Source: Myxococcota bacterium (GTDB lineage Bacteria > Myxococcota_A > UBA796 > GCA-2862545). Taken from it: a stretch of DNA of 64,000 bases. The stretch's first letter is position 1, and every line of letters starts with the position of its first letter. The stretch spans positions 11,829 through 75,828 of the forward strand of contig JBCCQY010000025.1 in the NCBI GenBank assembly GCA_039208735.1, written 5' to 3'. The translations under genes and the position numbers were made by a program. A model generated the notes under the pieces. It was not told the origin of the DNA and ran no database searches. It saw only the letters and a program-made list of their open reading frames with translations. Below, piece after piece: positions 1 through 64,000 of the stretch.

Positions 1-1
1 C

Positions 2-217
2 ACCGAGGACTTTGCCTCCAACATGGAGCGTGCGCTCGCCGCCGAGACCAAGGTGGCCGCGGCCGAGGCCGAGGGCGATGAAGCGGCGGCCGAAGCCGCC
101 AAGGAAGAGCTAGCCGAGGTGCATGCTGAAGCCGCGAAGCCGGTCAGTGGCATTGCGCTCTTCTTCCAGTTGATCGCTCGCTTCTTCCGCAACCTGTTCG
201 GCGGCCAGTCCGCTTAG
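2..217 (+). CDS. 3' end of a CDS entering from the left edge; possibly CoxG/SRPBCC-family (CO dehydrogenase accessory) C-terminus
   Basis: Frame open from edge (TEDFASNMERAL...), Ala/Glu linker, then amphipathic tail GIALFFQLIARFFRNLFG as in CoxG proteins; XdhC/Moco genes adjacent. Confidence 0.45.
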   Translation, partial: TEDFASNMERALAAETKVAAAEAEGDEAAAEAAKEELAEVHAEAAKPVSGIALFFQLIARFFRNLFGGQSA

Positions 218-233
218 GCGCTATGGCAGGCCC

Positions 234-1067
234 ATGACGCCCCATGACCTCGTCGCGGCTGCGCAGGGCCTGACTCAGACCTCGGACGGGCTCTGGACGA
301 GTTCCTCCGAGGTTGACGTGTCGTACCCCGAAGGGGATCACGACCAGCTGGTGAAGGTCGAAGATCGCTCGTTTTGGTTCGACCATCGCAATCGCTGTCT
401 TGCCGAGTGGGTGGCCCAACATCCGCCAGCGGGACCGGTGCTGGATGTGGGGGCGGGCAATGGTTTCGTGACCCGAGGGTTGGCGGCCGCGGGCATCGCG
501 TCAGTGGCCCTCGAACCCTCCGAAGCCGGGGCCCGCAACGCACAAGCCCGAGGACTCGACCCCGTCATTTGGGCCACCCTCGAAGACGCGCAGTTTCCCC
601 CGCACAGCGTGCCTGCGGTGGGGCTATTCGACGTGCTCGAACACGTCGAGGACCGGCGGGCTTTATTGGCTCACCTGCATTCCCGCTTGCAACCGGACGG
701 CCGGGTGTATCTCACGGTGCCCGCCCTTCGGTGGCTCTGGTCCAGCGAGGACGTGAGAGCGGGGCATTATCTACGGTATACGGGCCGAACCCTGCGGGCC
801 GAACTCGTAGCGGGCGGCTTTCGGGTCGAAGCAATGCGCCGGTTCTTCAGCTTCCTCGTCCCACCGGTCTTGCTCGCCCGGGTCGTGGCGGAGCGACTCG
901 GCTTGCGCCAAGACGGCCCTGAAGCGCTTGCCAACGACCTGGCGCCGCCCCACCCCTGGGTTCGGGCCGCGGTCGACCTCGTCGGGGCCGCCGAGCGCCG
1001 CATGTTGGGGCTTGGCCTTCCCCTGCCCTTGGGCACCAGCCTGTTTGCCGTGGCCACGCCCCGCTGA
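234..1067 (+). CDS. Class I SAM-dependent methyltransferase
   Basis: VLDVGAGNG motif I, FDVLEHV, LTVPA..WLWS.ED..GH..RY. Confidence 0.85.
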   Translation: MTPHDLVAAAQGLTQTSDGLWTSSSEVDVSYPEGDHDQLVKVEDRSFWFDHRNRCLAEWVAQHPPAGPVLDVGAGNGFVTRGLAAAGIASVALEPSEAGARNAQARGLDPVIWATLEDAQFPPHSVPAVGLFDVLEHVEDRRALLAHLHSRLQPDGRVYLTVPALRWLWSSEDVRAGHYLRYTGRTLRAELVAGGFRVEAMRRFFSFLVPPVLLARVVAERLGLRQDGPEALANDLAPPHPWVRAAVDLVGAAERRMLGLGLPLPLGTSLFAVATPR

Positions 1068-1068
1068 C

Positions 1069-1878
1069 CTACCCCTTGGTCATGGGGCGGCCCGTGCCTC
1101 CTCGGAGCTGCATGACGATCTCCGAGAGAATGGACATGGCGATCTCCTTGGGCGTTTCGGCCTCGAGTTCGAGTCCTACGGGCGAGGTGACGGTAGCGAT
1201 GGCCGCGTCCGATATTCCCGCCTCCCGGAGGCGCCCCGCGGTTACTCGCCAACGTCGACGCGAGCCGATGAGGCCGAGGTACCGTGGTTTGGTCGTCAAA
1301 AGAGTGGGCAAACCACCCAGATCCACATGCACGCTGCGAGTGGTCAACACCACAAATGTGGCGTTGTCGATGCGGATTCTTTCGGGCACCTCGGACATGT
1401 CGCACACCACGTAGGCATCGGCCCCAGGCGCCGCATCGGGCGTGCACAACTCCGGCCGGTCGTCGGTCAAGGTGACGTCGAACTCGAGCCAATGGGCGAG
1501 GGCGACCACCTCGCGTCCCACATGGCCCGCGCCGATCACCACCACTCGCGGCGCGGGCCGGATGGCCTCCACCATCACCTCAACCTCTCCTCCGCACACG
1601 CCGACGTCGCCCCGTTTGGGGTCGGAAAAGGCGTACTGAAGCGTCTTCGTGGTCTCGTGGCCGTTGAGCAGCGCGATGGCCTCGGCGATCACCTGCGCTT
1701 CCATCTCGCCGCCGCCCACCGAGCCCGCCGTGGTCCCGTCTGGGTGGACGAGCATGCGGGCGGGGGGGCGGCGAGGGACCGATCCCCGGGTTCGAACCAC
1801 GGTGGCCACCGCCACCGGGCGCCCCGCGGCGACAAGGTCCGCTACCTGCTGCCATACGTCCCGTGCGTTCGTTCGCAT
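1069..1878 (-). CDS. XdhC/CoxI family molybdoenzyme maturation factor
   Basis: ATVVRTRGSVPR, GSVGGG, CGG, IGAGHV, YLGLIGSRRR, SPVGL...TPKEIAMSI; start set at ATG 1878 (the longer ORF overlaps moeA). Confidence 0.9.
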   Translation of the reverse strand: MRTNARDVWQQVADLVAAGRPVAVATVVRTRGSVPRRPPARMLVHPDGTTAGSVGGGEMEAQVIAEAIALLNGHETTKTLQYAFSDPKRGDVGVCGGEVEVMVEAIRPAPRVVVIGAGHVGREVVALAHWLEFDVTLTDDRPELCTPDAAPGADAYVVCDMSEVPERIRIDNATFVVLTTRSVHVDLGGLPTLLTTKPRYLGLIGSRRRWRVTAGRLREAGISDAAIATVTSPVGLELEAETPKEIAMSILSEIVMQLRGGTGRPMTKG

Positions 1879-1917
1879 GACCCCGTACAATACCCTGCTT
1901 GAACACCCTGGTGACCC

Positions 1918-3105
1918 ATGATTTCCGCCGATGAGGCCCGTCGTCTGGCGACCGAAGGCCTCGTTCCTCTCGATGCCGAGACCGTCCCCCTTCATGAGGC
2001 CCTGCATCGCGCTGCGGCTCGCGACATCGCGGCGACTCGCCCGTTGCCTGGCTTCCACAACAGCGCGATGGATGGCTACGCGGTGCGCCATGCCGACCTC
2101 GCGGGGGATGCGCCCCGATTGCCCATCGGAATGAAGATCTCCGCGGGGGATGCCGCGGATCGACAGCTCCCGCCCGGCACGGTGGCACGGATCTTCACGG
2201 GAGCGCCCTTGCCCCAGGGCGCCGACACCGTGATCATGCAGGAGGATGCGGAGACGGACGGCCATGAGGTGGTGTTCCGCAACGTGCCGCCACTCGCGAG
2301 CCACGTGAGGTACGCCGGCGAGGACATCGCGGTGGGGGAACCCGTGGTGGCCCGAGGGCAGACGCTGCATGCCGGTCGCATCGCAATGTTGGCCGCTCAA
2401 GGCCACCCCGAGGTGTCGGTCTACCGCAGGCCTCGGGTCGCCATCGTGCCAAACGGTGACGAGCTGGTGCCCATCGGAGACGCGGTCGGATTTGGCCAGG
2501 TCCCCAACACGAACAGCCCCATGCTTGCGGCACAGGTGAGGAACGCGGGAGGAGAGCCTTGGCCGTTCGCCCCGGTGCGCGATGATCTGGCGGCGATCAC
2601 GGAGGCCATGCGAGAGGCCGCGGCGGGCGCCGATCTGGTGTTGACCACCGGCGGCATGTCCGTGGGCGACTTCGACCACGCTCGTGATGCGTTGCGGGCC
2701 GATGGTGAGCTGTCGTTCTACAAGGTCGCGGTGAAACCCGGAAAACCCTTGGGGCTAGGTCGCCTGGAAGGTACGCCAATCCTGGGCCTGCCTGGCAATC
2801 CCGTCTCCACGTTCGTAGGGTTCGAACTCTTTGGTCGGCCGATGGTGCGCACGATCGGCGGGTTCACGGTGACGGATCGTCCTGCATTCCAGGCCGTGCT
2901 CCAGCGCTCCGTGCCCCAGAACCGGACGCGTCCCGAATACGTACGTTGCGACATTCTGCCCGATGGAACCCTGCAACCTTGGCCTAAGCAGGGCAGCAGC
3001 ATCATCAGCTCATTGCTCCATTCAGACGCACTCGCAAAGATCCCGATGGGCGAAGGAACGATCGAGGCGGGAACGCTGGTCGAGGCGATCGATCTCCGAC
3101 GTTGA
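1918..3105 (+). CDS. moeA: Molybdopterin molybdotransferase
   Basis: SAMDGYA, RIFTGAPLP.GADTVIMQE, GDEL, TTGGMSVGDFD, VKPGKP, GLPGNPVS. Confidence 0.95.
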   Translation: MISADEARRLATEGLVPLDAETVPLHEALHRAAARDIAATRPLPGFHNSAMDGYAVRHADLAGDAPRLPIGMKISAGDAADRQLPPGTVARIFTGAPLPQGADTVIMQEDAETDGHEVVFRNVPPLASHVRYAGEDIAVGEPVVARGQTLHAGRIAMLAAQGHPEVSVYRRPRVAIVPNGDELVPIGDAVGFGQVPNTNSPMLAAQVRNAGGEPWPFAPVRDDLAAITEAMREAAAGADLVLTTGGMSVGDFDHARDALRADGELSFYKVAVKPGKPLGLGRLEGTPILGLPGNPVSTFVGFELFGRPMVRTIGGFTVTDRPAFQAVLQRSVPQNRTRPEYVRCDILPDGTLQPWPKQGSSIISSLLHSDALAKIPMGEGTIEAGTLVEAIDLRR

Positions 3106-3112
3106 GGGCGCG

Positions 3113-3763
3113 GTGATTGCGGGGGGCGCGTCCCGTCGCATGGGCTTCGACAAGGCCCGTGCGAGCGTCGACGGCTGGCCCATGGCGCCAAGCGTGGCCG
3201 AGGCGCTGCGAGCGGTGTGCCGTCGGGTATCGTTGGTACGTCGGGGTCCGCCCGATGGTTATCCGTGGCGCTGGCGCGATGGCACCGCGATCGAGGTGGT
3301 TCGTGAGGCGGATCAGGGGTCGCGTCATCCCCTCGTCGGGGTGGCGACGGCGCTGGCGCACGCCTCCTCACCCTGGGTGCTGGTGGCCCCTTGCGATGGC
3401 TTGGGACTCGAGGAGGTCGGCCTTCGCGCCTTGGTGGAGGCAGCTCCGTCGGTGGCCAGCGAAGGGGATCGGCTCCATCCCTTGATCGGGGTGTTTCCTG
3501 CTTCTCACGCCCCACGGGCCGCGGCGCTGGCCCAGGCAGGACAGGCCGCGCGTGCGTTTGTCGAGCCCTTCAACCGGGTTGCCCTGTCCGCGGTACGCAA
3601 CGTGAATCGACCCGAAGATGGCATCGATGACGTGCATGCGTTGCTCGAGGCGTGGGGGCCACTGGCGCCCGATGCCCAACGGCGTGCGCTTCGGGCCGAG
3701 GCGTACCGGCGGCTCGAGGCCCGTGGCGCCTGGATACCTTGGGCGCCGGGGGAGGCTCCATGA
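3113..3763 (+). CDS. mobA: Molybdenum cofactor guanylyltransferase
   Basis: IAGGASRRMG.DKA, HPL.GV, APCD, NVNRPED; start approximate (GTG 3113). Confidence 0.8.
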   Translation: MIAGGASRRMGFDKARASVDGWPMAPSVAEALRAVCRRVSLVRRGPPDGYPWRWRDGTAIEVVREADQGSRHPLVGVATALAHASSPWVLVAPCDGLGLEEVGLRALVEAAPSVASEGDRLHPLIGVFPASHAPRAAALAQAGQAARAFVEPFNRVALSAVRNVNRPEDGIDDVHALLEAWGPLAPDAQRRALRAEAYRRLEARGAWIPWAPGEAP

Positions 3764-4773
3764 GTGTCGAGGAACAGCACGCCTTGGGCGGATCGGGCAT
3801 TCAGGCCTTGGTCATCGTGGTCGCTTCGAGTCGCACTTGTGAGGATGATTCAACTGGCTCGTTCATCGTCGAGACCCTCGGCAAGGCCGGCCATTCGCTG
3901 GTCCAACGTCGCGTTGTGGCTAACGATCGGGGGGCCATCGCCGCGGCCGTGCAAGATGCAGTGCGCGAGGGAAACCGGCTGGTCATCACAACGGGGGGCA
4001 CAGGCATCTCTGGTCGAGACGTCACACCCGAAGCCCTTGAACCACTGTTCCGCAAATCCCTCCCCGGATTTGGCGAGATCTTCCGGAGGCGATCCTGGGC
4101 CGAAGTGGGATCGACGACGTTGGGTTCGCGAGCCACGGCGGGCATCGTAGGCAGCAGCCTGGTCTTTGCGCTGCCAGAGTCGGCCCCGGCGTGCGCTCTG
4201 GCGCTGAACGAGCTGATCCTTCCTGGAGCCACCAAACTGCTCGAGCAGATCGACAACGAGCCGCTTGCGGAAACGCCTCCGCCCGCGGCGGCAGGCTGGG
4301 AGCGAACCGTCGTGGATGGCACGGTGGAGCGTGGCATCCGGTTGCCCGTACCGTCGGCCTTGCAGGGGTTTGGCCCTGCTGAACAGGTGCTTGCGCAGTC
4401 GGGTGAGGGCGGACGCCTCACCATTGCAGGTCAGGCCTATACGTTGTGGGGCTTTCCCGATTTGGGGCCCCAGAGCAAGGTGCTCGCGATCGGGACGGGT
4501 CAGGCCGTTGAAATCGTAGCCTTGCACCGTCACCATCCGACGGGCATTGGTTCGAGTTCGTGGTGGACGCCGCCCGGTGATTTGGACGCACGTGTCGACG
4601 CGGTAGTGGGGCAGCCCCTTCCCGTTCCCGGCATGTGGTTTGGTTGCACGAGTGAGGCGGTCTACGTCGAGTCCGATGGGCGAATCCTTCGCTTCGACGG
4701 GCGGCGGACCACCGAGATGGGTACCCCCAAGCAGGCGCTCGCCACGCTGATGCTGGAGCTTTCTCGACGATGA
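3760..4773 (+). CDS. MoaB/MogA-family protein with an extra unassigned C-terminal domain
   Basis: TTGGTG.SGRDVTPEA, LPGFGE.FR, SRATAG; GGAGG RBS and ATGA overlap with mobA stop. Confidence 0.8.
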   Translation: MSVEEQHALGGSGIQALVIVVASSRTCEDDSTGSFIVETLGKAGHSLVQRRVVANDRGAIAAAVQDAVREGNRLVITTGGTGISGRDVTPEALEPLFRKSLPGFGEIFRRRSWAEVGSTTLGSRATAGIVGSSLVFALPESAPACALALNELILPGATKLLEQIDNEPLAETPPPAAAGWERTVVDGTVERGIRLPVPSALQGFGPAEQVLAQSGEGGRLTIAGQAYTLWGFPDLGPQSKVLAIGTGQAVEIVALHRHHPTGIGSSSWWTPPGDLDARVDAVVGQPLPVPGMWFGCTSEAVYVESDGRILRFDGRRTTEMGTPKQALATLMLELSRR

Positions 4774-5780
4774 TGGATCCCGATTGCCGCGCGCCCCTGC
4801 AGTTGCTGACGTGTGAAGGCGCACGAACTCTTGCCAACGCGGTTTCCGACCGTCTGTCGGTTCCCTTGACCCCTGCAAAGGAGATCTGGTTCTCCTGTGG
4901 CGAAGCCAAGGTGGTCATCGGAGCCAATGTGCGAGGGTGCGACTGCTACGTCTTCCAGCAGCCCGTCCAGCCGGAATCGCCTCGTTCGATCTACGATCAC
5001 ACGATGGCCTTGCTCCATGCGGTGGATGCTGCACGCTGCGCCGATGCGGACCGCATCACGGTCGTGGTGCCGTACCTGCCGGGCACGCGGCAAGACAAGC
5101 GGAAAGGGCGCGTGCGTGAAGGCGTGACAACGGGCCTCCTCGCCCGGGTACTGTCGTCGGCCGGGGTCGACATGGTGATCACCGTCGAGCCACACAACGA
5201 AGCCATCTACGGCTGCTACGACCCGTCTCGATGTGTGCTTGAGTCGGTGGGGGTCACGCGGCCCTTCTCCCGCTTCTTGAAAGACCAAGGGCTCGTCGGG
5301 GATGTCGTGGCTTCGACAGACGTAGGCGGTCTCGAGATGGCGCGGAGCTACGCCGAAGAACTCGGCAAGCCCATCGCGGCCCTGTCGAAGGAACGGGACT
5401 ACAGCCGCATCAACACCGTGGTGTCGACGTCCGTCATCGGCGATGTTCGTGGGCGGTCCGTCCTTATCGTTGATGATATCGTCGATACTGCGGGATCCGT
5501 GGTTTCAGCCGTTCATTCCCTTTGGGAGGAAGGAGCGACCAGCGTGATCATCGCTGCGGTGCACATGCTGCTTTCGGGACCCGCCTGGGAACGACTGCAT
5601 GGGCTTGCGGACGCCGCGCGGGCCCGTGGGGTTGAGTTTCGGGTGGTGGGGACCAGTTCGGTGCCCCATTGCGACCCGCCGAGCTGGTACGCGACGTTTG
5701 GCCTCGAACCCCTGATTGCTCAGGTGATCCGCTCCGTGAACAACCGAGGGTCGGTCCGGGCCATCGAGCAAATCGACTGA
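4770..5780 (+). CDS. prs: Ribose-phosphate pyrophosphokinase (divergent)
   Basis: FSCGE, VRG.D, PYLPGTRQDKR, IGDVRGRSVLIVDDIVDTAGS PRPP-binding motif. Confidence 0.9.
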   Translation: MMDPDCRAPLQLLTCEGARTLANAVSDRLSVPLTPAKEIWFSCGEAKVVIGANVRGCDCYVFQQPVQPESPRSIYDHTMALLHAVDAARCADADRITVVVPYLPGTRQDKRKGRVREGVTTGLLARVLSSAGVDMVITVEPHNEAIYGCYDPSRCVLESVGVTRPFSRFLKDQGLVGDVVASTDVGGLEMARSYAEELGKPIAALSKERDYSRINTVVSTSVIGDVRGRSVLIVDDIVDTAGSVVSAVHSLWEEGATSVIIAAVHMLLSGPAWERLHGLADAARARGVEFRVVGTSSVPHCDPPSWYATFGLEPLIAQVIRSVNNRGSVRAIEQID

Positions 5781-5786
5781 GGCGGC

Positions 5787-6734
5787 ATGGACTGGGGCAC
5801 CACCACGAAGACCTGGGTCCGCGAAGGGCTCATCACGGCGGACCAGGCGCCGGCTCTGAAGCGCTGGCTCGATCGCCATGGGCCGCGACAACCGCGTTGG
5901 GATGGCGCGCTCACGGTCTTGGCGATGGCTGGTGCGTGGTTGTTGACCGGCACTGGAGCAGCGCTGGTCCTCGAACTCGGAGGAACCGGCGATGAAGCAC
6001 GGTTGGCGGGCTTTATCTCTGCCTTGCTGTGGATCATCGTGGGGTTCGGACTGGGGCGCGTGGCCAGTGAGGCCGCCGGGCAAGGGTTGGTGGGCGCGGG
6101 AGTGGTGGCGGCAACGTTGGCCCTCGTGCCCGTCAAGGAGATTCGCAACCTGGACCTGATGGGTCTTCTTCTGGTGTTGACGCCTGCCTTCCTGGGGACC
6201 GTTCTGGCAGGGCTCCAACGGCAAGGAGGATTGGCCGCCGCGAGTTCATTGGCCTTCGCCCTTGTGATGGTGCCTCTACTCATCGACGGAGGGGTGGGAG
6301 AATGGGCGTTCGGCGGAACGCTTGCCTACGCCGCCTTGGTCAATCTGCTCGTCTACGAAGCCCGTCAGCGCGGCGTGGAGAGAACCTTTGCGCAGGCGAT
6401 GCAATCGCAAATCGGCTTTTTGACCTTGGTCATGGTGTTCGCTTCCTTCGAGATTTGGGGATTCGGAAGACCAAGGAAGTGGACGGCAGGCTCTGCCTTG
6501 CTCGGAGCGGGGGCGATGTTGCTGGGCGCGGGCGCCCTGGGTCAGTCGCGCATGACGCTTGTGAGCGGGCTCGTCGTGCTGGTGATCGCAGAAATCCGCA
6601 TTCTGGAGGCGATCGGAGACGTTCGGCTCGCGATCGCGATCCTCGGACTTGAGGGGCTTGCCCTCATTGTGGCTGTTGTGGGTGTTTTGGTGTCTCGCGC
6701 GGGCAAGGCTCGGCGTGATCAGGCCAAGGGCTGA
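5787..6734 (+). CDS. Polytopic membrane protein (DUF2157-like)
   Basis: N-terminal W..EGLIT.DQA motif followed by many hydrophobic segments. Confidence 0.65.
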   Translation: MDWGTTTKTWVREGLITADQAPALKRWLDRHGPRQPRWDGALTVLAMAGAWLLTGTGAALVLELGGTGDEARLAGFISALLWIIVGFGLGRVASEAAGQGLVGAGVVAATLALVPVKEIRNLDLMGLLLVLTPAFLGTVLAGLQRQGGLAAASSLAFALVMVPLLIDGGVGEWAFGGTLAYAALVNLLVYEARQRGVERTFAQAMQSQIGFLTLVMVFASFEIWGFGRPRKWTAGSALLGAGAMLLGAGALGQSRMTLVSGLVVLVIAEIRILEAIGDVRLAIAILGLEGLALIVAVVGVLVSRAGKARRDQAKG

Positions 6735-7873
6735 CGCTTGCGCAAGGGGTAGCGCAACCAGCGACAGTCGATTCCGCCGTTTTGCACCGGGTAGCGCTGG
6801 TTGGCTTTGAGTCGAAGGTTTCCCGTGAGTTCGGGGTCGCCCGACAGCACCCAGCCTTCGCCCTGGCCGACGTCCTTGAGCCAGTTTCCGAGCTGTCGCC
6901 ACGTCATCGGCAGGTCGCCTTCCGCACCAATCCGCACGCCATAGGGCGGGTTGACCACGACCACAGACGGCGTCGGGTCGGGCTGAAAGGCGGTCAGAGG
7001 GCGATTTTCGAATTGGATGTAGCGGTCGACGCCGGCCCGCTTCGCACTTTCCCGGGCGATGGTCAGGGCTCCCGCATGCAAATCGTTGCCGAGCAACGGA
7101 GGGACGGCATCTCGGCCGGCGGTCCAACGACGCAGGGCCTCCGCGCGTAGCGTTTCGAGGAGTGCGGTGTCGACGTCGGGCCAGCGCTCAAAGCCAAAGG
7201 TGCGTTCGAGCCCGGGGGCACGATCAGAAGCGAGATGAGCGGCTTCGACGAGGAACGTCCCCGAGCCACACATGGGGTCGCAGAGTGGCGATTGGCGGTC
7301 CCACCCCGTGCGGAGCAGCAGTCCAGCGGCCAGGGCTTCATTGAGGGGCGACTTGACCTGGATGGGCCGCCAGCCGCGTCGATGAAGGCTCGTGCCCGCG
7401 AGGTCTCGGGCGATGGTCGCCACGCGGCCCTTGACTACGAGCTTGAGGGCCACGTCGGGGTCATCTCGGTCGACGTCGGGTCGGGTGCCCGTGGTCTCGC
7501 GAAGCTGGTCGGCTACCGCATCCTTGACCCGAAGGGCGGCGAAGGACGCATTTCGCACCATCCGCGAAGACGAATCGCCGAAGACGGCAAACGTCTGGTC
7601 ACTTCCCATCACGGCCTGCCAATCCACCGTCCCCGCGAGCCGGTAGATGTCGTCGGCGTTCTGGATGCGGCGGCGGGCCAGTTCTTCGAACACTCGGATG
7701 CCTACCCGCGACCAGAGGCACAGCCGGTAGCCGACCTCCAGCGTGCCCTGGAAGGAGACGCCCCCTCGGTCTTCGCGAACGCGTGTCCCGCCGGCTTCAT
7801 TCACCTCGGCGGCAAGCAGGTCCTCGAATCCGAGCGAGCACGAAGCGTAGTACCAGCGCATCTTGTCGCTCAT
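6719..7873 (-). CDS. THUMP-domain RNA methyltransferase (RlmL/YpsC-like)
   Basis: THUMP N-terminus, SLHRRGWR, PLNEALAA, DPMCGSGT, NPPYG. Confidence 0.9.
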   Translation of the reverse strand: MSDKMRWYYASCSLGFEDLLAAEVNEAGGTRVREDRGGVSFQGTLEVGYRLCLWSRVGIRVFEELARRRIQNADDIYRLAGTVDWQAVMGSDQTFAVFGDSSSRMVRNASFAALRVKDAVADQLRETTGTRPDVDRDDPDVALKLVVKGRVATIARDLAGTSLHRRGWRPIQVKSPLNEALAAGLLLRTGWDRQSPLCDPMCGSGTFLVEAAHLASDRAPGLERTFGFERWPDVDTALLETLRAEALRRWTAGRDAVPPLLGNDLHAGALTIARESAKRAGVDRYIQFENRPLTAFQPDPTPSVVVVNPPYGVRIGAEGDLPMTWRQLGNWLKDVGQGEGWVLSGDPELTGNLRLKANQRYPVQNGGIDCRWLRYPLRKRQPLA

Positions 7874-7939
7874 CGCGCGATTGCCTCGTGGACCACTTTT
7901 TGGGCCCTTCAGGTTGCCACGACCGGGTTACGACGCGGC

Positions 7940-8221
7940 ATGCCTGCCGCTACGCCAACCCCCGATCAGAACCGTGAACTCGTCCTCTATCAAGCGGACT
8001 ACTGCCCCTTCTGTCGCCGGGTGACCCAGGCGCTGTCGGCCTTCGGGGAGCAGGTCCAAGTCGAGATCCGCGACACGATGCAACCCGAGTTTCGGCAAGA
8101 ACTTCGGGAGCGAACCGGTCGCACCCAGGTGCCGTGCCTCATGATCGATGGCGTGCCATTGTTCGAGTCGCTCGACATCATCGCGTGGCTCGATTCGTAT
8201 GTGGAACGAAAGGGGGCCTGA
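7940..8221 (+). CDS. Glutaredoxin
   Basis: YCPFC active site, TQVPCL.IDG, LFESLDII. Confidence 0.85.
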   Translation: MPAATPTPDQNRELVLYQADYCPFCRRVTQALSAFGEQVQVEIRDTMQPEFRQELRERTGRTQVPCLMIDGVPLFESLDIIAWLDSYVERKGA

Positions 8222-8469
8222 TGCCGAGCTTGGCAGACCGATGGAAGGCGTTGCGCAAGGCGATGGCCGAGCGGGCGGCCAAGCGAACGTGGACGAAAAC
8301 GGTCGAGCGCGCCCGGAGCGCCCTGGCTGCGGCCACCAAACCACTTCAGACCTTCGCCGATGCGGAACGCCAACGTTTTGAGGCCGCGCGTCGACGCTGG
8401 CATGCCCGAGAAACGCAGGGCGAGGCTACGGCAGCGCCCGCTGCAGACGAATCCGACGATCCGCGCTGA
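8221..8469 (+). CDS. Small helical hypothetical protein
   Basis: TGATG coupling to glutaredoxin stop; 82 aa, Ala/Arg-rich. Confidence 0.5.
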   Translation: MPSLADRWKALRKAMAERAAKRTWTKTVERARSALAAATKPLQTFADAERQRFEAARRRWHARETQGEATAAPAADESDDPR

Positions 8470-10039
8470 TCGAACGCGCGAGCGCATCGGTGGTGCCGTC
8501 CGGCCATTGCACCGTGAGCGATTGCACCTCGGTGGCTTCGCCTAAGCCAAAGTGGGCCTCGGCCGGGCCAGCACTGCCGAGGCTTGTGCCTCCCGCCCGG
8601 ATGGTACGTCGGAGTTCGGTTCCGTCAGGATGGAGAACGGTAATCACGGCGCCGATCGCTTCGTAGGAAGGCGCGAGTTCGACCACGAGGGTGTGGTTTG
8701 GACCGCACCGGGCCCAATCGACCCGAATGGGGCCTTCAAGGTCGCGCCGCACGACATCGAGCCAGCCATCTCGGTTGAGATCGACGGCCAGGATGCCTCG
8801 AGACGCGCCGCGATGCCCGAGGCCCCAGTCGATCAGGGCGAAGGTGCCATCGGCCTGCCCTTGGTAGGTTTGGTCGGGTTGTTCGAGGGCGTTGAGGGCG
8901 GAGGTGCCCCGCGGCGAGAAGGGCCCCACCGTGTCGAGGTGACCAAAGGCCACCAAGAGGTCGGCGATGCCATCGGCGTCGAGGTCTGCAAAGTCGGCGC
9001 CCCATCCCACCCAGGCGGGATCTGCGCCACCCGCAAGCAGGCCTGCCGCCGCCTGAGCTTCGATCCAGCGCGGCGCCGCCCCATCGACGGAGCGCGCGTA
9101 GACGAGCCGGTTCCACACCGGCATCACAAAGTCGTCCCAGCCATCGCCATTGACGTCGTGGGCCGCGACGCCCATTCCGGCCGCGGCGATGTGCAACCCC
9201 GAGTCGGGCGACAAGTCGAACGTGCCATCGGGTTGCTGACGCAGTGCGAGATTGGGCCGGTAGATCGGAAAGTCGTTGGCCAACAGCAGATCGAGCTGCC
9301 CGTCGTTGTCGAGGTGGGTCGGGGTGGCAACGAAGGTGTAGGCGGCGTGAGCGCCCTCGGGAAGGTCGGCCGTGTGGTCTTCGAATGGGCCAAGCTGGCC
9401 CGGGTTGGCGGGGCCTTGTAGCAAGATGCGAGTCGGATCGGCCGGGCCCTCGATGGCGGTGCGCCCATCGTCACCGGCCCGTACGGCGAGGTGACCGGCG
9501 ACAATTATGTCGAGGCGCCCATCGCGGTTGAGGTCGGCGAACGCGGCCCCTTGCCCATGGTGGGGCACTGCGACCAACGGATCGGTTGTGGCGATGAACT
9601 GGGCTTGGCCCTGGTTGATCAACAGGGCGTCGGGCGGGCCGAACCGCGTAATCCAGACGTCCAAGTCACCGTCGCGATCGACATCGGCGAGTGCCGTGGC
9701 CGAGGCCTCTCCTCCGAGGGCGGCGAGCTCGTCCGGCAACTCGAGGGCCGCAAAGGTGGGTTCAGACAGCGGACCGCTCTGCAGGTAAACCGAGAGTCGT
9801 TCGGGGCCTGGCACCACCAGATCCAACCGATCATCGCCGTCGACATCGCCCACTCCGATGCCGGCGCCCGCAAACCGGTGCGAAGCCGCTGCATCGCCCT
9901 CGAGAAAGGTGGTGTCGAAGCCAAGCTCGGTGGGAGCAAGGCATTCGAAGGTGCTGATCTCTTCGACGTTGAGGGGTTCGACCGTGGACCCACACGCCCA
10001 AAGTCCCCACAATCCCATCCATCGCCAGTCACGCTGCAT
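8426..10039 (-). CDS. CRTAC1-like FG-GAP repeat / ASPIC-UnbV protein, probable lipoprotein
   Basis: Repeated DxDxDG.LD motifs, C-terminal AHFGLG...V.WPDG, N-terminal LWAC lipobox-like. Confidence 0.85.
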   Translation of the reverse strand: MQRDWRWMGLWGLWACGSTVEPLNVEEISTFECLAPTELGFDTTFLEGDAAASHRFAGAGIGVGDVDGDDRLDLVVPGPERLSVYLQSGPLSEPTFAALELPDELAALGGEASATALADVDRDGDLDVWITRFGPPDALLINQGQAQFIATTDPLVAVPHHGQGAAFADLNRDGRLDIIVAGHLAVRAGDDGRTAIEGPADPTRILLQGPANPGQLGPFEDHTADLPEGAHAAYTFVATPTHLDNDGQLDLLLANDFPIYRPNLALRQQPDGTFDLSPDSGLHIAAAGMGVAAHDVNGDGWDDFVMPVWNRLVYARSVDGAAPRWIEAQAAAGLLAGGADPAWVGWGADFADLDADGIADLLVAFGHLDTVGPFSPRGTSALNALEQPDQTYQGQADGTFALIDWGLGHRGASRGILAVDLNRDGWLDVVRRDLEGPIRVDWARCGPNHTLVVELAPSYEAIGAVITVLHPDGTELRRTIRAGGTSLGSAGPAEAHFGLGEATEVQSLTVQWPDGTTDALARSISADRRIRLQRALP

Positions 10040-11717
10040 TCAGCAAAGCCCTCGCAGCTTCACGCGCCGCATCGCTTACCGTTCGACCTCCCAGCATACG
10101 CGCGAGTTCTTCGACCCGCGCGGCTCCTCGAATCGGAACGAGTTCGCTATGGGTGCGACCGTCTTCGATGCGCTTTTGAACACGGTAGTGCGTGTCGCCG
10201 AGGGCGGCAATCTGAGGCAGATGGGTGATGCACAGCACCTGGTGGTGCTCGGCGACCTGGCGCAATTTGTGGCCAATGGCTTCGGCGACCCCGCCACCAA
10301 CCCCGCTGTCGACCTCGTCGAAGACGTAGGTTCCGACGGGCCCCTGGCCGGCCAACACCCGCTTCGTAGCGAGGAGGGCTCGCGACAGTTCCCCTCCGCT
10401 CGCGATGCGGCCAAGAGGACGTGGAGGTTCCCCAGGGTTGGGGCTGATCAGCAGTTCGACCTGGTCGGCGCCCCTGGCGGACAGTCGCCCGCCATCGAAG
10501 ACCAGCGCCGCATCGCCAGGGTCTATTGGGGCTACGGAAACCTCGATTCGGGCCTGACCCATGCCGAGGTCGTGGAGTTCACGCCCGATTGCATCGGCGA
10601 GGTTTGAGGCGGCCTGCTCCCGCGCGGCGCGCAACTCGAGGGCGGCTTGAGCCGCATGGCCGAGCGCTTCTGCGACAGCAGCTTGTCGCTGTTCGAGCGA
10701 GAGATCGGCGGCATCGAGTTCGGCCAGCTCATGGGCGAGTGCTTCGCGCTTGGCAATCGCCGCATCGACATCGCCGCCAAACCGTTTGGCGAGCCGGCGC
10801 AGCTCCTGAAACCGCTCCTCGCGCATGGCCAGTTCTTCCGCATCGCCCGAGAGGCCTCGGGCATAGCGCCCCAGATCGTGGGCCGCGTCTTCGAGGTCGG
10901 CGAGCGCACCCTGCACCCGATTCGCGTAGACCGCCAATCCCTCGTCGTGGGTGGAGGCATGCGCCAAATCGCCTTGAAGCTCGGCCAGCTCGCTGCAAAT
11001 CGCTCGTTCGCGACCGTACAAGGCATGCTCGGCCTGGCTCGCGGCCCGCCGGAGCAGCTCGACATGACGCAGCCGTCCCAAGGCCTCTTCCAGCGCTTCG
11101 ATTTCGCCGGGCTTGGGGTCGACCCGTTCGAGTTCAGAGAGCTGAAACCGCAGCCACTCCTCTTGCTCACCACGCGCGGCGACCGCGCCGCGAAGCGAGA
11201 CGAGCCCATCATGAGCGTCTTTGAGCGCGTGGTAGGCCTGGCCCATTCGAGTGGTGAGTTCAGGAACCGCGGCCCACCGGTCGAGCGTTTCGAGATGGGT
11301 GGCCGGATCGACGAGGGTCTGGTGTTCGTGCTGCGACGAGATGTCGATGAGGCCTGCGGCGAGGGCGCGAAGCTGGGTGGCCGTGGTCAAGCGGCCGTTG
11401 ACGGTGGCCCGGCTGCGGCCCGACTGGACCACCCGGCGGATGACCAGTTCATCGTCTTGGGGAAACCCAAGCTCTTGCAGCCGTTGTTGGGCCTGAACAT
11501 CGTCGGCGACTTCGAAGAGGGCTTCGATCTCGGCCCGCTCAGCGCCCGCTCGCACCACATCGGGGCTCGCCCGGCCTCCGAGCACGAGCTTGAGCGCATG
11601 GATGAGCATGGACTTGCCGGCCCCGGTTTCGCCCGAGATGATCGTCAATCCTGACCCAAAAGCGATTTCGGCGCTGGCGACGATCGCAAAGTCGTTGATG
11701 CGGAGTGCAGTCAACAA
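10029..11717 (-). CDS. recN: DNA repair protein RecN
   Basis: GETGAGKS Walker A, IASGGELSR signature, FDEVDSGVGG, CITHLPQIAA, EELARMLGG. Confidence 0.97.
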   Translation of the reverse strand: MLTALRINDFAIVASAEIAFGSGLTIISGETGAGKSMLIHALKLVLGGRASPDVVRAGAERAEIEALFEVADDVQAQQRLQELGFPQDDELVIRRVVQSGRSRATVNGRLTTATQLRALAAGLIDISSQHEHQTLVDPATHLETLDRWAAVPELTTRMGQAYHALKDAHDGLVSLRGAVAARGEQEEWLRFQLSELERVDPKPGEIEALEEALGRLRHVELLRRAASQAEHALYGRERAICSELAELQGDLAHASTHDEGLAVYANRVQGALADLEDAAHDLGRYARGLSGDAEELAMREERFQELRRLAKRFGGDVDAAIAKREALAHELAELDAADLSLEQRQAAVAEALGHAAQAALELRAAREQAASNLADAIGRELHDLGMGQARIEVSVAPIDPGDAALVFDGGRLSARGADQVELLISPNPGEPPRPLGRIASGGELSRALLATKRVLAGQGPVGTYVFDEVDSGVGGGVAEAIGHKLRQVAEHHQVLCITHLPQIAALGDTHYRVQKRIEDGRTHSELVPIRGAARVEELARMLGGRTVSDAAREAARALLNAA

Positions 11718-11771
11718 GGCAGTTCCTCCAGCCTTCAGACGTCAACGGGTGTTCAGTAACGCCTGGAGCGG

Positions 11772-12317
11772 TCAGTCCTTGGCAGGGCGCAAGATTTGTG
11801 TGGGCGTGACGACAAGATCGACGCGCTGGTCACGGACATCGTGGGGAACGTCGTCGACGATCGCTTCATCCAGCGCAAGGCCGATGCTGAACACCTTGTT
11901 CGCGGCCAGGTAGCGGTCGTAGAACCCTCCGCCCCACCCAAGACGCCGACCCGATCCATCGAAGGCCAAGCCTGGCACCAACACGGCGTCGACCGGAATG
12001 GCAGGCCCCGACCCGGTCGGAATGCCGAACGCCCCCTCGACACGGGGTCCCGCGTCTTCGACCATAACCATCGTGTTGGCCTCGATTCTGGGGATGGCCC
12101 AACGAACGTGGGGCAGGGCCTCACGAGCGGGAGACGTCGGGATCTCACGGCGGATGGCCAGGTAGGTGGCCACGGTAGATGCCGTGGCCAAAGGGGGCAG
12201 CGTCGCAAGGTTTTCGGCAATGCTTCGGGCGGCCGCGCGGAGGATGTCTCGTGTGACCGCGGCTCGCATGCGGCGCATGCGACGTCGAAACGCAGTCTTC
12301 TGGGCGACAAGGTCCAT
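11772..12317 (-). CDS. ygfA: 5-formyltetrahydrofolate cyclo-ligase
   Basis: VPGLAFD.SG.RLGWGGGFYDRYL, HD.RVD.VVT. Confidence 0.92.
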   Translation of the reverse strand: MDLVAQKTAFRRRMRRMRAAVTRDILRAAARSIAENLATLPPLATASTVATYLAIRREIPTSPAREALPHVRWAIPRIEANTMVMVEDAGPRVEGAFGIPTGSGPAIPVDAVLVPGLAFDGSGRRLGWGGGFYDRYLAANKVFSIGLALDEAIVDDVPHDVRDQRVDLVVTPTQILRPAKD

Positions 12318-12453
12318 GGGCCGCTACGTACTCAGGTTCGCGGAGGTTGGGGTCACTTCCCTCGCTCCATTTCCGCAGAACCCAAACCGGTACTCGACGA
12401 TCGCCGTAGGTCCCTGGAGCGTATCCGTCCTTGACAACGAAATGCGCCCCACA
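12315..12453 (-). ncRNA. ssrS: Probable 6S RNA (short)
   Basis: Directly upstream of ygfA (established ssrS-ygfA synteny). Hand-folded rod: UGUGGGGCGC/GCGGCCCAUG terminal stem, central unpaired bubble, CGCUCCA/UGGAGCG and GGGACCUA/UGGGUUCU inner stems. Ends approximate. Confidence 0.6.
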
Positions 12454-12496
12454 GTCGGTCGTTCGTTCGATAGTTTGAGGAACGGAGGACAAGTGC

Positions 12497-12931
12497 ATGA
12501 AGTGGTGGTTGGCGTTGGCGGTGGCGTGCGTGGGCGATGATGACGTCGAGGACAAGACGACGCCCACCACACCGACACAGGCGGAGACCGGGACCTCGGG
12601 TTCAACCGGATCGACGGCGAGCACCGCAAGTACCGCGATGACGTCCGACACCGGCAAGACCGACGTTCCGACGGGGACCACCGGAGTTTCCGATACGGGC
12701 AGCGACGACACGGGCGTGGTGGCCGATGCCGATGCGGATACCGACGCCGATAGCGACTCCGATGCGGATTCGGACACCGACACGGACACCGATGCCGACA
12801 CGGACGCGGATGCCGATACGGACGCGGATGCCGATTCCGATTCCGATGCCGATGCGACACCCAGCGCGGACCGGCCCGCTGGACCCCCACCCGTTACGCC
12901 GCCCCAGTCGGCGCCCACGACCGCTCCGTAG
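12497..12931 (+). CDS. Low-complexity Thr/Asp-rich putative lipoprotein
   Basis: GGAGG RBS, short signal MKWWLALAVAC, Thr/Gly-rich region, (D-A/T/S)n tract, Pro-rich tail. Confidence 0.7.
   Translation: MKWWLALAVACVGDDDVEDKTTPTTPTQAETGTSGSTGSTASTASTAMTSDTGKTDVPTGTTGVSDTGSDDTGVVADADADTDADSDSDADSDTDTDTDADTDADADTDADADSDSDADATPSADRPAGPPPVTPPQSAPTTAP
12722..12859 (+). repeat. Degenerate hexanucleotide coding repeat encoding (Asp-Ala/Thr/Ser)n
   Basis: gccgat/gcggat/tccgat/acggac units in tandem; translates as ADADADTDADSDSDADSDTDTD... Confidence 0.9.
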
Positions 12932-12934
12932 CGC

Positions 12935-13621
12935 ATGGGGGCGCGCATTCTGCTCGTGGATGATGACGCGTCGCTACGCGAGGTCGTCCGGTATGCGTTG
13001 GACCGAGCGGGCTACGAGGTGATCGAGGCTGAGGACGGCCTGCGCGCTCTCGAACGATTCCCCGAGCAACCTGTCGATCTGGTGGTTCTCGACATCCTGA
13101 TGCCCGAGTTAGACGGGCTCGCCGTGTGTCAGAAACTGCGTCAAACTTCTGATGTGCCGATCGTGTTCCTCTCTTCGCGGGCCGAAGAGGTGGACCGCAT
13201 CTTGGGCCTCGAGATGGGAGGTGACGACTACATCAGCAAGCCGTTCTCGCCGCGCGAACTGGTGAGTCGGGTCAAGGCGGTGCTGCGGCGGACCCAACGG
13301 TCCGAGCCCGGTGAGCCAGCCGACGTGGTCGAGGCCGCAGGGATTCGGCTGGACGTCTCCGCCCATCGCGCGTTCGTTGGGACCTCGGAACTGACGCTCA
13401 CCGTCACCGAGTTTCGCATCGTCGAGGTGTTTGTGCGGCGCCCGGGACGGGTCTTTACGCGCGATGAGCTGGTCGAACGAGCGTACCCGGGCCCCCACCA
13501 CGTGTCGGATCGGACGCTCGACAGCCACATTCGACGGATCCGACAGAAGTTGCGGGAAGCCGGGCTCGATCCCATTACCACGGTGCATGGCCTTGGCTTC
13601 CGACTCGAGGAGGGCGCCTGA
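12935..13621 (+). CDS. OmpR/PhoB-family response regulator
   Basis: LVDDD, LDILMP, KPFSPREL, winged-helix RTLDSHIRRIRQKL, TVHGLGF. Confidence 0.95.
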   Translation: MGARILLVDDDASLREVVRYALDRAGYEVIEAEDGLRALERFPEQPVDLVVLDILMPELDGLAVCQKLRQTSDVPIVFLSSRAEEVDRILGLEMGGDDYISKPFSPRELVSRVKAVLRRTQRSEPGEPADVVEAAGIRLDVSAHRAFVGTSELTLTVTEFRIVEVFVRRPGRVFTRDELVERAYPGPHHVSDRTLDSHIRRIRQKLREAGLDPITTVHGLGFRLEEGA

Positions 13622-13635
13622 GCCACGAAGCCCGC

Positions 13636-15057
13636 GTGCCGGTGTTGCCACTGCGGGCCTGGCTTGCCTTGTCCCACCTCGCGGTGCTTTGCTTGCCGCT
13701 CGTTGTCGTCCTGCTGTCGGGCGCCTTGGGCCACGATCTCGTACAACAAACGCGGGAGGACGTGGAACACCAGGCAGATTTGGTGGCCATGGTTCTCGCG
13801 GCCGAGATGACCCTGGCCCGCCTCGACGACCCCGAGGCGACCTTGCAGAGCTGTGCCGATCGGCTGTCCGCGAAGCTTCGTGCGGCCAAGGCGTCGACGT
13901 TGGCGGGCTTCGAGCTGACCGATGTAAGTGGCGTGGTCACCGCCACCTCGGGCACGCAGCTTGGTCAGGATCTTTCGGACCGTCGCGAGGTCAAGATTGC
14001 GCTGCAAGGGCGTATGGGCAACATCATCCGGCCACGGGTGCCCCGAAGGGACATGCCGCTGTGGGGTCCAGGACGTCGGGCCAGGGTGTGGGTCTTTGTT
14101 GCGGTCCCCATCGTCGTAGAGGGCGAAACCCTGGGCGCGCTTGTCGTGTCGAGAACGCCCCGCGAGGAACTCCAAGCGCTCTACCGCATGGCTCCCCGCG
14201 CCATCTTGGCCGCAATGGGCGCACTCATCCTCACGATTGCCCTGGCGTTTGGCGCCGCTGTACTGGCGACTCGGTCGTTGCAAACCCTCGATGCGAGCGC
14301 GAACCGAATTGCGCGCGGTGATTTGGACGGCATGGCCGCGTTGGCTCGGCCGGAGTTGTCGCATGTGGCCGAGGTCGCAGGGGTGGCCCGCTCGGTTCGA
14401 CGAGCGGCGTTGCGCCTACGAGAACGGATCGACTACATCGGGGAGTTCGCAAGCAACGTGTCCCACGAGTTCAAGACCCCGTTGGCGACGTTGCGGGGCA
14501 CCGTCGAACTCATGGTCGATGAAGGTGCCGCGATGCCCGAAGCCCAGCAGCGTCGGTTCCTCGACAATGCGTCGCGGGAAATCGACCGGCTCGAGCGTCT
14601 GGTCACGGGACTCTTGGCGTTGGCCAGAGCCGATCAAGCCCGAGCCAACGAGCCGGTCGATTTCGGTGAGGTCGTTCGTCGCGTGGGGGAGCGCCTCGAT
14701 GTTGAGGTCGAGGGAGAAGCTGGCTGGGTCCGCGGCAGTGGTGTGCAGCTTGAAACGCTTCTCGAGAATCTGATTCGCAACGCACGGGAGCATGGCGGTG
14801 ACACGGTGCGCGTGCGGCTTCGAGGCTTCCACGAAGATGGGGGCACCGGCGTGATTGTGGCCGATGACGGCCGGGGGATTTCGGCCGCCAACCTGCCGCA
14901 GGTGTTCGACCGGTTCTTCACCACCCGACGCGATGACGGGGGAACGGGACTGGGGTTGGCCCTCGCCAAGGCCGTCGTGGTCCAGCATGGCGGCACGATC
15001 GAGGTCCACAGCCAGCCGGGCGACACCCGGTTTGTGGTGCGGCTCCCGGCCGTCTAA
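13636..15057 (+). CDS. Membrane sensor histidine kinase (HAMP-HisKA-HATPase)
   Basis: Two TM segments, SHEFKTPL H-box, NL..NA, DDGRGI, FDRFFT, GTGLGL. Confidence 0.93.
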   Translation: MPVLPLRAWLALSHLAVLCLPLVVVLLSGALGHDLVQQTREDVEHQADLVAMVLAAEMTLARLDDPEATLQSCADRLSAKLRAAKASTLAGFELTDVSGVVTATSGTQLGQDLSDRREVKIALQGRMGNIIRPRVPRRDMPLWGPGRRARVWVFVAVPIVVEGETLGALVVSRTPREELQALYRMAPRAILAAMGALILTIALAFGAAVLATRSLQTLDASANRIARGDLDGMAALARPELSHVAEVAGVARSVRRAALRLRERIDYIGEFASNVSHEFKTPLATLRGTVELMVDEGAAMPEAQQRRFLDNASREIDRLERLVTGLLALARADQARANEPVDFGEVVRRVGERLDVEVEGEAGWVRGSGVQLETLLENLIRNAREHGGDTVRVRLRGFHEDGGTGVIVADDGRGISAANLPQVFDRFFTTRRDDGGTGLGLALAKAVVVQHGGTIEVHSQPGDTRFVVRLPAV

Positions 15058-15659
15058 AGGCGGAGCAGCCCGAGGCGCACGGCTCGAACCACGGCGTCGG
15101 TGCGTCCGCTAGCGTCGAGCTTCACGAGAATGCGGTCGACGTGGAACTTGGCGGTGTGGGGCGAAATATCGAGCGCTAGGGCAATCTCGCGGTTGCTTCG
15201 TCCTTCGGCAAGCAATTCGAGGACCTCGGTCTCCCGAGGGGTGAGGGGCTCAACCTCTTCTTGGCCTGGGGGGGGCGCGGCTCGAAGTAGACCTTCGAAG
15301 CGTGGATCTACCACCTGTAGCCCGCTGCGGACCGCGATCAGTGCGGCGGTGAGTACGTCGGATTCAACCTCGCGGTGCAACACCCCTGCGGCACCGGCCC
15401 CGAGGGCCTGGGCGGCCCGGTCCGCGTCCCGTGCGAGCACCACTGCCGGCACCCCGACTTCGAGGCGCCGTGGATCCTTGATGGGCTCCTCGGCGTCCCA
15501 CAACAGGGCCTCCACGCCGTTTGTCGCCACCAACGGCACCAGATCGACATCGGTGGCGACCGCACGGACCACCTCGATCTCGTGGGGCAACAACGCAGCG
15601 AGGCCACCCCGGACCAGGGGGTCGTCCGCGACGAGAACGACGGACAGCTCCGTGATCAT
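15054..15659 (-). CDS. NarL/LuxR-family regulator with atypical receiver
   Basis: LTPRETEVLELLAEGRSNREIA..L.IS.HT.KFHV HTH; receiver-like N-terminus. Confidence 0.9.
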   Translation of the reverse strand: MITELSVVLVADDPLVRGGLAALLPHEIEVVRAVATDVDLVPLVATNGVEALLWDAEEPIKDPRRLEVGVPAVVLARDADRAAQALGAGAAGVLHREVESDVLTAALIAVRSGLQVVDPRFEGLLRAAPPPGQEEVEPLTPRETEVLELLAEGRSNREIALALDISPHTAKFHVDRILVKLDASGRTDAVVRAVRLGLLRL

Positions 15660-15666
15660 GGGTGGA

Positions 15667-16335
15667 TCACGGCTGTGGAGCGCCCGAGCGAAGCCGAACC
15701 GGCATCCACCGGACGCCCGGCTGTCCGGTCAGCGAAGGAATGCGAGAGAACCGCATTTCAGAGACAAAGCTCTGGTATTCTTCGTCACCCAGTACGTCGG
15801 CGATGCGTTTGGCCTGCGCTTGGCGGTACTGGGCGACGTCGCGGCGTGCATTCGCCCATTCCCGAGGGTCCTGGATGCCGCTGAGTCGTGACTCAGCGCC
15901 ATCGAGCGTTTCGACGAGCAGGTGGCGTACCCGCTCGGTGGTGTCGGAATCCCACCCGCGCTCATTCGACAGCTCATCGAGGCGGGCTTCCATCTGATCC
16001 CGCCGGTCTTCCGGCTCGGAGCCGAGCGCGGTCGGAGGCTTGAACACACCCGGCGCGGCGGCGAATTCCCGCTTCAGCGCGCGTACCCGTGGGGCGCCCG
16101 GCGGTGCGTTGACCGACCGTGGAGCGAGGGGCTCGCCCTTGACGGCGTCCGCACGCGGAGGGAGCGGCGACCGAATGCGCTTGGGAGCTTCGCGGGCGAC
16201 TTTGGGCGTCGCCTGGGTTGACGCTACCGAAGGGCCAGTATCGAAGCGGAAGACCATCGACGCGACGCCCATGGCGACCACGGCGAGCCCCACCAGGACT
16301 GCCAACCACGTCCAACGTCCGATATTGAGAGGCAT
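15667..16335 (-). CDS. Hypothetical protein with N-terminal membrane anchor
   Basis: Hydrophobic N-terminus, Pro-rich linker, helical C-terminal region. Confidence 0.6.
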   Translation of the reverse strand: MPLNIGRWTWLAVLVGLAVVAMGVASMVFRFDTGPSVASTQATPKVAREAPKRIRSPLPPRADAVKGEPLAPRSVNAPPGAPRVRALKREFAAAPGVFKPPTALGSEPEDRRDQMEARLDELSNERGWDSDTTERVRHLLVETLDGAESRLSGIQDPREWANARRDVAQYRQAQAKRIADVLGDEEYQSFVSEMRFSRIPSLTGQPGVRWMPVRLRSGAPQP

Positions 16336-16372
16336 GGCGCACTTTAACGCGCCGTTCGCAGGAGGAGGCGGC

Positions 16373-17287
16373 GTGCCCGAGTACCCGGACGTGGTCGTCT
16401 ACATCGAGCGGTTGCAGGCGCTCGTTCAAGGTCAGCCGTTGGAGGCGATTCGCCTTGGAAATCCGTTTGTGCTGCGCACCGTCGTGCCTCCGCTTTCGGT
16501 ACTCGCCGGCCAGGAGGTGCTCGAAATCCGCCGCATGGGCAAGCGCATCGTCTTTGGATTCCCCGAATCTAGGTTTCTCGTCATTCACCTGATGATCGCG
16601 GGCCGTCTGCGAATGAAGAAAAAGGGGGCCAGTCAACGAGGCCGAGACGTCCTTGCGGTGTTCGACTTTCCCAAGGCAAGCCTCGTGTTCACCGAAGCAA
16701 GCAAGAAAAAGCGGGCCTCCATTCACCTGGTGGAGGGCGAAGAGGCGCTGACGCCCTTCGACCGAGGTGGGCTCGAGGTGTTCGACATCGACCTGGTGAC
16801 GTTCACCGAGCGGTTGCGGGCCCGTCGGCACACCCTCAAGCGGGCGCTCACCGACCCTCGGATCTTCAGTGGCATCGGCAATGCCTACTCGGATGAGATC
16901 CTTTGGCGCGCCAAGCTTTCGCCCATCAAGCTCACCACCTCGGTGACGGACGAAGAGGCGGAGACCCTCCTTGAGGCGATTCGCACCGAGTTGACCGCGT
17001 GGACCGACCGCTTTCGAGACGAGGTGGGTGACGGATTCCCCGACAAGGTCACGGCGTTTCGCGAAGAGATGGCCATGCACGGTAAGTTTCGCAAGCCCTG
17101 TCCTCGTTGTGGAGACCCGGTCCAACGAATCGTGCATGCCGAGAACGAGAGCAACTACTGTGCGACATGCCAGACCAACGGACGCCTGCTCGCAGACCGA
17201 GCCCTGTCGCGGTTGCTCAAGTCGGATTGGCCGCGAACCCTATCCGAACTCGAAGAGCGCCTCGGGACCGACGACAAATCGGATTGA
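16373..17287 (+). CDS. Fpg/Nei-family DNA glycosylase/AP lyase
   Basis: GGAGGAGG RBS, GTG then PEYPDV catalytic N-terminus, GKR, GIGNAYSDEIL, CPRC...CATCQ zinc finger. Confidence 0.93.
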   Translation: MPEYPDVVVYIERLQALVQGQPLEAIRLGNPFVLRTVVPPLSVLAGQEVLEIRRMGKRIVFGFPESRFLVIHLMIAGRLRMKKKGASQRGRDVLAVFDFPKASLVFTEASKKKRASIHLVEGEEALTPFDRGGLEVFDIDLVTFTERLRARRHTLKRALTDPRIFSGIGNAYSDEILWRAKLSPIKLTTSVTDEEAETLLEAIRTELTAWTDRFRDEVGDGFPDKVTAFREEMAMHGKFRKPCPRCGDPVQRIVHAENESNYCATCQTNGRLLADRALSRLLKSDWPRTLSELEERLGTDDKSD

Positions 17288-17290
17288 AGG

Positions 17291-18508
17291 TCAGCCGTTG
17301 TTCGGTGAAAGTGTTGTTCGAACCTCCATCTGACTGTGCAGGGTGCGATGCACAGGGCACCGGTCTGCGATCTCGAGGAGGCGCTGGCGCTGCTCTGCAG
17401 AAAGGTCTCCGACCACGTCGAGGGTTCGGTGGATGACTTCGAGGCGTACCGATTCGCCCTCGGCGCACCCCGCGCAGTCCTTGGCGTGGTTGCGTTCGTG
17501 GCGTAGCGTGACGATCACCTCTTCGAGCGGCCACTGTTTGCGATCGGCGTACATGCGAAGCGTCATCGCGGTGCACGCTCCCAGCGACGAAAGCAGCAGG
17601 TCGTAGGGAGTCGGCCCGGTGTCGGTGCCTCCAAGGCTCGGGGGTTCGTCGGCCACGAATCGATGATGCCCGGCGCGGATCTCGGTCCGGAATCCCGAAG
17701 ACACCACGGCTTCGACCTCGCCATGGGCCAACGGAGCGTCAGCGGTCGGAGGGTCCAGGGTGCGGTCCGCCCAGGCTGCGATGAGGCTTCCCACCCAGGC
17801 TGCGTCTCGCCGGTCGGTCAGCAGATGGTCGGCTTGGTCTAGCGAAACGAACGACTTGGGATGCCTGGCGGCAAGAAACATGTCGCGCGCGTGATCGATC
17901 CCGACCACGGTGTCGAAGGGTGCGTGGAGGACGAGCAGCGGACGCCCCAGGTTGGCCAGATCCTCTTCGATCGAGCTGCGTTCCAGATCTTCGAGGAGGG
18001 CCTGGCCCACCTTCAACGTGCGGCCGGCAAGCTCGATCTCGGCCTCACCGCTCGTTTTCAATGTCTCGCGAACGGGAGCCAAGATGTGAGCCGCGTGACT
18101 GGGGTCAAAGGGCGCCCCGATCGTGACGACCCCACGAACGTCGGGGAGTTCCTTGGCGGCGGCCACGACGGCGGCCCCACCGAGGCTATGGCCTACCAGG
18201 AGCCGGACGGGACCTTCGCGTTCGGCTAGCCAACGGGCCGCGGTGACGAGGTCGGCCACATTGGACAGGAAGGTGGTTTCGGTAAATGCACCTTCGGATT
18301 CCCCGAGTCCGGTGAAATCAAATCTCAAGACCCCGTAGCCCTCGATGGCCAGAGCATCCGTGATGAGGCGCGCGGCCCGCAGATCTTTGCCGCACGTGAA
18401 ACAGTGGGCCAACACAGCCCACCCTTGCGGGCGACCGGCGGGACGCCGAAGTCTTCCCGCTAAGATGGCTCCGGTGGAACCCTCGAAGGTGACCCGCTCG
18501 TCTCGCAT
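17291..18508 (-). CDS. Alpha/beta hydrolase-OsmC fusion
   Basis: AHCFTCGK, FDFTGLGESEG, GHSLGG, ADHLL; C-terminal ADEP..GG.D.GPTPYDLL..LGAC, CPVHRTL. Confidence 0.92.
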   Translation of the reverse strand: MRDERVTFEGSTGAILAGRLRRPAGRPQGWAVLAHCFTCGKDLRAARLITDALAIEGYGVLRFDFTGLGESEGAFTETTFLSNVADLVTAARWLAEREGPVRLLVGHSLGGAAVVAAAKELPDVRGVVTIGAPFDPSHAAHILAPVRETLKTSGEAEIELAGRTLKVGQALLEDLERSSIEEDLANLGRPLLVLHAPFDTVVGIDHARDMFLAARHPKSFVSLDQADHLLTDRRDAAWVGSLIAAWADRTLDPPTADAPLAHGEVEAVVSSGFRTEIRAGHHRFVADEPPSLGGTDTGPTPYDLLLSSLGACTAMTLRMYADRKQWPLEEVIVTLRHERNHAKDCAGCAEGESVRLEVIHRTLDVVGDLSAEQRQRLLEIADRCPVHRTLHSQMEVRTTLSPNNG

Positions 18509-18574
18509 GCGTCCTCCGTGTCCTGGCATCGCTTCGTGGATGGTATGACACACCGCAGTTCCAGGAGAACAGCG

Positions 18575-18973
18575 ATGCCCCTCGAAGACATCGACCCCAA
18601 GACCGCGTTACAGCGCCAGTCCGAAGGTGCCCGCTACATCGACGTCCGCGCCCCCGAGGAGTTCGCCGCGGGTCACCCGACCGGCGCCGTCAACATCCCC
18701 ATCGCGTTTGCCACGCCCACCGGAATGGCGCCCAACCCTGAGTTTGTGAGCGTGGTGCAGCGGCACTTCTCGCCTGACACGACACTCTTGCTCGGCTGCA
18801 AGAGCGGAGGTCGGAGCGCACGGGCACTGCAGGCGTTGGCCGCGGCGGGCTTTACGAACCTCGCCAACGTGGTCGGCGGATTCTACGGTGGACCGGGGGC
18901 TCCCGGGTGGAGTGATCTTGGCTTGCCCTCGTCGACCGAGACCGAGGGTGTGTCGTACGACGACCTGAAGTAG
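18575..18973 (+). CDS. Single-domain rhodanese-like protein
   Basis: IDVRAPEEFAAGH..GAVNIP, CKSGGRS active loop; AGGAG RBS. Confidence 0.9.
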   Translation: MPLEDIDPKTALQRQSEGARYIDVRAPEEFAAGHPTGAVNIPIAFATPTGMAPNPEFVSVVQRHFSPDTTLLLGCKSGGRSARALQALAAAGFTNLANVVGGFYGGPGAPGWSDLGLPSSTETEGVSYDDLK

Positions 18974-18979
18974 ACCGCT

Positions 18980-19582
18980 GTGGCACGGGGCTGCGGCTGC
19001 TTCATTCCGCTTGCCATGACGGTCCTGGGCTTCGGGTTCGGAGTCCAAGCGCTGACCGTGTTGTCGACCAATCCAGAGCCCACCCAGGTTCCTTGCGCCG
19101 ATTTGGTCGACCAGCCCCCCCCGGCAGACTGGCTGCGGCTCGAGCGGTGCGAGGCCGACCCGGTCGTCGCCTTGCACCTTGGCCAGGGGCACCCGAGAGA
19201 AGCGTGGGCGGTGCTTCGCTCCACGGGAGCCACGAGCGACGATCCGGTCCACATCATTGTTGAAATCGACGATCGTGAACTGCTTTCGAGGATGCCTCTC
19301 GACGGAACCCTGACGGAGGAGCTGCAAGAGTCGCTGGCGATCAGCGAAGGACGCGTGAGGGGCAGCGATGGGCTTGGCATGCGCGCGCGTACCCTACTCG
19401 ACCAGGCCGGCTTCGAGGTTGCCCCCGACGTGGTGGTTCTGCGCTGGGGCGATCGGCCGACGCTGATGGCGGTGGTGGCCTGGCTAGGGCTGGGAGGCCT
19501 TGGCGTTGTCGCTTTGGCGGTGACCGTTCTGTCCATCCTGATGCCCACCCACGACTCCGAGAGGACGTCCGCGGTATCGTGA
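18980..19582 (+). CDS. Hypothetical protein with N- and C-terminal TM segments
   Basis: Two hydrophobic segments flanking a soluble domain; co-oriented with neighbours. Confidence 0.6.
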   Translation: MARGCGCFIPLAMTVLGFGFGVQALTVLSTNPEPTQVPCADLVDQPPPADWLRLERCEADPVVALHLGQGHPREAWAVLRSTGATSDDPVHIIVEIDDRELLSRMPLDGTLTEELQESLAISEGRVRGSDGLGMRARTLLDQAGFEVAPDVVVLRWGDRPTLMAVVAWLGLGGLGVVALAVTVLSILMPTHDSERTSAVS

Positions 19583-19598
19583 CGCCGCTGGAGGCAGC

Positions 19599-20285
19599 AT
19601 GCTGTGGATGATCGCGACGGCCGCGTGGGCCGCCTATCCGACCCCAGACCGGCCCTACGTCACCCGCAGCGGCGCGCTCGTGGCGGCCAATACCCTCGAA
19701 CTCGAGCTTGGGTACCGCTACTTGAACGTGAGCCAGGTGCCGGCGGCGCTCAAATACACGGTAAAGGGCGGTGTGGTCGAAGCGCGCGTGGAAGCGAATC
19801 TTTCGGGCGTGGGTCAGAATGCGCCCGATCTCCTTGCCGGGATGAAGGTCAAGTTGCTGCGACAAGAGCGAAACAGCCTCGCGTTGTGGGCCGCTTCGGC
19901 GGTGCCGGTGGGGGAGGGTGAAGCCTGGCGCGGCGAGCTGCACCTGCTGTTCACCACCGTTCTGAGCAGCGCGGTGGGCCTCCGTGTCGAATCGGGCATC
20001 GACTTTGTTGGGGGCGACGGCATCAATTTCGGAGGGGTGCCGCTGAATGCCGCGGTGACGTACCATCCCGTTCGTCGATTTGGGCTCATCGGCGAAGTGT
20101 CAGGCGTCATCGGGAGCCCAGGCTGTGACGACCGCTGCATCTACGGCAATGCCCAGGTGATGGCGGGGATTCGCGGTCGCCTGACCGAACTGTTGGTGGT
20201 CGATGCGTCGGGCGGCTACGCGTTCACCCCCGACGAACCCTTTGTGGGCGTGGGGTTCACTTCGAACTTTGGCAGGGTTGAGTAG
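19599..20285 (+). CDS. Putative outer-membrane beta-barrel/transporter
   Basis: Signal peptide, PDRP motif, alternating beta-strand pattern, aromatic near C-terminus (GVGFTSNF). Confidence 0.55.
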   Translation: MLWMIATAAWAAYPTPDRPYVTRSGALVAANTLELELGYRYLNVSQVPAALKYTVKGGVVEARVEANLSGVGQNAPDLLAGMKVKLLRQERNSLALWAASAVPVGEGEAWRGELHLLFTTVLSSAVGLRVESGIDFVGGDGINFGGVPLNAAVTYHPVRRFGLIGEVSGVIGSPGCDDRCIYGNAQVMAGIRGRLTELLVVDASGGYAFTPDEPFVGVGFTSNFGRVE

Positions 20286-20288
20286 ACA

Positions 20289-21590
20289 GTGGTGGTCGGG
20301 CTCTGGTGGACGCTTGGGGGTTGCCTCGGGCTGGGAGAAACGGTTCCCCCGGCCCCGCCGCTTGCGGTGGATCACGGGGTGGATGTGGCCAAAAAGCGCA
20401 TCCGCATCGGGGCCCTCAACGATGAGTCCGGCCCTGCCAAGGCCATCGGCCATCCGTTTGCGGTGGGCAAGCGGGTGCTGGTGGCGGCCGTCAATGCGGG
20501 CGGCACCGGGGTGCTGCCCGATGGATGGACCGTCGAACTCGTCGAGCGCGATCACGGCTACGTGCCCAAGGAGGCGCAGCGTGCCCTTCAGACCCTTCGT
20601 GACGACGTACTCTTTGTGTCGACGAGTTTTGGCACCGACCACACCCTGGCCCTTCAAGAGGGGTTGAGTGCGGCGAACCTCATGGCGTTTCCGGCTTCGC
20701 TGTCGACCGCCCTTCAGGGTCATGCCCTGACCCCACCATTGGGCGCTTCCTACGAGGCGGAAGCGCGGCGTGCTGTCGACTACCTGATCGACGATGCCGA
20801 TGGACGTCCCGTACGAATCGCGGTGATTCATCAAGACGATGCCTACGGCCGAGACGTGGCGAAGGGAGCCGCACGCGGTGCGCAGGACTACGCGTTGTCG
20901 GTCACGCTGGCCCTTCCCATTGCGGGGCCTGGCGATCCCGAGGCCTTGAGCGATCAGCTCTCCAAATCCTCGATTACCCACGTGGTGCTCGGCACATTGC
21001 CGCCGCTGACCCTCGGGTTGCTCGAAGCAGCGGTGTCTCGTTCGTCCGAAATCGCTTGGGTGGGGACGACCCCTGCGTGGAGTGATGCATTTGAGGCTCG
21101 CCCTGATGCCAAGGAGCTTCTCGCGCGGTACGCCCAGGCCTCTTCGTTGCCGTTTTGGGGCGAAGAAGTCCCGGGAATGACCGAATTTGAAAAGGCGTTT
21201 GCCACTCATGCACCAGGCGAGACCCCCGACGGCTACGTGCTCATGGCGTACGTGCAAGGCATGGTGCAACTCGAAGCCGTGCGAGAGGCGATCGAGGCGG
21301 GAGACGTGACCCGACAGGGGTACCGCAAGGCGCTCGGCGGGCTCCACCATGTCGATGCACACGGCATGTTGGGTGCGCTGGATCTGTCCCGTTTGCCCGG
21401 GGCCGTTACCGAGCGCGTGCGCATTCTGAAGCCTCGACTCGCAACGGAAGGGCCTCGCTTTGCTGAGGTTCTGCCACAGACGAGGCCCGGACCGCGCCGC
21501 GAGCGCCCGGGGCAAGCGGCGATGGACGATGAGGCGAGTTCGGGGAGCTACCCGGGTGAGGGGGCGGACGAACTCGACGCCGAGCCGTAG
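20289..21590 (+). CDS. ABC transporter substrate-binding protein (LivJ/branched-chain type)
   Basis: IRIGALNDESGP, VNAGG, D.GY.P, QDDAYGRD; LGGC lipobox-like. Confidence 0.8.
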   Translation: MVVGLWWTLGGCLGLGETVPPAPPLAVDHGVDVAKKRIRIGALNDESGPAKAIGHPFAVGKRVLVAAVNAGGTGVLPDGWTVELVERDHGYVPKEAQRALQTLRDDVLFVSTSFGTDHTLALQEGLSAANLMAFPASLSTALQGHALTPPLGASYEAEARRAVDYLIDDADGRPVRIAVIHQDDAYGRDVAKGAARGAQDYALSVTLALPIAGPGDPEALSDQLSKSSITHVVLGTLPPLTLGLLEAAVSRSSEIAWVGTTPAWSDAFEARPDAKELLARYAQASSLPFWGEEVPGMTEFEKAFATHAPGETPDGYVLMAYVQGMVQLEAVREAIEAGDVTRQGYRKALGGLHHVDAHGMLGALDLSRLPGAVTERVRILKPRLATEGPRFAEVLPQTRPGPRRERPGQAAMDDEASSGSYPGEGADELDAEP

Positions 21591-21612
21591 TCTTACTCAC
21601 GACCATCCTTCG

Positions 21613-24060
21613 TTAGCCGCCCCGCAACCCCACACCGATGCGAATGATGTCGGCCAGAACGCCGCTTGCGGTGACCGCTCCCCCCGCTCCGGCTCCACTG
21701 ACGACCAATGGATGGGTCGCATACCGCTCGGTGTAGAACGCGACCATCGACTGGCTCGATGACAAGGCGAAGGCAGGATGACCTTGCCCCACGGTCGTCA
21801 CCCCAACCTTCAGCACGGGGGTGGCCGCAGGATCGATGACGGCGAGGTAACGGAGGACTTCGCCGCGCCCCCGCGCGGCGGAGACCCGGTCTGCGAGCCC
21901 TTGTCGGGCATCTTTGAGCGCCTCGAGAAACGCCTCAACTTCCGGGATGTCGAGCAGGGTGGCGTCGACGAGAGGTTCGATTTCGACTTGGTCCATTTCG
22001 AGGTCGAGCCCAAGACGTCGGGCCAGGATGAGCGCCTTGCGCGCAGCATCGACGCCTCCGAGGTCCTCTTGGGGGCGAGGTTCGGTAAATCCCCGTTCCC
22101 GGGCATCTGCGACCGCTTGATCGACCGGGACGCCCTTCGAAAGCTCGTCGCATAGATAGCCGAGCGTCCCCGACAACGAACCGACGATGCGATTGACGAC
22201 ATCGCCAGTCTGGATCAGCGTATCGAGGGTGGAGAGCACAGGGAGGGCCGCGCCCACGGTGGTTTCGTGTTGGTACGATCGGTGGGCGCGTCTGGCGGCA
22301 TCGCGGAGTGCCGCGGCCTCCTCGCCTGCGATGGTCAGCGGCTTCTTATTGGCGGCCACCACGTGGATGCCCCGCGCGAAGGCTTCGCGGTACAGCGCTT
22401 CCATCCCCGCTGCGGCGGTGCAGTCGACAAGGATGGGAACCGGCAACCGGGCCAATTGATCGAGCACATCCGAGGTCACGGGACCGTGGGGTCCAAAGGC
22501 CGTCTCCGCCTGTTGGGACCAGGTATCGGCGTGAAGTCCCTCGGCGTCGAAGGCTAGCTTAGCGCTCGTAGCTACGCCCACGAGCTGGGGGTCGATGCGC
22601 AAAGACGTCCGTAGGGCATGCCGTTGGTCACTGATTTGGGTGAGCAGCTGCGATCCGACGACCCCCGTGCCGAGCAACACGATGGACAGGGGGGTGTGGG
22701 TCAGGTGGAACGCAGCGTGAACGGTCCGTACCGCCGTCACCAGGTCGGCATGATCGACCACGCAGGAGATCGACCGAGCGGTGGCGGATTGACCGATCGT
22801 GTGGACGTTCACGCCGATCTGGCCGAGTGCCGCGAACATGCGGCCGGCCACATTTGGGGTGCGGCCCATCGCTTCTGCGACCAGCGTCAAGAGCGCGACT
22901 GGGGTTCGCACGCGAATCGATTCGAGCGCTTCGCGGGAAAGCTCGGTGGCGAACACCCGCTCGAGTTCGTCTTTCACCGCGTGGGCTTGGGCTTGGGGTA
23001 CGACGAGCGACAGCGCTTGGCCGTGGGCGGAGTGGGTGACCAGCCACACCTGTTCGGTGACGGTCTGCAATGCCCGGTGGACCCGTTCCCCGAACTCCGG
23101 CGAGTGGTGCCGGTCTCGGAGTCGAAGGTCGAGCAGGGCCAAGTCGGTGACCGACGTGACCGAGGTGGCGCGGGTCTCGTCGTCGCTGCCGTGTTGGTCC
23201 ACGGTCGTGCCAGGGTCCGCGGGGTCGAACGTGTTGCGGACTACCATGGGAATGCGCGACGCGAGCAGGGGGACCAGGGTGCGAGGATGCAGCACGCGCG
23301 CGCCAAAGGTCGCAAGCTCGAGGGCTTCTCCGTAGGTCATCCGCTCGAGGGTTCGCGCGTCAGAGACGATGGCCGGGTCGGCCGTCATGACCCCCGCCAC
23401 GTCCGACCAGATCTGAAGCTCCTTGGCGGAAAGGGCGTTGGCCACGAGGGCGGCCGTGTAATCCGAGCCGCCTCGACCAAGGGTAGTGGTACGACCGTCG
23501 CTCGTCGATCCCACGAACCCCATGATGACGGGCACCGCATTACCCAGTGGGATCAGCGTCTCTCGAAGCGCCGCATAGGACGCCACTTCGTCGACATGGG
23601 CTTGGCCGAAGCGGGCATCGGTGCGGCACCAACGCCTCGAATCGATGGGCTGGGCGGATCCGCCTGCCGCAATGAGGCGTGCGGTGACCACCTCGACCGC
23701 CAACATCTCTCCATACGCGAGGACCGAGTCCCGCGTGGCGTCGGAAGCCTCACCAAGCAGGGCCACGCCGACGAGGAGCTGCCGAATCTCGTCGACGCGG
23801 GCCGTGAGCGAGCCCGTCAGATCGTCGGACTGCGCGCATTGCATCGCGGTTTCGAGGACCTGGTCGAGCTGGGCAAACGCCCCTTGTCGATCGCGGCGCT
23901 CGGCGCGGTCTAAGGCTTCGGCGAGTCGGTCGGTGGTGCTTCCCAGGGCCGAGACGACCACGGCAGGCTGCTCCTCGGCCATCACCAGGGCGCACACGCG
24001 GGTGAGGTTTTCAGGAGAGCCGATCGACGTGCCTCCGAACTTCAAGACGGTCCAGGTCAC
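21613..24060 (-). CDS. thrA: Bifunctional aspartate kinase/homoserine dehydrogenase (ThrA/MetL type)
   Basis: KFGGTS, TTLGRGGSDYTA, DVAGVMTADP, ACT region, GTGVVG, ETTVGAALP, GFTEP.P..DL.G.D.ARK, GAGAGG.VTA; GTG start overlaps metX stop. Confidence 0.93.
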   Translation of the reverse strand: MTWTVLKFGGTSIGSPENLTRVCALVMAEEQPAVVVSALGSTTDRLAEALDRAERRDRQGAFAQLDQVLETAMQCAQSDDLTGSLTARVDEIRQLLVGVALLGEASDATRDSVLAYGEMLAVEVVTARLIAAGGSAQPIDSRRWCRTDARFGQAHVDEVASYAALRETLIPLGNAVPVIMGFVGSTSDGRTTTLGRGGSDYTAALVANALSAKELQIWSDVAGVMTADPAIVSDARTLERMTYGEALELATFGARVLHPRTLVPLLASRIPMVVRNTFDPADPGTTVDQHGSDDETRATSVTSVTDLALLDLRLRDRHHSPEFGERVHRALQTVTEQVWLVTHSAHGQALSLVVPQAQAHAVKDELERVFATELSREALESIRVRTPVALLTLVAEAMGRTPNVAGRMFAALGQIGVNVHTIGQSATARSISCVVDHADLVTAVRTVHAAFHLTHTPLSIVLLGTGVVGSQLLTQISDQRHALRTSLRIDPQLVGVATSAKLAFDAEGLHADTWSQQAETAFGPHGPVTSDVLDQLARLPVPILVDCTAAAGMEALYREAFARGIHVVAANKKPLTIAGEEAAALRDAARRAHRSYQHETTVGAALPVLSTLDTLIQTGDVVNRIVGSLSGTLGYLCDELSKGVPVDQAVADARERGFTEPRPQEDLGGVDAARKALILARRLGLDLEMDQVEIEPLVDATLLDIPEVEAFLEALKDARQGLADRVSAARGRGEVLRYLAVIDPAATPVLKVGVTTVGQGHPAFALSSSQSMVAFYTERYATHPLVVSGAGAGGAVTASGVLADIIRIGVGLRGG

Positions 24061-25202
24061 GAATCGATCTCCAGGAGGGTGCCGAGAAGCGTCCCCGGCA
24101 TGAGGAAGGCGTCGTGGCCATGCGGGCTTGACAGCTCTCGATAGCTGCCGCCAGGCACGGATTCGCACAACGCACGAAGCAAATGAGGGTGAAACAGCTC
24201 GTCGGAGTGGATGCCTACGCCCCGGACATCGTGGAGCCGGGCGCGTCCCCACTCCCCGTCGGTCGACCAGGATTCGTGGTCATCTCGTGTGGGGCGTGTT
24301 TCGAGATCGTGGTGGTCCATCGCATCCAGCATCGACACGTAGGAGGCAGGATCAAACCTTGAAACGAGCTTTGCGCCGTGGTGCTGCAGGTAGGTTTGCA
24401 TGGCATAAGCACCAAAGGGGTGGGTGCCGCGAACCGTTCGCCCTTGCCGCTCTTCGAGCCCTTGCTCACTGCGGTACGAGAGGTGGGCAAGGGCCCGAGC
24501 GAGAGGCAACCCGGCCACGGGGTCCGTGAGTACGGCTTGCCGACCCACGTGATTGAAGCCCAGGATCCAAGGTGTACTACGAGGGCCACACGCCACCGCG
24601 TCGACCGCTTCGAATCGATCGGGCGCCAGCACTTGCATGCAAAGGGCGAGGTTGCCGCCGATCGAGCCGCCTACCACGCGTTCGACGCGTTTGACGCCCA
24701 GTCCATCGAGCGCCAACAGGGTGACCCGGGCTTGGTCCCAGGCCGTGAGGGGAGCGGGGCGCCAGCTTGGGTTCGGTGGGAGGTTGTTGAGGTCTGGCGG
24801 CTCGGGAAGGTCAGACCAGCGCGGAAACGCTGCGTCCGCCGGTCCGTAGGACCCGTAGCAGGACCCGAGGTGATTCAGGCCGATTAGTCGCGTTTTTGTT
24901 GGGTCGTAGGGACCATCTGGCCCGATGAGGAACGACCACCATCCATCGGGCTCGCCGGCTTGTGCATCGCCCGTCAATGCGTGCATGAACAAGACCGTGG
25001 GCACATCTGCCTCGAGCCGCGGCGGGGGGCTTGCCCAAAGCGTTTCAAGCGCCGCCGCATCTCTTCGAATCGGGCCTGGGTCGATGTCGATGGGGGACAA
25101 ACCTTCCAGGCCCGGACCTGCCGCCCAACCGCGCACGTGGAGCCCTGGCAAACGGAGTCCGCATTGCAGTGTCAGTGGCGGTAGCGGAAGGTCGAACTGC
25201 AC
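24057..25202 (-). CDS. metX: Homoserine O-acetyltransferase (MetX family)
   Basis: HALTGD, GWW..IGP, N.LGSCYGS.GP, GGSIGG nucleophile, D.LF, HGHDAFL. Confidence 0.88.
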   Translation of the reverse strand: MQFDLPLPPLTLQCGLRLPGLHVRGWAAGPGLEGLSPIDIDPGPIRRDAAALETLWASPPPRLEADVPTVLFMHALTGDAQAGEPDGWWSFLIGPDGPYDPTKTRLIGLNHLGSCYGSYGPADAAFPRWSDLPEPPDLNNLPPNPSWRPAPLTAWDQARVTLLALDGLGVKRVERVVGGSIGGNLALCMQVLAPDRFEAVDAVACGPRSTPWILGFNHVGRQAVLTDPVAGLPLARALAHLSYRSEQGLEERQGRTVRGTHPFGAYAMQTYLQHHGAKLVSRFDPASYVSMLDAMDHHDLETRPTRDDHESWSTDGEWGRARLHDVRGVGIHSDELFHPHLLRALCESVPGGSYRELSSPHGHDAFLMPGTLLGTLLEIDS

Positions 25203-25204
25203 GA

Positions 25205-26621
<1,417 letters not shown>

Positions 26622-26705
26622 CTACGACATACAGCAACACCAACAGACGGCGCAGCAGGCAATGGGCCCTGCGCTCGGACGATGGTGTGGGTGGGTTGTC
26701 GGCAT
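26622..26705 (-). CDS. Cys-rich leader peptide, 27 aa (MPTTHPHHRPSAGPIACCAVCWCCCMS)
   Basis: Hand translation ATG 26705 to TAG 26622; six Cys codons in nine, then Met; co-oriented with and 142 nt upstream of metY. Confidence 0.8.
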   Translation of the reverse strand: MPTTHPHHRPSAGPIACCAVCWCCCMS

Positions 26706-26900
26706 CTTCTCGACCTTCCGCGTTCTGTGGAGCGACGTCAAGCGCGTCCGTTTCACAGGATGTGTGTCTTCCTGCTGGCGCCAGCGTTATTCGCGGATCC
26801 AAACCGATGACCACCGTGGCATTGGCCGCGCGCGGGGTCGGGCTGCGCGTGCCTAAAATCTACGTGTGTGGTGCCGATGGTCGAGGGCGAGGAGACGCCC

Positions 26901-27359
26901 TTGAATACAAGCTCAAATTCGTCGGTGGTGCCTTCCACGTTGATCGTTGATGACAATGAAGCGGACGCGGTCTGGACCAAGCGAACCCTCGAACGGTCGG
27001 GTCGCTATGGCGAGATCTTCGTCGAGGAGAGCGGCTCTGACGCGATCGCGCGGTTCCGCGAATACGAAGCCCGTCGCCAGAAAGAGCCCGCCCGGTGTCC
27101 TCCAATGCTCGTCCTGCTCGACATCAACATGCCGGGAATGAATGGCTACGACGTGCTCAAGGCCTTGCGCGCAAGTCCTCACCGCGCGGATTCGCCTGCG
27201 CTTCCGCACCACATTTTCATGCTGTCGTCGTCCGACGATGACTTCGACAAACTCCTGTCGCGCAGCTTCGAGATGGTGGGCGGGTATTTGGTCAAGCCGC
27301 TCTCACCAAGCCAGGCAGCGGACCTCGCGGACCGATTTGGAACGCCAACTCATGAGTGA
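26901..27359 (+). CDS. Stand-alone receiver response regulator
   Basis: LIVDDN, LLDINMPGMNG, MLSSS, YLVKP; TTG start after GAGGAG (upstream alternative starts exist). Confidence 0.88.
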   Translation: MNTSSNSSVVPSTLIVDDNEADAVWTKRTLERSGRYGEIFVEESGSDAIARFREYEARRQKEPARCPPMLVLLDINMPGMNGYDVLKALRASPHRADSPALPHHIFMLSSSDDDFDKLLSRSFEMVGGYLVKPLSPSQAADLADRFGTPTHE

Positions 27360-28776
27360 GGTCATCGAGCCGGGTCCAGTCCTCTTCGACCACTTTGCGC
27401 GCCTGGCCCACGACCTGCTTGCCGTGGCGACCCTGGATCGGTTCGTTTGGGTGTCCCCACGTTGGACCACGGTGCTCGGTTGGTCCGAAGCCGAATTGGT
27501 GACGCTGCCTTACAACTCCTTTGTGCACCCCAACGATGTGGAGGCAACCGTGGAGGCGGCCAAGGCGCTGGGCCGTGGTGAGCCCACGGTTCGGTTCATC
27601 AACCGGTACCGAACCAAGAGCAACGGGTACCGCTGGCTCGAGTGGAACGCCTCTCCCGCGGACGATGGCCTTCTGTATTGCATCGCTCGCGACGTGACGG
27701 ATCGGCAGGCGGTCGAAGAGAAACTTCGCCAGCAAGCTGCACTTGTCACGATGGCTGAACGCATCTTCCATACGGGGCATTGGTACGTCGACCTCGTGGC
27801 CGAAACCGTGTTTTGGTCTCCCGAGGTCTATGCCATTCACGGGCTTGACCCTGATCACTTTACGCCATCGCTAGCTCGGGGAATCGACGCCTACCATCCC
27901 GATGACCGTGACCTCGTGTCCGTTGCCGTCCAAAGGACCATCGAGCACGGTGAGTCCTTTGAGTTCGAAGCCCGCATCGTGCGGCCCTCGGCGGAAGTCC
28001 GATTGGTCCACTCCGTGGGGCAGGCACACTTCGATTGGACAGGGGCGATTGTCGGGTTTTATGGTGTCTTCAGGGACATCACAAATGACGAGCGGGTGAA
28101 GCGAACCCAGGAACTCGAACAGTTCGCCTACGTCGCTTCGCATGACCTAAGGCAACCTGTGCGAACCATCCGTGCGTTCATGGGAGCGCTCGAAGAGGAA
28201 CACGAACTCGGCCTCGATGAAGAAGGTCAGCGCTTCTGGGGATTTGTGAAACGGGCGGCCGAGCGACTGGACCACCTGGTCACCGACTTGGCGCGCTACA
28301 CACGCGCGAGCAAGCGCTCCGAGGCGCAGCCCGTGGATCTGGGTGCGGTGGTGGGGCGAGCGATCGCCGCCGTCGCGGAGGAGTTTGATCAACGAGGCGG
28401 CGGCTTGGGCATCCATGGCACGTTGCCCACGGTCCTCGGCGATCCGGTTCGACTCGAGCAGGTCTTCGACAACCTGTTTCGCAACTCCCTACGGTTTGCG
28501 GGAGAGCGACCGCCTCGCGTCATCCTCTCGTGGGTTCCCGACGCTCAAGAGGGCACGGCCACCGTGATTGTGTCGGATCAGGGGCGTGGGTTTGAGCCAG
28601 GGGCCGCCGAACTGATCTTCGAGCCCTTTCGCCGCCTCTCCAACGATGACGATGGTGGGACCGGGATTGGTCTGGCCATCGTTCGGCGTTTGGTCGAGAG
28701 CTTTGGGGGGCAGATCTGGGCGCAAAGTCAGCCTAACCTCGGGGCGACGTTTTTTGTTCGCCTCAAGATTGGGTAG
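27352..28776 (+). CDS. Cytoplasmic PAS-PAS sensor histidine kinase
   Basis: Two PAS/PAC (VHPND, YHPDD), FAYVASHDLRQP H-box, D.G.G, FEPFRRL, GTGIGL. Confidence 0.92.
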   Translation: MSEVIEPGPVLFDHFARLAHDLLAVATLDRFVWVSPRWTTVLGWSEAELVTLPYNSFVHPNDVEATVEAAKALGRGEPTVRFINRYRTKSNGYRWLEWNASPADDGLLYCIARDVTDRQAVEEKLRQQAALVTMAERIFHTGHWYVDLVAETVFWSPEVYAIHGLDPDHFTPSLARGIDAYHPDDRDLVSVAVQRTIEHGESFEFEARIVRPSAEVRLVHSVGQAHFDWTGAIVGFYGVFRDITNDERVKRTQELEQFAYVASHDLRQPVRTIRAFMGALEEEHELGLDEEGQRFWGFVKRAAERLDHLVTDLARYTRASKRSEAQPVDLGAVVGRAIAAVAEEFDQRGGGLGIHGTLPTVLGDPVRLEQVFDNLFRNSLRFAGERPPRVILSWVPDAQEGTATVIVSDQGRGFEPGAAELIFEPFRRLSNDDDGGTGIGLAIVRRLVESFGGQIWAQSQPNLGATFFVRLKIG

Positions 28777-30219
28777 CTAGCGGTTTTCAAAGCGCTCGCC
28801 AAGGCGGGCAAGCAGCTTTTGGTGGAGCCCCCCGAACCCTCCGTTTGAGAGGATGGCGACGACGTCTTTGGGATTGGCCTGCAGGGCTACGGTTTGCGCA
28901 ATTGTATCGGCATCTTCAAGGGTGGATGCATCGATTCCGCGGTCGCTCAATTCACGCACGAGCCGGTCGGCCGAAAACCGTTCATCCTCGGGAATTCGGC
29001 TCTGATCATGAGGCCGCGCCACAATCACCTTGTCAGCATTACCGAAGGCCTCGGCATACTCCTGCTGAAAGACCGCGCGTCGCGAAGTTGCGCTACGCGG
29101 CTCCCATACTGCCCAAAGGCGACGCTCGCCAAATCGCTGACGCAACGCGTCAAGGGTCAGGGAAACGGCCGTAGGGTGGTGGGCAAAGTCGTCGATGACG
29201 GTCACTTCGCCGGGTTCCCCGATGACCTCTTGCCGACGTCGAATCCCTTGGAACCCTTCGAATCCAGGAACGAGTTCCCCTGGTGTGACCCCATACGCGG
29301 TGGCTGCGGCGGTGGCGGCCACCTGATTGTAGAGGTTGTGTTCGCCGACGAGGAAGCTTTCGAAGGTTCCGACGGGTTGTCCGTAGCGAAGCACTGTGAA
29401 CGTCATCGTGCCCTTGTCGGTATCGATCCCATCGACACGACCATCCCACTCTTGCCCCTTGCCATAGGTCCAGACTCGGGCTGCGCACTCCCGAGCCACA
29501 TCGGCAGCCCCTGGGTCGTCGCCCCGAACGATCAACGTGCCGTCCGGAGGCAGGATGTGCATGAGCTTCCGGAAGCTCTCCTTGACGTGGTCGAGGTCGC
29601 GGTAGATGTCGGCATGGTCGAACTCGACCGAGGTAAGGATGCAGGTCTTGGGACGGTAGTGGAGGAATTTCGGTCCTTTGTCGAAAAACGCGGTGTCGTA
29701 TTCGTCGCCTTCGACGACAAACACCTGCCCACTACCCGCGCGTGCGGTGCGGTCGAAGTTCTTGGCAATGCCGCCGACGAGGAAGCCAGGGTTCCGCTCG
29801 GCCGCTTCGAGCAACCAGGCCGTCAGGCTGGTGGTAGTGGTCTTGCCGTGCGTGCCCGCGACTACGATACTGTGGGCCTCCTTGAGGAAGAGTTCGCCGA
29901 AGACCTCGGGAAAGCTCGCATAGTTGAGATTGCTTTGAAGAAGCGTGGCGGCTTCTTCGTACTCGGCCCGGATCACGTTGCCGACGATGACCAGATCGGG
30001 GTTGTGGTCGAGGTTCGAGGCGACGTAGCCTTTCATCACGTCGATCCCGAGGGACTCGAGGTAGGTCGACATCGGCGGGTAGACCTCGCCCTGATCAGAT
30101 CCCGTGACGGTGTAGCCTGCGTCCTTGAGCATTCCGGCCAGGGCGGCCATGGCGGTGCCGGCCACGCCCATCACATGGACGGTGCGGATAGGGGTGGTGG
30201 CGTCGATCTGATGCGGCAC
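28777..30219 (-). CDS. mpl: Murein peptide ligase (Mpl/MurC family)
   Basis: GVAGTAM, YPPMST, GTHGKTTT, EGDEYDTAFFDK.PKF.HY, DDFAHHPTA, EPRSAT, SNGGFGG. Confidence 0.92.
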   Translation of the reverse strand: MPHQIDATTPIRTVHVMGVAGTAMAALAGMLKDAGYTVTGSDQGEVYPPMSTYLESLGIDVMKGYVASNLDHNPDLVIVGNVIRAEYEEAATLLQSNLNYASFPEVFGELFLKEAHSIVVAGTHGKTTTTSLTAWLLEAAERNPGFLVGGIAKNFDRTARAGSGQVFVVEGDEYDTAFFDKGPKFLHYRPKTCILTSVEFDHADIYRDLDHVKESFRKLMHILPPDGTLIVRGDDPGAADVARECAARVWTYGKGQEWDGRVDGIDTDKGTMTFTVLRYGQPVGTFESFLVGEHNLYNQVAATAAATAYGVTPGELVPGFEGFQGIRRRQEVIGEPGEVTVIDDFAHHPTAVSLTLDALRQRFGERRLWAVWEPRSATSRRAVFQQEYAEAFGNADKVIVARPHDQSRIPEDERFSADRLVRELSDRGIDASTLEDADTIAQTVALQANPKDVVAILSNGGFGGLHQKLLARLGERFENR

Positions 30220-30279
30220 AGTTCCTCCGTCTCTTGGTCACCGTGACACACTCGGCGGTTCGGAGCCCGGAGTTGGGAG

Positions 30280-30951
30280 CTACCGGTATTTCGCGAGGGC
30301 GTAGAGGATCCGGACGCCTGCCTTGGCCGCACCCCTGAGGTTGCCGCTGATCTTGGACTCGCCGAGCACCCGCTTGTGGTATGGCAACGGGATCTCACGG
30401 ATGCGTAGGCCATGCTTGATGGCCTTCAACTGCATCTCGACGTTCCAGCCCCAGGTCGGATCCTCCATCTGCAGGGACTCGAGGCTCGTCCATCGGATGG
30501 CCCGGAAGGGCCCCATGTCGGAAAAACGAAACCCAGTTTGCAAAGCGATGAGTTCGGTGGCGAGTCGGTTCCCAAACCGCTGCACGAAGGTCATGGCGCC
30601 ACGTTCGGCAGTTTGGGTGCGATCGGACTGCACAAGGTCGGCTTCGTCATCGATGATGGGCTGCACGAGTTTGGGCAGGGTCTCGGGTGGATCGGCATGG
30701 TCGGCGTCGAGGATGACGAGCACATCGGGTGGATCGGGTCGAAAGTGGGCCATTCCAGCCTGGACGGCCGTGCCGTAACCCCGTGGGGAGGCCCGGATTG
30801 CCTCGACGCCGCACTCTCGGGCGACCCTCGCGGTGCCGTCGGTCGATCCGTTGTCGACCACCACGCAACGGTCGACCGGAGGGAGGGCTTGGAGCACTCC
30901 AGGGAGGCTCTGCGCCTCGTTGAGCGCGGGGATGACAACGTAGACCTTCAT
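30280..30951 (-). CDS. Glycosyltransferase family 2
   Basis: VVIPALNEA, VVDNGSTDGT, LDAD, DMGPFRAIR, W.VEMQ. Confidence 0.92.
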   Translation of the reverse strand: MKVYVVIPALNEAQSLPGVLQALPPVDRCVVVDNGSTDGTARVARECGVEAIRASPRGYGTAVQAGMAHFRPDPPDVLVILDADHADPPETLPKLVQPIIDDEADLVQSDRTQTAERGAMTFVQRFGNRLATELIALQTGFRFSDMGPFRAIRWTSLESLQMEDPTWGWNVEMQLKAIKHGLRIREIPLPYHKRVLGESKISGNLRGAAKAGVRILYALAKYR

Positions 30952-32315
30952 CAGGGCAGGACTCCCGGGTAACGGCGGCGCAGCGACAGCACGTACAGTC
31001 CGACAAATCCCGAGATCACGCCCCCACCCGCGAAGGAGGCCACCTCGAGGTACGCCGTGCGTCGTAGCGAGCCAGGTCGTCCGGTGACCAGCGCCGAGAG
31101 CCCTCCCAGGATTTCCACCCCGCCGACGATCCAGAGCATGAGGCCGAGCACCGCCGGCAATCCAAAGATCGGGCACCAGGACACGTTGAGGAACTGCAAT
31201 GTCCCCATGAACAGGTTGACGATCCCGGAGGCCAGCTGCAGAATGCCGGCCCACCGCGCCACACTGCGAAGCTCGACCCAGGACGCATCCACCTCGTCGG
31301 GCTCGACCAAGGCTGCCTCGGCGAACGGCGCTGGGGGAGCCACCGAGGCAGGTGGGGGAACCCTCGGGAGCTTGGCCTTGGCCGGGGGCGGAGCGGGATC
31401 GGCGGCCGGGCTCGAGATGGCAGGGGCGGAGGCTCCCTCGCCTTCCCATTCCGCCACCCGCAGTCGAATGTCGATGGGCGCGAGGCCACGCAGCACTTCG
31501 GCGAACGACGCTGCGTCGGGGAACCGGTCTTCAGGGCGCGTCTGCAGAGCACGTTCGATGATGGGAGCGAGCACCTGGGCATGCTCGGGTACGGCCGACG
31601 CGCGACCGTCCACGATGCGCTGCATGACGGCAAAGTCGGTATCGCCCGAATACGGCGGCTCCCCGGTGACCATCTCGTACAGCACCACGCCAAGTGAGAA
31701 GAGGTCGGACCGTGCATCGACGTTGGCGGGCGATTCGATCTGCTCCGGACTCATGTAGGCGGCGGTGCCCATCGCCCGAATCCCTTGGGTGCGGTCCAGC
31801 CCTCGCAACTTGGCGATGCCAAAGTCGATCACCTTGACGAGGGGCAGCTTTCCCGGTCGGTGCACGAGGAAGAGGTTGGCGGGCTTCAAGTCCCGATGCA
31901 CCACCCCGGCTTGGTGGGCATGGCCCAGGGCCGACAGCGCCTGCAACAACAGCCCAGCTGCCACTTCGCTCGAGAGCGGACCGGCCTGCAATCGATTGGC
32001 GAGGTCCTCACCCTCGAGCAGGTCCATCACCAGACCCGCAATGCCTTCGCCACTGACCACCTCGGTGACCCGGACCAGGCCGGGATGGTGCAGCTGAGCC
32101 AGGACCCGTCCCTCGTGAAGGAACCGCTCCCGAATGGACGGGTCCTCGGCAAACTCGGGGTTGAGGACCTTGATGGCATGGCGTGAACCCAGGCTCGTGT
32201 GGGTCGCCCGATACACCGTGGCCATGCCTCCGGTTCCCCGGATGGCGTCAATTTTGTAGTTACCAACCTGATCGCCCGCTCGAAGCACGCGCTCTCCCAT
32301 CTCGCGAGCTTCCAT
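30951..32315 (-). CDS. Ser/Thr protein kinase with C-terminal membrane domain
   Basis: GTGGMATVY, AIK, HRDLKPAN, DFGIAK, YMSPEQ; Pro/Ala linker; hydrophobic C-terminal helices. Confidence 0.93.
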   Translation of the reverse strand: MEAREMGERVLRAGDQVGNYKIDAIRGTGGMATVYRATHTSLGSRHAIKVLNPEFAEDPSIRERFLHEGRVLAQLHHPGLVRVTEVVSGEGIAGLVMDLLEGEDLANRLQAGPLSSEVAAGLLLQALSALGHAHQAGVVHRDLKPANLFLVHRPGKLPLVKVIDFGIAKLRGLDRTQGIRAMGTAAYMSPEQIESPANVDARSDLFSLGVVLYEMVTGEPPYSGDTDFAVMQRIVDGRASAVPEHAQVLAPIIERALQTRPEDRFPDAASFAEVLRGLAPIDIRLRVAEWEGEGASAPAISSPAADPAPPPAKAKLPRVPPPASVAPPAPFAEAALVEPDEVDASWVELRSVARWAGILQLASGIVNLFMGTLQFLNVSWCPIFGLPAVLGLMLWIVGGVEILGGLSALVTGRPGSLRRTAYLEVASFAGGGVISGFVGLYVLSLRRRYPGVLP

Positions 32316-32395
32316 AAGCCTGCGGGTTCGCCCTGTCCTGATCTCGCGGTCAGATGGGCTTGGGCGGGCCTCTCCCGCGGTGATAGGGCGCGGGC

Positions 32396-33256
32396 ATGAG
32401 TCAGGAACCGACCGGCGTGCTCGTCCGCGCCCTGCTCGATGAAGGTGCGGTACGCCTCGTCCTCGTCGAAGCGACGGCGCCCGCCCGCCATACCCGAACG
32501 GCCCACAAGCTGTCTGCCGATGCCGCTCGACTTGGAGCCGAGGCGGTGGTCGCGGCGGCCCTAAACGCGGCCCACATCAAGGGCGAGGAGCAACTGACCC
32601 TGCAGCTACAGGCGGAGTCACCCAAAGCTTCGTTCTACGCCGATATCGTAGCCGATGGAGCATTGAGGGTCCGTGTGACCCCCCCCGATTTGACGCTCGA
32701 GGGGGGCCGCCTGACCGGCCAACTCCTGGTGATCAAGTCGCTTGGGCGCCAAGAACTGTACCGTGGCATCAGTGCGGTGCCCGATTCGACGATCGAGCAG
32801 GCGCTGGCCACTCATCTCGAGACGTCTGCACAGGTTCACGACGTGCTGCGCATCGGCGTTCGACAAAGCGCCGATGGAGAGATCCTGCAGGCTGGAGGTC
32901 TGCTCATTGAACGACTCCCCGAAGAGCCTGACCATCCCTCGCTTTCGGCAGAGGAGTTCGAGCAGCGCTACGCGTGGGTCCGTGAAGCCGACATCGCGAA
33001 GCTCCTGACCCAGCTTGCGTTTGGCAGCCTTGGGGAACAGGCGTTGAAGGTGCTCGACAGTCGACCGTTGGTGTGGCGGTGCCGTTGCTCCAGAGAGCGG
33101 GTGGAGGCCATCTTGGCTGGCCTCGGCATTGGTGAGCTGTCGGACATGGCCCAAACCGATGGCCAAGCCGAGGTCAGCTGCGACTTCTGCAACACCACCT
33201 ACCGGTTCGATGAAGCCGATTTGAACGGGCTCATCGCGAGTCTCCGTCAGAGCTAG
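32396..33256 (+). CDS. hslO: Redox-regulated chaperone Hsp33
   Basis: S.Q, AGGLLIE.LP, CRCS...CDFC zinc motif. Confidence 0.9.
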   Translation: MSQEPTGVLVRALLDEGAVRLVLVEATAPARHTRTAHKLSADAARLGAEAVVAAALNAAHIKGEEQLTLQLQAESPKASFYADIVADGALRVRVTPPDLTLEGGRLTGQLLVIKSLGRQELYRGISAVPDSTIEQALATHLETSAQVHDVLRIGVRQSADGEILQAGGLLIERLPEEPDHPSLSAEEFEQRYAWVREADIAKLLTQLAFGSLGEQALKVLDSRPLVWRCRCSRERVEAILAGLGIGELSDMAQTDGQAEVSCDFCNTTYRFDEADLNGLIASLRQS

Positions 33257-33915
33257 ACGCCGGCCAGGTAGACCTCGGCCGGGAAGGCCGTAGCCAAGAG
33301 ACGCTCGGTGGACACGTCGACCCAAAAAGCCCAGTCCTTGCCGGCAACGGTGGCGCGTACCGCGACCAGTTGCCCGGCGGGGACGTCACGTAGCGCGTCG
33401 AGGATCACCGAAGCGGTCGTGGCGAGTTGTGCGTCGTGCTCGGCCTGAGCTCGGGCACGATGCGACTGCCAGACGGCTCGCGCGACCGCCGCTTGCACGG
33501 GCGCCGAAAAGACGACGGTGGCCCCGGGGATGGCGGTCGAGAGAATGCGCGCAACGGCCCCTGCCCCACCGGGTGAGGTGGTCTCGCTGGACTGCGTGGC
33601 CTCGACACGAGTGCGGGGCACCTCATCGATGGTGGGCGTGCGAGGAGGCAAAGAGGTGGCCGCGGTTTGCGCCTGGGCTTCAGCCACCTTTCGTTGTTTG
33701 CGGGCCTCGCGTTCCCGTTCGAGGGCCTGCTTCGCCGTGAGTTTGGGTCCGGTGGGCGCGTCGTCTAGCGACGGTGCGGGAGTGGTTTGGAGCTTTTGCT
33801 TGGCCTCTTCGGCGAGCCGGCGGGCCAGGTCTCGGGGATCCTCTCCCTGGGATTCCAGCTTAGCCTTCGCTTCTTCGGCCAAACGCCGGGCCAGCTCCCG
33901 TGGGTCTTCAGCCAT
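33253..33915 (-). CDS. Hypothetical protein with N-terminal tandem repeat
   Basis: GGAGGG RBS; EDPR(E/D)LARRLAEEAK.KL twice. Confidence 0.65.
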   Translation of the reverse strand: MAEDPRELARRLAEEAKAKLESQGEDPRDLARRLAEEAKQKLQTTPAPSLDDAPTGPKLTAKQALEREREARKQRKVAEAQAQTAATSLPPRTPTIDEVPRTRVEATQSSETTSPGGAGAVARILSTAIPGATVVFSAPVQAAVARAVWQSHRARAQAEHDAQLATTASVILDALRDVPAGQLVAVRATVAGKDWAFWVDVSTERLLATAFPAEVYLAGV

Positions 33916-34142
33916 CGTACCCCTCCGGGCAACTGCAACCCGCACACTGTAGGCCACTGGTCCCACGGGCACCCGTCAATCGGTTGTCAACCGACTCTGG
34001 CCGTGGCACGTTGCCGAGCCGGGCCGATCGAGGCAATCACGCTGAGCTTCGACGCAGTGGCCCAAGAATCTCGTCGGCACTGGACCGCAACCAGTCCACG
34101 TGCGACGATGGCCGGACGTCTCGCGGAAAACGGAGGGGGAGC

Positions 34143-35555
34143 TTGCACGAGGTGTCGAAAGACCGTCAGCCGATCTCGCCGACTGTCGTGCTCGTGGTCG
34201 AGCCCGATGAACTCACGCGGCACCGCCTGAGGTCGGCCTTAGGTCGCGACGACCAGCTCGTTTTCGTTGCTGAATCACGCGACGATGGACTGTTGCTGGC
34301 CAAGACCCACGCTCCACGCATTGCGTTGGTGAGCCTCGAGCTGCCCGAAGGACGGGGCGTGCTCGAGGCATTCGGGGCCTGTTGTGACAGGGTTGTCGCC
34401 ACGGGACGGGCCCCCAAAGTGGCCGAGGTGGTCGATGCGATGCGTCGTGGCGCCACTGACGTCATCAGCGTGGTCGACGAAGCGGCGAGCGTGCAACGGG
34501 TCGTGGATCGGGTTTTGGGCGATGTCGACGCTGCATCGGCCTCCCCCGAAGGCCCCCTCCCCATCACGCCGACCACCACGGCCACGAGCGTGCAGCAGCT
34601 GCTCTCGCAGAGTCCGTCGATGATTCGGGTCTTCGACCAGGTGCAGGCCATCGCGCTCACCCACGAAGCGGCCTTCATCAAGGGCGAGGTGGGGTCGGGC
34701 CGTCAGCTCATCTGTCGGGCCATTCACGAAAAGAGCCCCCGTCGCGACCATCCCTTTGTGGTGGTGCATTGCGGGGCCTACCCCGATTCGCTCGACGAGA
34801 TGCTGTTTGGCAGCGCACAGGGCCATCCGGGCGCCCTCGATGGGGCGGAGGGAGGCACGCTTTACCTCGACGAGGTGCACTGTGCGCCGCACCAAGTGCA
34901 AGCCCAGCTCCTGCGCTTCCTCGAAGACGGAACGTTTTGTCGTCCGCGTCGGCGTGAACCCATGGCGCGCGACGTTCGAGTGCTTGTGGCTTCCGATGCC
35001 GATCTTTCGGCGGAGGTGGACGCCGGTCGGTTTCGGCAGGACCTCTACTATCGTCTGCAGGGCTTCCCGATTCGCATTCCGCCGCTTCGTGAACGACCCG
35101 ATGACATCCCGCTGCTCATCCATCACTTCATTGCGGAGATTGCCGGTAGCTACGGGCTGGATGCTCCGATCATCGACGCCGAGGTACTCCGCGCCGCAGT
35201 GGCGTTTTCGTGGCCGGGGAACGTGCGCCAGTTGCGTTCCTTGTGCGCCCAATGGGTGATCGCCTGCCCGGGCCAGCGCATCGACGCGGCCTTGCTGCCA
35301 AGGCCCCGGACCCCGCGTCGCCCGGAGCCCAAGGCGACGAGTCCCTTTGTCATCGATGCCACACAGTCGTTGAAGGACAACACCCAGGCGGTCCTTCGAG
35401 AGATCGAGACGGCATATCTGCGTGAGATCTTGCAGCGTTGCCAGGGCCATCTCGGTCAAACCGCGACCGCGGCCGGCATCACGAGGCGGACACTCTACAC
35501 GAAGATGCGGCAATATGGTCTTGAACAGCAGGACTTCCGACGCCCTCGTGCTTAG
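34143..35555 (+). CDS. NtrC-like Fis-family regulator with degenerate receiver and AAA+ motifs
   Basis: LYLDEV, RFRQDLYYRL, PPLRER, WPGNVRQL, Fis HTH; TTG start after GGAGGGG (approximate). Confidence 0.85.
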   Translation: MHEVSKDRQPISPTVVLVVEPDELTRHRLRSALGRDDQLVFVAESRDDGLLLAKTHAPRIALVSLELPEGRGVLEAFGACCDRVVATGRAPKVAEVVDAMRRGATDVISVVDEAASVQRVVDRVLGDVDAASASPEGPLPITPTTTATSVQQLLSQSPSMIRVFDQVQAIALTHEAAFIKGEVGSGRQLICRAIHEKSPRRDHPFVVVHCGAYPDSLDEMLFGSAQGHPGALDGAEGGTLYLDEVHCAPHQVQAQLLRFLEDGTFCRPRRREPMARDVRVLVASDADLSAEVDAGRFRQDLYYRLQGFPIRIPPLRERPDDIPLLIHHFIAEIAGSYGLDAPIIDAEVLRAAVAFSWPGNVRQLRSLCAQWVIACPGQRIDAALLPRPRTPRRPEPKATSPFVIDATQSLKDNTQAVLREIETAYLREILQRCQGHLGQTATAAGITRRTLYTKMRQYGLEQQDFRRPRA

Positions 35556-35583
35556 GCGTCGCCCCACTTTCGGAGGGCTTTCC

Positions 35584-36759
35584 ATGCAGCGTTCGCTCTG
35601 GATTTCAGCTTTGTTCCTCGTGCCCTTTGGTGCGGGTTGCCAGTGCGGTAGCGAGACCGGCCTCACGTTCGACTTCCCTGAACCCGACGTCGAGGTGATG
35701 AGCGACGATGCGCCCGAGCGGTTTGGACAGTGGGCGTCTGTCGATACGGCTCCGGATGGGGTTCAGCTCACGATGAGCTACTTCGACCCTGACAATACAG
35801 CGGTGGCTTACGCGATTGGTATCGCCACGGCCGACGAGGATGGACTGGCCACGGTCGAGTGGCGTCACGAGCGCATCGACGGTTACCCGACGAGCGAACT
35901 GCAGGACAACTCCGATGACGTGGGTCGGTATACGAGCCAGCGAACGGCGCCCGACGGAACGGTGTGGGTGGCCTACCACGACAACACCAACCAGCAGCTA
36001 AAGGTCGCCCATCGCTTGGGGCCGGGAACGTGGGAAGATCCCGTGGTCATCGAGGGGACCGGCGGTGAGTTCGCGAGCATGGCGCTCAATCCCGTGGGGC
36101 GCCCGATCATCGCCCACATCGACAGCGATGCTTCGGCCGTCAAAATCACCCGGTTGCTTGAGGATGGCTGGCGCACCGATGTCGTCTACGAAGGCCGGCC
36201 TCAAGATGCGCTCGATGAGCAAGGCAATCCCATCGTGCGTCCCGCGGGCCTGCTCCACACCCGGCTTATCGCACAGGACGGGGCGGAGACCATTGCCCTG
36301 TACAACGCGGCCCGACAGTCACTGGTGGTGCTCGAAGGCGGCGGCAACGAGTTCGAAGCCCGTGAGGTGGACCGCTCCGCCGACGTTGGACTGTGGCCCT
36401 CCCTGGAGCGTGCAGGTGACGATGTCGTGGTCGCCTACCACGACCGCGAGAACGAAGATCTCAAGCTCGCCACGCGGACCGGTGGCACCTGGTCGGTCGA
36501 AGTCGTCGACGAAGGGCAGCTCCGCGGAGCGGACACCGAGGTGTTCATTCGCGATGGCGACGTCGCCATCGTCTACTTCGACGGCTTCGAAAACGATGCG
36601 CGGCTGGCGAGCCGACAGAATGGGACCTGGGCCTTGGACCGCATTGGGGCCGATGACAACGCCGTCGGCTTCCACAACGAGGTGGTCCGCGCCGGCGGGA
36701 GGTTCTGGGCCGTGTCCTACAGCTACACCAACGGCGTACCCTACGTGAGGGCGCTGTAA
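35584..36759 (+). CDS. Putative lipoprotein with beta-propeller-like repeats
   Basis: Signal with GAGC, repeated VG.(Y/W).S...D...VAYHD...LK.A blades. Confidence 0.7.
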   Translation: MQRSLWISALFLVPFGAGCQCGSETGLTFDFPEPDVEVMSDDAPERFGQWASVDTAPDGVQLTMSYFDPDNTAVAYAIGIATADEDGLATVEWRHERIDGYPTSELQDNSDDVGRYTSQRTAPDGTVWVAYHDNTNQQLKVAHRLGPGTWEDPVVIEGTGGEFASMALNPVGRPIIAHIDSDASAVKITRLLEDGWRTDVVYEGRPQDALDEQGNPIVRPAGLLHTRLIAQDGAETIALYNAARQSLVVLEGGGNEFEAREVDRSADVGLWPSLERAGDDVVVAYHDRENEDLKLATRTGGTWSVEVVDEGQLRGADTEVFIRDGDVAIVYFDGFENDARLASRQNGTWALDRIGADDNAVGFHNEVVRAGGRFWAVSYSYTNGVPYVRAL

Positions 36760-37268
36760 TGCTGGCCCTCTGGCTCGTGGCGGCGCAAGCCCAGACGCCT
36801 CTCGACGTCAACGCGGCAACCCTCGACCAGCTCGATGCGTTGCCCGGCATTGGGCCTGCGAAAGCTCGGGCACTCGTGTTGTGGCGTCAGGATCAAGGCC
36901 CATGCAAGGCCCTGTCTGATCTGGAAGCGGTGCCCGGATGGGGACCCGCCACGTTGGCCGCGCTGCGTCGTCGCATCGCCTGTGGAGCCGGGCAGGTCAA
37001 GCCTCAAAGCGCGACGACGTCACGCCGTGCGGTCCCTGAAGGACTCGCCCTGCACAGCAACCGCATCGACATCAATGCGGCGGGACCCTATCGACTCGCG
37101 ACTTTGCCGGGCATCTCATTGGCGCGGGCGCAGGACATCGTGGCCCATCGCAAGGCCCACGGGCCCTTCAAGAGCTGTAAGGAACTGGCCGTTTTGCCGG
37201 GGGTCGGAGCCGCGACAGTGGCCGTTCTTGATGAGCGTTGTACCGTCCAAGCGCGTCAAGCGCGCTGA
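36759..37268 (+). CDS. ComEA-like secreted protein with two helix-hairpin-helix modules
   Basis: Signal peptide; LDVNAAT..QLDALPGIGP and IDINAA...LATLPGI..., GPF.S..EL..LPGVG; TAATG coupling. Confidence 0.85.
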   Translation: MLALWLVAAQAQTPLDVNAATLDQLDALPGIGPAKARALVLWRQDQGPCKALSDLEAVPGWGPATLAALRRRIACGAGQVKPQSATTSRRAVPEGLALHSNRIDINAAGPYRLATLPGISLARAQDIVAHRKAHGPFKSCKELAVLPGVGAATVAVLDERCTVQARQAR

Positions 37269-37270
37269 AC

Positions 37271-38368
37271 CTACGGGAACGGCAGCTCGGGCATCAGCGA
37301 TGGATCGATCATCTGCATGCCCATGTAGCCCAGGCCGAGTCCTCCACAGCCGACGGCCAGGATGGCGGTCAGGATGGCGACCCAGAGGCAGCCTCGGCGA
37401 CAGCCTCCGGACTGGCTTTTCCCTTCATTGCCCGTGAATGCGGCCACGGGCTCACCGTCGGCCTGGAACGCCGCTGCGGCCCCACGAAGGACGGCCGGGT
37501 CGACCTGGTTGTGGACATTCCAATTGGTGCGGGCCCGACTGGGATGGGGCTCGGTGCGCCCCTGTTGCCCCGACATCAGGTCGATGATCGTGGCCTCGGC
37601 ATCGTCGAGGCCAATGCCGAGCCAGAGGCCTTGGCCGAACTTTACGTCGTGAACCGCGCGGTTGAGTGTGACATCGCCGGCAAACTGACCCGAGGTCAGG
37701 TCGAACGCATACACGGTTTTGCCAGCGACGACCGCAGCAACCGTTCCGTCGTCTGTGACCGCCAGGCGACCCACTAAGCCCTGCACCTGGAGCTGGTTGA
37801 CGAGGGCTCGGCCATCGCCCGAAATCAGGTTTAGGGAGCGCCCAGCCGTGACCACCCACTGACCCAGGGCCTGGGACCAACCGACTCCGCCGATGGAGCC
37901 CGAAAGCCGAGAACGACCCCAGGTTCCACCACTTCGAAGGTCGATGGCCGAGAATTCTCCGCTGTCGGTGCCCACCCCCAAGCTCTGGCCGTCGGGACCG
38001 AAGCTCAGCGCGCTCGCACCAGGGTGGTCCAACCAGAAGGGCTGCCCGCCCGCGGGGATGACGGCAATTCCTCCTGGCGTGAGGATGGCGGCGGAACCGT
38101 CGGTTGCGATCGCGAGGCGACGCGCTCCGTCGCGGGTCACCACCTCTTCGAGCGGAGCCCCATCTTGGCGCGACCACCACTGAACCCGGCCCGATGCGTC
38201 GAGGGTCAACACCTCGTCGCCCACGAACCCGATTCCGACGAGCACGCCGTTGATGAGGGCGCGCCACGTGGGGGCGCCGTTGCCCCGATAGACGAGCAGC
38301 TCGGGACCGTCTCCACAGGCGACCCCGTCACCGTCAGGGGCCATCGCCAGGGGGCACGGGGTCGTCAT
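37271..38368 (-). CDS. WD40-like beta-propeller protein with C-terminal TM anchor
   Basis: Repeated L.F.PDG/A.DG blades; hydrophobic C-terminus. Confidence 0.65.
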   Translation of the reverse strand: MTTPCPLAMAPDGDGVACGDGPELLVYRGNGAPTWRALINGVLVGIGFVGDEVLTLDASGRVQWWSRQDGAPLEEVVTRDGARRLAIATDGSAAILTPGGIAVIPAGGQPFWLDHPGASALSFGPDGQSLGVGTDSGEFSAIDLRSGGTWGRSRLSGSIGGVGWSQALGQWVVTAGRSLNLISGDGRALVNQLQVQGLVGRLAVTDDGTVAAVVAGKTVYAFDLTSGQFAGDVTLNRAVHDVKFGQGLWLGIGLDDAEATIIDLMSGQQGRTEPHPSRARTNWNVHNQVDPAVLRGAAAAFQADGEPVAAFTGNEGKSQSGGCRRGCLWVAILTAILAVGCGGLGLGYMGMQMIDPSLMPELPFP

Positions 38369-38371
38369 TCG

Positions 38372-39811
38372 TCACCTTCTCGAGAAGAAGTATGGGGGCG
38401 AATAGCTCGGATCACTCGGGCTGTCGCCGTCCGCCCCGGGCCGTTTCAACCGCTCTGGGGGCGTGTTGGGGGTTGCCGTCGACATCGCATTGACCAATGC
38501 GAGCGTCGCGGATGCAGTGCCCAGACGATCGAAGCCTACGCCCAATGAGCTCAACAGGGGCTCAAGGATGGTGCTGACGTGTTGATTGGCGCGGGTCACC
38601 CTTGCCGATGGCGAAAGCGCACTCAACTCGTCGACCAACGCTTTGGGCGCTCGCGATCGATAGTGGTCATCGACCTGGTGGGCACCCGGTTGTGCGTGGC
38701 CCGATCGTTCGGCGCGGACCCAAGCCAGCGTCACCACGGCCGGCCACTGCTTGAGGTCCGCGAGGGCTTTCACTTGCAAGCGAAGTGCGAGTCCGACTCC
38801 TCGCACCGGGTCGAGCGGACGCCACCATTGACGAGCCGCTTCACCCACGGCCAGGGCATAGACAAACAGCCCGGTGGCATGGGCCCGATCCGCAAGTTTG
38901 AGCAGCGCTACCGCGGTTCCTTGACGGTGGGAGGCCTGGATGAGCGCGGTGACCGCGGCGACAAGTTCGGAGGTCGCGTTCGCCTGCCCCTGTTGGGCCC
39001 AGAGTTCCCCCCGCGCCAGTCGGGCAAAGCCCAATGCATCCTCGGGGGCGTTGGCGGCGCTAAGGTGGGCCAGCGCCTCGTCGAAGGCCTGGGCGGCCTC
39101 TTCGTCTCTGCCTTGCAGGGCGCGCACCGTCCCGCGTGCGGTCAGGGCGCGGCCCAACAAATCCGGATCGGACAGCTCCGTGGCGAGGCTCATCGCACGC
39201 TCGGTCGCCTCGTTGGCCGCGTCTAAACGGCGTTCCGCCCGCGATACCTCGCCCAGGAAGAGCCAAGCCTGGATGAGCCCGACTTTGTCATCAAGCCGTT
39301 CGAGGCCCGCCAGGGCCTTGCGAATCGCGACCTCGGCATCCGATGGGGATGCTCCGGCTAAGGCGCATCGAGCCAGGGCCAATTGCGCGTCGACCTGCCC
39401 TCGAACGTCGCCGATGCGGGCCAGGGTGCGGTCGGCCTCCTCCAACGCGGTTTCGGCATCGTTACGGCGGCCCGTCCGGAGCCAGAGTTGAGCCTCGACG
39501 ACGCGCGCGTGGGTGCGTCCGACGATCGCGGCTTGGTGAATCGCCCAATCGTCGCCAGCTGCTTCGATCGCTTCGTCGTAGCGGGCGATTGCGGAGGTGA
39601 TTCGCGCCTCAGCCTCCGGCACCGCACCCTCGATCAGATCCACCTCAGCGAGCCCGCGCAGTGCGTCGCCTTCGCCGACGAGCAGCTCCGGCCCTCGGTA
39701 TTGGCGCAGTGCCGCCTCGAAGTGCGACCGTGACTCCCGGGGGCGAGGGCCCACAAGCGTGCGTCGGCCGCTGTGTAAGTGCCGCCGGCCGGCGTCCAGT
39801 CGTTCGTCCAA
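38372..39811 (-). CDS. TPR-like helical repeat protein
   Basis: Ala/Leu-rich repeats (ALRGLAEV, LGEV, RGTV..QG...EA...F.EAL); TTG start after GGAG. Confidence 0.7.
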   Translation of the reverse strand: MDERLDAGRRHLHSGRRTLVGPRPRESRSHFEAALRQYRGPELLVGEGDALRGLAEVDLIEGAVPEAEARITSAIARYDEAIEAAGDDWAIHQAAIVGRTHARVVEAQLWLRTGRRNDAETALEEADRTLARIGDVRGQVDAQLALARCALAGASPSDAEVAIRKALAGLERLDDKVGLIQAWLFLGEVSRAERRLDAANEATERAMSLATELSDPDLLGRALTARGTVRALQGRDEEAAQAFDEALAHLSAANAPEDALGFARLARGELWAQQGQANATSELVAAVTALIQASHRQGTAVALLKLADRAHATGLFVYALAVGEAARQWWRPLDPVRGVGLALRLQVKALADLKQWPAVVTLAWVRAERSGHAQPGAHQVDDHYRSRAPKALVDELSALSPSARVTRANQHVSTILEPLLSSLGVGFDRLGTASATLALVNAMSTATPNTPPERLKRPGADGDSPSDPSYSPPYFFSRR

Positions 39812-39866
39812 AGCTTCTCCAGGTGGCCACTATGGTGCAGGATACGGGCGTCGCGGGGAGGGGCGG

Positions 39867-42227
39867 ATGGGTGCATCAGGCGAAACGCGGATCGATGGGC
39901 TCACCGGACAGGACTTTTGGCGAACTCATTCCTGGCCCAGTTTTGGTGCGCCTTCGCTGTGGCTCTCGGACGGTCCTCACGGGCTGCGGAAGAGTCGAAA
40001 TCCAGCTCAAATGGGCTTGGCGGATCCTGAGCCCGCCACTTGCTTTCCAACTGCCGCAGCCTTGGCCGCGTCGTGGGATCGACAACTTGTAGAGGAAATC
40101 GGGCGGGCGATTGGGCTCGAGGCTCGGGCCCAAGGGGTCCACGTCGTATTGGGCCCAGGCCTCAATCTCAAGCGTCATCCCTTTGGGGGGCGGAACTTCG
40201 AGTACTTCTCGGAAGATCCCTTGCTCGGCGGAACCCTTGCGGGCGCCTGGGTGAAGGGTTGTCAAAGTGTCGGGGTGGGCGCGTGCCTCAAGCACTTTGT
40301 CGCGAACAACCAAGAGCGCCACCGGATGGTGCTCGACGTTCGGATCGACGAGCGAACCCTGCGGGAACTCTATCTGCGAGGGTTCGAAATCGCGATCCGC
40401 CTGAGCAAGCCCGCTGCCGTGATGGCTTCATACAACCTTGTGAATGGAGTCTACGCGACAGAACATCCTCTGCTTTCGAACGTGCTGCGAGGGGAATGGG
40501 GCTTCGATGGCTTCGTCGTCAGTGACTGGGGGGCGGTATCGGACCGTGTCGCCGCCTTGCGGGCGGGTTTGGATCTCGAGATGCCCGGCACGGGCCGGAT
40601 CCACCGTGCCTTGCTGGAAGGTGCGTTGCGCGAAGGGACGTTGTCCGACGTTCATGTCGACATGGCGGTGGAGCGCTTGGTGGCGGCGGGACGACGCTTC
40701 GGCGAGCCGGAGGCGATCGCGGACGTAAACCCAAGAGACGGGTTGGCGCGCGAGGCGGCGGCGGCCTGTTGTGTGTTGCTCCAGAATCGGAAAGACGTGC
40801 TGCCGCTGGCTGTGAATGACGAGCTGGTGGTCATTGGACAGCTGGCCGAGGAGGCTCGCTACCAAGGAGCGGGCAGTTCAGGGGTCGTGCCTACGCGCGT
40901 GGTGTCCGTCTTGGACGCGCTCCGGGCTTCGCACCGCGAGATTGCTTATGCGCCTGGCTACACCCTGGATGAAGGGCCCGCGCCCGCCTGGCGTTCCCAG
41001 GCCCTGGAGGTGGCCGCTCAGGCGTCGACCGTCATCCTGGTCGCGGGCCTTCCCGCGCATCACGAGTCCGAAGGCTTCGATCGGACCTCCCTTGCGCTTC
41101 CCGACAACCAGGTCGACCTTATCGAAGCGGTGGCCCAGCGCTGCGAACGTGTTGTGGTGGTGCTCTGCAACGGGTCGCCGGTCGCGATGCCCTGGGCGGA
41201 CCGTGTGTCGGCCATTGTCGAGGCGTACCTGGGCGGGCAAGCGGGAGGCGCTGGCATTGTCGACGTGCTTACGGGAGCCGTAAATCCGTCAGGACGGCTT
41301 CCCGAGACGTTCGTCGACCACGAAGCGGCCCACCTCGCCCACTCCGCATGGCCACGCAACGGTCGCCAGGTCCGTTATCGCGAGGCCCTCTACGTGGGGT
41401 ACCGCTGGTTCGACACTGCCGAAGTCGACGTTCGGTTTCCATTTGGGCACGGGCTTTCCTACACGACCTTCGCATACGGATCGCTTCAAATCACGGTCGA
41501 CGAGGACGACATCGACGTGTCCCTCGAGGTGTCGAACACCGGCTCTCGAGCTGGGGCGGAGGTAGTGCAGCTCTATGTCAGCCGCCCGAACAGCGTTGTG
41601 TTCCGACCCGCCCAAACACTCCAAGGCTTCGAGAAGGTCCATCTGCAGCAAGGGGAGACGGCCAATGTCAGGTTTCGGCTTGACCGTCGGTCGTTCGCGC
41701 ACTGGTCGGTAGCGGAAGGCGATTGGGTCGTGGAAGGGGGCGAGTGGCGCGTGCGGGTGGGGGCTTCCTCTCGGGACATGAGGCAGATGGCGGCTGTGAT
41801 CGTGCCGTGGGACGATGGGGTGACCGCGGACGAGGTGCCGGAGGTCTATCGAACCCCCACATCGGAGCACCCTCCCGACGATCGGGCATTTGCCAAGCTT
41901 TACGGCCAACCTTGGCCGGCGCCCCCTCCTGGTCGCCCGTTCCACCGCAACACCACGTTGGGTGAATTGCAGCAAACCTGGCTGGGCCGTGGGTTGTATC
42001 GGATTGCCGTCCAACAGGCGGTTCGAACCCTGGGCGGCGAGACCAACCTCGCGCTGCGTCGGATGGCGGAAGCGGCGGTGGCAGAGTTGCCGTTGCGAGG
42101 CCTCGTCACCACCGTTCAGGCCCTGGGATGGGAGCAACTCGACGCATTGTTGGCGGCGCTCAACGGCAGGCCGTGGTCTGCGATGGGGCGATTGCTCAAA
42201 CTTCGGAGACGACGACGAGCTTCATGA
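39867..42227 (+). CDS. Glycoside hydrolase family 3 beta-glucosidase with Fn3-like domain
   Basis: SDGPHGLR, GRNFEYFSEDP, KHFVANNQE, VSDWG nucleophile, ESEGFDR, FPFGHGLSYT. Confidence 0.95.
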   Translation: MGASGETRIDGLTGQDFWRTHSWPSFGAPSLWLSDGPHGLRKSRNPAQMGLADPEPATCFPTAAALAASWDRQLVEEIGRAIGLEARAQGVHVVLGPGLNLKRHPFGGRNFEYFSEDPLLGGTLAGAWVKGCQSVGVGACLKHFVANNQERHRMVLDVRIDERTLRELYLRGFEIAIRLSKPAAVMASYNLVNGVYATEHPLLSNVLRGEWGFDGFVVSDWGAVSDRVAALRAGLDLEMPGTGRIHRALLEGALREGTLSDVHVDMAVERLVAAGRRFGEPEAIADVNPRDGLAREAAAACCVLLQNRKDVLPLAVNDELVVIGQLAEEARYQGAGSSGVVPTRVVSVLDALRASHREIAYAPGYTLDEGPAPAWRSQALEVAAQASTVILVAGLPAHHESEGFDRTSLALPDNQVDLIEAVAQRCERVVVVLCNGSPVAMPWADRVSAIVEAYLGGQAGGAGIVDVLTGAVNPSGRLPETFVDHEAAHLAHSAWPRNGRQVRYREALYVGYRWFDTAEVDVRFPFGHGLSYTTFAYGSLQITVDEDDIDVSLEVSNTGSRAGAEVVQLYVSRPNSVVFRPAQTLQGFEKVHLQQGETANVRFRLDRRSFAHWSVAEGDWVVEGGEWRVRVGASSRDMRQMAAVIVPWDDGVTADEVPEVYRTPTSEHPPDDRAFAKLYGQPWPAPPPGRPFHRNTTLGELQQTWLGRGLYRIAVQQAVRTLGGETNLALRRMAEAAVAELPLRGLVTTVQALGWEQLDALLAALNGRPWSAMGRLLKLRRRRRAS

Positions 42228-42597
42228 CTTCACCGATGACGATGACGCTGTAGACCACCGCTTGCAAGACCAACGACCATCGTGCATTGATCCGCGCCAT
42301 ACGGACGGGCGTCGCCGAAGCGAGTGGCGCCTTCGAAGCATAGATTCGGCCTCGTTCGATCCGGGCGAAGACGACGGCCGTCAAGGCCGCCACGGTTCCG
42401 AGGCAGGGCATGCACCACATGCCAAGTGAGATTCCTGACAAGGCCCACGCTGCCTTGGCGAGGAAACCGGCTCGACCGTCGATTCGTTCGCGGAGGAACA
42501 GGATGCCTGCAATCACATTGTAGATGCCTAGAAGCACCACAATGCCACTGCCCAAGACCAGGGCGATGGGAATCAGGAAGTTGTTGGCCAGATCCAC
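42196..42597 (-). CDS. Small membrane protein
   Basis: Several hydrophobic segments; GGAGG upstream of GTG; follows GPP34 gene by 1 nt. Confidence 0.6.
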   Translation of the reverse strand: MDLANNFLIPIALVLGSGIVVLLGIYNVIAGILFLRERIDGRAGFLAKAAWALSGISLGMWCMPCLGTVAALTAVVFARIERGRIYASKAPLASATPVRMARINARWSLVLQAVVYSVIVIGEVMKLVVVSEV

Positions 42598-42598
42598 G

Positions 42599-43237
42599 TC
42601 AGCCTCCCCAGGTCTCGGCTTGCTTCACAACGGTGCTGAGCGCCCGGACGATGGCGTCACGATCGGCCACCCAGCGGGCCCGTGCTCGTGCATCTTCGGC
42701 GTCGTCACCGAAAACCCAGGGTTCGAGGTGGCACACGACGGTAAGCCCGAGTAGCGTGCCGTCCCTTGGCATGACCCGATCGCCCTGCGCGAGCGCGCTT
42801 TGCAGTTGGGCAATCAGATCGGTTTCGACGCTGGGATCCTCAAGAGGAAAGGTCAGTTGATCGGGAAGCATGGTTCGGTGACGACCCTCGGCCCGAAGCA
42901 CCCCTCGATCGGCGAGCGCGCGCGCGATGCGCATGCGAAGGCTCGGCAGCGCGGTCAGTGCCTTCAACCAATCGACAGCGGGGCCTGGCTCGGTGCGGTT
43001 GACGAGCAGCATCCAGGCCTCGGCGAGCAACGGATCATCGGGCGCTTCAGGCGCATCGGGATGTCGTCGCGCTTGCCCGTCCCGTTTGGTTTGCACGAAA
43101 CCCTGGAGCCGTAGCTCGGCGAGTATGGCAGCCCGCAAACCATGGTCAATCGCAATGAACGCCGAAGGATGCACCGTGCCTCGTTCGTCGTGCAAGGCGA
43201 ACAGCAACAGGGCCTCGGGTAGACTGGGAGCGTTCAT
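42599..43237 (-). CDS. GPP34/GOLPH3-family protein
   Basis: LPEALLLFALHDERG, GL.AA.LAEL.L.G, DPLL..A, L..RGVL, L.L...C.L pattern. Confidence 0.75.
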   Translation of the reverse strand: MNAPSLPEALLLFALHDERGTVHPSAFIAIDHGLRAAILAELRLQGFVQTKRDGQARRHPDAPEAPDDPLLAEAWMLLVNRTEPGPAVDWLKALTALPSLRMRIARALADRGVLRAEGRHRTMLPDQLTFPLEDPSVETDLIAQLQSALAQGDRVMPRDGTLLGLTVVCHLEPWVFGDDAEDARARARWVADRDAIVRALSTVVKQAETWGG

Positions 43238-43265
43238 CCGCCTCTCTTTAACGCTGCGCCTCGAA

Positions 43266-43318
43266 TGACAACCTGTCACCCGGTGGCCTTCGGCTCGCTG
43301 GTGTCTGACAGGTTGTCT
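43266..43318. promoter_or_regulatory. Pair of palindromic boxes, candidate enhancer (UAS) sites
   Basis: TGACA-ACC-TGTCA (43266-43278) and TGACA-GGT-TGTCT (43306-43318), centres 40 bp apart, upstream of the sigma-54 promoter. Confidence 0.6.
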
Positions 43319-43370
43319 TCTGAACGGCTCCTTTGAAGGGCCCACGAAGCAGATTGTGGGGCTGGGCGGC

Positions 43371-43386
43371 TGGCACGAGACTTGCT
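43371..43386 (+). promoter_or_regulatory. Sigma-54 (-24/-12) promoter of the gsp operon
   Basis: TGGCAC-GAGAC-TTGCT matches TGGCAC-N5-TTGCW, 63 nt before gspC start. Confidence 0.85.
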
Positions 43387-43449
43387 AAACAGGCTGCCCG
43401 TAGTGCTGCGCCTCCTTGGATGGCGTGGGTTGGGGCGACGGAGGAATCG

Positions 43450-44355
43450 GTGAATCCGAACCTGATGGGTGGCATTCTGGCGGCAGCCACGCTGATTTCA
43501 GCGGGTACGGCCTACGGGGTGAACCAGGTGATTGCGACTCAGCTCGCGCCGGAGGTGGTTGCCGAAGAGGCGGCCCCCCCCGAAGCGCCCGCCGCCGCGC
43601 CCCGTGTGGCCCGCCGAGGTCGCGGTCGTCGCGTCCCCACGGCCGAGGAGTACCTCGACGGCATCATGCGACGAAACATCTTCGACGTATCGGTGATTGA
43701 ATCCTGGGATCCCCAACCCGAGGAATCGGCAGGGGGGGCCCAGGAGACGCCGTTGCGAGTTCGGTTGTTGGGAACGGTTGTGGCGAATGATCCTCGTTTT
43801 TCGTCCGCGCTTATCGCAAGCGAGGATGAACCCTACTCGAAGGGCTACTCCATCGGAGACGCGCTGGCCGATCGTACGATCGTCGAGATCATCAAGGGCA
43901 AGGTGAAGCTCGAACGTTCCGATGGTGCGTTCGAATGGCTGTCCATCGACGATGAGGAAGGCAAGCGGGTGACCGCGTCGACTCAGCGTGAACCCGAAGG
44001 CGACGACGATTCGGGGGTTCAGCAGACGAGCGACAACCGCTTCAGCGTCTCTCGCGACCTTTTCGACAAGTACATCAATGACATGGAGTCGATCACCAAG
44101 CTCGGCCGCGCGCTATTGCACCGCGGTCCGGATGGCTCCTTCGACGGGTACCGCCTCGCGGCGATCCGGCGCAATACCTTGGCGGATCAGCTCGGCATCA
44201 AGAATGGCGACATCATCCACTCGGTGAATGGCGAGCCTCTGACTTCGCTACAGGCTGCGATGAACGCCTACAACACGATGCAGAGCGAGTCCAATTTCTG
44301 TTTTGAGATTACCCGGCGGCGCAAGCCCGTCGAGCTCTGCTACGACGTCCGTTAA
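43450..44355 (+). CDS. gspC: Type II secretion protein C (with PDZ)
   Basis: TM, RRNIFD, HR domain LLGTVV...S.ALI, PDZ LGIKNGDIIHSVNG; first gene of operon. Confidence 0.88.
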   Translation: MNPNLMGGILAAATLISAGTAYGVNQVIATQLAPEVVAEEAAPPEAPAAAPRVARRGRGRRVPTAEEYLDGIMRRNIFDVSVIESWDPQPEESAGGAQETPLRVRLLGTVVANDPRFSSALIASEDEPYSKGYSIGDALADRTIVEIIKGKVKLERSDGAFEWLSIDDEEGKRVTASTQREPEGDDDSGVQQTSDNRFSVSRDLFDKYINDMESITKLGRALLHRGPDGSFDGYRLAAIRRNTLADQLGIKNGDIIHSVNGEPLTSLQAAMNAYNTMQSESNFCFEITRRRKPVELCYDVR

Positions 44356-44374
44356 CCCGAATCCCGAGTAAGAC

Positions 44375-46873
44375 GTGAAGTTCAACCAAGACAATCGCTC
44401 GGTGCAGACCTCGGCGGCAGCCTCCGCGAGCCGCACCGTCTTCCGCCTCGGACAGCGCCTGGCCGTCGTGCTCCTCGTTGCGGGCTGGTCCTCGGTCGCG
44501 TTCGGACAGGAACCCATCGTCGAGAAGCGCTCGGACGGCACGACGGTGGTTTCGCCGCCCAACCCGGTCAAGATTGGCGACCAGGTGGCCCCGGACCCCA
44601 GCCGTGCGTCGAAAGTGTCGCTCACCTTCGGGCCCGAGACGTCGATCTACGACCTCATTCTGTTCTTTGCTCCGATCAAGCGGATCAACTTTGTGATCAG
44701 CGACATCAAGGAGCTTCAGAACCAGAAGGTCACGATCATCTCGAACCAGGAAGTCGCCGGCAGTGCAGCGTGGGAGGCGTTTCTCTCGGCGCTCGAGGTC
44801 AGCGGATACAGCCTGTCGATTGTGGGCGACACTGCGAAGGTCGTGAAGTCAGCCGAAGCGGGGAAGAAGCCCATTCGCATCGGCAAGGTGGGCGACCCCA
44901 TCCGATCGAGCGACGACTACGTCACGCACCTCATCCAGCTCAACAACACCCGTGTCGATGACATGCTCAAGGTCATCCAAACGATGGCCCCGAGCGAGGC
45001 CAAGATCGTGGCCTACCCGCCGACGAATACGCTCATCATCACGGACACGGCGTCGAACATTCGCAAGCTGTACGAGGTGATGAACGAACTTGACGTGGCC
45101 GCACCGAAGTCGACGCTGAAGATCTACCAGCTCGTTCACGCTGATGCGGCCGAGGTGAAGACGATCATCGAAGAGCTGTACGGCGGTGAGGAATCGAAGG
45201 AGCCCGAGCCGCAGAGCCGGGTTCGTCGAAGCAGCCGGGCACGGTCTCGTCGTTCGCGGACGCCCGCCAAGGAGTCGACCGAGGGCGTGTCGGCAGGGTC
45301 CGAGGCCAAGTACATTTCGAAGGTTCTCGAAGACGACCGTACCAACTCGCTCATCGTGCTCGCGAACCAAGATGGCCACAAGGCCGTCGCCGAGCTGATG
45401 CTGAAGCTCGACGTCGACACCGATCCCACCTCGGGATCGCAGTTCCACGTCTACTACCTCGAGAATGCGAAGGCCGAGGATGTGGCTTCGGTGCTTCAGG
45501 AACTCTCGGAAGGTGGGGGCTCCGACAACCAGTCGCAGAACGTGGCGCAGCGACGGCAGGCCCAGCGCAATCGGAACCGCACCAACCCCAACGCGCCCGA
45601 GCAGAATGCCGAGGGCAAGCGGGGAGTCATTGCGGCCTTCGACTCGGGCATGCGCATCGCAGCGGACGAGAACACAAACTCGCTCATCATCATTGCGAGC
45701 CAAGATGACTACAAGGTCATCCGCGATGTCATCGACTCGCTGGACGTCGAGCGCCGTCAGGTCTTCGTCGACGCGGTAGTGCTCGAGCTGTCCAGTGAAG
45801 ATGCAGCGTCGCTGGGGGTTGCCTACCACGCGCCGACATCGGGCAATCCCGACGGGACGGGCACCACGAGCTTCGTGGGCGCCCAGCTTGGAGCAAGTTC
45901 GCTCGGCCTTTCGCAGGATGCGCTTTCAGGCTTGGCCTTCGGCGTGTTTGGCGAAGCGATCGATGTGCCCATCACGTTGCCCGACGGCAGCGCCAGCACG
46001 TTGGCCGTTCCGGCATTCGGGATCGCGCTCAATGCGATCAAGACGTTTGGTTCCACCAACATCATCTCGAACCCGAACCTCACCACGCTCGATAACGAAG
46101 AGGCCGAAATCACCGTCGGTCGGAAGATTCCCTTCCCCACCTCGAGCGGTCTCAACAGCTTGGGTTCGCCCGTCATCAGCTTCCAGCGTGAAGACGTCGC
46201 CATCACGATGAAGGTCACGCCGCGCATCAACAGCGCAAACTTTGTGACGCTCGAACTCGAAGTTGAGGTCCAGGAAGTCGAAGAGAGTGCCCAGAGTTCT
46301 GCTGTCACGGCGGCGGGCGGTGGTTTCATCACCTCCGAGCGTCGGCTACAGACCGTCGCGCTCGTGCGGGACAATCAGACGATGGTGATCGGCGGCCTGG
46401 TGGGTTCCACCGAGAGTACGAGCGAGACCAAGGTGCCGATCCTTGGCGATTTGCCGCTCATCGGCGGGTTGTTCCGGTCCCGGTCACGCCAGGACCGCAA
46501 GACCAACCTCATGATCTTCCTCACGCCGCACATCATCGATGAGCCCGAAGACATGGAAGAGATCCAGCGGGTCAAGGAAGCCCAGCGCCAGGAGTTCCTG
46601 CGTCGCTTCTACGGCCGCAGCAAGGACGATTTCTACAAGGAGCTGCAGAACCTGCTGCGCTACTCCATGAACTTTGTGGACCAGCCCACGATGTACCGAG
46701 GGCCGCTCGACATGGCACAGAGCGTCGAGCTTTCGGATGACACGCGGGCCGCCGTGCAGTCGGCGGTGCTGAGTGCAGGGGAACAGGAGCCGGGGGCGGC
46801 CGCGGGCGAACTGCCAGAGAGCGACACCCTCATCATCGACGACCAGGCCACGCCGCCGAGCGGCAAGGAGTAG
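44375..46873 (+). CDS. gspD: Type II secretion secretin D
   Basis: N-domains with TNSLI repeats, QVFVDAVVLE, TLDNEEAEITVG, KVPILGDLPLIG.LFR, NLMIFLTPHII. Confidence 0.95.
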   Translation: MKFNQDNRSVQTSAAASASRTVFRLGQRLAVVLLVAGWSSVAFGQEPIVEKRSDGTTVVSPPNPVKIGDQVAPDPSRASKVSLTFGPETSIYDLILFFAPIKRINFVISDIKELQNQKVTIISNQEVAGSAAWEAFLSALEVSGYSLSIVGDTAKVVKSAEAGKKPIRIGKVGDPIRSSDDYVTHLIQLNNTRVDDMLKVIQTMAPSEAKIVAYPPTNTLIITDTASNIRKLYEVMNELDVAAPKSTLKIYQLVHADAAEVKTIIEELYGGEESKEPEPQSRVRRSSRARSRRSRTPAKESTEGVSAGSEAKYISKVLEDDRTNSLIVLANQDGHKAVAELMLKLDVDTDPTSGSQFHVYYLENAKAEDVASVLQELSEGGGSDNQSQNVAQRRQAQRNRNRTNPNAPEQNAEGKRGVIAAFDSGMRIAADENTNSLIIIASQDDYKVIRDVIDSLDVERRQVFVDAVVLELSSEDAASLGVAYHAPTSGNPDGTGTTSFVGAQLGASSLGLSQDALSGLAFGVFGEAIDVPITLPDGSASTLAVPAFGIALNAIKTFGSTNIISNPNLTTLDNEEAEITVGRKIPFPTSSGLNSLGSPVISFQREDVAITMKVTPRINSANFVTLELEVEVQEVEESAQSSAVTAAGGGFITSERRLQTVALVRDNQTMVIGGLVGSTESTSETKVPILGDLPLIGGLFRSRSRQDRKTNLMIFLTPHIIDEPEDMEEIQRVKEAQRQEFLRRFYGRSKDDFYKELQNLLRYSMNFVDQPTMYRGPLDMAQSVELSDDTRAAVQSAVLSAGEQEPGAAAGELPESDTLIIDDQATPPSGKE

Positions 46874-46878
46874 GACCG

Positions 46879-48597
46879 ATGCCCATCCGTCGGGTCGGCA
46901 TCGACGAGTCGATGCGTGAACTTGGGGTTGAAGAAGAGGCCCTGAACAAGGCAAAGACCGTCGCGAATCGCAAGGAAATTTCGTTTCGGCGAGCCGCCAT
47001 GGAGGTCAAGGAGTTCGATACGAAGGCCATGGCGCAGGCCTACGCCCGGTTGTCGAACTACCCCCTTGTCGAGACGATCGACGCCGAACAGACGGACCCC
47101 GAGTACATCCGGATGATGCCGTCGACGATCGCTCGCGACAATGCGGTGTTGCCGCTGCATGTCGACGAGCAAGGCCAGCTGCACGTTGGGATTGCAGATC
47201 TCGATGCCATCGCGATTCTCGATGACCTGCGGGTGCTCTATGGCCATCCCATTCGTCCGGTCATCGTGCCGGCGGACGTGCTCGCCGACGCCATGCAGGA
47301 AGCCTACGATCGAGCGGCGCAGTCGGCCGAAGCGATCATCGAGAAGGCCGATGAAGAGGCCGAGGATGTTGGAGATGTCGATGCGCTCGATATCGACGCC
47401 GAGATTGGGGACGATCCCAACCAAGCCCCCATCATTCGCTTCGTGAACGCAGTGCTCTCGCAGGCCATCAAGGAGCGAGCGAGCGATATCCATATCGAGC
47501 CTTACGAAAAGGACCTCGTCGTGCGCTACCGCGTCGACGGTGTCCTCAAGGAAGCCATTCGGCCGAAAGCCAAGTTCAAGAACACGATCGTGGCCCGCAT
47601 CAAAATCATGGCCGGTCTGAACATCGCCGAGAAGCGCCTGCCGCAGGATGGCCGCATCCGACGTAAATTCGGCGGTCGTGAGATCGACCTGCGCGTCTCG
47701 ACGGTGCCCGTACGCCACGGCGAACGCGTGGTCATGCGGATCCTCGAGAAGGGCAAGGTGTTCTCGCTCGACAAAATCGGGATGGCGGGCGATACGCTCG
47801 GCCGCTTCCGAGAGCTGATTCGTCGGCCCCACGGCATCTTGCTCGTCACGGGACCGACAGGGTCTGGGAAGTCGACCACGCTGTACTCGGCGATCACCGA
47901 GATCAACAGCCCCGACAAGAACATCCTCACCATCGAGGACCCGGTCGAGTACGAAGCGCCAGGCGTTGGCCAGGTGCAGGTGAATCACAAGATCAACCTC
48001 ACCTTCGCATCCGCGCTCCGCGCGTTTCTTCGACAGGACCCCGACGTCATTCTGGTGGGCGAGATTCGAGACTCCGAGACGGCGGCTAACGCAGTCCAAG
48101 CCTCGCTAACGGGCCACCTCGTGTTCTCGACCCTCCACACCAATGACTCCGCGACGGCGTTTGCCCGTCTGTGCGACATGGATGTGGAATCGTTTTTGGT
48201 CGCCGACACGATGCTCGGGGTCTTGGCCCAGCGCCTCGTGCGGGCGGTGTGCAAGCATTGCCGCGAGCAGTACGTACCTGACGAGCTGGAGCTGCGCGAA
48301 ATCGGGTGCACCGAAGAACAAATCAAGCAAGTGCCCAACGCGACCATCTACCGGGCTGTAGGCTGCCCGGAATGCAACGACGTGGGCTACTCCGGTCGAA
48401 CCGGCATCTACGAGTTCCTCGAAAACAGCGATGAAGTGCAGCGTTTGGTCATCCAAAACGCACCGTCGGGCCAGATCAGCCGGGCCGCGCGCGAGGCGGG
48501 CATGTTTTCGCTGTTCGAAGATGGTGTGCGCAAGGTCTTCCAGGGGGTAACCACGTTCGAGGAAGTGAAGCGCGTGACCTCTTCCGAGCTGGGGTGA
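46879..48597 (+). CDS. gspE: Type II secretion ATPase E
   Basis: ASDIHIEP, RLPQDGR, GPTGSGKST, TIEDPVEY, LRQDPD, TGHLV.STLHTN, CKHC/CPEC. Confidence 0.96.
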   Translation: MPIRRVGIDESMRELGVEEEALNKAKTVANRKEISFRRAAMEVKEFDTKAMAQAYARLSNYPLVETIDAEQTDPEYIRMMPSTIARDNAVLPLHVDEQGQLHVGIADLDAIAILDDLRVLYGHPIRPVIVPADVLADAMQEAYDRAAQSAEAIIEKADEEAEDVGDVDALDIDAEIGDDPNQAPIIRFVNAVLSQAIKERASDIHIEPYEKDLVVRYRVDGVLKEAIRPKAKFKNTIVARIKIMAGLNIAEKRLPQDGRIRRKFGGREIDLRVSTVPVRHGERVVMRILEKGKVFSLDKIGMAGDTLGRFRELIRRPHGILLVTGPTGSGKSTTLYSAITEINSPDKNILTIEDPVEYEAPGVGQVQVNHKINLTFASALRAFLRQDPDVILVGEIRDSETAANAVQASLTGHLVFSTLHTNDSATAFARLCDMDVESFLVADTMLGVLAQRLVRAVCKHCREQYVPDELELREIGCTEEQIKQVPNATIYRAVGCPECNDVGYSGRTGIYEFLENSDEVQRLVIQNAPSGQISRAAREAGMFSLFEDGVRKVFQGVTTFEEVKRVTSSELG

Positions 48598-48600
48598 CGC

Positions 48601-49851
48601 ATGCCGGTCTATGAGTACAAGGCGCTGGACGCCGCTGGAAAGTCTGTCTCGAGTGTCATCGATGCGGATACGGCCAAGGTGGCGCGCACCCGGTTGCGCA
48701 AACAAGGCCTTTTTCCTACCGAGATCCGCGAACAGGCCGGCAAGAGTACCCGTCAGGGTGAATCCATCCTCGACATGCAGATCGATGTCGAGAAGTACTT
48801 CCAGTTCATCACGGCTCGCGACATTTCGACCATGACCCAGCAGCTCTCGACGCTGGTGGGAGCCCACGTGCCCATGGCCGAGGCGCTGTCGGCCTTGGTC
48901 GACCAGACCGAAAAGCAGAAGCTCAAGGTCGTGCTTTCGAAGATCAAGGAACGGGTCAACGAAGGGTCGACGCTTGCCGACGCGATGGCCCAGCATCCGC
49001 GGGTGTTCGACGACCTGTTCGTGCAGATGATTCGGGCGGGCGAGAAGTCGGGGGCGTTGTCGGAGGTGCTCCACCGCCTCGCGACGTACGCCGATGGCCA
49101 GGTGAAGCTTCAGGGCAAGATCATCTCGGCCGTGGCCTACCCCATTTTGCTCGGTCTGATGGGTACGGGCATGCTGGCGGGCATCTTTCTGTTCGTCATT
49201 CCGCGCGTGCGGACCATGTTCGACAGCATGCCTGGCGGCGAAGAGAACCTGCCGTTCATCTCTAAGGCGGTGTTCTTCTTTGGGGATGCGCTGACCAGCT
49301 GGACGGGCTTGCTTGTGCCTGTGTTTTTGGTCGCGACGTTCCTCGTATGGCGACAGTGGGTGCGTACCGAAAATGGTCGCGCCACCTGGGACCGTTGGCG
49401 TTTGAAGTGGCCGTTGCTCGGCAAGATGGCGCGTTTGGTTTCGGTAAGTCGCTTCTGTCGCACCATGTCGACGTTGCTCGTGTCGGGCGTGCCCATCGTT
49501 AGTGCGCTCAAGATCACCGAAGCAGTCGTGGGCAACGTGGTCATTGGCGAAGCGGTCGTACGGGCGACCGAGAGCATTCAGGAAGGTCAGTCGATCGCGG
49601 TGCCTCTGCGCCAGTCGGGTGAGTTTCCGCCTCTTGTGACGCACATGATCGGCATCGGTGAGCGGACCGGCGAACTCGAACGCATGCTCACTGTGGTCGC
49701 CGATTCCTACGACGATCAAGTCGATGCAACGATCACCGCGCTGACCTCGCTGCTGGCGCCGTTGATGATCTTTGCCGTCGGCGGGGTGGTCTTTTTGGTC
49801 GCGCTGGGGCTCCTGCTGCCCCTGCAGAACATGATGTCGGCGATGCGCTGA
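48601..49851 (+). CDS. gspF: Type II secretion inner-membrane protein F
   Basis: MPVYEYKA, EG..LADAM..HP.VF, AGE.SG.L, GERTGELE. Confidence 0.95.
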   Translation: MPVYEYKALDAAGKSVSSVIDADTAKVARTRLRKQGLFPTEIREQAGKSTRQGESILDMQIDVEKYFQFITARDISTMTQQLSTLVGAHVPMAEALSALVDQTEKQKLKVVLSKIKERVNEGSTLADAMAQHPRVFDDLFVQMIRAGEKSGALSEVLHRLATYADGQVKLQGKIISAVAYPILLGLMGTGMLAGIFLFVIPRVRTMFDSMPGGEENLPFISKAVFFFGDALTSWTGLLVPVFLVATFLVWRQWVRTENGRATWDRWRLKWPLLGKMARLVSVSRFCRTMSTLLVSGVPIVSALKITEAVVGNVVIGEAVVRATESIQEGQSIAVPLRQSGEFPPLVTHMIGIGERTGELERMLTVVADSYDDQVDATITALTSLLAPLMIFAVGGVVFLVALGLLLPLQNMMSAMR

Positions 49852-49879
49852 CGCAATCGAAAGAGGACGAGGAGAACAG

Positions 49880-50314
49880 ATGCAACACAGACTCGATCGG
49901 TGGCGTGAGATCGCGCGTGCGATGCTCACCGGCAACAAGCGTTCGCGTCGTCGGAACCGGCGCGGGATGTCGCTCATCGAAGTGATGGTGGTCATTGCGA
50001 TCATCCTCACGCTCACGAGCGTGCTCGCGATCGGCATCTTCGGCATCTTCGGCGAAGCGCAGGCCCAGACCACGGTGCTGACCATGGGCAAGGTCGACCA
50101 GCGCATTTCGCTGTACGTGCTCCGCAAGAAGTCGGCGCCCTCGTCGCTGTCCGAGGCCTTTGGTTCGGATGAGGTGCCGAAGGACGCTTGGGGCAACGAC
50201 TTCATCTACGAGGCCAACGGCCGGAACTACGAGATTACCTCGCTCGGTTCCGATGGTGCGCCCGGCGGTACCGGCGATGCGACGGACCTCAAGTGGAGCG
50301 AGCAGAAGCAGTGA
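49880..50314 (+). CDS. gspG: Major pseudopilin G
   Basis: Class III signal RRG/MSLIEVMVV, KDAWGN.F.Y, SLGSDG.PGG.G..D. Confidence 0.88.
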   Translation: MQHRLDRWREIARAMLTGNKRSRRRNRRGMSLIEVMVVIAIILTLTSVLAIGIFGIFGEAQAQTTVLTMGKVDQRISLYVLRKKSAPSSLSEAFGSDEVPKDAWGNDFIYEANGRNYEITSLGSDGAPGGTGDATDLKWSEQKQ

Positions 50315-51048
50315 GCCGTCTTCGGGCCAGCCGACGCTCCCGTCACCTCCCGCGCCGCGGCATGTCGCTGCTCGAGGTCATGGTCGCGATTGCCGCCATG
50401 TTGCTGCTGTTCGCGGCGTTGGCTCCGTCGCTCTCAGGCTTTCTGGGCCTCGATGTGCAGTCGGCCGCGAGCAAGCTGGCCCACACCTACGGCCGCCTTC
50501 GCGATGAGGCGGTCATGCGGAACCTGACGTTCCGGATTGTGTACTACCCGAACGAGGGGCGCTACGTCGTCGAGCCCGGGGAACCCGGAGCCTTGATCTC
50601 TGCATCCCCTGAACGAAGGGAAGCCTACGAGGAAGAGGTCCGCAACAAACTGCGGAACATGAGCGAAGAAGAACAGGCCGAGTGGTACCGAACCCGAAAA
50701 CAGCCGTTTGAATCCCGCAAGGGTGCGAACGGCTCGCTCGACGTAAAGCTGCCCTCGGGGGTCGCCATTGGCGGCGTCTACACTCCCCAGTACGGCGAGT
50801 ACATTCGACCTGGCGACAAGGTCGGAGATGGGGATGAAGATGAACCTCTCCAGGTGTTTTCGTATGTGATGAATTCTGGCTTCACGGAACACACGCTCGT
50901 ACAGATCGTGCAGATCAGCAACCCCGATGAGGGCTACACCATCGAGGTCGAACCCCTTTCGGGGGTGGTGATTTTGCATAACGAACTCGTCGAGATTCGT
51001 GACATTCGTGAGGATCTTCCACTTGAAGGACCGGATCTCCCGTTATGA
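50311..51048 (+). CDS. gspH: Minor pseudopilin H-like
   Basis: RRG/MSLLEVMV prepilin motif; GTGA overlap with gspG; position. Confidence 0.75.
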   Translation: MSRLRASRRSRHLPRRGMSLLEVMVAIAAMLLLFAALAPSLSGFLGLDVQSAASKLAHTYGRLRDEAVMRNLTFRIVYYPNEGRYVVEPGEPGALISASPERREAYEEEVRNKLRNMSEEEQAEWYRTRKQPFESRKGANGSLDVKLPSGVAIGGVYTPQYGEYIRPGDKVGDGDEDEPLQVFSYVMNSGFTEHTLVQIVQISNPDEGYTIEVEPLSGVVILHNELVEIRDIREDLPLEGPDLPL

Positions 51049-51734
51049 CGACCATTCGCTCCACCTCGCGACGGGGCTTTTCCCTACTCGAGGTGATGAT
51101 CGCACTGTCGATCCTCACCGTGAGCCTCGTCATCCTGATCCAGACACAATCGATGGCCATGGTGCTCACGCAGGAAGCGGAGATGCGCATGACGGCCACC
51201 GACCTTGCGCAGCAGAAAATGACGGAGGCATTGCTCGAGATTGAGTCGGAAGGCTTCCAAGTGCGGGACGTCTACGAGCGCGGGGACTTTGCAGACTACG
51301 GTTCGGACGGTCTGAACGTGGACGTGGGCGACGAACTCGAGGCGTTCGAGTGGGAATACTCAATCCGCGAAGTCGACATCACCATCGTGGGCGAGGCCGC
51401 GGAAAGCGCGGGCGACCTCGCGGAGGACGGTGATGAAGGCGGAGGACCACTGGGCGCGCTGTCTGGGTTGATCGGCGGCGGCGGGGAAGACGTTGGCAAC
51501 CCGTTGGCCGGCGTGGGAGGCCAGCTCACCGAGGCCCTAGGGGCGTTTGGACTCGGTTCGAGCAGCATCGCGGAATTGTTGGGCCCGTTCGTACGTGAGG
51601 TGCGCGTCCGGGTGTGGTGGGGAGGCAGCATCGAAGAAGCCGAAGAGATCGGCAACGAAGTCATTCTCACCACCCACATCTTCGACCCCTCGGGGGCAGC
51701 GACGGCTGAAACGCCGGGGCAGGCGCCACAATGA
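51045..51734 (+). CDS. gspI: Minor pseudopilin I-like
   Basis: RRG/FSLLEVMIALSIL, A..LA..KM, REVRVRVWW. Confidence 0.8.
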   Translation: MTTIRSTSRRGFSLLEVMIALSILTVSLVILIQTQSMAMVLTQEAEMRMTATDLAQQKMTEALLEIESEGFQVRDVYERGDFADYGSDGLNVDVGDELEAFEWEYSIREVDITIVGEAAESAGDLAEDGDEGGGPLGALSGLIGGGGEDVGNPLAGVGGQLTEALGAFGLGSSSIAELLGPFVREVRVRVWWGGSIEEAEEIGNEVILTTHIFDPSGAATAETPGQAPQ

Positions 51735-52744
51735 GCCGGTTTTCCAACCGCCGCCGCGCTCGCCGTGGCATGACGCTGGCCGAGGTCATGGTCGCCACCG
51801 TGGTGCTCCTCGTGATGGCGATGATCATTGCGGAGTCACTCCGCAATTCCGTGATCTTCGACCAGGAACTTTCCACCCGGGATCAGACGATTCGGACGGC
51901 CCGGGTGGTGATGAGCAAGCTCAAGCGGGATCTACAGCTCGCCTACCTCACGCCGCAGGACAACGGGGCGAATCTCGACCGGTACCGAACCGTGTTCGTG
52001 GGCTTCAACGACGAGCCTGACAAGCTGTTCTTCGCCTCACTGAACCACCAACGGATGTACCTCGACACCCGCGAATCCGATCAGACGGAAATCACGGTCT
52101 GGTGCGAGCCTTCGAATGAAGGCGATGGCTACACGTTGTTCCACCGTGAAGGCCCTCGGATCGACGAAGAACCCGATGAACAAGGCACGATTTGGCCCTT
52201 GGCCTACAACGTGCGGTCCTTCTCGGTGCGCTACCTCGACCAGCAAGACGCCGAATGGAAGGACGAGTGGGACACGCGGGCCTCCGATACGCCCTACCGG
52301 CTCCCTCGAGCGGTCGAGATTGCGTTGGTGCTCATTGCGCCCGACCCCGAAGACGAAGACGACACCATCGATGTGCCCTTCGTGACCCAGGTGATGCTGG
52401 AATGGGCGCCGCGTCTTCCCGCTGAAAACCCCGGCGGACTTGGGGCGGGGGGCAATGGGCTTGCCTCCCGATTGGGGCAGGCGGCGGCGCAGAATAACGG
52501 GGGCACCAACATCTTCAATTCGGTGCAGTTCGGCAAGGGAGGCTACGCCGGCTCGGGCCGTCAAGGCCTCGCCATTCAAGCGGGTCAAGGTCCGTTTGCG
52601 GGCGCCCAGACCCAACGGGGCGGACGCGGCGGCAACGCACGGAACCAGCCGCGCCAGCCACCGGCAGGTTTTGGCCCAGGAGGTCGCCCACCGGTGCAAA
52701 TGCCGCAGGGCCAGCCCCTCGGTGGCACTGTAGGAGGTCGATGA
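51731..52744 (+). CDS. gspJ: Minor pseudopilin J
   Basis: RRG/MTLAEVMV, EW.DEWD, LPRAVEI.L. Confidence 0.82.
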   Translation: MSRFSNRRRARRGMTLAEVMVATVVLLVMAMIIAESLRNSVIFDQELSTRDQTIRTARVVMSKLKRDLQLAYLTPQDNGANLDRYRTVFVGFNDEPDKLFFASLNHQRMYLDTRESDQTEITVWCEPSNEGDGYTLFHREGPRIDEEPDEQGTIWPLAYNVRSFSVRYLDQQDAEWKDEWDTRASDTPYRLPRAVEIALVLIAPDPEDEDDTIDVPFVTQVMLEWAPRLPAENPGGLGAGGNGLASRLGQAAAQNNGGTNIFNSVQFGKGGYAGSGRQGLAIQAGQGPFAGAQTQRGGRGGNARNQPRQPPAGFGPGGRPPVQMPQGQPLGGTVGGR

Positions 52745-54033
52745 TGGCGCTCCGCAAGGTCCGATTGCAGGGTCGCCTGCAGGGTCTTTGGCATGAACTG
52801 GTGCGACCCCGGGGTCCGGTTCGTCACCGCTTCTACCGAGGCGGGCGACGGTCTCGGGCGGGCGTGGCGCTGCTCATGACGATCACCTCGGTCATGCTGA
52901 TGTCGATCCTCGTCACCGAAATCGCCTACAGCGCCATCACACGGGCCCAGGTCGCAGCCCAGTACCGCGACGAAGTGGCGGCCGAGATGCTGGCCCGCAG
53001 CGGCCTGCAGTTCCACCACATGATTTTGATCGCCTCGCAGACCATCGGGGCCAATCCGATGGTCCAGCAATACGCGCAGATGTTGGGCAGCAACGCCAAC
53101 GAGCTGTGGCAGGCGATTCCGTTCATCGACACGCGTTTTTTGCGCATGGTGATCATCGATTCGACGCCCAGCGAGTCCGATGTCGCCGCCGCCGCGGCGG
53201 CTGGGGGGCTCACCGACGAGCAAATCCAGGAGTCCCGCGAGGAAGGCAGTTCGCTCACCCGACGGTCGTTCCTCGACTTCGATGGGGACTTCAATTCGAC
53301 GGTCCGCGATGTTGAGCGGCTCATCAACGTGCGTCAGATCCAAGCCACCACGCTCGGCGAGCTGTTGCAGACCCCCGCAGGGGCCCAGCTCAACGCCCTG
53401 TTCCTGCAGGAGCAGTACCAGGATTGGCTCAATGCCAACAACCTGGTGCGTGAGGAGCTGATTGCGAACCTCGCGGACTGGACCGACCCCGACGACACCC
53501 GCATCTTCCAGGGAGGCTCTGAAGATGCGTTGTACGACCGCGGTGATGAGGAGACCCGCTACCGTTCGAAGAACGCGCCGTTCGATACCCGCGAAGAGAT
53601 TCGATTGGTCGAAGGTTGGCACCTCGACGGCGTGTGGGAACGCGTCGGCCGTCAGCTCACGGTTTACGGCAGTGGCAAGGTCAATGTGAACACCGCCACC
53701 CGCCTCGGGCTGTTTGGCATTGTGCGGGCCTTTGCCGAGGGCGCGCCGAGTGACGACACGATCTTTGAAGCCCTCGATGAGTTCCTCATGCTTCGGGGCA
53801 CGCCCATGGCAGAGGGAGGGCTGTTCATCAACAGTCCCCAGGTCTTTACCCAGTTCTTCCAGACCCAGGGCATCACGCTGCGCCCTGAGGTCAACGATGC
53901 CATCACCAACCAATCGAAGGTCTTCCGCATCCGGTCCGTCGGAGAGGTGGGTGATGCAAGGGCGGAGGCCGAAATGGTCGTCGATTTCACCAACGGTGGA
54001 GCGGGCCGAATCATTTACTGGAACATCCGCTGA
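52741..54033 (+). CDS. gspK: Minor pseudopilin K
   Basis: G/VALLM (no Glu5, typical of K), LARSG, DW.DPD, KNAPFDT.EE.RLV.G, VNVNTA. Confidence 0.88.
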   Translation: MMALRKVRLQGRLQGLWHELVRPRGPVRHRFYRGGRRSRAGVALLMTITSVMLMSILVTEIAYSAITRAQVAAQYRDEVAAEMLARSGLQFHHMILIASQTIGANPMVQQYAQMLGSNANELWQAIPFIDTRFLRMVIIDSTPSESDVAAAAAAGGLTDEQIQESREEGSSLTRRSFLDFDGDFNSTVRDVERLINVRQIQATTLGELLQTPAGAQLNALFLQEQYQDWLNANNLVREELIANLADWTDPDDTRIFQGGSEDALYDRGDEETRYRSKNAPFDTREEIRLVEGWHLDGVWERVGRQLTVYGSGKVNVNTATRLGLFGIVRAFAEGAPSDDTIFEALDEFLMLRGTPMAEGGLFINSPQVFTQFFQTQGITLRPEVNDAITNQSKVFRIRSVGEVGDARAEAEMVVDFTNGGAGRIIYWNIR

Positions 54034-54052
54034 TGCGCCGAGGAGCAACTGA

Positions 54053-55933
54053 ATGCCACGTCTGATCGCCGTCGACATCGGTTCTCACGCCGTCAAGGTG
54101 GCGAGCTACCGCATCAACGGCCGTGAAGTCCTGTTGGACGAGCGGTACCACCAGCTCGTTCCGCAGGGCGGTGCCGCACCCATGTTCGAGCAACGCCTTG
54201 CCGCGCTCGATGCCTTGCTCGACGACGTTCCAGCCCTGAAGCCCGACAGCGGCGACTTGGTGCTGCTGGCCTTTCCGTCGTCACTTGCGACGTTCCGTTC
54301 GCTCAACTTGCCGTTCACCGACACGGCCCAGATCGAGAACACGCTGGCCTTTGAGGTCGAGTCCGAGGTTCCCTTCGACCTCGACGAGATGATCCTTGGA
54401 TGGCGGATCGCCGAGCAGGGCCTAGGCAGCGACATTGTCACCGTCCTGGCGAAACGCGACGACGTCCGAGAGTGGATCGACGCCATGCAGGAGAGGGGGC
54501 TCGATCCTGCCTCGGTCCATGTGGATGCCGATCTCTACGGACCTTGGGGTCGCCTGCGCCACGCTGCGCCCATCGACGTCGATGCCGAATCCCCCTCGTC
54601 GCCGCTCGTTGCGGTCCTCGACCTGGGGCACCTCCACACGACGATCAGCGTCATCAAGGGAGGAGTCGTTCGCACGTGCCGGTCCATCGGCATTGGGGGC
54701 TGGGTATTCACGCAGGCGATTGCCCAGGCCCTTGGATGTTCCTGGGAAGAGGCCGAAACGCTCAAGCACGGCGGGCCCGTTCCTGTGTCGACCGCCAACG
54801 TGGTGCCCGACATTCCAGGTCCCGCCGCATCGGTCAGCGATGATTCGCCCCACGACGAAGACACCGATTGGGAAGACAGCGTCACCGAGATGCATCCGTC
54901 CCCCGAAGGCATTGAAGCGGAAGCCACGGTCACCGACATGCCCACGGTCCCCGATCCGACCGATGATCTTGGCCCTCCCATCAAGACCGACGAGTCCGGC
55001 CTGTCGTTTGGGCTGGGGGCATCGTCGCTCCCGCCGCCCGCGCGGTCCGGGGTGGCGAACCTTCCGAAGGCGGCGCGGGAACAGCTAAACCATCGCTTCC
55101 AGCAGCTTCTCGGAGAGTTGCGATCGACCTTGATCCAGGTCGAAGACCAGCTGGGCGGGGGAATCGAAGAGATCCGGCTGACCGGGGGCTCGGCCCGCAT
55201 CGCCGAATTGCGCGAACTCCTCGCCGAAGATCTGGGCGTCGAGGTGCGACTGGCCGAGGACCCGACGGGTGAAAACGCGTTTGGCCCGTTCAGCCTGTCG
55301 GCTGCGTTGGCCTCGACAAGCATTCCTGGCGCCAACAAGGCCATTGACCTGCGCGTGGGCGACCTCAAGTTCCGCGGGGGCACAAATCTGGTGCGGGCGG
55401 CGCTGACCTACGGCCTCGCCGGTGCGTTTTTCTTCTCGGTTGCGGCCACGGTGATGTTCGCCTGGGAGTACATCAGCCTCTCGAACGACTTGGGCACCGC
55501 CGAAGACGCAGTGCGCGTCATCGTGGTCGAAGCGGCCGGTCCCGAGGGGGCAAGCCTAGGTGACATCGGCATGGACGACGCTCGAGCCTACATGGCAGGC
55601 GTCACCGAAGATGCTTCGCAGCTCGCCACCGTCGTGGGGGACGGCAAGGGGGTGCCGCCCACCATTGACACGCTCTACCAGCTCACCCAGAGCTTCCCCC
55701 CGCATCCCGACGTCACCGTTGAGGTCACCGACCTGACCATCAACCGTACGACGGTCCAATTCACGGCCGAGACCACAAACTTTGCCGCGAGTGCGTCCAT
55801 CGAAGAGGCCCTTCGAGCCACCACGAAGTTCGCCAACGCGACCAAGGGTCAAGAGAACAAGCAGGGTTCGAAGAATCGATTCCCCATCACCATTCCGCTC
55901 GGCGCGGCTGAAGCGCCCGAGGACGAGGGCTAG
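54053..55933 (+). CDS. gspL: GspL with PilM-like actin-fold cytoplasmic domain
   Basis: AVDIGSHAVK, LPF, FEVE..VPF, LDLGH..T, LTGG.A; TM then periplasmic domain. Confidence 0.82.
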   Translation: MPRLIAVDIGSHAVKVASYRINGREVLLDERYHQLVPQGGAAPMFEQRLAALDALLDDVPALKPDSGDLVLLAFPSSLATFRSLNLPFTDTAQIENTLAFEVESEVPFDLDEMILGWRIAEQGLGSDIVTVLAKRDDVREWIDAMQERGLDPASVHVDADLYGPWGRLRHAAPIDVDAESPSSPLVAVLDLGHLHTTISVIKGGVVRTCRSIGIGGWVFTQAIAQALGCSWEEAETLKHGGPVPVSTANVVPDIPGPAASVSDDSPHDEDTDWEDSVTEMHPSPEGIEAEATVTDMPTVPDPTDDLGPPIKTDESGLSFGLGASSLPPPARSGVANLPKAAREQLNHRFQQLLGELRSTLIQVEDQLGGGIEEIRLTGGSARIAELRELLAEDLGVEVRLAEDPTGENAFGPFSLSAALASTSIPGANKAIDLRVGDLKFRGGTNLVRAALTYGLAGAFFFSVAATVMFAWEYISLSNDLGTAEDAVRVIVVEAAGPEGASLGDIGMDDARAYMAGVTEDASQLATVVGDGKGVPPTIDTLYQLTQSFPPHPDVTVEVTDLTINRTTVQFTAETTNFAASASIEEALRATTKFANATKGQENKQGSKNRFPITIPLGAAEAPEDEG

Positions 55934-55936
55934 ACC

Positions 55937-56521
55937 ATGGCGACGATCGAAGTCCAGACGGGCCCCCTTGCCGCGGTGGAGCGTCAGCTCGAGCTGCTTA
56001 GTCCTCGGGACCGCATTCTCCTCGTGGGACTAGTGCTCTTTGTGACGGCCTTGCTCGTCGGGGGCTACTGGTACCTGCTGTACGGGATGCTGGAAGGCCG
56101 TGCCGCCGACGTTCGCAACGCCAACGACACGCTCGTGGTGGTGCAGGGGCTCAAGACCGAACTCGATGACCATCAAACGAGGTTTGCCGCCCAGGAAGAT
56201 CGCATCCGAAACAACAGCAATCGGCCAGTCTCGGCCTGGATCGAGGAATTGGCCAATCGCCATTCGCTGTCAGAGCAGCTTCGTAAGGTCGATGAGATGC
56301 AGAGCGAAAGCCTCTCCGACGAGATGTCGCGGACCCATTACAAGGTCGAAGTCCGGCGGGCTCCGCAGGAAGAGCTATATCGGTTCCTCTACGACCTCGA
56401 GACGAGTCCGTTTCCTGCGTCGGTCGCAGAAGCCAAGTTCAAAGTGATCTTCCGCAACAAGGAGAAGTTCATGGACCTGACTCTCGATCTCGAGGTCCTG
56501 AAACTCCAGGAGGCGGGATGA
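55937..56521 (+). CDS. gspM: Type II secretion protein M
   Basis: LSPRDR.L then TM, coiled coil, L..FLY.LE. Confidence 0.78.
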   Translation: MATIEVQTGPLAAVERQLELLSPRDRILLVGLVLFVTALLVGGYWYLLYGMLEGRAADVRNANDTLVVVQGLKTELDDHQTRFAAQEDRIRNNSNRPVSAWIEELANRHSLSEQLRKVDEMQSESLSDEMSRTHYKVEVRRAPQEELYRFLYDLETSPFPASVAEAKFKVIFRNKEKFMDLTLDLEVLKLQEAG

Positions 56522-57738
56522 ACCGTCAAAACCTCGTATTCGGGGCCGGCGTCGTCGTCTGGTCCATCCTGGTCTTTGCGGTCACGTTCTACCTGACGTT
56601 TCCGTCCGATGCGCTCGTGGCGCGCATCAAGGAGGAAGCGCCGAACGTCCTGGGGCCTGACTACGAGGTCGATCTTGCCTCCGCCGCGCCGTGGTGGGTG
56701 GGTTTGTCGATGACGGACGTGGCCGTCTCCCAGCGCGCGCGGAATTGGCGACGCGACCCCGAGGCCGAAAGCTCGCTGGTCGCATTTGCGCCCAAAGCAC
56801 GGGTTCGCACCTCGTTGTTCTCGTTGTTGACCCAGGCCCCGTCGGTGATCGGTGCGGTGACGTTGGGAGACGGACGTGTCGACTTCGATGTGACCACGAA
56901 ATCCGGCGAGCGTCAGCTCGAGATCGCCACGCTCGAAGCGGTGGCGGACCAGCTGCCGTTGGCCGATGTTGTGGGCAGCCCGCTGATGGCCTCAGCGTTG
57001 GGCGGCTTTTCGATGGTGGGCGATGGTGCGGTCGACCTCAACATCGATTTGCAGGCCGGGGAACGTGGCATGGCCGATGGAGTTGGCCAATTCGAGCTGC
57101 AGGGCCGCGACCTCATGCTTAGCGAGCTGTCGAGTGAAACCACCGGGCCGTTGGGCATCGATGTCCCGATTCGAAAGCTCGAAATCGTCGCCGAAGTGGA
57201 GGAGGGCAAGGGAGATCTGAAAGAAGGAATCATCGATTCGGATCTTTTCAAGCTTAAAATCTCGGGTGACTTCGGGCTGCGAGATCCGCTGACCAACTCG
57301 ACGATCAACTTCGAAGTTGAGCTTTCCGACATCAGCAAGGACCTTTCGTTGGTCGAGACGATGTTGCGAAGTGGGCTTGGCGCCTCGGCCGACAACGGCA
57401 AGTACAAGTTCACGTGCCGAGGCATGATCGCGCGTTTGAACAGCCGCACCTGTCGGTCGGCGGGCAGCCGGCGCCGTCCGAGCACGGGCCGCAGCAGTGC
57501 AAACAAGCGTACGCCCGTGCGGTCCCGCCCCAGTTCGGTCAGCCGGGCTGAGCGGCCCAAGGTCAACGACCCGGACCGCGAGCGTCGCCGGGAGGAAATC
57601 CGGGAACGCCTGCGGGCCCGCGCGGGGAACGTTGACCAAGAAGAAGCCGATGAACTCGACTTTGAAGAAGAGGACGAAGAGGCACTCGAGGAGGAACTCG
57701 AGGAACTCGACTACGAGGAATTCGAAGAAGAGGAGTGA
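56518..57738 (+). CDS. gspN: Type II secretion protein N-like
   Basis: N-terminal TM with YLTFP.D, beta-rich body, last in operon. Confidence 0.75.
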   Translation: MNRQNLVFGAGVVVWSILVFAVTFYLTFPSDALVARIKEEAPNVLGPDYEVDLASAAPWWVGLSMTDVAVSQRARNWRRDPEAESSLVAFAPKARVRTSLFSLLTQAPSVIGAVTLGDGRVDFDVTTKSGERQLEIATLEAVADQLPLADVVGSPLMASALGGFSMVGDGAVDLNIDLQAGERGMADGVGQFELQGRDLMLSELSSETTGPLGIDVPIRKLEIVAEVEEGKGDLKEGIIDSDLFKLKISGDFGLRDPLTNSTINFEVELSDISKDLSLVETMLRSGLGASADNGKYKFTCRGMIARLNSRTCRSAGSRRRPSTGRSSANKRTPVRSRPSSVSRAERPKVNDPDRERRREEIRERLRARAGNVDQEEADELDFEEEDEEALEEELEELDYEEFEEEE

Positions 57739-59009
57739 GTGCCGAGGGCCCGTGCCCACGCGGCGCCCTTGGCCTCGGTCTCGGCCCATTCGGCAGCGGG
57801 GTCGCTCGACACGACGACCCCTCCACCCACGTGGTACCGCGCGATGCCTCGATGCACCACGCCCGTACGAATGGCGACGTTGAAGCTGGCACGTTCGTGG
57901 TCTGAGGCGAAGCCTATCGACCCGCAGTACACGCCACGGGGTGCGTCTTCGAGTTCGGCGATGCGGTGGCAGGCGCGGATTTTGGGAGCCCCGGTCACGG
58001 ATCCAGGGGGGAACATGGCGGCCAAGGCGCCAAAGGCATCCACGCCACGCCGCAAGGTGGCTTCCACACGGCGAAAGGTGTGAAAGACCGTGGGCAGTTC
58101 CATGATGCGTCGCTCACCCGTGCGCACCGTGCCCGATTCCGCCACCCGTCCCAGATCGTTGCGCACGAGATCGACGATCATCGTGAGTTCGGCCTGGTCC
58201 TTTGAGGATTCGCGGAGGGCCTGGCGGTGGGTGGTGTCCGCCTCTGGCGTCGCGCCACGGGGCCGGGTGCCCTTGATCGGTTCCGAAGCTACGGTTCGTC
58301 CGGTCTTGGCGAGGAGCAGTTCGGGGGAATTGCACACGATGTCAAGACCCTCGGACAGCTTGATAAATGCACCGTAGGCAGCGTCAAACGTTCGTAGACG
58401 GCGATAGACGCTAAAGCCGATATCATCGGTGGTCAGGCTGACGCGCACGGGGCGCGACAGGTTCACCTGGTAGCAGTCCCCGGCCCGAATCCACTCGAGG
58501 ATGCGCCTTACCGCTTGTTGATAGGTCTTTGGGTCGACCGACTGCGGAGGCAGGGGGCTCGGAGGCGCGGCTCCGAGGGGGGCAAGTTCGCGAGGCGTGT
58601 TCGCCAGCAGGGCTTCGAAGCGGGCGCGCAGGGGGGAGGGACCTGTCAGATGCCAGGTGGCGTCGGCATGGCGATAGCACATCGCGCCGTCGAAGCGGGC
58701 GAGCCAGGCCTCAGGCTCGACGGTGGGCTTGTTTTCGGGCACCGGGGCCACCCGGTGTCCGGCCCCGTAGCCGATGTAGCCCATCACCCCTCCGATGAAC
58801 GGCACCTCGAACGGGCCGGATGTTTCCCGCAGGGCGGATCGACCTGCGGCACACCAATCCGGGCCCTCGGTGATGATGTCCACCGGGTCGATCGCCACGA
58901 TCGACCACCCCTTTGCGCTCGAACCGCCGTCTAGCCAAACCGTTCCGGGTTGCGGACCCAGATGCGTCACAACGGCCTCGGGCGAGGGCCCTGAACACAC
59001 GGTGATCAT
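57711..59009 (-). CDS. pabB: Aminodeoxychorismate synthase component I (anthranilate synthase I family)
   Basis: GDCYQVNL, SPE, PIKGTRPRG, MIVDLVRNDL, PPGSVTGAPK, YCGSIG, NVAIRT. Confidence 0.88.
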   Translation of the reverse strand: MITVCSGPSPEAVVTHLGPQPGTVWLDGGSSAKGWSIVAIDPVDIITEGPDWCAAGRSALRETSGPFEVPFIGGVMGYIGYGAGHRVAPVPENKPTVEPEAWLARFDGAMCYRHADATWHLTGPSPLRARFEALLANTPRELAPLGAAPPSPLPPQSVDPKTYQQAVRRILEWIRAGDCYQVNLSRPVRVSLTTDDIGFSVYRRLRTFDAAYGAFIKLSEGLDIVCNSPELLLAKTGRTVASEPIKGTRPRGATPEADTTHRQALRESSKDQAELTMIVDLVRNDLGRVAESGTVRTGERRIMELPTVFHTFRRVEATLRRGVDAFGALAAMFPPGSVTGAPKIRACHRIAELEDAPRGVYCGSIGFASDHERASFNVAIRTGVVHRGIARYHVGGGVVVSSDPAAEWAETEAKGAAWARALGTHSSSSNSS

Positions 59010-59632
59010 GCGGCCACCCAGGCTCGTGTCTCGGCCACGGGATCGGCGGCCCGCGCGATGGCCGAAATGACGGCCCAGGCGTCGGCTCCTGCAGTTCGGA
59101 CTTCGACAAGCCGGTCCCGCGTCAATCCGCCAATGGCCACGAGGGGCACCGAGGGCGGCACGAGCGCGCGGACTTCCCGAAGCAGGGCGGGCCCTTGAAT
59201 GGCCTTTGGTCGGGAGAGGTTGATCGTTTCAAACATAGGTCCGAACGCGAGGTAGTCGGCATGGTCCAGGGCAGCGGGAACCTCGCGGGGGTGGTTCGTG
59301 CTGCGGCCTAAGAGGCGATGGGGCCCAAGGGCGCGTCGCGCCGTTATCGCATCGCCATCGGTCTGCCCGATGTGCACGCCGTCTGCATCGACCGCCGCGG
59401 CAAGTTCGGGATGGTCGTTGAGGATAAACGTGGCCCCTTGAGCCCGGCAGCGGGCTCCCAGGTCTCGCGCGGCAACCTCGATGTCATCGGTGGACCATCC
59501 TTTGCACCGCAGCTGGATGAGCCGACAACCTCCCTTGAGGAGGGCCACACCTTGCGCCACCGGGTCGAGGTCGCCGGACCCGGCATTGGCAATCCCATAG
59601 AGGCCTCGAATGCGGGCCCGTGCATCGATCAT
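59006..59632 (-). CDS. thiE: Thiamine-phosphate synthase
   Basis: IQLRCK, ILND, ADGVHIGQ.D, G.S, DY...GP.F.T, VAIGG. Confidence 0.92.
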   Translation of the reverse strand: MIDARARIRGLYGIANAGSGDLDPVAQGVALLKGGCRLIQLRCKGWSTDDIEVAARDLGARCRAQGATFILNDHPELAAAVDADGVHIGQTDGDAITARRALGPHRLLGRSTNHPREVPAALDHADYLAFGPMFETINLSRPKAIQGPALLREVRALVPPSVPLVAIGGLTRDRLVEVRTAGADAWAVISAIARAADPVAETRAWVAA

Positions 59633-59645
59633 GGGGCTCGGCGTA

Positions 59646-61481
59646 TCACCGCATCGGTGCGGGGTCCGGTGTCGGCGGGTAGCCAAGTGCGGTCACTACG
59701 GGTTCGAGCACCGTGCGAACCGGGTTGAGGAATGGCAACAGTTGGCGCCATCGCTCACTCGCGCCCTGATGAATGGGCTGGTTCACGTCGAGGTAGCTTG
59801 GCGTGCGAATGGGCCGTGGAACGAGTTCGTGAGGCCGGGTCACCGCGGGGTTGAAGGGCAAGTCCATGGCATCCAGCACGCGGCGCATCGCCGCTTCGGG
59901 GTCCGCGACCGTCGACTCGTAACGCAGCACCAACGTTCGCAGCGGCGGTTCGTCTCGCCACGCCAGCCACAACCGGAGCGTTTCAGCCACGAACGAGGCC
60001 GTTGACGTCAGCGACGTGGTTTCGGCCGAAAACGAATTGGGCGCGTAGTCCTGAAGGAAGTTCGACCACACGATGTCGCGGGGGTCCCGCAGGCACAGCA
60101 CGACCAGCGCATCGGGAAACAACGCGCGCAGCCAAGGCAACCGGACCAAGGACAGCGGCAGCTTGTCCACAAGGTGCGTCGTGTTCGTGAGGGTGACCCC
60201 GTCCTCGGCCACGGCATCCCAATAGGCCTGTCGCAAGGCGGGCCATTCGTCGGTCTCAATCTGATGGAGTTGCTCGGGAAACGGCGCCACCGGAGTGTCC
60301 GGCCGTCCCGCCCAGTAGCGCCGAAGCACCCGAGAGGCCGGATCGGTCTCGTCGAGGGTCTCGATCGCCGGATGAGCTTGCAGCATTTGTTGGACCAGGG
60401 TGGTGCCCGACCGCGGTACCCCCACCACGAAGGTCGGCGGCCGATGGCCAGAGTCGCGCGTCGGCACCTCGGGTCCTGGGGCCGTCGCACAGGCACGAAG
60501 GTGGGCCACCGTCGCGGTGAGCGCCCCGCGATGGTAGCCCTGCCGGGCGAACTCGGTTTGGGCAAGCCGATTGCCCTGAATGGCCTTGTCGTAGGCCGTC
60601 GACCAGTCGCCTTGTCGTTGGGCGAGTTTGGCGAGTTCGAGGTTCAGCGAACGGCGGTCCTCAAGCGGCATCGGCCGCTGCAGCAACGCTTCAGCCCGGG
60701 TGCGGGCTTGGAGGATGTGGCCCTCCTGGTGATCGAGCCGCACAAGGAGCCGTTCCATGCCCTGCGAAGGGCCCAGCTTCGTGAGGACCGTCTGGGCGAT
60801 TTTGCGGGCGGTATCTTTGTTGCGGGCCTGCTCATGGCACGAGGCCAGCGCTTCCCAGGTCTCGAGATGGTCTGGGGCGAGTCGGGTCGTGCGTTCAAAC
60901 CAGGCGATGGCCATGGGTAGATCGCGCATCGTCCGCCAGCTCTCAGCGATCTCTCGGCAGGCCCCTGCGTCGCTTGGCGGGGCCGCGTCGAGGGAGGTTA
61001 GCAACGCCCGAGCCTCGACCCCCTGGTCCAGGAAGAACCGAGCGCGGGCCTCGAGGGCGGTCAGCGCGGCCTGGGCCCCAGGAGAGGCGTTTTCGCGAAG
61101 GCCCTGTGCCTGGGCAATGGCCGCTTCGTACCTGCGCTGACGGAGTTGGGTCTGGACGAGGAGGGCGCCCACTTCGATGTCGGCATGCCCCATGGTGAGG
61201 AAGCGTTCGAGGATCCGCGCCGCATCGTCGAAGCGGTGTTGGTCGAGCAACGCGCTGGCCAGCGACCGACAGATGCGTGGATCGTGACGTCGGATACGGT
61301 GAAGCGCGTGCCATTGGGCGAGTTCGTCATCAGGTCGCCCAAGCTGTGCATAGAGGTTGGCGGCGATCTCGAGAACCAGCGGATGGTGCCGTTGCGCTTC
61401 ATCGAGCCGCTCGAAGTGTTCGCGTGCCTCGTCAAATCGTCGGGATCGAAAGGCATCGATAATGGGCTGCACGTGCTCCAA
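59646..61481 (-). CDS. TPR-repeat sulfotransferase
   Basis: N-terminal TPRs; FVVGVPRSGTTL 5'-PSB, DKLP, RDPRD..S 3'-PB, RYE, TPS. Confidence 0.9.
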   Translation of the reverse strand: MEHVQPIIDAFRSRRFDEAREHFERLDEAQRHHPLVLEIAANLYAQLGRPDDELAQWHALHRIRRHDPRICRSLASALLDQHRFDDAARILERFLTMGHADIEVGALLVQTQLRQRRYEAAIAQAQGLRENASPGAQAALTALEARARFFLDQGVEARALLTSLDAAPPSDAGACREIAESWRTMRDLPMAIAWFERTTRLAPDHLETWEALASCHEQARNKDTARKIAQTVLTKLGPSQGMERLLVRLDHQEGHILQARTRAEALLQRPMPLEDRRSLNLELAKLAQRQGDWSTAYDKAIQGNRLAQTEFARQGYHRGALTATVAHLRACATAPGPEVPTRDSGHRPPTFVVGVPRSGTTLVQQMLQAHPAIETLDETDPASRVLRRYWAGRPDTPVAPFPEQLHQIETDEWPALRQAYWDAVAEDGVTLTNTTHLVDKLPLSLVRLPWLRALFPDALVVLCLRDPRDIVWSNFLQDYAPNSFSAETTSLTSTASFVAETLRLWLAWRDEPPLRTLVLRYESTVADPEAAMRRVLDAMDLPFNPAVTRPHELVPRPIRTPSYLDVNQPIHQGASERWRQLLPFLNPVRTVLEPVVTALGYPPTPDPAPMR

Positions 61482-61557
61482 TGGTCCTCCCTACGGGACG
61501 GCCATCGGCCAGGGACGTTGACGGTGAACCCCTGACCTTTGCGGTTAGCAGGGCCGC

Positions 61558-62562
61558 ATGGACAATCGGCGAACCGGCATCCTCGTAGGCATTGGGCTCG
61601 TGAGCATCTCTGTGTTCTCGGGCCTACTTTTCGTGGTCTTCGTACTGGGTCAGCAGCCTACGCCCTCAGAAGCGCCCCCTCCATCGGCCCCGGCCTCGAA
61701 GTTCGGCGGGCCTACCTCCATGCAGACCGATTTGGATCGGCTCACCACCCAACCGCAAGTCCCCCTGCGGGAAGCCGCGCAGGAGCTGATCGGGGACAAC
61801 GGCGTGGTGTGTGGCATTCAACCCACGATCGACGTGGGCACGGCCCGGCTCGCCCTGGCGGGAGACAACGATCGAAACTGGCTCGCGGTGGCGGCCGCGC
61901 GGGGCGATGTGCTGTTGGTGAGTGACATCCCCGAAGAGGGCGAGGGCACCTTGTTCGTCGAAGGGTTCGCCCCCCGTGCGATTCGCTGGTTTGATGCACG
62001 AGGCGGGCGCGGGGGCTGTGACCCGGACCCGGTTGTACTGTCTCCGCCCGAGGCCTCGGTCATTGGCGAAGTCCAAGCCTTTGCACCACATGGATCAAAC
62101 CTCATCGTCGAGGTTTGCGGCCAGCCGGTGACCCTCGACGGCGATGGCGGGTTCTTCGTGGCCGCCACGCCAGAGGAGGCATGCGTCATTACCGTAAAGC
62201 GGCACTACGGGGTGTGGGAGTTCCGCGACAGCCTCACCGTCACCCCAACGAAGGGAGAAGAGGCTGAGGTCACGCTCGAAGTCCCCGCCTTCGTGGCCGT
62301 GTTGCCCTTACGGGTCGCGGAAGGCCGCATCGTGGCGGTGTGGGACGATGGTGGTGATGAAGGCACCACCGAGTCGCTCATGGGGGCTCGCATCGTGCGG
62401 GTCGATGGCGAAGAGGTGCCCGGCGAGGCCGAGGGGTTTCACCTTGCGACGGGCGGCGAGACCGGGGAGGAAGCCCTCCTCGAACTCGAGCGCGAGGGAG
62501 AGATCGTCGAGGCGCGGCTCGCGCGTCGAGCGTTGTCCTTCGACGATTGGCTGGTCCGGTAG
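61558..62562 (+). CDS. Membrane-anchored hypothetical protein, possible Ig-like and PDZ-like domains
   Basis: N-terminal TM; DG.F beta motifs; G.RI..VDG...G..G...L.LER near C-terminus. Confidence 0.6.
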   Translation: MDNRRTGILVGIGLVSISVFSGLLFVVFVLGQQPTPSEAPPPSAPASKFGGPTSMQTDLDRLTTQPQVPLREAAQELIGDNGVVCGIQPTIDVGTARLALAGDNDRNWLAVAAARGDVLLVSDIPEEGEGTLFVEGFAPRAIRWFDARGGRGGCDPDPVVLSPPEASVIGEVQAFAPHGSNLIVEVCGQPVTLDGDGGFFVAATPEEACVITVKRHYGVWEFRDSLTVTPTKGEEAEVTLEVPAFVAVLPLRVAEGRIVAVWDDGGDEGTTESLMGARIVRVDGEEVPGEAEGFHLATGGETGEEALLELEREGEIVEARLARRALSFDDWLVR

Positions 62563-62569
62563 GTCGCGC

Positions 62570-64000
62570 CTACAACAGCTTCGCGATGCGCTTGGCGAGC
62601 ACCCGCAAGCCCGTCGGGTCAAGCGGAACGCCACCGGCGAGGGATTCGGGCAGCTCACGGGTCAGCATGGACGCGGCGGCATCGAGGGTGATGTCACTGC
62701 GCCACAGGGACAGGAACGCGTCGGCGCCGGTGCCGGTGATCACCGGTTGGCCGTCTTCATCCACGGCGAACGACAGCGTGCCCCAGCGGTCCGGCTGGTG
62801 GGTAGCGAGCGCTTGCGCCGTCGCATCCATCACGGGTAGCAAGGCGGCTCGGCCTTGGGCGTCGTAGGCGAGGAACGTCTGCGACAAGGCCCGCTTCAAC
62901 TCGGGGTGGAGCGACTCGGGATCGACGACCACCGGCTCGGTTGGGGGCACGATGGTGGGTTCGGGCATTTCGCCGAGCGAATCGTCGAGATTCGGTGGAA
63001 GCACCGGCACGATGGTGGGCTCAGGATCGTCGGGGAGGTCGTCGAAGTCAGGCAAAGGATGGGGCGTCGTCGACAGGTCGGGGGTCGTTGGCAGGTCGGG
63101 GGTCGTCGCGGGTGGCATGGCCGCGACATGAATCGTCCCCGCGCGCTCGAGCAGCTCGCTCCGCAGTTGGTCAAGGCGACGGACGAGGAGCACGATGAGG
63201 TTGTTCGACGCACGAAGGCCTGCGTGCTGTGGCCAATCCAGCAGGTCGGGAGCGCCTGGGACGGCATCCAGGGTGCGGCGGTGGCTGGGCGCGACGCGCT
63301 CGGATTCCGTGATCAGGTAGGCCTGGTCGGTGCCTTTTGTGTCTAGGGCTCGCCAAATGCGAGCGAGCGCTTCGGCGGGTTCGGTCTCTTGTAAGGCGTC
63401 GGTGCGACCCTCAACGAACTCGTGCGCCTTCACCAGGTTCTCGAAATGGGTGCGGTCCATGATGCCCGCAAACTCGATGCGTGAAGGATGGGGCCACGGC
63501 CGCAACACCCCCACGATGGGTCGGGTGCGCGAAAGGAACCGCTTGAGGACGCCTACACAATCGAGCGTCTCGTCACCGAGGTCGAAGAGGGTGCCGTCGA
63601 CGGCGCCGTGGAGTACGAACACATTCGCTTCGTCGGCCAGGTACCGGTCTTTCAGTTCATCGATCCAGCTTGGCCAGCGCATGAATTTCCATAACGCGCC
63701 CCGGAGACCCCCATCGCCCCCCCAAAGAGCCGTGACCAACGGGTCGCAGAGGCCATTGAATACGTCCTCGAAGAGCTTCAACCCGAGGGTTCGTGGCTCG
63801 TGGTCGACGAGCGCACGGGGCGGATTGCCGATGCCTTGCCTGATGAACGGGAGGTCTGGAACCGGCTCGCGCTTCGGGGAGCGAAGGCGACCTTCGCGCC
63901 GCCCGAGGGGCCCTTCGATGGTGCCATTATCCGTCTGCCAAAGGGCAAGGACGCGTTTCGTCTCGTCTTGCATCAGGTCGTCGCGGTCCTTCGCCCTGAA
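62570..64000 (-). CDS. Hypothetical multidomain protein, probably 5'-truncated by the window edge
   Basis: Frame stays open from ATG 63973 to the edge (FRAKDRDDLMQD...); Pro/Thr-rich repeat linker. Confidence 0.65.
   Translation of the reverse strand, partial: FRAKDRDDLMQDETKRVLALWQTDNGTIEGPLGRREGRLRSPKREPVPDLPFIRQGIGNPPRALVDHEPRTLGLKLFEDVFNGLCDPLVTALWGGDGGLRGALWKFMRWPSWIDELKDRYLADEANVFVLHGAVDGTLFDLGDETLDCVGVLKRFLSRTRPIVGVLRPWPHPSRIEFAGIMDRTHFENLVKAHEFVEGRTDALQETEPAEALARIWRALDTKGTDQAYLITESERVAPSHRRTLDAVPGAPDLLDWPQHAGLRASNNLIVLLVRRLDQLRSELLERAGTIHVAAMPPATTPDLPTTPDLSTTPHPLPDFDDLPDDPEPTIVPVLPPNLDDSLGEMPEPTIVPPTEPVVVDPESLHPELKRALSQTFLAYDAQGRAALLPVMDATAQALATHQPDRWGTLSFAVDEDGQPVITGTGADAFLSLWRSDITLDAAASMLTRELPESLAGGVPLDPTGLRVLAKRIAKLL

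Follow-up and report, generated by a model that had tools for sequence, protein, structure and literature searches.

Leaderless short open reading frames (sORFs) with polycysteine tracts act as attenuators in mycobacteria, where the text of the study describing them groups them as a 'Cys ribulon' (Canestrari et al., bioRxiv 10.1101/834739), and the system is extended in M. tuberculosis in the texts of PMC13096801 and PMC13236596. Ribosome-stalling control of this kind has so far been tested in mycobacteria only, and for cysteine only. The Streptomyces lividans leader metL is, as described in the text of PMC8079986, leaderless, 29 codons long and Cys/Met-rich at its end; it precedes the importer metNIQ and was annotated from RNA-seq. 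Leader peptides ahead of actinobacterial cys and cbs genes were predicted by comparison from their Cys codons, with Rho-dependent termination proposed; upstream of actinobacterial methionine operons the same report saw no conserved structures (PMC1262725). In Rhodobacterales, uORFC-8-2 before cysS is a Cys-codon leader predicted by comparison, with an intrinsic terminator (text of PMC8632094).

Methionine genes have been described under SAM/SAH riboswitches or protein regulators in PMC4239095, whose text contains neither 'leader peptide' nor 'attenuat', and the available text of PMC2965389 adds nothing on Met or Cys leaders. The literature searched, mostly open-access papers in their main text, held no leader peptide before metY or in Myxococcota. 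In the trp, his and thr attenuators a ribosome moving past a run of cognate codons opens the helix behind it, and the thrA leader of Pasteurellales holds Met codons.

The DNA analysed here (the window, 64,000 nucleotides in all) carries on its minus strand a metY-metX-thrA operon preceded by a poly-Cys leader:

25205..26479, minus strand: metY, O-acetylhomoserine sulfhydrylase (TIGR01326, 652 bits, cut-off 495)
24057..25202, minus strand: metX-like homoserine O-acyltransferase (TIGR01392, E 9.6e-58, under cut-off)
21613..24060, minus strand: thrA, bifunctional aspartate kinase/homoserine dehydrogenase (NF006959, 731.5 bits, cut-off 726)
26485..26490, minus strand: metY Shine-Dalgarno (SD) sequence GAGGAG, from the sequence
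26622..26705, minus strand: leader ORF of 27 codons, translation MPTTHPHHRPSAGPIACCAVCWCCCMS*, with Cys-run homologues in G006, G007, G018, G057, G061 and G068
26631..26657, minus strand: Cys run, six Cys in nine codons, putative tRNA-Cys sensor, from sequence and rarity in the genome
26628..26630, minus strand: Met codon right behind the Cys run, putative last sensing codon (Cys-Met in seven of seven leaders)

The three genes are tightly packed, with a 2-nt gap between metY and metX and a thrA start that overlaps the metX stop (GTGA), and a metX-like gene lies behind metY in eight loci of the class. MetY would put sulfide into homocysteine. The genome also encodes MetH, a cystathionine beta-synthase (CBS) above cut-off and a second CBS-like gene beside a cystathionine lyase-like gene, so the operon can probably feed both Met and Cys; its cysE-like gene and cysK suggest that Cys need not come via this operon. 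No cysD was found by TIGR02039 in this genome (93% complete), though cysH and sulfite reductase are present, and 13 MYXO-CTERM domains above cut-off suggest a Myxococcota-like lineage. A SAM-I riboswitch lies ahead of a second methionine operon, composed of an unnamed long frame and then metB (G000:C23:58120-58239, minus strand, G000 being the window's own genome), so that the two methionine routes appear to use different sensors.

A conserved poly-cysteine leader upstream of metY

Translation confirmed the 27-codon minus-strand ORF of the original prediction, in which six Cys in nine codons are followed by Met, Ser and the stop, 142 nt before the metY start (26479). The run is not a chance occurrence, as at least six Cys in nine codons were found in only 8 of 62,378 tiles of 300 nt from the same genome. 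A six-frame scan of this genome returned ten such places, six inside long GC3-rich frames, three in leaders (before metY, cysH and a RimK-like gene) and one unexplained, the last being a Cys-codon run on contig C165 (plus strand, near 11806) beyond any long GC3-rich frame. Upstream of cysE-cysK, metH, the CBS genes and the remaining PLP genes in this genome, no Cys/Met run exceeded four in ten codons. The supposed excess of TGT (three of the six Cys codons) did not hold up, since TGT makes up 28% of Cys codons in the long ORFs of the genome and the count is unremarkable (P=0.22, not significant).

Orthologues of metY (E<=1e-120) occur in 12 of 182 class genomes, own included. A Cys-run leader ending in Cys-Met precedes seven of these 12 loci (own included), against one of 12 in the antisense control; the carriers are G000, G006, G007, G018, G057 and G061, of one family, and G068, of the same order, with G018 and G057 being near-duplicates. 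The leaders are 25-41 codons long and hold 4-8 Cys and 1-7 internal Met (one in the window). Their N-termini are not conserved, and the Cys tract is kept in the six relatives while the rest differs, its codons varying between TGC and TGT, which is the pattern that the original prediction had proposed to look for upstream of metY orthologues. The leader ORF is thus real and conserved.

In a quick tree of 41 chosen proteins, the seven leader loci and G042 form one clade of eight (SH-aLRT 88), with G041, G151 and G154 (52-57%) outside it; no leader was found in G042 and G062, whose metY is 72% identical. On contig C369 of G042 (L112, L182), metY and a RimK-like gene are divergent neighbours, neither with a clear leader. 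Elsewhere in the phylum, 25 more metY loci, the top ones from 77 matching genomes, yielded only two frames, both marginal. Rfam riboswitch and T-box models gave no match in the window leader even at E<=10, nor in the six related leaders, using a library that does find SAM-I at locus L032 and on contig C23. The matches at E<=10 are chance hits inside metY only.

Two elements precede the leader start:

26736..26741, minus strand: predicted -35 box TTGACG, 17 nt from the -10 box
26713..26718, minus strand: GAAGGT, a weak -10 box by prediction, 7 nt upstream of the leader ATG

Genome-wide, 331 of 585,365 ATG/GTG codons have a -35 box matching at least five of six positions together with NANNNT 6-7 nt upstream. 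An SD-like GGAAGG (26714-26719) overlaps the predicted -10 box and gives an alternative reading of it, and a stricter sigma-70 promoter scan found no site. In the relatives, TANNNT stands 6-7 nt before the leader ATG/GTG in six of six, against 0.37% of ATG/GTG triplets in the window's genome, whose own box is imperfect. This position of the -10 box in all six relatives suggests that the leader mRNAs are probably leaderless.

Predicted folds behind the leader

Four elements were predicted between the leader and metY:

26590..26622, minus strand: stem A (5' arm 26616-26622, 3' arm 26590-26596), from covariation and RNAalifold
26564..26609, minus strand: stem B, predicted alternative fold (5' arm 26603-26609, within the stem A loop; 3' arm 26564-26570), from masked folds
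26569..26586, minus strand: C-rich, G-poor linker, a possible Rho loading site or plain unpaired spacer, from C-over-G skew
26515..26556, minus strand: downstream hairpin (26548-26556 with 26515-26522) with no U tract, from folding; no terminator-like site

Stem A is recovered by RNAalifold and is paired in 34 of 34 cells across five distinct rows, against 17-66% for slid partners. In two of its pairs both bases have changed; 13 of 500 shuffles scored as high, and the few related rows make this modest evidence. In G061, which was kept out of the alignment because its loop is long, the stem has 11 bp. At the stem A end, CAGCCGYAAC (window 26584-26593, minus strand) is common to G000, G006 and G068 beyond the paired part. 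When the ribosome was represented by masking, stem A stayed with the ribosome in the Cys run and stem B appeared once it was past, clearly so in G000, G018 and G057; stem B was also found in G007, was weaker or different in G006 and G068, and was not seen in G061. Six leaders rank within the highest 0.5-15% for C-over-G skew when compared with 1,890 upstream windows.

In seven of seven leaders stem A starts 8 nt downstream from the first base of the run's last Met codon, whether the stop comes early or late (counted in G006 from the second of two Met codons). Ribosome positions are numbered from the P-site codon. With Met in the A site, stem A would start at +12, which is the mRNA tunnel entrance of the ribosome according to the text of PMC6380275.

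As judged from sequence, an attenuator of some output and specificity is very likely here, and we consider it likely that it is a leaderless, ribosome-stalling one that switches metY-metX-thrA on when charged tRNA-Cys, and probably charged tRNA-Met, is scarce. Transcription would begin at the leader ATG. As long as the ribosome has not gone beyond the Met codon, it would leave stem A intact, because at that codon the first base of the stem would be only at the tunnel entrance; once Met is decoded, the ribosome is predicted to open stem A, so that stem B could form.

Sister leaders, output and the methionine codon

Two further poly-Cys leaders are present in the same genome, before cysH-sulfite reductase-cysG and before a RimK-like ATP-grasp gene:

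G000:C78, stop near 35578, minus strand: cysH-sir-cysG leader, seven Cys in ten codons (L120, L146), from the sequence
G000:C5, stop near 48805, minus strand: RimK-like leader, seven consecutive Cys codons (L119, L176), from the sequence

Such sister leaders were found at 21 of 30 cysH and 15 of 30 RimK-like loci (the top 30 each of 70 and 91 matching class genomes), with antisense controls of 0 and 2; two RimK-like leaders were later dropped, L182 as doubtful and L183 for its contig edge. The three poly-Cys leaders are best read as a class-wide 'Cys ribulon'. The leader before the RimK-like gene suggests a cysteine-linked ligase, which would tie this uncharacterised ATP-grasp family to cysteine metabolism, perhaps to thiol-peptide synthesis. 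TANNNT precedes the start in only 9 of 34 sister leaders. By eye, a hairpin with a U tract is visible in about 8 of the 34 and one covering the SD in about 10, and the C78 cysH leader is predicted to alternate between two folds, a helix paired with the leader and an SD-covering hairpin. In a crude test for a three-segment switch, 22 of the 34 were positive, against a shuffled mean of 17.3 and maximum of 24, which is not significant.

The least certain step at metY is the OFF state, which may be an early end of transcription through Rho or through pausing on the C-rich leader, a step that we would place a little short of an even chance. The C-rich leader, in a genome that encodes Rho (NF006886 above cut-off), weakly favours Rho- or pause-dependent termination over hiding of the metY ribosome-binding site. 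The linker is unpaired in the stalled fold, which is not an obvious block to Rho and which the termination model leaves unexplained. A translational output, as at mycobacterial Ms5788, in which successive refolding steps that depend on where the ribosome stands would occlude the metY ribosome-binding site, is somewhat unlikely. It would agree with the lack of an intrinsic terminator (no U-tract terminator in seven of seven metY leaders), with a C-rich linker that can pair with the SD once stem A is open, and with an opening cost that rises in the two sister leaders of the genome, in one from 14.3 to 19.2 kcal/mol, where the choice of start is doubtful, and in the other from 10.9 to 17.4 kcal/mol. 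Against it, equilibrium folding of the window's leader gave no rise at metY in the OFF state (7.6 kcal/mol stalled, 6.4 kcal/mol with the ribosome at the stop), the seven metY leaders showed no consistent direction, contrary to an SD-occlusion switch of the Ms5788A type, and only 19 of 29 sister leaders go the expected way.

The reading of Met draws on the comparison with the sister leaders. Met occurs in the run of seven of seven metY leaders, a set chosen on Cys plus Met, and of 6 of 36 sister leaders (p 5e-5). When the metY leaders are selected by the same Cys rule as the sisters, the count is six of six (p 1.8e-4); because the seven metY leaders have a single origin, both p values overstate the difference. 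Of 34 sister leaders, 18 have a best helix with the region beyond the stop that begins 8-9 nt downstream of the last Cys, and 23 have one that begins 7-10 nt downstream of it. The same spacing is thus counted from Met at metY and from the last Cys in the sisters, which would make Met the last sensing position at metY and is the best argument from sequence that Met is read. The fixed Cys-Met pair and the placement of the hairpin support the tentative suggestion of tRNA-Met sensing made originally, and we regard Met sensing by the metY leader as moderately probable.

Outside the class, a GTDB-wide scan returned distant metY only (45-65%) among the matches listed, and 17 of 80 such loci had a Cys/Met frame, against 6 in the antisense control. 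MAMCMCM-like frames precede metY at 10 of 13 Acidobacteriota loci (counted from titles), which belong to a separate metY clade; at these frame loci (L040, L048, L052, L069, L072, L079, L084, L093, L100, L109), several frames end in RMR and several have a promoter-like box just before the start. The metY locus L032 carries a SAM-I riboswitch. At three Chloroflexota loci (L033, L071, L081), the 500 nt upstream of metY hold frames with a brief Met-rich stretch and, behind it, a PRSAEDGV-like tail common to all three; Rfam gave no match. A metagenome scan with a MetX alignment as query gave a metY-like match at 50 of 80 loci, 11 of them without its 5' end, and flagged 6 of 39; one of the six was a copy of the G061 leader, and the metY leader clade gained no further member. 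Among the metagenome leaders upstream of metY, L209 has separate Met-rich and Cys-rich blocks and L225 alternates Met and Cys.

An attenuator that senses Cys alone, with the Met codon inherited and neutral and Met/SAM control exerted through the SAM-I riboswitch on the metB operon (contig C23), is unlikely. The window leader does hold six Cys to one Met, a single ancestral origin could explain the shared Met, the Myxococcota-labelled metY leader L043 has Cys only, and 6 of 36 sister leaders hold a Met; but stem A is placed relative to Met as the sister helices are to the last Cys, relatives have up to seven Met codons, and Met-rich frames recur in Acidobacteriota. A more far-reaching form of the main reading, a Cys and Met sensor with Met as the last codon before the +12 helix, forming one arm of a leader-peptide sulfur regulon (metY, cysH-sir-cysG, RimK-like) across an uncultured Myxococcota-like class, with counterparts at metY in Acidobacteriota and an output that relies on neither an intrinsic terminator nor occlusion of the SD, is somewhat less likely than not.

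Very improbable is a metabolite-binding RNA in which stems A and B form a SAM-type pseudoknot and the UGY repeats are structural elements, not codons. The 5' arm of stem B inside the stem A loop gives an H-type topology, and metY is a SAM-II/SAM-V target elsewhere (texts of PMC4239095 and PMC6061858), but Rfam gave no match, the Cys codons lie in frame between start and stop with TGC and TGT varied, and loop and linker sequences are poorly conserved. Least probable of all is a small Cys-rich protein, metal-binding peptide or modified-peptide precursor, which the high Cys content might suggest but which is at odds with lengths of 25-41 aa, with the lack of anything conserved outside Cys/Met, and with a position always 5' of the same genes, the genes scanned around the leader being metabolic apart from one response regulator and one sensor kinase.

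Comparison with known systems

The conserved Cys-run leaders in relatives support the original prediction of a Cys-codon attenuator for a homocysteine/methionine operon, and the analysis extends it with a likely leaderless start, predicted switchable hairpins and sister leaders across the class. Consecutive Cys codons lie 5' of a sulfur operon, the Cys tract is conserved while the rest varies, and three such loci occur in one genome. If true, the reading of Met codons ahead of biosynthesis genes would be an added specificity, for which the literature searched gave only the Streptomyces metL annotation. The class moreover holds both Cys-only and Cys plus Met leaders that share one helix spacing and of which only some have an intrinsic terminator, which makes specificity and output directly testable by single-codon swaps.

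Like the actinobacterial cys/cbs leaders and uORFC-8-2, as the texts of PMC1262725 and PMC8632094 present them, the metY leaders are Cys-codon leaders predicted by comparison; those two are Cys only and precede other genes. Like metL in the text of PMC8079986, the window leader is a Cys/Met-rich and here probably leaderless frame before methionine genes, with hairpins and no typical intrinsic terminator; unlike it, it precedes biosynthesis genes and not the importer metNIQ. With the trp, his and thr attenuators the metY leaders would share a cognate codon run followed by a helix opened by the ribosome, as predicted here, whereas they have neither a U-tract terminator nor an SD-led leader.

The closest resemblance is to the mycobacterial Cys ribulon as set out in the text of 10.1101/834739, with which the locus shares a likely leaderless short ORF with its Cys tract near the end, several independent sulfur-metabolism operons per genome and, at metY, no intrinsic terminator. 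It differs in phylum, in its target metY-metX-thrA, which is not named in the running text of that study, and in the fixed Met behind the Cys run of the metY leaders. The predicted switch helix of the metY leaders lies just past the putative sensing codons, whereas at Ms5788A, in the same text, it is the Cys codons that form the duplex with the SD region; an SD-hiding duplex opened by stalling is shown for Ms5788A only. The metY leader would thus be a Cys-ribulon-like attenuator, probably with added Met sensing.
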